Counted from the stretch's first letter, positions 1 through 25,599 are shown. The stretch is 25,599 nt of DNA from a virus (IMGVR_UViG_3300026189_000026:1-25599); one strand, 5' to 3'. Notes: generated by a model from the sequence alone, not told the origin. Program-made: numbers and translations.

Positions 1-804
1 GAAAGGGCAGCAGCAGCAGGAAAGACCAAAGGTCCTAAGTTAATGGGCGAGAATTGCTGGCCTGGATATGAAAAGAAAGGTATGAAGACCATGTTTGGTA
101 AGAGATATCCAAACTGTGTGAAAAAGACAAAAACTAAGAAAGAAGAAGTAGAACTCACAGATGCATATGGAAAAACCTTTGCGGTTATTGATGACGTAAT
201 TCAGAACGAAACAAAGATGGAGGCAACAAAATGCCCTAGATGTGGTCAGAACCCATGTGTATGCACTGAAACATATGATATCGAATCAATGACTGAAGCA
301 ACCCGTATCCCAGCGAAAACGGGAAATATTATTCAGGTATTCCTTTCTTGGAGAGGAAGAATGTATGTTATAAAAATGTTCTTCCCATCTGTCGCACAAC
401 CAAGTCGTTCAGAGGTTCAGGACCAACTTGATAAGGTATATCCTGGATCAAGAGTTCAGTCATATAAAATCTCCGAAATTAAACCAGGAGAGCAGTTTTT
501 ACATACTGAGGAAACTGAACTTGAAGAGGGATCTCCAGCATGGCAGAGGAAAGAAGGAAAGAGTGCATCTGGAGGACTTAATGCAAAGGGTGTTGCGTCA
601 TATCGTGCAGCAAATCCTGGATCTAAACTCAAAACAGCAGTCACAACTAAACCATCCAAATTAAAGAAAGGATCTAAGGCTTCCAATAGAAGAAAGTCTT
701 TCTGTTCCAGAATGAAAGGTATGAAGGCAAAACTAACTTCTGCAAAGACTGCAAGAGATCCCGATTCAAGGATCAATAAGTCTTTGCGTAAGTGGAACTG
801 CTGA
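1..804 (+). CDS. 5'-truncated modular cyanophage protein, probable virion/internal head protein; basic C-terminal domain resembles DUF6321
   Basis: The frame of ORF 43..804 is open from base 1 (ERAAAAGKTKGPKLM), so the gene probably starts upstream of the window. Modules seen: CWPGY...PNCV, CPRCGQNPCVC, WRGR...MFFP, and AWQRKEGK..GGL..RRKSFCSRM..SLRKWNC. It lies directly before g17. Confidence 0.75.
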   Translation, partial: ERAAAAGKTKGPKLMGENCWPGYEKKGMKTMFGKRYPNCVKKTKTKKEEVELTDAYGKTFAVIDDVIQNETKMEATKCPRCGQNPCVCTETYDIESMTEATRIPAKTGNIIQVFLSWRGRMYVIKMFFPSVAQPSRSEVQDQLDKVYPGSRVQSYKISEIKPGEQFLHTEETELEEGSPAWQRKEGKSASGGLNAKGVASYRAANPGSKLKTAVTTKPSKLKKGSKASNRRKSFCSRMKGMKAKLTSAKTARDPDSRINKSLRKWNC

Positions 805-825
805 TGATTTTCAGGGGAAAATTTT

Positions 826-2472
826 ATGAGTGAACAGTATCTTGGTAATCCTCTATTAAAAAAGGCAAATACTCAACAGGAATTTACAAAAGAACAGGTT
901 ATAGAGTTCTATAAATGCGCTGGCGATCCTGTATACTTTGCAAAAAACTATGTAAAAATTGTTTCCCTTGATGAAGGTCTAACTCAGTTTGATCCATATG
1001 ACTTCCAAGAAAAGTTAATCAACAATTTTCACAATAATAGATTTAACATTTGTAAGATGCCACGACAGACTGGTAAGTCTACTACTGTGGTATCGTATCT
1101 TTTACATTATGCAGTTTTCAACGACAGTGTAAATATTGGTATTCTTGCCAACAAGGCACAGACTGCGAGAGAACTTCTTGGAAGATTACAAACTGCATAC
1201 GAGAACTTACCAAAATGGATGCAACAGGGTATCATATCATGGAACAAAGGATCAATGGAGTTGGAAAATGGCAGTAAGATATTGGCAGCTTCTACGTCTG
1301 CGAGTGCTGTCCGAGGTATGTCATTTAACATCCTCTTTCTCGACGAATTCGCGTTCGTCCCAAATCACGTTGCTGACTCGTTCTTTGCATCTGTTTATCC
1401 TACTATTACTTCTGGTCAAAAAACAAAAGTTATCATAGTTTCTACACCACACGGTATGAATCATTTCTACCGCATGTGGCATGATGCAGAAAGAAATAGA
1501 AATGAGTATGTGACAACAGAAGTTCATTGGAGTGAAGTTCCGGGTAGAGATTCTAAATGGAAAGAGCAGACTATTGCCAACACTTCCAAACAACAGTTCC
1601 AGGTTGAGTTTGAGTGCGAATTCTTAGGATCGATTGATACCTTGATTGCTCCAAGTAAATTAAAAAGTTTAGTATATGAAAATCCGGCAACATCAAATGC
1701 TGGTATGGATGTATATGAAGCCCCGCAAGAAAATCACGATTATGTAATTACGGTCGATGTTGCTAGAGGTGTGGGAGAAGACTATTCTGCATTTATTATT
1801 ATTGACATCACAGAGTTTCCACATAAGGTAGTTGCAAAATATAGAAATAATGATATCAAACCGATGATGTTTCCCAATATCATCTATCAATTAGCAAAGA
1901 GTTATAATAACGCTTTTGTACTTTGTGAAGTGAATGACGTTGGAGATCAAGTAGCGTCTATTATCCAGTATGATTTAGAATATCAAAATCTCTTGATGTG
2001 CTCGATGAGAGGTCGTGCTGGTCAAATTGTTGGACAAGGATTTTCTGGTAAAAAGACTCAACTAGGAGTCAAGATGTCTAAAACTGTGAAGAAGGTGGGA
2101 TCATTAAATCTCAAAACAATGGTAGAAGAAAACAAAGTTTTGTTTAAAGATTATGAAATTATATCTGAGTTAACTACTTTTGTATCAAAAAAAGACTCGT
2201 TTGAAGCAGAAGATGGATGTAACGATGACCTAGCAATGTGTCTTGTGATTTATGCTTGGTTGGTCGCACAAGAATACTTTAAGGAATTGACAGATCAAGA
2301 TGTGCGGAAAAGATTATATGAAGAGCAAAAAAATCAAATAGAACAAGACATGGCTCCTTTTGGATTTGTATCTGATGGATTAGATTCTGAAAGTTTTGTT
2401 GATAAGGATGGAGATAGATGGTTTACTGATGAATATGGTGATAGAGCATATATGTGGGATTATCTATCATGA
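826..2472 (+). CDS. g17: Terminase large subunit (T4 gp17-like)
   Basis: YLGNPLLK N-terminus, Q motif (YDFQ), Walker A PRQTGKST, Walker B ILFLDE, coupling motif STPHG, nuclease VDVARG..DYS and DDLAM; synteny before g18. Confidence 0.98.
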   Translation: MSEQYLGNPLLKKANTQQEFTKEQVIEFYKCAGDPVYFAKNYVKIVSLDEGLTQFDPYDFQEKLINNFHNNRFNICKMPRQTGKSTTVVSYLLHYAVFNDSVNIGILANKAQTARELLGRLQTAYENLPKWMQQGIISWNKGSMELENGSKILAASTSASAVRGMSFNILFLDEFAFVPNHVADSFFASVYPTITSGQKTKVIIVSTPHGMNHFYRMWHDAERNRNEYVTTEVHWSEVPGRDSKWKEQTIANTSKQQFQVEFECEFLGSIDTLIAPSKLKSLVYENPATSNAGMDVYEAPQENHDYVITVDVARGVGEDYSAFIIIDITEFPHKVVAKYRNNDIKPMMFPNIIYQLAKSYNNAFVLCEVNDVGDQVASIIQYDLEYQNLLMCSMRGRAGQIVGQGFSGKKTQLGVKMSKTVKKVGSLNLKTMVEENKVLFKDYEIISELTTFVSKKDSFEAEDGCNDDLAMCLVIYAWLVAQEYFKELTDQDVRKRLYEEQKNQIEQDMAPFGFVSDGLDSESFVDKDGDRWFTDEYGDRAYMWDYLS

Positions 2473-2675
2473 ATAATAGAAAAAGTACCAAAGAAAAGGT
2501 TATTGATCTGATACGTTTTGTTATTTTTATTCAATTGATAATAGTGGGAGCAACCATAATCGGTTGTTTTGTTGCTAGGTCTAATAGATGTGCAGAAGCG
2601 GATAAACAGCATATTGCTAATATGATGACTGTTATAACTACTTCTACATTTGCACTGTATGCGGCAGAGAAATGA
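2469..2675 (+). CDS. Small membrane protein (68 aa)
   Basis: ATG 2469 overlaps the g17 stop (ATGA). Basic N-terminus, hydrophobic helix LIRFVIFIQLIIVGATIIGCFVA, and a second weakly hydrophobic segment. Its stop overlaps the next ATG. Confidence 0.75.
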   Translation: MNNRKSTKEKVIDLIRFVIFIQLIIVGATIIGCFVARSNRCAEADKQHIANMMTVITTSTFALYAAEK

Positions 2676-2917
2676 TAGAAGGATTTGATGATAGTCAAAT
2701 AAAACTAGGACATTTTCTTCTTACAGATAGAAGATGCAGAAAATGTGGAGAAATAAAAAATCTTGTGGATGGTTTTTACAGGACAAGAAAAAATAGAGGA
2801 CCAGTAGCATCTTCGTACTCATATGAATGTAAGGATTGTACCAAAAAAAGAATTATGAAAAATAGAAAAAAATATGATTTTGGAGATAAAGTACTAGATA
2901 TATACCCAGATTGGTAG
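2672..2917 (+). CDS. Small C4 zinc-finger protein
   Basis: CRKC...CKDC with FY and basic residues between; ATGA-coupled to the upstream gene; no nuclease domain follows. Confidence 0.8.
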   Translation: MIEGFDDSQIKLGHFLLTDRRCRKCGEIKNLVDGFYRTRKNRGPVASSYSYECKDCTKKRIMKNRKKYDFGDKVLDIYPDW

Positions 2918-2953
2918 TTCACTCCCAGTTTCCCCTCTGAAAATAAAGGTTTT

Positions 2954-2961
2954 AATAAATA
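2954..2961 (+). promoter_or_regulatory. gp55-dependent late promoter for g18
   Basis: AATAAATA (T4 consensus TATAAATA) in the intergenic region, followed by SD GGAG before ATG 2996. Confidence 0.8.
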
Positions 2962-2995
2962 ATTTTTAGTTAAACTGAAGTTTACGGAGAAAAAC

Positions 2996-5206
2996 ATGGC
3001 AACTCCTCAATTATCTCCCGGTGTACTTACTAGAGAGGTTGACTTAACAGTAGGAAGAGCTGATAATGTTCTGGACAATATTGGTGCTATCGCAGCACCA
3101 TTTGCTATAGGTCCAGTTGATGAACCAATTAATATTGCTACTGAAACAGAGCTAATTAATGTATTTGGCAAGCCTAGCTCAAAAGATGGTCAATATGAGT
3201 ACTGGATGAGCGCATCATCATATCTTTCATATGGTGGTGTGATGAAAGTAGTTAGAACTGCTGGAGATTCGCTCAACAATGCAAACGCTGGTGTTGGAAG
3301 TTCATCTGTTAGTGATCTGAAGATCTACAATTATGATGATTATCAGAGTAATCATTACGAAGATACCTCATTTGCATATGCAGCTAAAAACCCAGGAACT
3401 TGGGCAGATTCTTTAAAGATATGTGTTATTGACAACTTTGGAGATCAAATTTTAGAGATAGATTCAGGGGACGCAACTACCGCTGGAGCAGTAGTTGGAT
3501 ATGGAGTTACTGCAGCACTCTCAAACATCACTCTTGCTGGTGCTGGAGCAGTATCAACTTTTGATGGATATCTGAAGGGAATCATTACAGAAGTCGTTGA
3601 AGACTCTGTTGCTGGTAAGAGTCTGGTCACTGTAAAAGTAGTATCTAGAGTTTCTTCTTCTGGAGAAGAGACCATGATTGACTATGCTGAGGGAGATAGA
3701 TCTTCTTCATTCAAGGCAACAGATTCTGTTTTCTTCGTAGATGAAACTGGTTCCAATACAGGAACTCTTGGATCTACAGGAACAGTTCCAACTGATCTTA
3801 TGGATTGGTACGATCAACAAACTCTTGGTCTTACAAACTCCAGGATTTACTGGAAGACTATTGCACCAAAACCATTATCAAGCAATTTCGTTTTAGAGAG
3901 AAACGGAAAGAATGATGAAATGCATGTAGCAGTAGTTGACGATCTGGGATTGGTAACTGGAATTCAAGGAAATATCCTTGAGAAGCATATTGGAATTTCA
4001 AAAGCAAAGGATGCCATCTCAAGTGTAAATTCTCCACAAAAAATCTACTATAAGCAGTATCTTGCAGATTTTTCCGCAAATGTCTATGCTGGTGCTAACC
4101 CATCTCAAGCCGCAGATGCCTATCATGGAACAACTCCAGTAGCAACAGGATTTGATCCTGCATTTTCCAGCGGATTTGAGCCAATTTCGACAGGAGATGG
4201 ACTTTGGGGATTAGGTGCTCAAGGAGTTACATTCTCAGCAATTGGTAACGCAACTTATACATTGAATGGTGGTGTAGATTACTCTGCTTCTGGTGGAATG
4301 AAAGCAGAACTTTCTGACATGATAACATCATATTCACTATTCTCAAATAGAGATGAAATTCAAGTTGATTATATTATCATGGGTCCAGGATGCACAAATG
4401 AATTTGATTCACAAGCAAAGGCAAACTATCTGATCTCTGTCGCTAATGCAAGAAAAGATTGTGTCGCCGTTATTGGTCCTCACAGAGGAAATGTTGTAAA
4501 TGTCACAAATCCAGAAACTCAAACTGAGAATCTGATTAATTACTTTAGCACACTTGCGTCTTCATCATATGCAGTATTTGATAGTGGGTATAAGTATACA
4601 TATGATAGATTTAACAACATGTTCAGATATGTTCCATGCAATCCAGATGTCGCTGGACTCATGGTAAGAACAAGTCTGCAAGCATACCCTTGGTTCTCCC
4701 CTGCTGGTCAACAGAGAGGTGTTATCAATAATGCAGTGAAACTTGCATATAATCCCAACAAGTCACAAAGAGATCGTCTCTATCCACAGAGAATTAACTC
4801 TTTTATTACAACACCTGGATTGGGAACTCTCCTGTTTGGTGATAAGACTGCTTTAGGTTATCAGTCAGCATTCGATCGTATTAATGTTCGTCGTCTCTTC
4901 CTCACGGTTGAGCAAGCACTCGAAAGAGCAGCTCAGGCTCAATTGTTTGAATTGAATGATGAATTAACAAGAGCTAATTTTGTTAATATTGTTGAACCAT
5001 ATCTTCGCGACATTGAAGCGAAGAGAGGTTTATATGGTTTCTTGGTTGTCTGTGACTCAACAAACAACACACCCGATGTAGTTGACAATAATGAATTCAG
5101 GGCAGATATTTTCCTGAAACCTGCAAAATCCATCAACTACGTTACTCTTACCTTCGTTGCGACTCGAACAGGAGTCAGCTTTGAAGAAGTAGCTGGTAGA
5201 GTTTGA
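2996..5206 (+). CDS. g18: Contractile tail sheath protein (gp18)
   Basis: LSPGVLTREVDLT N-terminus, PWFSPAGQQRG, GDKT, FDRINVRRLF, C-terminal FVATRTGVSFEEV. Confidence 0.98.
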   Translation: MATPQLSPGVLTREVDLTVGRADNVLDNIGAIAAPFAIGPVDEPINIATETELINVFGKPSSKDGQYEYWMSASSYLSYGGVMKVVRTAGDSLNNANAGVGSSSVSDLKIYNYDDYQSNHYEDTSFAYAAKNPGTWADSLKICVIDNFGDQILEIDSGDATTAGAVVGYGVTAALSNITLAGAGAVSTFDGYLKGIITEVVEDSVAGKSLVTVKVVSRVSSSGEETMIDYAEGDRSSSFKATDSVFFVDETGSNTGTLGSTGTVPTDLMDWYDQQTLGLTNSRIYWKTIAPKPLSSNFVLERNGKNDEMHVAVVDDLGLVTGIQGNILEKHIGISKAKDAISSVNSPQKIYYKQYLADFSANVYAGANPSQAADAYHGTTPVATGFDPAFSSGFEPISTGDGLWGLGAQGVTFSAIGNATYTLNGGVDYSASGGMKAELSDMITSYSLFSNRDEIQVDYIIMGPGCTNEFDSQAKANYLISVANARKDCVAVIGPHRGNVVNVTNPETQTENLINYFSTLASSSYAVFDSGYKYTYDRFNNMFRYVPCNPDVAGLMVRTSLQAYPWFSPAGQQRGVINNAVKLAYNPNKSQRDRLYPQRINSFITTPGLGTLLFGDKTALGYQSAFDRINVRRLFLTVEQALERAAQAQLFELNDELTRANFVNIVEPYLRDIEAKRGLYGFLVVCDSTNNTPDVVDNNEFRADIFLKPAKSINYVTLTFVATRTGVSFEEVAGRV

Positions 5207-5241
5207 TCATTATTAATTAAAAAAAACGGAGGATTTCAAAA

Positions 5242-5871
5242 ATGTCAGCTTTACGTACAATTTCCGGATTTAAATCTGCACTCGCAGGTGGAGGAGCAAG
5301 ACCCAATCTATTCGAAGTTTCTATTGATAGTTTCCCTGACAGTATTGCAAGTGTTTGGGGCAATGAACTGAGAAAGGAATTCAAGTTCTTATGCAAGGCA
5401 TCAAATATTCCTGCATCAAATGTAGGTTCAATTGATGTTCCCTTTAGAGGAAGAATCTTTAAAGTTGCTGGAGACAGAACTATTGATAACTGGTCAATCA
5501 CAGTTATTAATGATGAAAACTTCGACATCAGAACTGCTTTCGAAACTTGGCACAATCACATTGCAAAACTGGACAATAACAGTGGAGCAACTAATCCAAC
5601 AGAGTATATGGTAGATGCAAAAGTCTATCAACTCGGTAGAGGTTATGGTTCTAAGGCAGAAAGTAAGAAAAATGATGCAAAAGGATCTAACAATGATGAG
5701 GTAAGTCCATTAAGAACTTATAAATTTATTGATATTTGGCCAGTTACAATTAGTGACATTGCACTTTCATATGATACTGGAGATACTATTGAAGAGTTTA
5801 CTGTAGAGTTTGCTGTTCAAAACATTGAAATTGGATCTAACAAAGACCAAAACAAGACTCCAGTTAAGTGA
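5242..5871 (+). CDS. g19: Tail tube protein (gp19)
   Basis: GGGARPNLFEV, VPFRGR..KVAGDRT..W, IEEFTVEF; strong SD GGAGG; follows g18. Confidence 0.97.
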   Translation: MSALRTISGFKSALAGGGARPNLFEVSIDSFPDSIASVWGNELRKEFKFLCKASNIPASNVGSIDVPFRGRIFKVAGDRTIDNWSITVINDENFDIRTAFETWHNHIAKLDNNSGATNPTEYMVDAKVYQLGRGYGSKAESKKNDAKGSNNDEVSPLRTYKFIDIWPVTISDIALSYDTGDTIEEFTVEFAVQNIEIGSNKDQNKTPVK

Positions 5872-5877
5872 TAAATA
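5870..5877 (+). promoter_or_regulatory. Late promoter for g20
   Basis: GATAAATA overlapping the g19 stop, 20 nt before the g20 ATG. Confidence 0.75.
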
Positions 5878-5897
5878 GTAGAAAATAATAATTAATA

Positions 5898-7580
5898 ATG
5901 GCGAAACTCTTTGGTTTTTCAATTGATGATAGCGACGACAAACTAAGTCCCTCTGCGGTTTCCCCCGTTCCTCCTAATAATGAGGACGGGGTTGACCACT
6001 ATATGAGTAGTGGATTTTTTGGTTCATATGTTGATATTGAGGGAGTATATAAAACCGAATTTGATTTGATTAAGAGATATCGAGAGATGGCTCTTCATCC
6101 AGAATGTGATACTGCAATTGAAGATATTGTAAATGAAGCGATTGTTTCAGATACAAACGATAGTCCAATTGAGATTGAACTTTCAAATCTCAATGCCAGC
6201 GACGGAATTAAGAAAAAAATAAGAGAAGAATTTAAGTATATTCTAGACTTATTGGATTTTGATAAAAAATCGCATGAGATTTATCGCAACTGGTATATTG
6301 ATGGTCGTTTATATTATCACAAAATTATCGATTTAAAAAATCCACAAGAGGGTATTCAGGAGTTGCGTTATATTGACGCAATGAAAATGAGATATATTCG
6401 TCAACAGAAAAAGAAAGAAAAGTCAGAATATGACAGAGTAATGTCTAAGAATCTGAGAGATCAAAATCCAATGGACTATGATTTCCCAGAATTGGAAGAA
6501 TATTTCATCTACAATCCAAAATCCACGGGTACTGGGAACCCAATGCAAACCAATGCAACTCGTGGAATTAAGATTGCAAAAGATTCCATCACATATTGTA
6601 CTTCTGGTCTGGTAGATAGGAACAAAGGAACAACACTTTCATATCTTCATAAATCAATCAAGGCACTTAATCAACTTCGAATGATTGAGGATAGTCTTGT
6701 CATTTATAGACTGTCAAGAGCACCAGAGCGTCGTATTTTTTATATTGATGTAGGTAATCTTCCTAAAGTAAAAGCAGAACAATATCTGCGCGACGTTATG
6801 ATGAGATATCGTAATAAATTAGTATATGATGCATCAACAGGAGAAATCAGAGATGACAAAAAATTCATGTCAATGCTTGAAGACTTCTGGCTTCCCAGGC
6901 GTGAGGGCGGAAGAGGAACCGAAATCACCACACTGCCTGGCGGACAAAACCTGGGAGAAATCACGGATATTGAATATTTTAAAAAGAAACTCTACCGTGC
7001 GCTTAATGTTCCCCCATCAAGAATGGATGGAGAAGGTGGATTTAACTTGGGGAGATCTTCTGAGATCCTGAGAGATGAACTCAAATTCACAAAGTTTGTT
7101 GCTCGTTTGAGAAAAAGATTCTCAAATATGTTCAATGATATGCTGAGAACTCAGTTGATTCTAAAAAATATTGTTACCCCAGAAGACTGGGAGATCATGA
7201 GTGAACATATTCAGTATGACTTCTTGTATGATAATCATTTCTCAGAACTAAAAGAATCTGAGTTAATGCAGGAGAGACTTGGTTTGGTTGAGACAGCACA
7301 ACCATATGTTGGCAAATATTATTCTCAAGATTACGTAAGACGTAAGATCTTGCGTCAGACTGATGAAGAGATTATCGAACAAGATAAGTTGATTGAACAA
7401 GAGATTAAGGATGGCGTTATCCCAGATCCTGCAACAATTGATCCTACAACTGGAATGCCATTCCAAGATCCAAATGCAATGGGTGGAGGAGATCTTGGTG
7501 CTCCAATGATGGAACCGGATTTGGAATCACAGGGAGAGGTTACTAAGGTTCCAGAAATGCCCAAGGGTGGGGAAATATAA
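5898..7580 (+). CDS. g20: Portal vertex protein (gp20)
   Basis: MAKLFGFSI, RAPERRIFYIDVGNLPK, EDFWLPRREGGRGTEITTLPGGQNLG, SEILRDELKF. Confidence 0.98.
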   Translation: MAKLFGFSIDDSDDKLSPSAVSPVPPNNEDGVDHYMSSGFFGSYVDIEGVYKTEFDLIKRYREMALHPECDTAIEDIVNEAIVSDTNDSPIEIELSNLNASDGIKKKIREEFKYILDLLDFDKKSHEIYRNWYIDGRLYYHKIIDLKNPQEGIQELRYIDAMKMRYIRQQKKKEKSEYDRVMSKNLRDQNPMDYDFPELEEYFIYNPKSTGTGNPMQTNATRGIKIAKDSITYCTSGLVDRNKGTTLSYLHKSIKALNQLRMIEDSLVIYRLSRAPERRIFYIDVGNLPKVKAEQYLRDVMMRYRNKLVYDASTGEIRDDKKFMSMLEDFWLPRREGGRGTEITTLPGGQNLGEITDIEYFKKKLYRALNVPPSRMDGEGGFNLGRSSEILRDELKFTKFVARLRKRFSNMFNDMLRTQLILKNIVTPEDWEIMSEHIQYDFLYDNHFSELKESELMQERLGLVETAQPYVGKYYSQDYVRRKILRQTDEEIIEQDKLIEQEIKDGVIPDPATIDPTTGMPFQDPNAMGGGDLGAPMMEPDLESQGEVTKVPEMPKGGEI

Positions 7581-7583
7581 ATA
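7576..7583 (+). promoter_or_regulatory. Late promoter
   Basis: Exact T4 late consensus TATAAATA overlapping the g20 stop. Confidence 0.8.
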
Positions 7584-7609
7584 GTCAATATACTTAATAC
7601 ATTTAAACT

Positions 7610-7789
7610 ATGGACGACCTTCTAGATATGATTATTGATGATGAATCACCATCATCAATCAGCGATAAAATCAAAGATTTACTCTTTGCAAAGAGTTCAG
7701 AAAAAGTCGAAGCTTCCAGACCAAATTCAGCACAAAGTGCTTTTGGGTTTGATTCTGAAGAGCAGGTTTCAGATGAAGAGTCTGAGTGA
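7610..7789 (+). CDS. Small acidic protein (59 aa) at the position of T4 prohead core gene 67; absent from the supplied ORF track
   Basis: Translated by hand: MDDLLDMIIDDESPSSISDKIKDLLFAKSSEKVEASRPNSAQSAFGFDSEEQVSDEESE*. It fills the gap between two late promoters. Confidence 0.8.
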   Translation: MDDLLDMIIDDESPSSISDKIKDLLFAKSSEKVEASRPNSAQSAFGFDSEEQVSDEESE

Positions 7790-7795
7790 TAAATA
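7788..7795 (+). promoter_or_regulatory. Late promoter
   Basis: GATAAATA overlapping the stop of the 59-aa ORF. Confidence 0.75.
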
Positions 7796-7818
7796 AAGTA
7801 TATTAATCTATATTTAAT

Positions 7819-8082
7819 ATGTCTAGAACATTACTTATTGGGGACGAGATTTCACTCCCAACTGATGCTTCTGCAGCAACAACTCTGAATGGAGCAACTG
7901 TTGTTAGAGTTGTAAATTCTTCTACTTCTGCAGCAACTTTAAGTTTAGCTGATGAAGTTGGAGCAACTCCAATTACAGTTACGATTCTATCAAAGACTGT
8001 TGAGATGATAGAAAAGAAATCTTATCAGGTTATTTTCTGTTCAGGATCATTAAAAGGATCTCAAGTAGGATTTACAGACTAA
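7819..8082 (+). CDS. Hypothetical beta-rich protein, probably virion-associated
   Basis: 87-aa Thr/Ser/Ala/Val-rich ORF (ATVVRVVN, VGFT) after a late promoter in the head module. Confidence 0.8.
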   Translation: MSRTLLIGDEISLPTDASAATTLNGATVVRVVNSSTSAATLSLADEVGATPITVTILSKTVEMIEKKSYQVIFCSGSLKGSQVGFTD

Positions 8083-8086
8083 TCAC

Positions 8087-8737
8087 ATGAAACTTATCCG
8101 AGAAGAAATCGAGAACATTGAAGTTCTTACCGAGTCAGTAAATGGTAAAAAAACTCTGTTCATTCAGGGCCCATTTTTACAAACTGAAACCAAGAACCGA
8201 AATGGAAGAGTATATCGCAGATCCGTAATGGAGCGCGAAGTCGGCAGGTATACAGATTCGTATATCAACAAAGGTCGTGCTCTGGGAGAACTGGGACATC
8301 CTGATGGCCCATCAATCAATCTCGATCGCGTTTCACATAAAATTGTAGGTCTTCGTCAAGAAGGTAACAATTTTATCGGAAAAGCACAAATTCTTTCCAC
8401 ACCAATGGGAAAAATTGCCGAATCTTTACTTAAAGAGGGTGTAACTCTTGGTGTTTCTTCTCGTGGTGTAGGATCATTAAAGCCAACCAAAGAAGGATAT
8501 TCTGAAGTTGGTGAAGATTTTATGCTGGCAACTGCTGCTGATATTGTCGCAGATCCCTCTGCTCCTGATGCCTTTGTTGAAGGTATTATGGAAGGTAAAG
8601 AGTGGGTCTGGGAAGGAGGTATTCTTCGCGAAAGACTCGCAGAAAATACAAAGAAAAGAATCAACACATTAGTTGATAAAAAGTTATTGGAAGAGTATAA
8701 GTTAAGTCTTTTTGATGAATTTATCTCAAAACTTTAA
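8087..8737 (+). CDS. g21: Prohead core protease (gp21)
   Basis: MKLIREE, NRNGRVY, ALGELGHP (catalytic His), GVSSRGVGS (catalytic Ser), DIVADPSAPDAFV. Confidence 0.97.
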   Translation: MKLIREEIENIEVLTESVNGKKTLFIQGPFLQTETKNRNGRVYRRSVMEREVGRYTDSYINKGRALGELGHPDGPSINLDRVSHKIVGLRQEGNNFIGKAQILSTPMGKIAESLLKEGVTLGVSSRGVGSLKPTKEGYSEVGEDFMLATAADIVADPSAPDAFVEGIMEGKEWVWEGGILRERLAENTKKRINTLVDKKLLEEYKLSLFDEFISKL

Positions 8738-8740
8738 TAT

Positions 8741-8752
8741 ACTAAATAAATA
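8741..8752 (+). promoter_or_regulatory. Overlapping late promoter boxes for g22
   Basis: ACTAAATA (8741-8748) and AATAAATA (8745-8752), then SD GGAG. Confidence 0.75.
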
Positions 8753-8785
8753 TAGATTATACAAAGGTTAAATCGGAGAGTTCAC

Positions 8786-9913
8786 ATGTCCAGTGGAGAT
8801 TTACAAGAAATGGAAGTAGGCACTAAGCAATCCAAAACTGCTGTAAACTCTGGCGCAAAGCCAGCAGATCCTATGCCAACAATGGCAGATCCCGGAACCC
8901 AACTCGGTTCTGTAGAAGATCTGGGTGGACCTACACCAGAAAACTATAAGCCTGATGATGATTCAGCAAAACTGAAAGAACCCGGTGCAACACTGAAGCA
9001 AGTCAAAGATGTTGTAAATAAGGGAGCAAAACCTGCAGATTCAATGCCTAAGATGGCAAATCCTGTTAAGGAAGAAGAAGAAATTGAAGACGAAGTTGTC
9101 GCAGAACAAGAGACTGCAGAGGAAGAGGTAGTCGCTGAAGAAGAGACAACCGAGGAAAAAACAGTTGCTGAAAAGGAAGAAGTAATCGAATATGACATCG
9201 AAGAAGATGTCAATGCGCTTCTTGCTGGCGAAGAACTTTCCGAAGAGTTCCAAGAAAAAGCAAAAGTAATCTTCGAGACTGCTATTAATGCGAAAGTTTC
9301 GCAAATTCAAGTAGAACTCGAAGAAAAGTATTCTTCTGTATTTGCAGAAGAAGTTGAAACATTCAAGGGAGAACTCTCGGAAAGAGTTGATTCTTACCTT
9401 GAGTACGTCGCTGATGAGTGGTTCCAAGAGAATGCACTCGTCATCGACCAAGGTCTGAAAACCGAAATGACCGAGAGTTTCCTCTCGGGCATGAAGGACC
9501 TTTTTGAAGCACATTATGTAGAAATCCCTGAAGATAAATATGATGTTGTCCATAACATGGTAGACAAACTTGATGACATGGAAACAAAACTCAACGAGCA
9601 GATTGAGAAAAATGTTTCCCTCAACAAGCGCCTCGCAGAGTCGGTTGCTGACGGAATCTTAGATCAAGTCTCTAATGGTCTTGCACAGACACAGAAAGAG
9701 AAGCTCGCCTCACTTGCCGAAAGTGTTGAGTTTGAAAGTGAAGAAGAATATCGTGAAAAGTTGGAGACACTGAAGGAGTCATATTTTGCTCCTAAGAAGC
9801 AATCTTCATCTGTAAAGACTGAAACCCTTTCTGAAGGTGTAAGCAACGATCACCAGCAATATTCTGGTTCGATGAATGCATATGTCAGAGCACTAGGAAG
9901 CACAGTCAAATAA
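8786..9913 (+). CDS. g22: Prohead core scaffold protein (gp22)
   Basis: Very acidic and helical; LSEEFQEKAKVIFETA, VDSYLEYVADEW, KLETLKESYF; lies between g21 and g23. Confidence 0.95.
   Translation: MSSGDLQEMEVGTKQSKTAVNSGAKPADPMPTMADPGTQLGSVEDLGGPTPENYKPDDDSAKLKEPGATLKQVKDVVNKGAKPADSMPKMANPVKEEEEIEDEVVAEQETAEEEVVAEEETTEEKTVAEKEEVIEYDIEEDVNALLAGEELSEEFQEKAKVIFETAINAKVSQIQVELEEKYSSVFAEEVETFKGELSERVDSYLEYVADEWFQENALVIDQGLKTEMTESFLSGMKDLFEAHYVEIPEDKYDVVHNMVDKLDDMETKLNEQIEKNVSLNKRLAESVADGILDQVSNGLAQTQKEKLASLAESVEFESEEEYREKLETLKESYFAPKKQSSSVKTETLSEGVSNDHQQYSGSMNAYVRALGSTVK
8843..9064 (+). repeat. Duplicated 17-aa motif in the gp22 N-terminus
   Basis: VNSGAKPADPMPTMADP (8843-8893) and VNKGAKPADSMPKMANP (9014-9064). 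Confidence 0.8.
9092..9181 (+). repeat. Degenerate 33-nt (11-aa) tandem repeat in gp22
   Basis: EVVAEQETAEE / EVVAEEETTEE / KTVAEKEE. Confidence 0.7.
9533..9540 (+). promoter_or_regulatory. Candidate internal late promoter for g23
   Basis: GATAAATA inside g22; the g22-g23 intergenic region has no TAAATA box. Confidence 0.5.
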
Positions 9914-9961
9914 CTGAAATCAATTATTACTCAAACACAAACTAACTAAAGGTACTAGCAA

Positions 9962-11380
9962 ATGTTCCATTCCGAACAGTTGCAGGAAAAGTGGGCACCT
10001 CTCCTCAACCATGAGGGTCTTGATGAAATCAAGGATTCACACAGAAGAGCTGTAACCGCTGTCCTGCTCGAAAACCAAGAAAAATTCCTCCGTGAGCAAT
10101 CCGCATTCGAAAGCGGCACATCAATGCTCACCGAAACCCCCAACATGAACACCGGTTCATCAGCAAGTGCTGCTGGATTCTCCGGTTCAGCTGCTGATGC
10201 AGGTCCTGTTGCAGGTTTCGATCCTGTTCTGATCTCACTGATCAGACGCTCCATGCCTAACCTGGTTGCTTATGACCTCGCAGGCGTTCAGCCAATGAAC
10301 GGTCCTACTGGACTCATCTTCGCAATGCGTTCCCGCTACGAAAATCAGAGTGGCGACGAAGCATTCTTCAACGAAGTTGATTCTGCATTCTCTGGTCAGG
10401 ACGCAGGTTTCGATCTGACAAGCAGAATGACCGATTCTGCTGTTGGTATGGGTACAACTGCACAGTCAGGTTCAAACCCAAGTCTCCTTAACCCAACAGG
10501 TTCCGCTGACAACACTGCGTATAACGTTGGTCAGGGCATGGGAACAGAAGAGTCAGAAGCACTTGACTCTGGAGATAACGCCTTCAACCAGATGGCATTC
10601 TCAATCGAGAAAGTCACTGTAACTGCTAAGAGCAGAGCTCTGAAAGCAGAATACTCATTGGAACTGGCACAAGACCTCAAGGCAATTCACGGTCTGAACG
10701 CTGAGGCTGAGTTGGCAAACATCCTGTCAACTGAGATCCTCTCAGAAATCAACCGCGAAGTCATCAGAACCATCTACAAGGTCGCTGAGCAAGGTGCTGT
10801 ACATAACACCGCAACTCAGGGCGTATTCGACCTGGACATCGACTCCAATGGTCGCTGGTCTGTTGAGAAGTTCAAGGGTCTCCTGTTCCAAATCGAGCGT
10901 GATGCAAACGCAATTGCAACCCGTACACGTCGTGGTAAGGGCAACATCATCATGTGCTCCGCAGACGTTGCTTCTGCGCTGACCATGGCTGGTGTACTCG
11001 ACTACACACCTGCACTGAACGCAAACCTGAACGTTGATGACACCGGTAGCACCTTCGCAGGTACACTGCAAGGTAAGTATCGCGTATACATCGATCCTTA
11101 TTCAGGTGGTCACAACCCCGGTGCAAACGGTGGTCAGTACTACGTTGTTGGTTATAAGGGTTCATCACCTTATGACGCAGGTCTCTTCTACTGCCCATAT
11201 GTACCTCTTCAGATGGTACGTGCAGTTGGTGAGAACTCCTTCCAACCAAAAATTGGCTTCAAGACCCGTTATGGTCTGGTTGCCAACCCATTCGCAGAAG
11301 GTCTGGATCAGGGTCTCGGAAGACTGCAAGTCAATGCAAACCGTTACTACAGAAGAGTTCAAGTCAAGAACCTCATGTGA
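9962..11380 (+). CDS. g23: Major capsid protein (gp23)
   Basis: LQEKWAPLL, FDPVLISLIRRSMP, GVQPMNGPTGLIFAMR, KSRALKAEYSLELAQDLKAIHGL, FQPKIGFKTRYG; strongly biased codon usage. Confidence 0.99.
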   Translation: MFHSEQLQEKWAPLLNHEGLDEIKDSHRRAVTAVLLENQEKFLREQSAFESGTSMLTETPNMNTGSSASAAGFSGSAADAGPVAGFDPVLISLIRRSMPNLVAYDLAGVQPMNGPTGLIFAMRSRYENQSGDEAFFNEVDSAFSGQDAGFDLTSRMTDSAVGMGTTAQSGSNPSLLNPTGSADNTAYNVGQGMGTEESEALDSGDNAFNQMAFSIEKVTVTAKSRALKAEYSLELAQDLKAIHGLNAEAELANILSTEILSEINREVIRTIYKVAEQGAVHNTATQGVFDLDIDSNGRWSVEKFKGLLFQIERDANAIATRTRRGKGNIIMCSADVASALTMAGVLDYTPALNANLNVDDTGSTFAGTLQGKYRVYIDPYSGGHNPGANGGQYYVVGYKGSSPYDAGLFYCPYVPLQMVRAVGENSFQPKIGFKTRYGLVANPFAEGLDQGLGRLQVNANRYYRRVQVKNLM

Positions 11381-11401
11381 TTCTGGTTTACATATTTCAT
11401 C

Positions 11402-11429
11402 AGAGGGTCTTTCGAGACCCTCTTTTTTT
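11402..11429 (+). terminator. Rho-independent terminator after g23
   Basis: AGAGGGTCT-TTCG-AGACCCTCT perfect 9-bp stem running into a T tract. Confidence 0.93.
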
Positions 11430-11430
11430 A

Positions 11431-11438
11431 TCTAAATA
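11431..11438 (+). promoter_or_regulatory. Late promoter immediately after the terminator
   Basis: TCTAAATA, 19 nt before ATG 11458. Confidence 0.65.
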
Positions 11439-11457
11439 GTCAATAAACACATTTATT

Positions 11458-11640
11458 ATGCCATATCACATTAAAAGGAGAAAGTTGTTCCAACAGGACA
11501 AATATGTATATTATTGCGAATCTAGTAGATGGACTGAGGAGTATAGTGATAGAAAGAAATTCAGAACTAAAAAAAGTGCAAATGAATTAATGAAAAATTC
11601 TGAAGAAGATTGGAAACGTGCTGAAATAGAGAAGTACTAA
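11458..11640 (+). CDS. Small hypothetical protein (60 aa)
   Basis: MPYHIK..VYY..RW..Y.DRK; fills the space between the late promoter and g3. Confidence 0.75.
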   Translation: MPYHIKRRKLFQQDKYVYYCESSRWTEEYSDRKKFRTKKSANELMKNSEEDWKRAEIEKY

Positions 11641-11641
11641 A

Positions 11642-12196
11642 ATGGCAAACCTATCAAGACAACTTGAAAATAGAAACTATCTATCTCCTACAGGATTTAA
11701 ATTTGCTCTCGATAGGAGTCCTGGAGCTGCATTTTTCTGCAATCAAGCAAATATACCAGATATAAATTTAGGAGTAACTGAGCAATCAAATTATTTAAGG
11801 CCCATTCCAATTCCAGGAGAGATTATTCAGTTCTCTGATTTAAACTTAAGATTTCTTGTTGATGAGAATCTTGAAAACTATATGGAAATTCAAAATTGGA
11901 TGAGAGGGTTGGGATTTCCAGAAAACATTGGTCAATATGATCAATTGGAATCGCAAGCAAAGATCATTGGTAGGTACGGGAAGGATAGAGAAAATATTTA
12001 CTCTGATGGAACATTACAAATATTAAGTAGTAATTTAGTTCCAAGATTTCAAATATCTTTTACTGATTTATTTCCGTATAATTTATCCACTCTTACATTT
12101 GATGCCACTGACACAGACATCGAGTACTTTACAGCCGACGTAAGTTTCAAGTATACTATGTACAATATTACTGATTTGGAAGGAAATCCTTTATGA
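11642..12196 (+). CDS. g3: Tail completion / tube terminator protein (gp3)
   Basis: NRNYLSPTGFKF, FLVDENLENYMEIQNWMRGL, SDGTLQIL, DLFP..LSTLTFD; synteny g23-g3-uvsY-uvsW. Confidence 0.9.
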   Translation: MANLSRQLENRNYLSPTGFKFALDRSPGAAFFCNQANIPDINLGVTEQSNYLRPIPIPGEIIQFSDLNLRFLVDENLENYMEIQNWMRGLGFPENIGQYDQLESQAKIIGRYGKDRENIYSDGTLQILSSNLVPRFQISFTDLFPYNLSTLTFDATDTDIEYFTADVSFKYTMYNITDLEGNPL

Positions 12197-12627
12197 TTGA
12201 TCTTGATAAACTTCAAGAAATGTGGGAGAAAGATTCTAAAATCGATATGGATAATCTTCATACAGAATCAACATCTATCCCCACTCTCCATGCAAAATAT
12301 TTTGATTTATACAATACCTTGTTTTTATTGAGAAAAAAAGCAGAACAACAAAGAAAAAATATAAGACACGAACGATATGAATACTTTAGTGGGAAGGCAG
12401 ATCCAGATGTCTATATCGAAAATCCATTTCCCAAAAAAATTCGAGATAAAGACACAATGCAGAAATATCTTGACGCAGATGAAAAACTCTCTACAATATG
12501 TCTAAAGATAGATTATTACGATACCATGCTAGTGTATATTGAAAGTATACTCAAACAAATAACTAACAGAACTTATCAAATTAAAAACGCAATAGAGTTT
12601 ATGAGATTTAACGCAGGGTTGGGATAA
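12193..12627 (+). CDS. uvsY: Recombination mediator UvsY
   Basis: MWEKDSKID..LHTES..IP.LHAKY, YL.ADE, RTYQIKNAIEFMRF. Confidence 0.92.
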   Translation: MIDLDKLQEMWEKDSKIDMDNLHTESTSIPTLHAKYFDLYNTLFLLRKKAEQQRKNIRHERYEYFSGKADPDVYIENPFPKKIRDKDTMQKYLDADEKLSTICLKIDYYDTMLVYIESILKQITNRTYQIKNAIEFMRFNAGLG

Positions 12628-12878
12628 TGAACGAATTTCCAGAAGATCAATTTGATGGCGAAATTCCTGATGAGGGATTTTATCAACTCAACGTGGGAAT
12701 TGAAGAGATTTATCTAATGTATCATTGCGTTCAAGAGACTATCAAAAACTGGCCAGGTGCCCCTGCTCGTCCTGTAGAAGAGCAAGAACAACTTAGGGAG
12801 TTGAGAGATAATCTTTATAGATGTATTTTAGATCACAAATTTCATTTTATGGATATGGATTCTGATAGACCAGAATAA
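12627..12878 (+). CDS. Hypothetical protein (83 aa)
   Basis: TAATG overlap with the uvsY stop; WPGAPARPVEEQE motif. Confidence 0.8.
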   Translation: MNEFPEDQFDGEIPDEGFYQLNVGIEEIYLMYHCVQETIKNWPGAPARPVEEQEQLRELRDNLYRCILDHKFHFMDMDSDRPE

Positions 12879-12881
12879 ATA
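12874..12881 (+). promoter_or_regulatory. Late promoter for uvsW
   Basis: AATAAATA overlapping the upstream stop, 21 nt before the GTG start. Confidence 0.7.
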
Positions 12882-12902
12882 ATCATAGATGCTTAAGACA
12901 TC

Positions 12903-14381
12903 GTGATTGATAGTACGGCAAATGTTATTATTTCAAAGTCAAACGAAGTATTTTTAAAAGTAAAAACAGAACCTCATATTGAATATGAACTAAGAGATCA
13001 TTTTACTTTCGAAGTTCCAAATGCAAAGTTTATGCCACAATACCGTGGTAAAAATTGGAATGGAGAAATACATCTCTTTGATATGAGGTCAAAGACAATT
13101 TATGTTGGACTCTTGGATAAGATTGTCCAGTTTTGTGACAACTACGGATATACTTATAAATTTGAAGACAATAAATTTTATGGAACTCCTTACGAGGAGA
13201 ACCATCATGTATCATATGAAGGAGTGAAAGATTATATTAATTCCATCACTTCATTTTCTCCCAGAAAGTATCAAATTGAAGGTGTGTATGACGCATTAAA
13301 ACATAACAGAAAGTTACTGATAAGTCCCACTGCTTCCGGTAAATCGTTGATGATTTACTCGCTTGTAAGGTACTATCATGCTCAAGGAGAAAAAATTCTT
13401 TTAGTTCTTCCGACGACAAGTCTAGTAGAACAGATGTATAAAGATTTCGAAGACTATGGTTGGGATTCTGAGTCATATTGTCACAAGATATATGCAGGTA
13501 GGGAGAAGAGAACAGACTTACCAGTTACAATCACAACATGGCAATCTGTATACAAGTTGGAGAGATCTTTTTTTGAAGACTATGGTTGTATTATAGGTGA
13601 TGAAGCACATTTATTCAAGAGCAAATCACTTATACAAATCATGACAAAATTGCATCATGCAAAGTACAGATTTGGTTTTACAGGAACATTAGATGGTACA
13701 CAGACCCACAAATGGGTCCTAGAGGGATTGTTTGGACCATCATATAAAGTTACTAAAACTGAAGAGTTAATGCGTCAAGGACATTTATCTCAACTCGATA
13801 TACAATGTCTCGTATTACAACATCCTGGACAAAACTTTAAAACCTATGAAGATGAGATACAGTACCTTATTTCTCATGAGCAAAGGAATAACTTTATCAA
13901 AAATCTAGCACTTGATCTTAAAGGAAATACACTTGTTCTTTTTCAAAGAGTCGAAAGCCATGGAGCAATACTCTACGAAAAGATAAATAATTACAAGCGA
14001 GATGACCATAAAGTATTTTTTGTACATGGCGGAGTGGATACTGAAGAAAGAGAATTAATTCGTGAGATTACCGAAAAAGAAGATCATGCAATTATTGTAG
14101 CTTCTTACGGAACATTTTCAACTGGTATTAACATAAAGAACTTGCATAATGTAGTCTTTGCTTCTCCATCAAAATCAAGAATTAGAAATCTACAATCAAT
14201 TGGTAGAGTGCTCAGAAAAGGAAGTAACAAAACAAAAGCAATTCTTTATGATATCGGGGATGATATTAAGAAAGGATCTAGAAACAATTATACTCTCAAT
14301 CATCTAATAGAAAGAATTAAGATATACAATGAAGAAAAATTTAATTATGACATAATCACTATACAACTCAAAAACAAATGA
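12903..14381 (+). CDS. uvsW: SF2 DNA/RNA helicase UvsW
   Basis: SPTASGKS, DEAH, FTGT, STGINIKNLH, QSIGRVLR; GTG start. Confidence 0.97.
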   Translation: MIDSTANVIISKSNEVFLKVKTEPHIEYELRDHFTFEVPNAKFMPQYRGKNWNGEIHLFDMRSKTIYVGLLDKIVQFCDNYGYTYKFEDNKFYGTPYEENHHVSYEGVKDYINSITSFSPRKYQIEGVYDALKHNRKLLISPTASGKSLMIYSLVRYYHAQGEKILLVLPTTSLVEQMYKDFEDYGWDSESYCHKIYAGREKRTDLPVTITTWQSVYKLERSFFEDYGCIIGDEAHLFKSKSLIQIMTKLHHAKYRFGFTGTLDGTQTHKWVLEGLFGPSYKVTKTEELMRQGHLSQLDIQCLVLQHPGQNFKTYEDEIQYLISHEQRNNFIKNLALDLKGNTLVLFQRVESHGAILYEKINNYKRDDHKVFFVHGGVDTEERELIREITEKEDHAIIVASYGTFSTGINIKNLHNVVFASPSKSRIRNLQSIGRVLRKGSNKTKAILYDIGDDIKKGSRNNYTLNHLIERIKIYNEEKFNYDIITIQLKNK

Positions 14382-14785
14382 TAGAAGACGATTTTTACGC
14401 AACAATCAAACTAAAGAACGGTGAAGAGATTTTTGCTAAAGTCGCAGCTTCAGAAGAAGATGAAAGAACAATGTTAATTGTTTCTAATCCTGTTGTAATT
14501 GGCGAAATCAAAGTACAATCAAATATGGTTGGATACAAAATAGAACCATGGTTAAAAACAACAAAGGATGATATGTTCTTTATTAACTTGGATGACGTTC
14601 TTACAATGTCAGAATCATCTGATATTGAAATGATTATGATGTATCAAGAATTTATACATCATGCTCAACAACCACAGAAAGGCAACTCTGCAAAAATAAG
14701 TAAGAAAATGGGATATGTTTCTAATATTAATGATGCGAAAGAGTTACTAGAGAAGCTCTTTAATCTGAAATATAAGCCTGAATAG
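14378..14785 (+). CDS. Conserved hypothetical protein (Sm-like beta barrel suspected)
   Basis: ATGA overlap with uvsW; IKLKNGEEIFAKV...PW pattern typical of the gene between uvsW and g55 in T4-like cyanophages. Confidence 0.8.
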   Translation: MIEDDFYATIKLKNGEEIFAKVAASEEDERTMLIVSNPVVIGEIKVQSNMVGYKIEPWLKTTKDDMFFINLDDVLTMSESSDIEMIMMYQEFIHHAQQPQKGNSAKISKKMGYVSNINDAKELLEKLFNLKYKPE

Positions 14786-14808
14786 TCTTATCAACCTTCA
14801 CAAAGGTA

Positions 14809-14836
14809 ATTCTACTTGTTTTTAGAAACTTGTCAA
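14809..14836 (-). promoter_or_regulatory. Antisense sigma70-type promoter
   Basis: Minus strand reads TTGACA (14836-14831), a 16-nt spacer, then TAGAAT (14814-14809). Confidence 0.6.
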
Positions 14837-14858
14837 GTAATTAGTATAATGGTATAAT
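14830..14858 (+). promoter_or_regulatory. sigma70-type promoter for g55
   Basis: TTGTCA (14830-35), 17 nt, TATAAT (14853-58), with extended -10 TG at 14850-51. Confidence 0.75.
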
Positions 14859-14883
14859 TACTACATAATTATGAATATAACTT

Positions 14884-15420
14884 ATGATAGGAAAACCAAT
14901 GGCCAAGAGGAAAAGGTCTGAGCATTATGTAAACAATAAAGAGTTCCTTGCAGCACTCACAGATTATCGAGCAGAGGTTGAGAGGACTTTCATTCAGAAG
15001 TATGGTAGAGAACCTGAAAAGGCTGATAGAGCGACACGATGGGATACCAAACCACCAATTCCAAGATATATTGGAGAGTGCTTTTTGAAGATTGCTAATC
15101 ATCTTTCATTCAAACCAAATTTTGTGAATTACATGTTTAAAGAGGACATGATTTCTGATGGGATTGAAAACTGTGTTCAGTACATTCATAATTTTGATCC
15201 AGCAAAGTCTCAGAATCCCTTCGCATACTTTACCCAAATCATCCATTACGCCTTTCTCCGTAGGATTCAGAGAGAGAAACGTCAGTTAGACATTAAAAAT
15301 AAAATTATTGAGAAGTCTGGTTATAGTGAGGTCTTTGATGACAGCAATACCCTTGACGGATCAAACTATTCCGACTACAATCAGATCAAGGATAATGTCC
15401 ACTCAAAACTCCGTTATTGA
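14884..15420 (+). CDS. g55: Late-transcription sigma factor (gp55); start may be ATG 14899
   Basis: HYVNNKEFL, YIGECFLKIANHLS.KPNFVNY, DMISDGIENC, NPFAYFTQI..AFLRRI. Confidence 0.97.
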   Translation: MIGKPMAKRKRSEHYVNNKEFLAALTDYRAEVERTFIQKYGREPEKADRATRWDTKPPIPRYIGECFLKIANHLSFKPNFVNYMFKEDMISDGIENCVQYIHNFDPAKSQNPFAYFTQIIHYAFLRRIQREKRQLDIKNKIIEKSGYSEVFDDSNTLDGSNYSDYNQIKDNVHSKLRY

Positions 15421-16460
15421 TGAAAGTTGCAATCATTACGGACACACACTATGGTGCTCGTAAAAATTCTAAATTATTTCATGATTATTTTTTAAAATTT
15501 TATAACGATATTTTCTTTCCCACAATAGATAAGGAAGGTATCAGTACCATTTTGCATCTTGGAGATGCCTTTGACAATCGTACTGGAATCAACTTTGCAG
15601 CACTTTCTTGGGCAAAGAATAATATTTTTGATCCTATCAAAGAACGTGGAATTAATGTCCATCTGATTGTTGGAAATCATGATTCATATTATAAAAACAC
15701 GAATGATGTGAATGCAGTTGATCTTCTTCTTCGTGAATATGATAATGTGAATATATACTCGGAAGCGACAGAGATATTAGTAGATAAACTTAAAATATTA
15801 TTTGTTCCTTGGATTAATTCGGAAAATGAAAAAAATACTCTTAAACTTATTGAAAGTACGGATTGCAAAGTGTCGATGGGGCACCTTGAGCTCTCAGGAT
15901 TTGCAGCTAATAAACAAGTCGTCATGGACCATGGTTATGATCGCAAACTATTTGAGAAGTTCGAGAAAGTATTCAGCGGTCACTATCACACTCGATCAAC
16001 TGATGGAAGAATCACATATCTGGGTAATCCCTATGAAATGTTCTGGAACGATGTAGAAGATCCTCGGGGGTTTCATATCTTTGATACAGATACCCTAGAA
16101 CTTACAACAATTGATAATCCATATCGATTGTTTTACAAGTTATATTATAATGATGAACCAGCATCTCTTCTTGATTCGAGACCATATAAGGACAAGATTG
16201 TCAAAGTAATTGTTCGCAACAAGCCAAGACCTAAGGAGTTTGAAAAGGTAATTGATAAGTTGTACTCTGCTGGAGTTGCAGATCTTAAGATCATAGAAAA
16301 CTTTGGTATTAATGAGAATGAAGAGTTCGAAGCATTTGAGACTGAAGATACTCTTTCTATTCTCAATCGTTACATTGAAGAGTCTGAGATTGACTTGGAC
16401 AAATCAAAAATTCAGTGTATAATGAGACAAACCTACCAAGAAGCATGTGAGATGATTTAG
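15420..16460 (+). CDS. g47: Recombination endonuclease subunit gp47 (Mre11/SbcD-like)
   Basis: Metallophosphoesterase motifs DTH, GD.FD, GNHD, GH, SGHYH; TGATG overlap with the g55 stop. Confidence 0.96.
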   Translation: MKVAIITDTHYGARKNSKLFHDYFLKFYNDIFFPTIDKEGISTILHLGDAFDNRTGINFAALSWAKNNIFDPIKERGINVHLIVGNHDSYYKNTNDVNAVDLLLREYDNVNIYSEATEILVDKLKILFVPWINSENEKNTLKLIESTDCKVSMGHLELSGFAANKQVVMDHGYDRKLFEKFEKVFSGHYHTRSTDGRITYLGNPYEMFWNDVEDPRGFHIFDTDTLELTTIDNPYRLFYKLYYNDEPASLLDSRPYKDKIVKVIVRNKPRPKEFEKVIDKLYSAGVADLKIIENFGINENEEFEAFETEDTLSILNRYIEESEIDLDKSKIQCIMRQTYQEACEMI

Positions 16461-16461
16461 T

Positions 16462-16734
16462 ATGTTTATTTTGACTTTACGTGGTAGAGAAAGAGAGGGA
16501 GCATACTATGCTCTAGATGAAGAGCAGAATGAAATCTTATACATCTTTGAAGAAGAAGATGATGCAACTAGGTTTGCTATGATGTTAGAAGAAGATGGAA
16601 GTCCTGAAATTCATATTATAGAAGTTGATAGTCAAGCAATAGTTGAAAGTTGTGAACTATCTGGGTGTGGATACGCTATTATTACCAAAAACGATTTTGT
16701 AATTCCTCCAAAAGGCAGAAATGATTTTATTTGA
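16462..16734 (+). CDS. Acidic hypothetical protein (90 aa)
   Basis: GAY, LYIFEEEDDA.RFAMML, VIPP; between g47 and g46. Confidence 0.8.
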   Translation: MFILTLRGREREGAYYALDEEQNEILYIFEEEDDATRFAMMLEEDGSPEIHIIEVDSQAIVESCELSGCGYAIITKNDFVIPPKGRNDFI

Positions 16735-18433
16735 GAAGATCCGGTGGAAAAACTTTTTGAGCACTGGTAATCAATTCACAGAGGTCAGTCTTTGTGATAA
16801 TTCGACGAGTTTGATTATTGGAACGAATGGTGCTGGTAAGAGCACCATTCTTGATGCCTTGTGCTTCTCTTTGTTTGGAAAACCTTTTCGCAAAATCAAC
16901 AAACCACAACTAATCAATTCGACAAATGAAAAGGATTGTAGAGTTGAAATAGAATTTACTCTTTCTGGAATTCAGTGGAAAGTTGTAAGGGGAATCAAAC
17001 CCGGAATTTTTGAAATCTGGAAGAATGGATCCCTGATGGATCAAGCTTCATCTGTTGTCGATCAACAGAAGTGGTTTGAGCAGAATGTTCTAAAGATGAA
17101 CTTTAAATCTTTCACACAGATTGTAATTCTTGGAAGCAGCACATTTGTTCCCTTCATGCAGTTGACTTCCTCCAATCGTCGCGAAGTAATTGAGGATCTT
17201 TTAGATATTCGCATTTTTTCCAATATGAATATGGTAATAAAGGAGAAGATAAGAGAGATAAAAGAGAACATAAAAGTTTTGGAACTGAAAAAAGACTCTC
17301 TGAATGATAAAGTATCAATGCAGAAAGAATTTATTCAAAAAGTTGAAAGAGATTCTGAGTTTATGATTGGTGCGAAGCAGAATCGCATAAGTAGTTTAGA
17401 ATCTGAGATGGCAGATCATCTTCAGAAAATTGAAAGATATAATGATGAAATTGCTGAAAAACAACTTGAATTTGATGATTGGTCTGGTGATAAGAATAAA
17501 CTAAAGAAACTCAATCAACTAAGAGGTAAGATCTCTCATCGAATTGATTCCGTTGTTAAGGAACATAAATTTTTTACTGGAAATAAGGTTTGCCCTACCT
17601 GCACACAATCTATTGAAGAAGACTTTAGAATAAATAAAATTACAGACGCTCAAAATAAGTCAAAGGAGTTGCAATCAGGTTTTCTTGAACTTGAAGAGGC
17701 AATTAAAGAGGAAGAAGAGCGAGAGCGTCAACTTAACTCTATCACTCGGGAGATAACTAACCTCACGCATGGCATATCTACAAACAATGTTACGGTTTCT
17801 GAGATTCGGAAACAGATCAAGTGTTTGGAATCAGAAATTCAAAAACTTGCCAGTCAACTTGCAAACAAGAATTCTGAACATGAGAAGTTAGACTCCTTTA
17901 AAAAGAAATTAAAAGAAACTCTAAACGAACTTTCTGAGAGTAGAGAAAAAATTAACTATTATGATTTTTCTTACTCTTTGCTAAAAGATGGTGGAGTAAA
18001 AACAAAAATCATCAAGAAGTATCTGCCCTTAATAAACAATCAGGCAAATAGATATCTTCAGATGATGGATTTTTATATCAACTTTACGTTGGATGAGGAG
18101 TTTAACGAAACGATTCGCTCTCCAATTCACGAAGACTTCTCATATTCTTCTTTTAGTGAAGGTGAGAAAATGAGAATTGATCTAGCTCTTTTGTTTACTT
18201 GGAGAGAAGTTGCTAGAATGAAGAACTCTGTCAACACCAATCTGTTAATTATGGATGAAGTATTTGATAGTTCTCTTGATGGATTTGGTACTGAGGAGTT
18301 TCTAAAAATTATTCGATATGTAATCAAGGATGCAAATGTCTTTATTATTTCTCATAAGGAATCTCTTCATGATAAATTTGAGAATGTGATAAAGTTTGAA
18401 AAAGTAAAAGGTTTTAGCAGAATGTTGTCATGA
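16721..18433 (+). CDS. g46: Recombination ATPase subunit gp46 (Rad50/SbcC-like)
   Basis: Walker A GTNGAGKS, coiled coils with zinc hook CPTC, signature FSEGE, Walker B LLIMDE, D-loop SSLD, H-loop ISH. Confidence 0.97.
   Translation: MILFEKIRWKNFLSTGNQFTEVSLCDNSTSLIIGTNGAGKSTILDALCFSLFGKPFRKINKPQLINSTNEKDCRVEIEFTLSGIQWKVVRGIKPGIFEIWKNGSLMDQASSVVDQQKWFEQNVLKMNFKSFTQIVILGSSTFVPFMQLTSSNRREVIEDLLDIRIFSNMNMVIKEKIREIKENIKVLELKKDSLNDKVSMQKEFIQKVERDSEFMIGAKQNRISSLESEMADHLQKIERYNDEIAEKQLEFDDWSGDKNKLKKLNQLRGKISHRIDSVVKEHKFFTGNKVCPTCTQSIEEDFRINKITDAQNKSKELQSGFLELEEAIKEEEERERQLNSITREITNLTHGISTNNVTVSEIRKQIKCLESEIQKLASQLANKNSEHEKLDSFKKKLKETLNELSESREKINYYDFSYSLLKDGGVKTKIIKKYLPLINNQANRYLQMMDFYINFTLDEEFNETIRSPIHEDFSYSSFSEGEKMRIDLALLFTWREVARMKNSVNTNLLIMDEVFDSSLDGFGTEEFLKIIRYVIKDANVFIISHKESLHDKFENVIKFEKVKGFSRMLS
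17629..17636 (+). promoter_or_regulatory. Candidate internal late promoter within g46
   Basis: AATAAATA, identical to the boxes before g18 and uvsW, 8 nt upstream of a nested hairpin. Confidence 0.5.
17769..17891 (+). CDS. Candidate overprinted 40-aa basic peptide in the +1 frame of g46
   Basis: MAYLQTMLRFLRFGNRSSVWNQKFKNLPVNLQTRILNMRS*; downstream of the late box and structured leader. GGGAG at 17748-52 is unusually far (16 nt) from the ATG. Confidence 0.35.
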   Translation: MAYLQTMLRFLRFGNRSSVWNQKFKNLPVNLQTRILNMRS

Positions 18434-19164
18434 GAGTTTTAGTTACAGGTCATAAAGGTTTTATAGGTAGAAATGTATATCTAGATTGGCAAGAACAACT
18501 GGGATCTGTAAATGTAGATGGAATTGATTTTCCAGACAACATTGGTCAGTTTGATGGTGGTGATTATGATTTGGTAATTCATCTTGCTGCTTATGCAAAC
18601 ATTCGAGAGAGTCTAGAAGATCCTGAAAAGTTCTATGTAAATAATGTATTGATGGCAAAACCATTATTTGATTGGTGTCGGGATACAAATACTCGTCTTC
18701 TCTATGCATCATCGAGTGCTGTGGAAGAAGAGTATTGGGAAAATCCATATGCAATGACAAAGTGGGTAAACGAAATGATGGCCCCATCAAACTCTGTTGG
18801 ATTAAGATTCACTACAGTTTATGGTCCAGACAGTCGAAAAGATATGATGTATCGTATGCTAGAAGATAAAAATGCAAAATACGTTACAAATCATCGGAGA
18901 GATTGGATTCACGTAAAGGATGTCTGTCGTGCAATTCGATATCTCGCTCACGCAAATGTTAATGGCCCAGTGTCTGTTGGAACGGGAAATTCTGTCTCTG
19001 TAAAAGAACTTGCAGAAAAGATGGGCATGGGACACTTACCTCTGAAAGAAAATACTCCAGGAGAAAGACTTGATAATGCTGCAGATACCACTGTTTTGAC
19101 TAGTATTGGATGGTTCCCCACTGTCAATGTTATGGATACTGTGAAGAAAAATTTAGTTTCATAA
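18430..19164 (+). CDS. NAD-dependent nucleotide-sugar epimerase/dehydratase (extended SDR, WcaG-like)
   Basis: TGHKGFIG Rossmann motif, VIHLAA, YASSS, catalytic YAMTK (YxxxK), LRF.TVYGP, RDWIHV.D; ATGA overlap with g46. Confidence 0.93.
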   Translation: MRVLVTGHKGFIGRNVYLDWQEQLGSVNVDGIDFPDNIGQFDGGDYDLVIHLAAYANIRESLEDPEKFYVNNVLMAKPLFDWCRDTNTRLLYASSSAVEEEYWENPYAMTKWVNEMMAPSNSVGLRFTTVYGPDSRKDMMYRMLEDKNAKYVTNHRRDWIHVKDVCRAIRYLAHANVNGPVSVGTGNSVSVKELAEKMGMGHLPLKENTPGERLDNAADTTVLTSIGWFPTVNVMDTVKKNLVS

Positions 19165-19238
19165 AAAACTTATTAAGTGTAAAGCAAAAGACATTAAGTT
19201 AGCATACGCTGACTATATAATATAGAATTGAGGCAATT

Positions 19239-19254
19239 TGTATGGCATGATACA
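19239..19254 (+). promoter_or_regulatory. NtcA-box-like operator
   Basis: TGTA-TGGCATGA-TACA matches the cyanobacterial NtcA consensus (T)GTA-N8-TAC(A). It is intergenic, 17 nt downstream of TATAAT (19216-21). Confidence 0.55.
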
Positions 19255-19287
19255 TTTATTATGTTATGTTGATCATCCGGAGGTATA

Positions 19288-19464
19288 ATGCACAATCTCA
19301 TTTCTTATAATCAATTAGCTGGTTGGAAGCAAAGCATAGAAAAACTTTCTATCATAGATCAAAAAACAGATGATGCCGACATCCTTAACGATTATTATAA
19401 CTGCTTGATCGAATGCGACGAAACCCAACACATGTGTAAACGTATTTGTAAAGAACTTTTGTAA
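19288..19464 (+). CDS. Small Cys4 protein (58 aa); absent from the supplied ORF track
   Basis: SD GGAGGT at 19279-84. Translated by hand: MHNLISYNQLAGWKQSIEKLSIIDQKTDDADILNDYYNCLIECDETQHMCKRICKELL*, with CxxxC-x6-CxxxC. Confidence 0.8.
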   Translation: MHNLISYNQLAGWKQSIEKLSIIDQKTDDADILNDYYNCLIECDETQHMCKRICKELL

Positions 19465-19467
19465 CAA

Positions 19468-19525
19468 GGACACTAGAAAAACTGTCACTGAGGGCCCTCA
19501 CCGAAAGGTGGGGGTTTAGTATTAT
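19468..19525 (+). promoter_or_regulatory. Candidate early promoter with upstream dyad box
   Basis: GGACACTAGAAAAACTGTCAC, then 31 nt, then TATTAT (19520-25); the same AACTGTCAC box recurs at 22441. Confidence 0.6.
19494..19517 (+). terminator. GNRA-loop hairpin, possible weak terminator for the Cys4 gene
   Basis: GCCCTCACC-GAAA-GGTGGGGGT, 9 bp including 2 G-U pairs; only a short T run follows. Confidence 0.5.
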
Positions 19526-19547
19526 GGCCACATAAGAAACGAACCAC

Positions 19548-21713
19548 ATGTACGTCTCCCACGAAATCAAGTCACAACTGGCAAAACTCCTTGCGACTGA
19601 AGACCTGGTCGTTGAGCATCGTCAGATCGAGACCGCACAATTCAATGTTCACACTCGTGTCCTGACCCTCCCTGTATGGGATACGAGCAATGTTGTGTAT
19701 GACATGCTCGTTGGTCATGAGGTTGGTCATGCCCTGTTTACTCCAGACAATGACTGGTTTCTGGAGCATGATATTCCACCACAGTTTGTCAATGTGGTAG
19801 AAGACGCTCGCATTGAGAAGTTGATGAAGCGCAAGTATCCTGGACTTGCAAAGACATTTTTTGGTGGATACAAGGAAATGAATGAAAATGACTTCTTTGA
19901 CCTGTCGGGTGAAGATGTCTCCTCCATGAATCTTGCAGATCGAGTTAACCTATACTTTAAGGTTGGAAACTTTGTTGATATCAACTTTGACGATCAAAAA
20001 GAAATGCCTCTCGTCCACACAATTGCTGAGTGTGAGACATTTGAAGATGTTCTAATTGCCGCAGAGACTCTTTACAAGCACTGCAAGAAAGAGATTGATA
20101 ATGATGACAGACCAGATGCTCCTATTCCCCCTCAGGAGAACTTTGAGTCTGAATCTTCTCAACAGAACTCTGAGACTTTAGATTCTCAAGATTCTGAAAA
20201 TAGTGATAGTGAGGATGAATCTCAAGATTCTATTGAGAACAATTCTCAAGTTACTCCCGGATCTAATGCTGGAGATAATGATGAATTGGAAGTTACAACA
20301 GCGAACAATCTTGAAGAAAAACTCAAGGATCTGATTGACCAAAGGTCTGGTGACAGTGTCTATGCTGAAATCCCCAAACTAGATTCTCAAAACCTCATCG
20401 CTAAAAACTCTGACGTTCATGACGTAATTAACGAGTGGTTCACTCTTGTTCAAAGAACGTCTAATCAAAGAGCAAAATCTCATGGAATGGATGGGATTGA
20501 TCTTTATAGTGTTGTTGACCAACTTTTCTATGACTTCAAGAAGTCTGCTCAGAAGGAAGTCAACTATTTGGTGAAGGAGTTTGAATGCAAGAAAGCAGCA
20601 GATTCCTATGCTCGTGCTTCTACCTCTCGCACTGGTGTTCTTGACACCGCTAAACTTCATACTTATAGATATAATGAAGATCTCTTCAAGAAGGTTACGG
20701 TCCTTCCAGACGGTAAGAATCATGGGTTGATCTTTGTTCTTGATTGGTCTGGATCAATGTCTAACGTTCTTCGGGATACCTGCAAGCAACTATTCAACTT
20801 GATCTGGTTTTGTAAGAAAGTATCGATCCCTTTTGAGGTTTATGCATTCACTAATGAGTGGAAAAGATCTCATTACAGCCACAAACTAGAAAAGTATGTT
20901 GATGCTGATTTGACTCCTTCATATAAAAAGAAAGAAGGTTTCTTGTCCATTGACGATTCATTTTCTATGATGAATATTTTCACCAGTCAAGTTCCTGCAA
21001 AGGAGATTGAAAAACAGATGATCAATATTTGGAGAATTGCTTGTTACTATGGCAATGTATATGGTTCTCGCTACTCTGTTCCTGAGCGTCTTAGTTTGTC
21101 TGGAACTCCCCTAAATGAAGCATTGGTTTCTCTTCATACAATTCTTCCAGACTTTCAGAAGACAAATAAACTTCAGAAAGTTCAGTGCATTGTTCTTACT
21201 GATGGTGAAGCAAATAGTCTTTCATATCATGTTACGGTTAAGAGGCCCTGGGAACCAGAACCATTTCTTGGAACCCGTCATCTTTATCCGGGAGAGTCCT
21301 ATGTCCGTGATCGCAAACTTGGAACAACCTATGCAATACAGGGTCAATATCGATGCTTCACTGATGTCATGCTTCGCAACTTGAAGGACAACTTCCCTAA
21401 CGCAAACTTCATTGGAATTCGGGTTCTTGCTCCTCGCGATGCAAACTCATTCATTCGTAGTTACTGTGACTTTGGTGATGATGAGTTTGATCGTATTCAA
21501 AAAGATTGGAAGAAGTCTAGGAGCTTTAACATCAAATCTTCTGGATATGATGCTTACTTTGGAATGTCTTCTGCAACTCTTTCTCAGGAATCTGAGTTTG
21601 AAGTTGATGGTGGTGCAACCAAAGCAAAGATCAAATCTGCATTTGCTAAGTCTCTGAAGACCAAAAAACTAAATAAAAAGGTATTAGGAGAATTTATTTC
21701 TTTGGTGGTATGA
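19548..21713 (+). CDS. Metallopeptidase-VWA domain protein (CobT-like partner of a MoxR-type ATPase)
   Basis: HEVGH (HExxH) plus NVVEDARIE, acidic Ser/Asp/Glu linker, VWA MIDAS DWSGS ... SGTPL ... LTDGE. Confidence 0.88.
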   Translation: MYVSHEIKSQLAKLLATEDLVVEHRQIETAQFNVHTRVLTLPVWDTSNVVYDMLVGHEVGHALFTPDNDWFLEHDIPPQFVNVVEDARIEKLMKRKYPGLAKTFFGGYKEMNENDFFDLSGEDVSSMNLADRVNLYFKVGNFVDINFDDQKEMPLVHTIAECETFEDVLIAAETLYKHCKKEIDNDDRPDAPIPPQENFESESSQQNSETLDSQDSENSDSEDESQDSIENNSQVTPGSNAGDNDELEVTTANNLEEKLKDLIDQRSGDSVYAEIPKLDSQNLIAKNSDVHDVINEWFTLVQRTSNQRAKSHGMDGIDLYSVVDQLFYDFKKSAQKEVNYLVKEFECKKAADSYARASTSRTGVLDTAKLHTYRYNEDLFKKVTVLPDGKNHGLIFVLDWSGSMSNVLRDTCKQLFNLIWFCKKVSIPFEVYAFTNEWKRSHYSHKLEKYVDADLTPSYKKKEGFLSIDDSFSMMNIFTSQVPAKEIEKQMINIWRIACYYGNVYGSRYSVPERLSLSGTPLNEALVSLHTILPDFQKTNKLQKVQCIVLTDGEANSLSYHVTVKRPWEPEPFLGTRHLYPGESYVRDRKLGTTYAIQGQYRCFTDVMLRNLKDNFPNANFIGIRVLAPRDANSFIRSYCDFGDDEFDRIQKDWKKSRSFNIKSSGYDAYFGMSSATLSQESEFEVDGGATKAKIKSAFAKSLKTKKLNKKVLGEFISLVV
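21668..21675 (+). promoter_or_regulatory. Candidate late promoter for ORF 21710
   Basis: ACTAAATA in the 3' end of the VWA gene, 34 nt before ATG 21710; AGGAG lies between them. Confidence 0.55.
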
Positions 21714-22270
21714 AGACATTTCAGCAATTTGTGGTAGAATGTAACTCTATTCAGGAAACTTCTTTGAATAGAGTTCGCTCTAAATCACAGAAGGGTGGCA
21801 TGGCTATCCTTTCCGGCCAAAGAGGGAACAAGTCCTCCAAAGAGAATAAAGAGAGAAGTAAGAGAACTGAAAGACGAATTCGTGGCGCTGGCCTTCCAGG
21901 TCCTACAAAAGTATCTGGAAGATATACAGAAAACCCAGGAACACCTCAAGAGAAGAAAGTTGGAGAGAAGTCTCATGTAGTTTCTTCTGGTAAAATGGGT
22001 AAACGCAAGTTCAAAAAAACCATCGAAAAGTTGGGAACAGAACGTGGACTCAAGCACAAGAAGAATACAAAACCCGGATCGTCTAAAGATGATCAGGATT
22101 CAGTTCTGATTCAACGCAAATCAAAAGGATCTGCTACACTCAAAGGAACATCTAAGCAATCTTGGCCTGGTAAAGGAAAGAACGCAAAGGTTGGGAAAAT
22201 GAGACCAGGTAGAACTGGTGAATTTGATACTAAAGTGAAAAACAAAACATTTACCTATGAAGAAAAGTAA
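21710..22270 (+). CDS. Highly basic hypothetical protein, probable head-packaged protein
   Basis: N-terminal MKTFQQFVVECNSIQE leader followed by a Lys/Arg/Gly-rich body; ATGA overlap. Confidence 0.8.
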   Translation: MKTFQQFVVECNSIQETSLNRVRSKSQKGGMAILSGQRGNKSSKENKERSKRTERRIRGAGLPGPTKVSGRYTENPGTPQEKKVGEKSHVVSSGKMGKRKFKKTIEKLGTERGLKHKKNTKPGSSKDDQDSVLIQRKSKGSATLKGTSKQSWPGKGKNAKVGKMRPGRTGEFDTKVKNKTFTYEEK

Positions 22271-22439
22271 GTTTCCCCTGCGACACATCGTTATTGAAGA
22301 GAAGAAAGAAGTATGGATTCGAACCGATAGCAGCATCACTGCTATGGGAGTCCCTGCAATGATGAAGCAGCACTTTCCTGGATATACTGGCAAGATTGCT
22401 TCAGAAGACTACTTCCAAGAACTTCTGAAATCACAATAA
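22257..22439 (+). CDS. Small hypothetical protein (60 aa)
   Basis: Fills the gap before the cobS promoter; FPL.HIV, EVWI, SSITAMG, FPGY. Confidence 0.7.
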   Translation: MKKSKFPLRHIVIEEKKEVWIRTDSSITAMGVPAMMKQHFPGYTGKIASEDYFQELLKSQ

Positions 22440-22485
22440 GAACTGTCACAAGGTCCTCTGAGAGCAGGTCTATATGCACTATACT
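22431..22485 (+). promoter_or_regulatory. Candidate early promoter for the cobS-like gene
   Basis: TCACAATAAGAACTGTCAC, then 30 nt, then TATACT (22480-85). Confidence 0.6.
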
Positions 22486-22506
22486 TAGATCAGTTCAAAC
22501 AAAGAC

Positions 22507-23607
22507 ATGACCTACTCCACAGAACTCATCCGCGACGGTCTTCACTCCACTTATGGAAACGCCATCACAAAGGCGAATATCGAAGCATGGATTGCAGACA
22601 GTGGCGTTTCCCTTTCCTATCAGACTGTTGCTAAGAAGTTGAAGCAGTATAAGTCTGGTCGAGGAACTTACAATCTTGAAGTAACAAAAGAGACAGTCAA
22701 AGACCTGGAAGTATCTTACAATTCTCCTGCTGCTATTCCCTCTGTGGAACAAAACCTTATTCCCGATAAAGATGATTCCTTCGTCAAGTTTGGTAACTTC
22801 ACTGATATTAAAAAAATTATTTCTTCCCGTCTATTCTACCCAACGTTCATTACGGGCCTTTCGGGTAACGGTAAAACGTTCTCTGTCGAACAGGCGTGCG
22901 CCCAACTGGGTCGCGAACTTATTCGGGTGAATATTACGATTGAGACGGATGAAGATGACTTGGTGGGTGGTTTTAGGCTTGTCGATGGGAATACTGCATG
23001 GCACAATGGTCCCGTTATCGAAGCACTCGAACGCGGAGCAGTTCTCCTTCTGGACGAGATCGACCTGGCATCCAACAAAATCCTCTGTCTTCAGTCCATT
23101 CTAGAAGGTAAGGGCGTCTTCCTCAAGAAGATCGGTAAGTGGATCAAACCCACTGATGGATTCCAAGTTATTGCCACGGCCAACACCAAGGGCAAGGGAT
23201 CTGACGATGGTCGGTTCATTGGTACCAACGTTCTCAATGAAGCGTTCCTGGAGCGTTTTCCTGTGACCTTCGAGCAAGAATATCCCACTGTTTCTGTTGA
23301 GACCAAGATTCTCAACAAACTGTGTGGTGATGTCAACTTCTGCAAGCGCCTTGCTGACTGGGCAGACATCATCCGCAAAACCTTCTATGATGGTGGTATT
23401 GAGGAAATTATCAGCACCCGCCGTCTGGTTCACATTGTGAAGGCATACAGCATCTTCGGAGATAAGGCAAAGGCAATTCAAGTTTGTGTCAATCGTTTTG
23501 ATGATGAGACCAAGCAAGCATTCCTGGAACTGTATGACAAGGTTGATGTTGACTTTGTGATGCCTTCTGAGAATGAAGGTTCCATTGACACATTTAGTGC
23601 TGTTTGA
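22507..23607 (+). CDS. cobS: CobS-like MoxR-family AAA+ ATPase
   Basis: Walker A GLSGNGKT, ETDEDDLVGG, Walker B LLLDE, sensor-1 ATAN, Arg finger LERF, sensor-2 STRR. Confidence 0.92.
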   Translation: MTYSTELIRDGLHSTYGNAITKANIEAWIADSGVSLSYQTVAKKLKQYKSGRGTYNLEVTKETVKDLEVSYNSPAAIPSVEQNLIPDKDDSFVKFGNFTDIKKIISSRLFYPTFITGLSGNGKTFSVEQACAQLGRELIRVNITIETDEDDLVGGFRLVDGNTAWHNGPVIEALERGAVLLLDEIDLASNKILCLQSILEGKGVFLKKIGKWIKPTDGFQVIATANTKGKGSDDGRFIGTNVLNEAFLERFPVTFEQEYPTVSVETKILNKLCGDVNFCKRLADWADIIRKTFYDGGIEEIISTRRLVHIVKAYSIFGDKAKAIQVCVNRFDDETKQAFLELYDKVDVDFVMPSENEGSIDTFSAV

Positions 23608-23613
23608 TATAAT
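23585..23613 (+). promoter_or_regulatory. Consensus sigma70 promoter for the g45 replication cluster
   Basis: TTGACA (23585-90), 17 nt, TATAAT (23608-13), plus extended -10 TG at 23605-06. Confidence 0.85.
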
Positions 23614-23614
23614 T

Positions 23615-24106
23615 ATGGCAAACTCCTGGAGCTTTCTTTACGACGAAATTATGAGCACGAATGAAATTTATGAGGACACTCTTCCAGAGTTTTCCCTCTC
23701 AGAAAAAGAAACCTCTTTATACGGGGAAGATATACTTACATTTGATGTAAATTTTCCAACATCTTCTGTTCCAGAACTTCCCCAAACCCCCGACAATAAC
23801 AACGGTCGCTGGAAGTATAATGAAGATGTTATCTTGAAGGATATCCACGAATATGTCAGTGGCACTTATCGTAGTCACTATACTGGCAAATCAAGTGGAT
23901 TTAAGGACATCCAAACTATTGATTTGATGGCAGCTAAAGGACTTGCTTCTGGATTTTGTCAATCAAACATCATAAAGTATGGAACACGATACGGTGATAA
24001 AGACGGACAAAATAAAAAAGATTTACTAAAAGTCATTCACTATGCTATGCTACTATTGCATTTTGATGATCATTACAAACCGACCACTTCTGACTTTCCA
24101 TATTGA
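23615..24106 (+). CDS. DUF3310 / SaV-like domain protein; start is ATG 23615 or 23651
   Basis: SHY, IQTID, GFCQSNIIKY..RYG.KDG...DLLKVIHY resemble the DUF3310 pattern. Confidence 0.75.
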   Translation: MANSWSFLYDEIMSTNEIYEDTLPEFSLSEKETSLYGEDILTFDVNFPTSSVPELPQTPDNNNGRWKYNEDVILKDIHEYVSGTYRSHYTGKSSGFKDIQTIDLMAAKGLASGFCQSNIIKYGTRYGDKDGQNKKDLLKVIHYAMLLLHFDDHYKPTTSDFPY

Positions 24107-24108
24107 TA

Positions 24109-24792
24109 ATGAAAACTCTCGACCACATGAAACTCTCTGATAAAACTATCTCTCTTCTCAAGAACTTCTCTTCTATTAATCAATCTATTCTTTTCAAAGA
24201 GGGGAATAAATTGCGCACTATTAGTGTAATGAAGAATATCTTAGCAGAGGCAACTGTCTCCGAAGACTTTACTAAAGACTTTGGTGTATATGATCTCAAT
24301 CAATTCCTTAATGGATTGAGTCTATATCAAAACCCAGAGTTAGACTTTAATAATGACGGTTATGTTGTTATGAAGGAAGGAAAATCTCGTTCTAAGTACT
24401 TCTTTGCCGATCCGAATGTAATTGTCTCTCCTCCTGACAAAGATATTTCTCTTCCTAGCGAAGATGTTCGTTTTGAGGTGAGTACCGATCAACTGGACAA
24501 ACTTCTGAAAGCATCTTCTATCTACCAGTCTCCAGATTTATCTGCTATCGGTGAGAATGGTGTGATTAAACTGGTTGTCCGTGACAAGAAGAATGACACA
24601 TCAAACGTTTATTCTGTGATTGTTGGTGAAACTGATAAAGAGTTTTGCTTCAACTTCAAGGTTGAGAACATTAAAATTCTTCCTGGAACTTACGAGGTTG
24701 TAGTATCCCAAAAACTTTTGTCTCGGTTTACTGCAAAGAACAGTGACTTGACTTATTATATTGCTATGGAGCCTGATTCTACTTTTGGATGA
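24109..24792 (+). CDS. g45: DNA polymerase sliding clamp (gp45); start may be 24127
   Basis: MKLSDKTISLLKNFSSINQSI, FGVYDLNQFL, FKVENIKILPG.Y, YYIAMEPDS. Confidence 0.96.
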   Translation: MKTLDHMKLSDKTISLLKNFSSINQSILFKEGNKLRTISVMKNILAEATVSEDFTKDFGVYDLNQFLNGLSLYQNPELDFNNDGYVVMKEGKSRSKYFFADPNVIVSPPDKDISLPSEDVRFEVSTDQLDKLLKASSIYQSPDLSAIGENGVIKLVVRDKKNDTSNVYSVIVGETDKEFCFNFKVENIKILPGTYEVVVSQKLLSRFTAKNSDLTYYIAMEPDSTFG

Positions 24793-25040
24793 ATAAGACA
24801 TTAATTTATATGCGTATATTAGGCAGTTTCTTAGTGGTCTCTGCCTATTTTATTGTTCTGTGGGTTGATGTTGCTGCTGGATCAGCAACTCACCTAGTCG
24901 CAAATGCTGTAACTATTCCATTTTTTGTTAAGATCAAAGGATGGGATGTTGTAATCATGTTATCGTTTTTGTCCTGCATTGACATTAGTAAATTATTATC
25001 ATTAGTACAATGGAACCAGATCTTTATGTTCAGTTCTTAG
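24789..25040 (+). CDS. Small membrane protein with about three hydrophobic helices
   Basis: ILGSFLVVSAYFIVLWV / AAGSATHLVANAVTIPFFV / WDVVIMLSFLSCI; ATGA overlap with g45. Confidence 0.75.
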   Translation: MNKTLIYMRILGSFLVVSAYFIVLWVDVAAGSATHLVANAVTIPFFVKIKGWDVVIMLSFLSCIDISKLLSLVQWNQIFMFSS

Positions 25041-25333
25041 AGAATTGGATACCTGGAATAGGAGAAAGCACCGAACTTCATGATCAACTGCACAAGCACT
25101 TTGATTTGGGATTTAGTGTTAATGACGAAGCAAGATTGCTTGGTTTTCAGTTGGGTCACCATCCCGCAGGACATTTTTTCCATGTAATTATTTTTGCCAT
25201 AATGAGTTTGACGATATATCCTAAAAACTACCGCAACACCTGGAAAGACATTCAAGATTTTTATGACGCCTATTTGTTGGGCAAACGATGGCAATCTGTA
25301 TCTTATTGGTTTATACCCAAAGAAATATTATGA
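25010..25333 (+). CDS. Hypothetical His/aromatic-rich protein with one hydrophobic segment
   Basis: 107-aa ORF overlapping both neighbours; GHHPAGHFFHVIIFAIMSLTIY. Confidence 0.7.
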   Translation: MEPDLYVQFLENWIPGIGESTELHDQLHKHFDLGFSVNDEARLLGFQLGHHPAGHFFHVIIFAIMSLTIYPKNYRNTWKDIQDFYDAYLLGKRWQSVSYWFIPKEIL

Positions 25334-25590
25334 AAGAAATTCTTATTTTTCTCCTGAGTTTCTCAGACATTCTTTTTCTCCCACTCTTGTTTGGATTCTT
25401 GTTGTCGATTGTTCTTGAGATCGCCACGAAGAAACCAGAGTTCGTAGCCTTCCGTAGATTCATGTGGAGGCAAAATTTAATATTTAATTTCTTTTGGTTT
25501 GTGTGCTGGATCACTCTTGCCGTGGTATACTCAAGAGAGATGGGATCAGCAGATTCCTTCAGCGACCCAACTATTCTTTGGAGAGATTAG
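25330..25590 (+). CDS. Small membrane protein with two hydrophobic helices (86 aa)
   Basis: ATG 25330 overlaps the upstream TGA; ILFLPLLFGFLLSIVLEIA and LIFNFFWFVCWITLAVVY. Confidence 0.72.
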   Translation: MKEILIFLLSFSDILFLPLLFGFLLSIVLEIATKKPEFVAFRRFMWRQNLIFNFFWFVCWITLAVVYSREMGSADSFSDPTILWRD

Positions 25591-25599
25591 TGAACATCT

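Follow-up and report, generated by a model that had tools for sequence, protein, structure and literature searches.

The window analysed here, a 25,599-nt stretch of viral DNA (IMGVR_UViG_3300026189_000026), is by gene content a fragment of a T4-like cyanophage, with terminase, tail, and head genes, uvsY, uvsW, g55, g47, g46, an epimerase gene, a peptidase gene, cobS, and g45. Its gp46 is ~70% identical to those of Bellamy and S-SM2 (tblastn). Directly after the zinc hook, in codons 303–391 of g46, lies a nested unit consisting of a late promoter box, a predicted structured leader, and a 40-codon ORF in the +1 frame (Table 1), confirmed at the sequence level by comparison with relatives. In the window alone each of these signals is modest, so the case for the unit rests on those relatives. 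The initial annotation, made from this copy only, had proposed the combination, and the box, the three leader helices, GGGAG (17748–52), and the start and stop codons all lie where it put them; its premise that protein constraint is weak in the coiled coil is partly true, but several gp46 residues are invariant there.

Table 1. Features in and around the g46 gene, in window coordinates
Feature	Position	Strand	Basis or detail
Host gene g46, SbcC/Rad50-like recombination nuclease subunit, 570 aa	16721..18433	+	PHROG 77, E 3.5e-191; tblastn to annotated cyanophage g46
Zinc hook CPTC	17591–17602	+	g46 codons 291–294
T4-type late promoter box (putative)	17629..17636	+	Core TAAATA 17631–17636; conservation and consensus match
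Predicted transcription start (+1)	17642	+	Three bases ahead of P1; T4 spacing and purine conservation
Leader rod	17645..17729	+	P1, purine-rich internal loop, P2, and P3
P1	17645–51/17723–29	+	Closes 5′ end; covariation on three trees
Conserved unpaired loop bases A17653, U17656 (A17722 opposite)	17652..17656	+	Candidate recognition site; third-position invariance
P2	17667–72/17699–704	+	String verified, no covariation
P3	17675–81/17688–94	+	Covariation on two of three trees
Shine-Dalgarno-like motif	17747..17752	+	Most relatives have AAGGAG, this copy CGGGAG; spacing to ATG 16 nt
Nested +1-frame ORF, 40 aa	17769..17891	+	ATG 17769, TAG 17889–91; three predicted short helices, invariant Pro turn
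Hairpin P4 inside the ORF	17791..17828	+	17791–802/17817–828; covariation
Nucleotide-sugar epimerase in hypervariable slot after g46	18430..19164	+	PHROG 540

Sequences for comparison came from IMG/VR (80 loci found with the window gp46, 80 with a peptide profile, and 80 with the gp46 of S-SCSM1) and from the g46 regions of 12 named phages. With the window these make 253 sequences, of which 178 remained once near-duplicates (93% nucleotide identity) and rows gapped in the region had been removed; a further 80 loci, found with the gp46 of Syn9, were kept apart from this total. Parsimony counts refer to the 151 full-length ORF-bearing sequences. Because the 51 peptide-selected rows are biased, the key tests were rerun without them.

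By tblastn, the peptide is present in 45 phage records, including those of P-SSM2, S-SM2, S-SSM7, P-TIM68, Bellamy, and S-CAM9, in none of which is the +1 ORF annotated as a gene of its own; in 43, annotation or coordinates place the match within g46. S-SSM7 keeps the ORF with a gp46 only 51% identical. Syn9, S-SCSM1, and ACG-2014f lack the ORF, and their whole records contain no match to the peptide. All 80 IMG/VR loci listed for the peptide search hold a hook-bearing g46 frame, and by the search tool's estimate about 3000 stored IMG/VR stretches match peptide patterns. The profile matches, 24 of 26 of which were examined, were mostly frameshifted g46 fragments; the others, two of each kind, were 40-aa calls, repeat proteins, and partial matches of unclear context. 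GTDB yielded two matching contigs, both g46 fragments in metagenome bins. Stand-alone copies of the peptide were shown by none of these sources (IMG/VR, phage records, profile matches, GTDB), which fits birth by overprinting. In a gp46 tree that leaves out the unit region and takes Syn9 as root, the two groups without the ORF, those of S-SCSM1 (10) and ACG-2014f (2), branch from within the ORF-bearing genes, with mixed support for inner nodes; this suggests secondary loss.

Late promoter box and predicted transcription start

The sequence of the box, AATAAATA, is an exact match to the T4-type late consensus NATAAATA as quoted in PMC2984593, an 8-bp box without a −35 element; the consensus is shared exactly, and here it is intragenic. 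The same late box precedes structural genes of the window. The string ATAAATA is not over-represented in the window (9 copies against 6.2 expected, a number reached by 20 of 100 shuffles), and all nine copies are on the + strand.

Among the 178 dereplicated genes, TAAATA is found in 163 of the 164 that bear the ORF and in none of the 14 that do not, so that the conserved box which the initial annotation proposed to test for in a g46 alignment is indeed there. The one ORF-bearing gene without an exact box is that of S-SCSM2R, with TAGATA instead. Box and ORF occur together in 66 of the 67 genes found with the window gp46 and in 37 of the 47 found with that of S-SCSM1, the remaining genes having neither: in these sequences the two are kept or lost together. 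In the dereplicated result of the gp46-only search, 68 of 69 sequences have the box.

This conservation goes beyond the amino acids encoded. At the first box codon the gp46 residue is I, L, or V, yet the codon is always xTA (ATA, TTA, GTA, or CTA). The Asn codon of the box is always AAT, while AAC makes up 26% of Asn codons elsewhere. The two third positions in the box are A in 164 of 164 genes and T in 164 of 164. Parsimony assigns 0, 0, 1, 0, 0, and 0 changes to the six core sites (151 sequences), compared to ~40 at each ordinary third position. Judged by these counts, the box is conserved at the DNA level beyond the needs of the host protein.

Late boxes are described as lying about one helical turn upstream of the transcript start (PMC2988020). 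Base 17642 is a purine in all 164 ORF-bearing genes, though its codon encodes 10 different residues; A or G likewise occupies it in 13 of the 14 genes without the ORF, and none of 55 equally variable coiled-coil control codons has an invariant one. It is the T4 spacing of 6 nt from box to start, which we take to apply here, that places +1 at this base. A late transcript would accordingly begin at ~17642, with initiation at the box presumably dependent on gp55, gp33, and gp45, as the consensus and the presence of g55 and g45 in the window suggest. A hint of such an RNA comes from one rRNA-depleted marine metatranscriptome run, in which a 149-nt contig (depth 12) folds back at P1, where the rod is fused to sequence from further downstream in reverse complement; the native part of the contig stops at 17642–43, and the molecule extends past the Shine-Dalgarno motif. 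This would fit cDNA self-priming from an RNA starting at the predicted site, with the qualification that it is one contig among six RNA runs, that template switching at a stem can mimic it, that contigs show neither ends nor strand, and that their depth is no guide to the level of expression.

Leader structure and compensatory change

For the rod of the window the predicted folding energy is −24.5 kcal/mol; its z is −2.99 against shuffles (reached by 1 of 200) and −3.9 relative to synonymous recoding of gp46. For relatives the median z relative to such recoding is −3.5 in 59 sequences and −2.1 in the 10 divergent ones. Paired cells make up 93.9% of P1–P3 in 69 sequences, with 18 two-sided changes (0 of 500 shuffles), and controls in which the pairing was slid had up to 7 columns with two-sided changes versus 5 for the true pairing. 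RNAalifold with default settings returned no structure for all 69 sequences or for a 60-sequence long window; with RIBOSUM scoring, or after removal of the 10 divergent rows, it returned P1–P3. The excess of G-U cells (363) over A-C cells (111) identifies the + strand as the one that folds. At least seven long-range 5′ pairs can be formed in 159 of 164 ORF-bearing genes, the other five having no rod. Divergent relatives rebuild P1 at the same position from other letters or in other registers, and remodel P2 and P3 more freely. When downstream sequence is added, the mean pairing probability of P1 falls to about 0.5–0.7, without a consistent alternative fold.

Double compensatory events were counted on three trees and compared with a null in which pairing partners were drawn within the same region. 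P1 has 17, 12, and 15 events, where the null maximum is 3–5. P3 has 6, 2, and 6, numbers reached by 8, 121, and 0 of 500 nulls, its covariation being lost on the tree built from the region itself (121/500). P2 has one event on each tree, and no covariation. The compensatory changes that the initial annotation proposed to test for in all three helices are therefore firm for P1, tree-dependent for P3, and missing for P2. Hairpin P4, inside the ORF, had escaped that annotation; it has 21, 15, and 18 events. For both P1 and P4, the observed counts were matched by 0 of 500 nulls on all three trees, which argues for compensatory change beyond phylogeny. Some of the compensated pairs change the gp46 sequence, and at one site the changes are mostly silent for gp46 and peptide alike. 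The mean for P4 is −10.6 kcal/mol, where 45-nt g46 windows have a median of −4.8, the P4 window having been chosen after the fact; in this copy P4 is remodelled to a shorter hairpin at 17795–17813. Helices P4b and P5 and a helix closing the ORF show no covariation.

The internal loop of the rod is also conserved in part. At third positions, A17653 is present in 161 and U17656 in 158 of 164 genes, across N, T, D, S, I, V, G, and L codons, and A17722 on the opposite side in 153 of 164. A kink-turn reading of the loop was rejected on inspection, the required G-A after the bulge being missing. A model built in this analysis matches only g46 in five whole records, and weakly in two ORF-less ones. 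Going by its matches, the predicted start, 6–7 nt past the box, would lie at about 127,589 in P-SSM2 (AY939844) and about 111,005 in S-SM2 (GU071095).

Structure of this kind raises the question of whether the RNA itself is the product. It could be a dual-function or trans-acting late RNA of ~250 nt, comprising rod, P4, and ORF, that acts as a protein decoy or sponge, with the peptide as a second output. 6S RNA, SgrS/SgrT, and RNAIII are familiar examples of a rod with a central loop, or of structure and a short ORF in one RNA. The unpaired loop bases that are invariant whatever the gp46 residue would suit a binding RNA, as would the extension of structure into the ORF with real covariation (P4) and the suppression of doubly silent changes in the rod (below). 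The purine richness of the loop, however, follows from Glu and Lys codons; P2 and P3 are freely rebuilt in divergent relatives; a helix closing the whole (17774–81/17881–88) is far more often broken than compensated; and neither a terminator nor a conserved signal was found after P1 or after the stop codon. A search of Rfam, 6S included, gave no convincing match and only chance hits (E up to 1 for the window, E up to 10 for one relative). The likeness to 6S is loose in any case: the rod here, at 85 nt with 7-bp and 13-bp arms, is far smaller than the ~180-nt 6S rod, and has no terminator. An RNA product of this sort is unlikely. The free-standing 85-nt or 6S-like RNA that the initial annotation offered as one of two readings is unsupported on similar grounds, with no constraint past the ORF stop and with the sole fold-back contig continuing past the Shine-Dalgarno motif; its other reading, in which a late gene overlooked by annotation has a structured leader, finds support in the comparative tests.

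As the leader of such a gene, the first 88 bases of the transcript would fold into a rod shielding the 5′ end. Stem-loops at the 5′ end are known to slow 5′-end-dependent decay (RNase E/J), and P1, pairing from the third to tenth base of the RNA, could do so here. The invariant loop bases may bind a factor that tunes stability or translation.

The nested reading frame and its peptide

The +1 ORF is kept in 164 of the 178 genes, beginning at the same codon in all 164 and running for 40 codons in 159; in the gp46-only search, 68 of 69 sequences have the ATG and 67 the 40-codon length. Other 40-codon +1 windows of g46 have a median open fraction of 0.01. When the window gp46 was recoded synonymously, 26% of trials kept the +1 frame open, and 6% gave an open frame with both ATG and stop. 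The ATG is retained across exchanges of H, N, and Y and of G, D, and E in gp46, and the stop codon alternates between TAG and TAA. Conservation of start, stop, and +1 amino acid pattern, put forward for checking in the initial annotation, is thus found; the absence of acidic residues that it remarked on is peculiar to this copy (1 of 159 peptides), the medians being 4 acidic and 7 basic residues.

Parsimony changes per third position number 17 in the ORF, 24 in promoter and rod, 34.5 in the spacer between, and 36–44 elsewhere, and the Syn9-like outgroup has no such dip. When changes are sorted by their effect in both frames, those in the ORF that are silent in both number 27, versus 30–39 in controls; those silent in gp46 and altering the peptide, 9 versus 17–20; and those silent in gp46 and creating a +1 stop, 1.6 versus 15–22, a depletion of about tenfold. 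In the rod, doubly silent changes are down to 9.8, on few sites. By this sorting, constraint acts on the nucleotides themselves in the rod and mainly on the encoded protein in the ORF, which points to purifying selection on the +1 amino acids, to which hairpin P4 may add. Leaving out the loci selected by peptide (108 and 65 sequences remaining) does not remove the pattern, and 13 ORF-less genes do not show it. The N0S1/N0N1 ratio (2.14) does not discriminate, since windows in the gp46 head reach 2.38.

At the position of the Shine-Dalgarno-like motif, 129 of 142 Lys-Glu pairs are encoded by AAG-GAG, compared to 64 of 775 elsewhere in g46; nine of the 164 ORF-bearing genes have no Shine-Dalgarno-like 4-mer. 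The spacing to the ATG, 16 nt, is long relative to the 4–9 nt for other genes of the window. P. marinus appears as poor in Shine-Dalgarno motifs in a table of PMC10783764. A hairpin that might sequester the motif (17749–54/17774–79) was rejected: it is pairable in 97%, but has one double change and a stability of about −0.6 kcal/mol. Considered together, the comparisons show selection that gp46 does not explain on each element: on the box and the pairing, on the Shine-Dalgarno motif, on the start and on the stop codon, and on the +1 amino acids.

Selection on the internal AAGGAG could also be expected if it promoted a programmed +1 frameshift, yielding a shortened gp46 with the 40-aa peptide as its tail, and databases do contain gp46 fragments fused to the +1 peptide. 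These fusions change frame at differing places, like indel errors; in many relatives a stop closes the +1 frame two codons ahead of the ATG, and the relatives share no slippery site. A frameshift would moreover need neither an invariant ATG nor a promoter lost together with the ORF. Frameshifting is thus very improbable.

Equally improbable, and already largely refuted, is the explanation that the whole is a by-product, box, structure, and open frame being mimicked either by the constraint on gp46 close to the hook or by block gene conversion among relatives. Each signal alone is unremarkable in the window, and the Syn9-like set shows how far coincidence can go: TAAATA recurs at one site in 20 of 49 sequences, and the gp46 residues by themselves keep a +1 window open in 92%. 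That TAAATA, however, encodes Asn-Lys-Tyr with free synonymous codons, and the open window has no fixed start, unlike the locus described here; no box follows the hook in any of the 46 Syn9-like sequences long enough to include it. In the ORF-bearing genes, compensatory changes persist on the tree built from the region itself, and the spacer between rod and ORF varies normally.

The promoter could instead serve late expression of the genes behind g46, with leader and ORF as passengers, or as a translated spacer protecting the mRNA. T4 has two middle promoters inside its g46, P46i(1) and P46i(2), listed in PMC2988021; these are MotA-dependent, whereas the promoter here is of late type and has a leader and an ORF, and cyanophages of this kind lack motA according to PMC2984593. 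A search of 17400–19700 found no terminator-like site, including between box and epimerase, and the RNA may well continue beyond the end of g46, in which case the gene in the variable slot would be expressed late as well. This is plausible but leaves the unit unexplained. The slot holds about 41 unrelated gene clusters in 159 loci (by a crude 4-mer grouping), and the epimerase, which the initial annotation had suggested as a beneficiary of the promoter, is the neighbor in only 13 of them and is hardly the reason for it. The ORF ends ~540 nt upstream of the epimerase, too far for coupling, and the peptide is conserved in its residues, beyond mere openness of the frame. Downstream expression as the function of the unit is accordingly improbable. 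A strong hairpin is found near 19490–19515.

The reading that we consider probable is a nested late gene: a late box, a 5′-closing rod as stabilising and probably regulatory leader, a weak ribosome binding site, and a 40-aa helical microprotein. Translation would likely begin at ATG 17769, with the distant Shine-Dalgarno motif and hairpin P4 keeping output low. AlphaFold2, given a 61-row alignment led by a relative's copy, predicts helices at residues 2–12, 17–26, and 29–39 (pLDDT 78, pTM 0.45); helix 1 is amphipathic, and the helix-Pro-helix end is near-invariant. A holin or type I toxin-like membrane peptide was considered and rejected, since none of 159 peptides has a hydrophobic membrane-spanning helix (best 19-residue hydropathy mean: median 0.35, maximum 1.03). 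The missing membrane segment, the amphipathic helix, and the helix-Pro-helix end suggest that the peptide most likely docks on a protein, and it would probably act as a small protein-binding module late in infection.

Database searches add little about its relationships. Pfam and PHROGs contain no family for the window peptide, and give weak matches only for the alignment; the ESM Atlas gave no usable match, Foldseek no match of note, and fold searches at best generic helical repeats (Z 4.2), though a negative from such fold searches rules nothing out. There is no homology between the peptide and a gp46 profile. A 17-residue likeness connects its last two helices, with their Leu-Pro turn, to the UBM of DNA polymerase iota (E 0.044). 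Pfam UBM (PF14377) is matched by 2 of 61 members at E 0.026, below significance, and DUF2281 by 10 of 61 at E 0.01; UBM was not returned by the fold searches. With UBM below significance and DUF2281 in more members, this is probably a generic helical hairpin.

As partner, the gp46/47 nuclease itself or the DNA-packaging step can be named as a tentative guess, more probably wrong than right. A more elaborate and rather doubtful extension is that the unit is a late off-switch of g46, an overprinted RNA-peptide module in which the conserved loop of the rod serves as a sensor by binding protein, with the gp46/47 nuclease as the target of the peptide; if so, DNA ends would pass from recombination to packaging late in infection.

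Relation to known systems

Same-strand nested genes are well known from phages, with phiX174 E in D and lambda Rz1 in Rz. In E. coli, gndA encodes a 36-aa microprotein inside gnd (PMC11230408). Like the present ORF, all three are short out-of-frame ORFs inside an important gene, missed by annotation and under selection of their own. There is no sequence likeness among them, and the unit in g46 differs in that the ORF is accompanied, within the host gene, by a late-class promoter of its own and a covarying leader; unlike phiX174 E and Rz1, its peptide has neither a membrane-spanning segment nor a lipobox. The ORF is probably a gene born by overprinting, here in a large dsDNA phage.

No report of the unit was found in the literature searched, most subscription papers being outside its coverage. 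Two surveys would have missed it by design through skipping coding regions: the main cyanophage promoter survey kept intergenic promoters only (PMC3037559), and another removed coding regions for DNA viruses (PMC10690425). Promoter and RNA surveys of this design will overlook such units in general. By these comparisons, a core replication gene in a widespread cyanophage lineage harbors a further gene, strongly selected and unannotated, together with two RNA structures, and three layers of information (host protein, nested protein, and RNA pairing) overlap in ~260 nt. P-SSM2 and S-SM2, both carriers of the unit, have been studied for a long time, and infection transcriptomes exist for both; the natural losses in the S-SCSM1 and ACG-2014f lineages provide built-in controls. 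Expression values for g46 in these phages may blend middle and late transcripts.

Open +1 windows in Syn9-like g46

The Syn9-like g46 set (L246 and L257-L336), which lacks the nested 40-aa ORF, has open +1 windows of its own. At codons about 110-155 a +1 window is open in 92% of sequences (n = 48), with a start that is not conserved; at codons about 346-400, a +1 frame of varying length opens with ATG at codon 346 in 11 of 46. The drop in third-codon-position changes seen across the unit (late box, leader rod and nested ORF) in ORF-bearing g46 was looked for in these windows and is absent. We read them as by-products.

Features flanking the unit

Features of the window outside the unit
Feature	Position	Strand	Location or label
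ATAAATA	9534-9540	+	within scaffold gene g22, upstream of g23
ATAAATA	13983-13989	+	within uvsW, upstream of next gene and g55
PHROG 471 gene	14378-14785		"methylamine utilization" (PHROG label)
Hypervariable slot	18430-19464, and equivalent position in related loci		directly after g46
GC-rich hairpin	19480-19540		immediately upstream of peptidase gene

Some 41 gene clusters occupy the slot in the window and related loci, apparently including sugar-modifying enzymes, oxygenases, a sulfotransferase, nucleases and small basic ORFs. The hairpin is strong (-22.7 kcal/mol, 60-nt window), with no call from the terminator scan; possibly it forms the 3' end of the late run-through RNA predicted to extend from the box past g46. 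The ATAAATA boxes could be additional internal late promoters.

The PHROG 471 product is a candidate binder of the purine-rich internal loop between leader helices P1 and P2. At the equivalent position, S-SCSM1 is annotated with an "Sm-like RNA-binding protein"; the gene, however, also occurs in phages without the unit.

Database records

In P-SSM5 (HQ632825.1, about 210688-212393), the g46 match is split into two pieces and the nested-ORF stretch carries no annotated feature, probably reflecting a frameshift in the record. L255 and L256 are g46 fragments of cyanophage origin, each carrying the complete unit; they lie in metagenome bins named Poseidoniales and Acidibacter and are probably mis-binned phage contigs.
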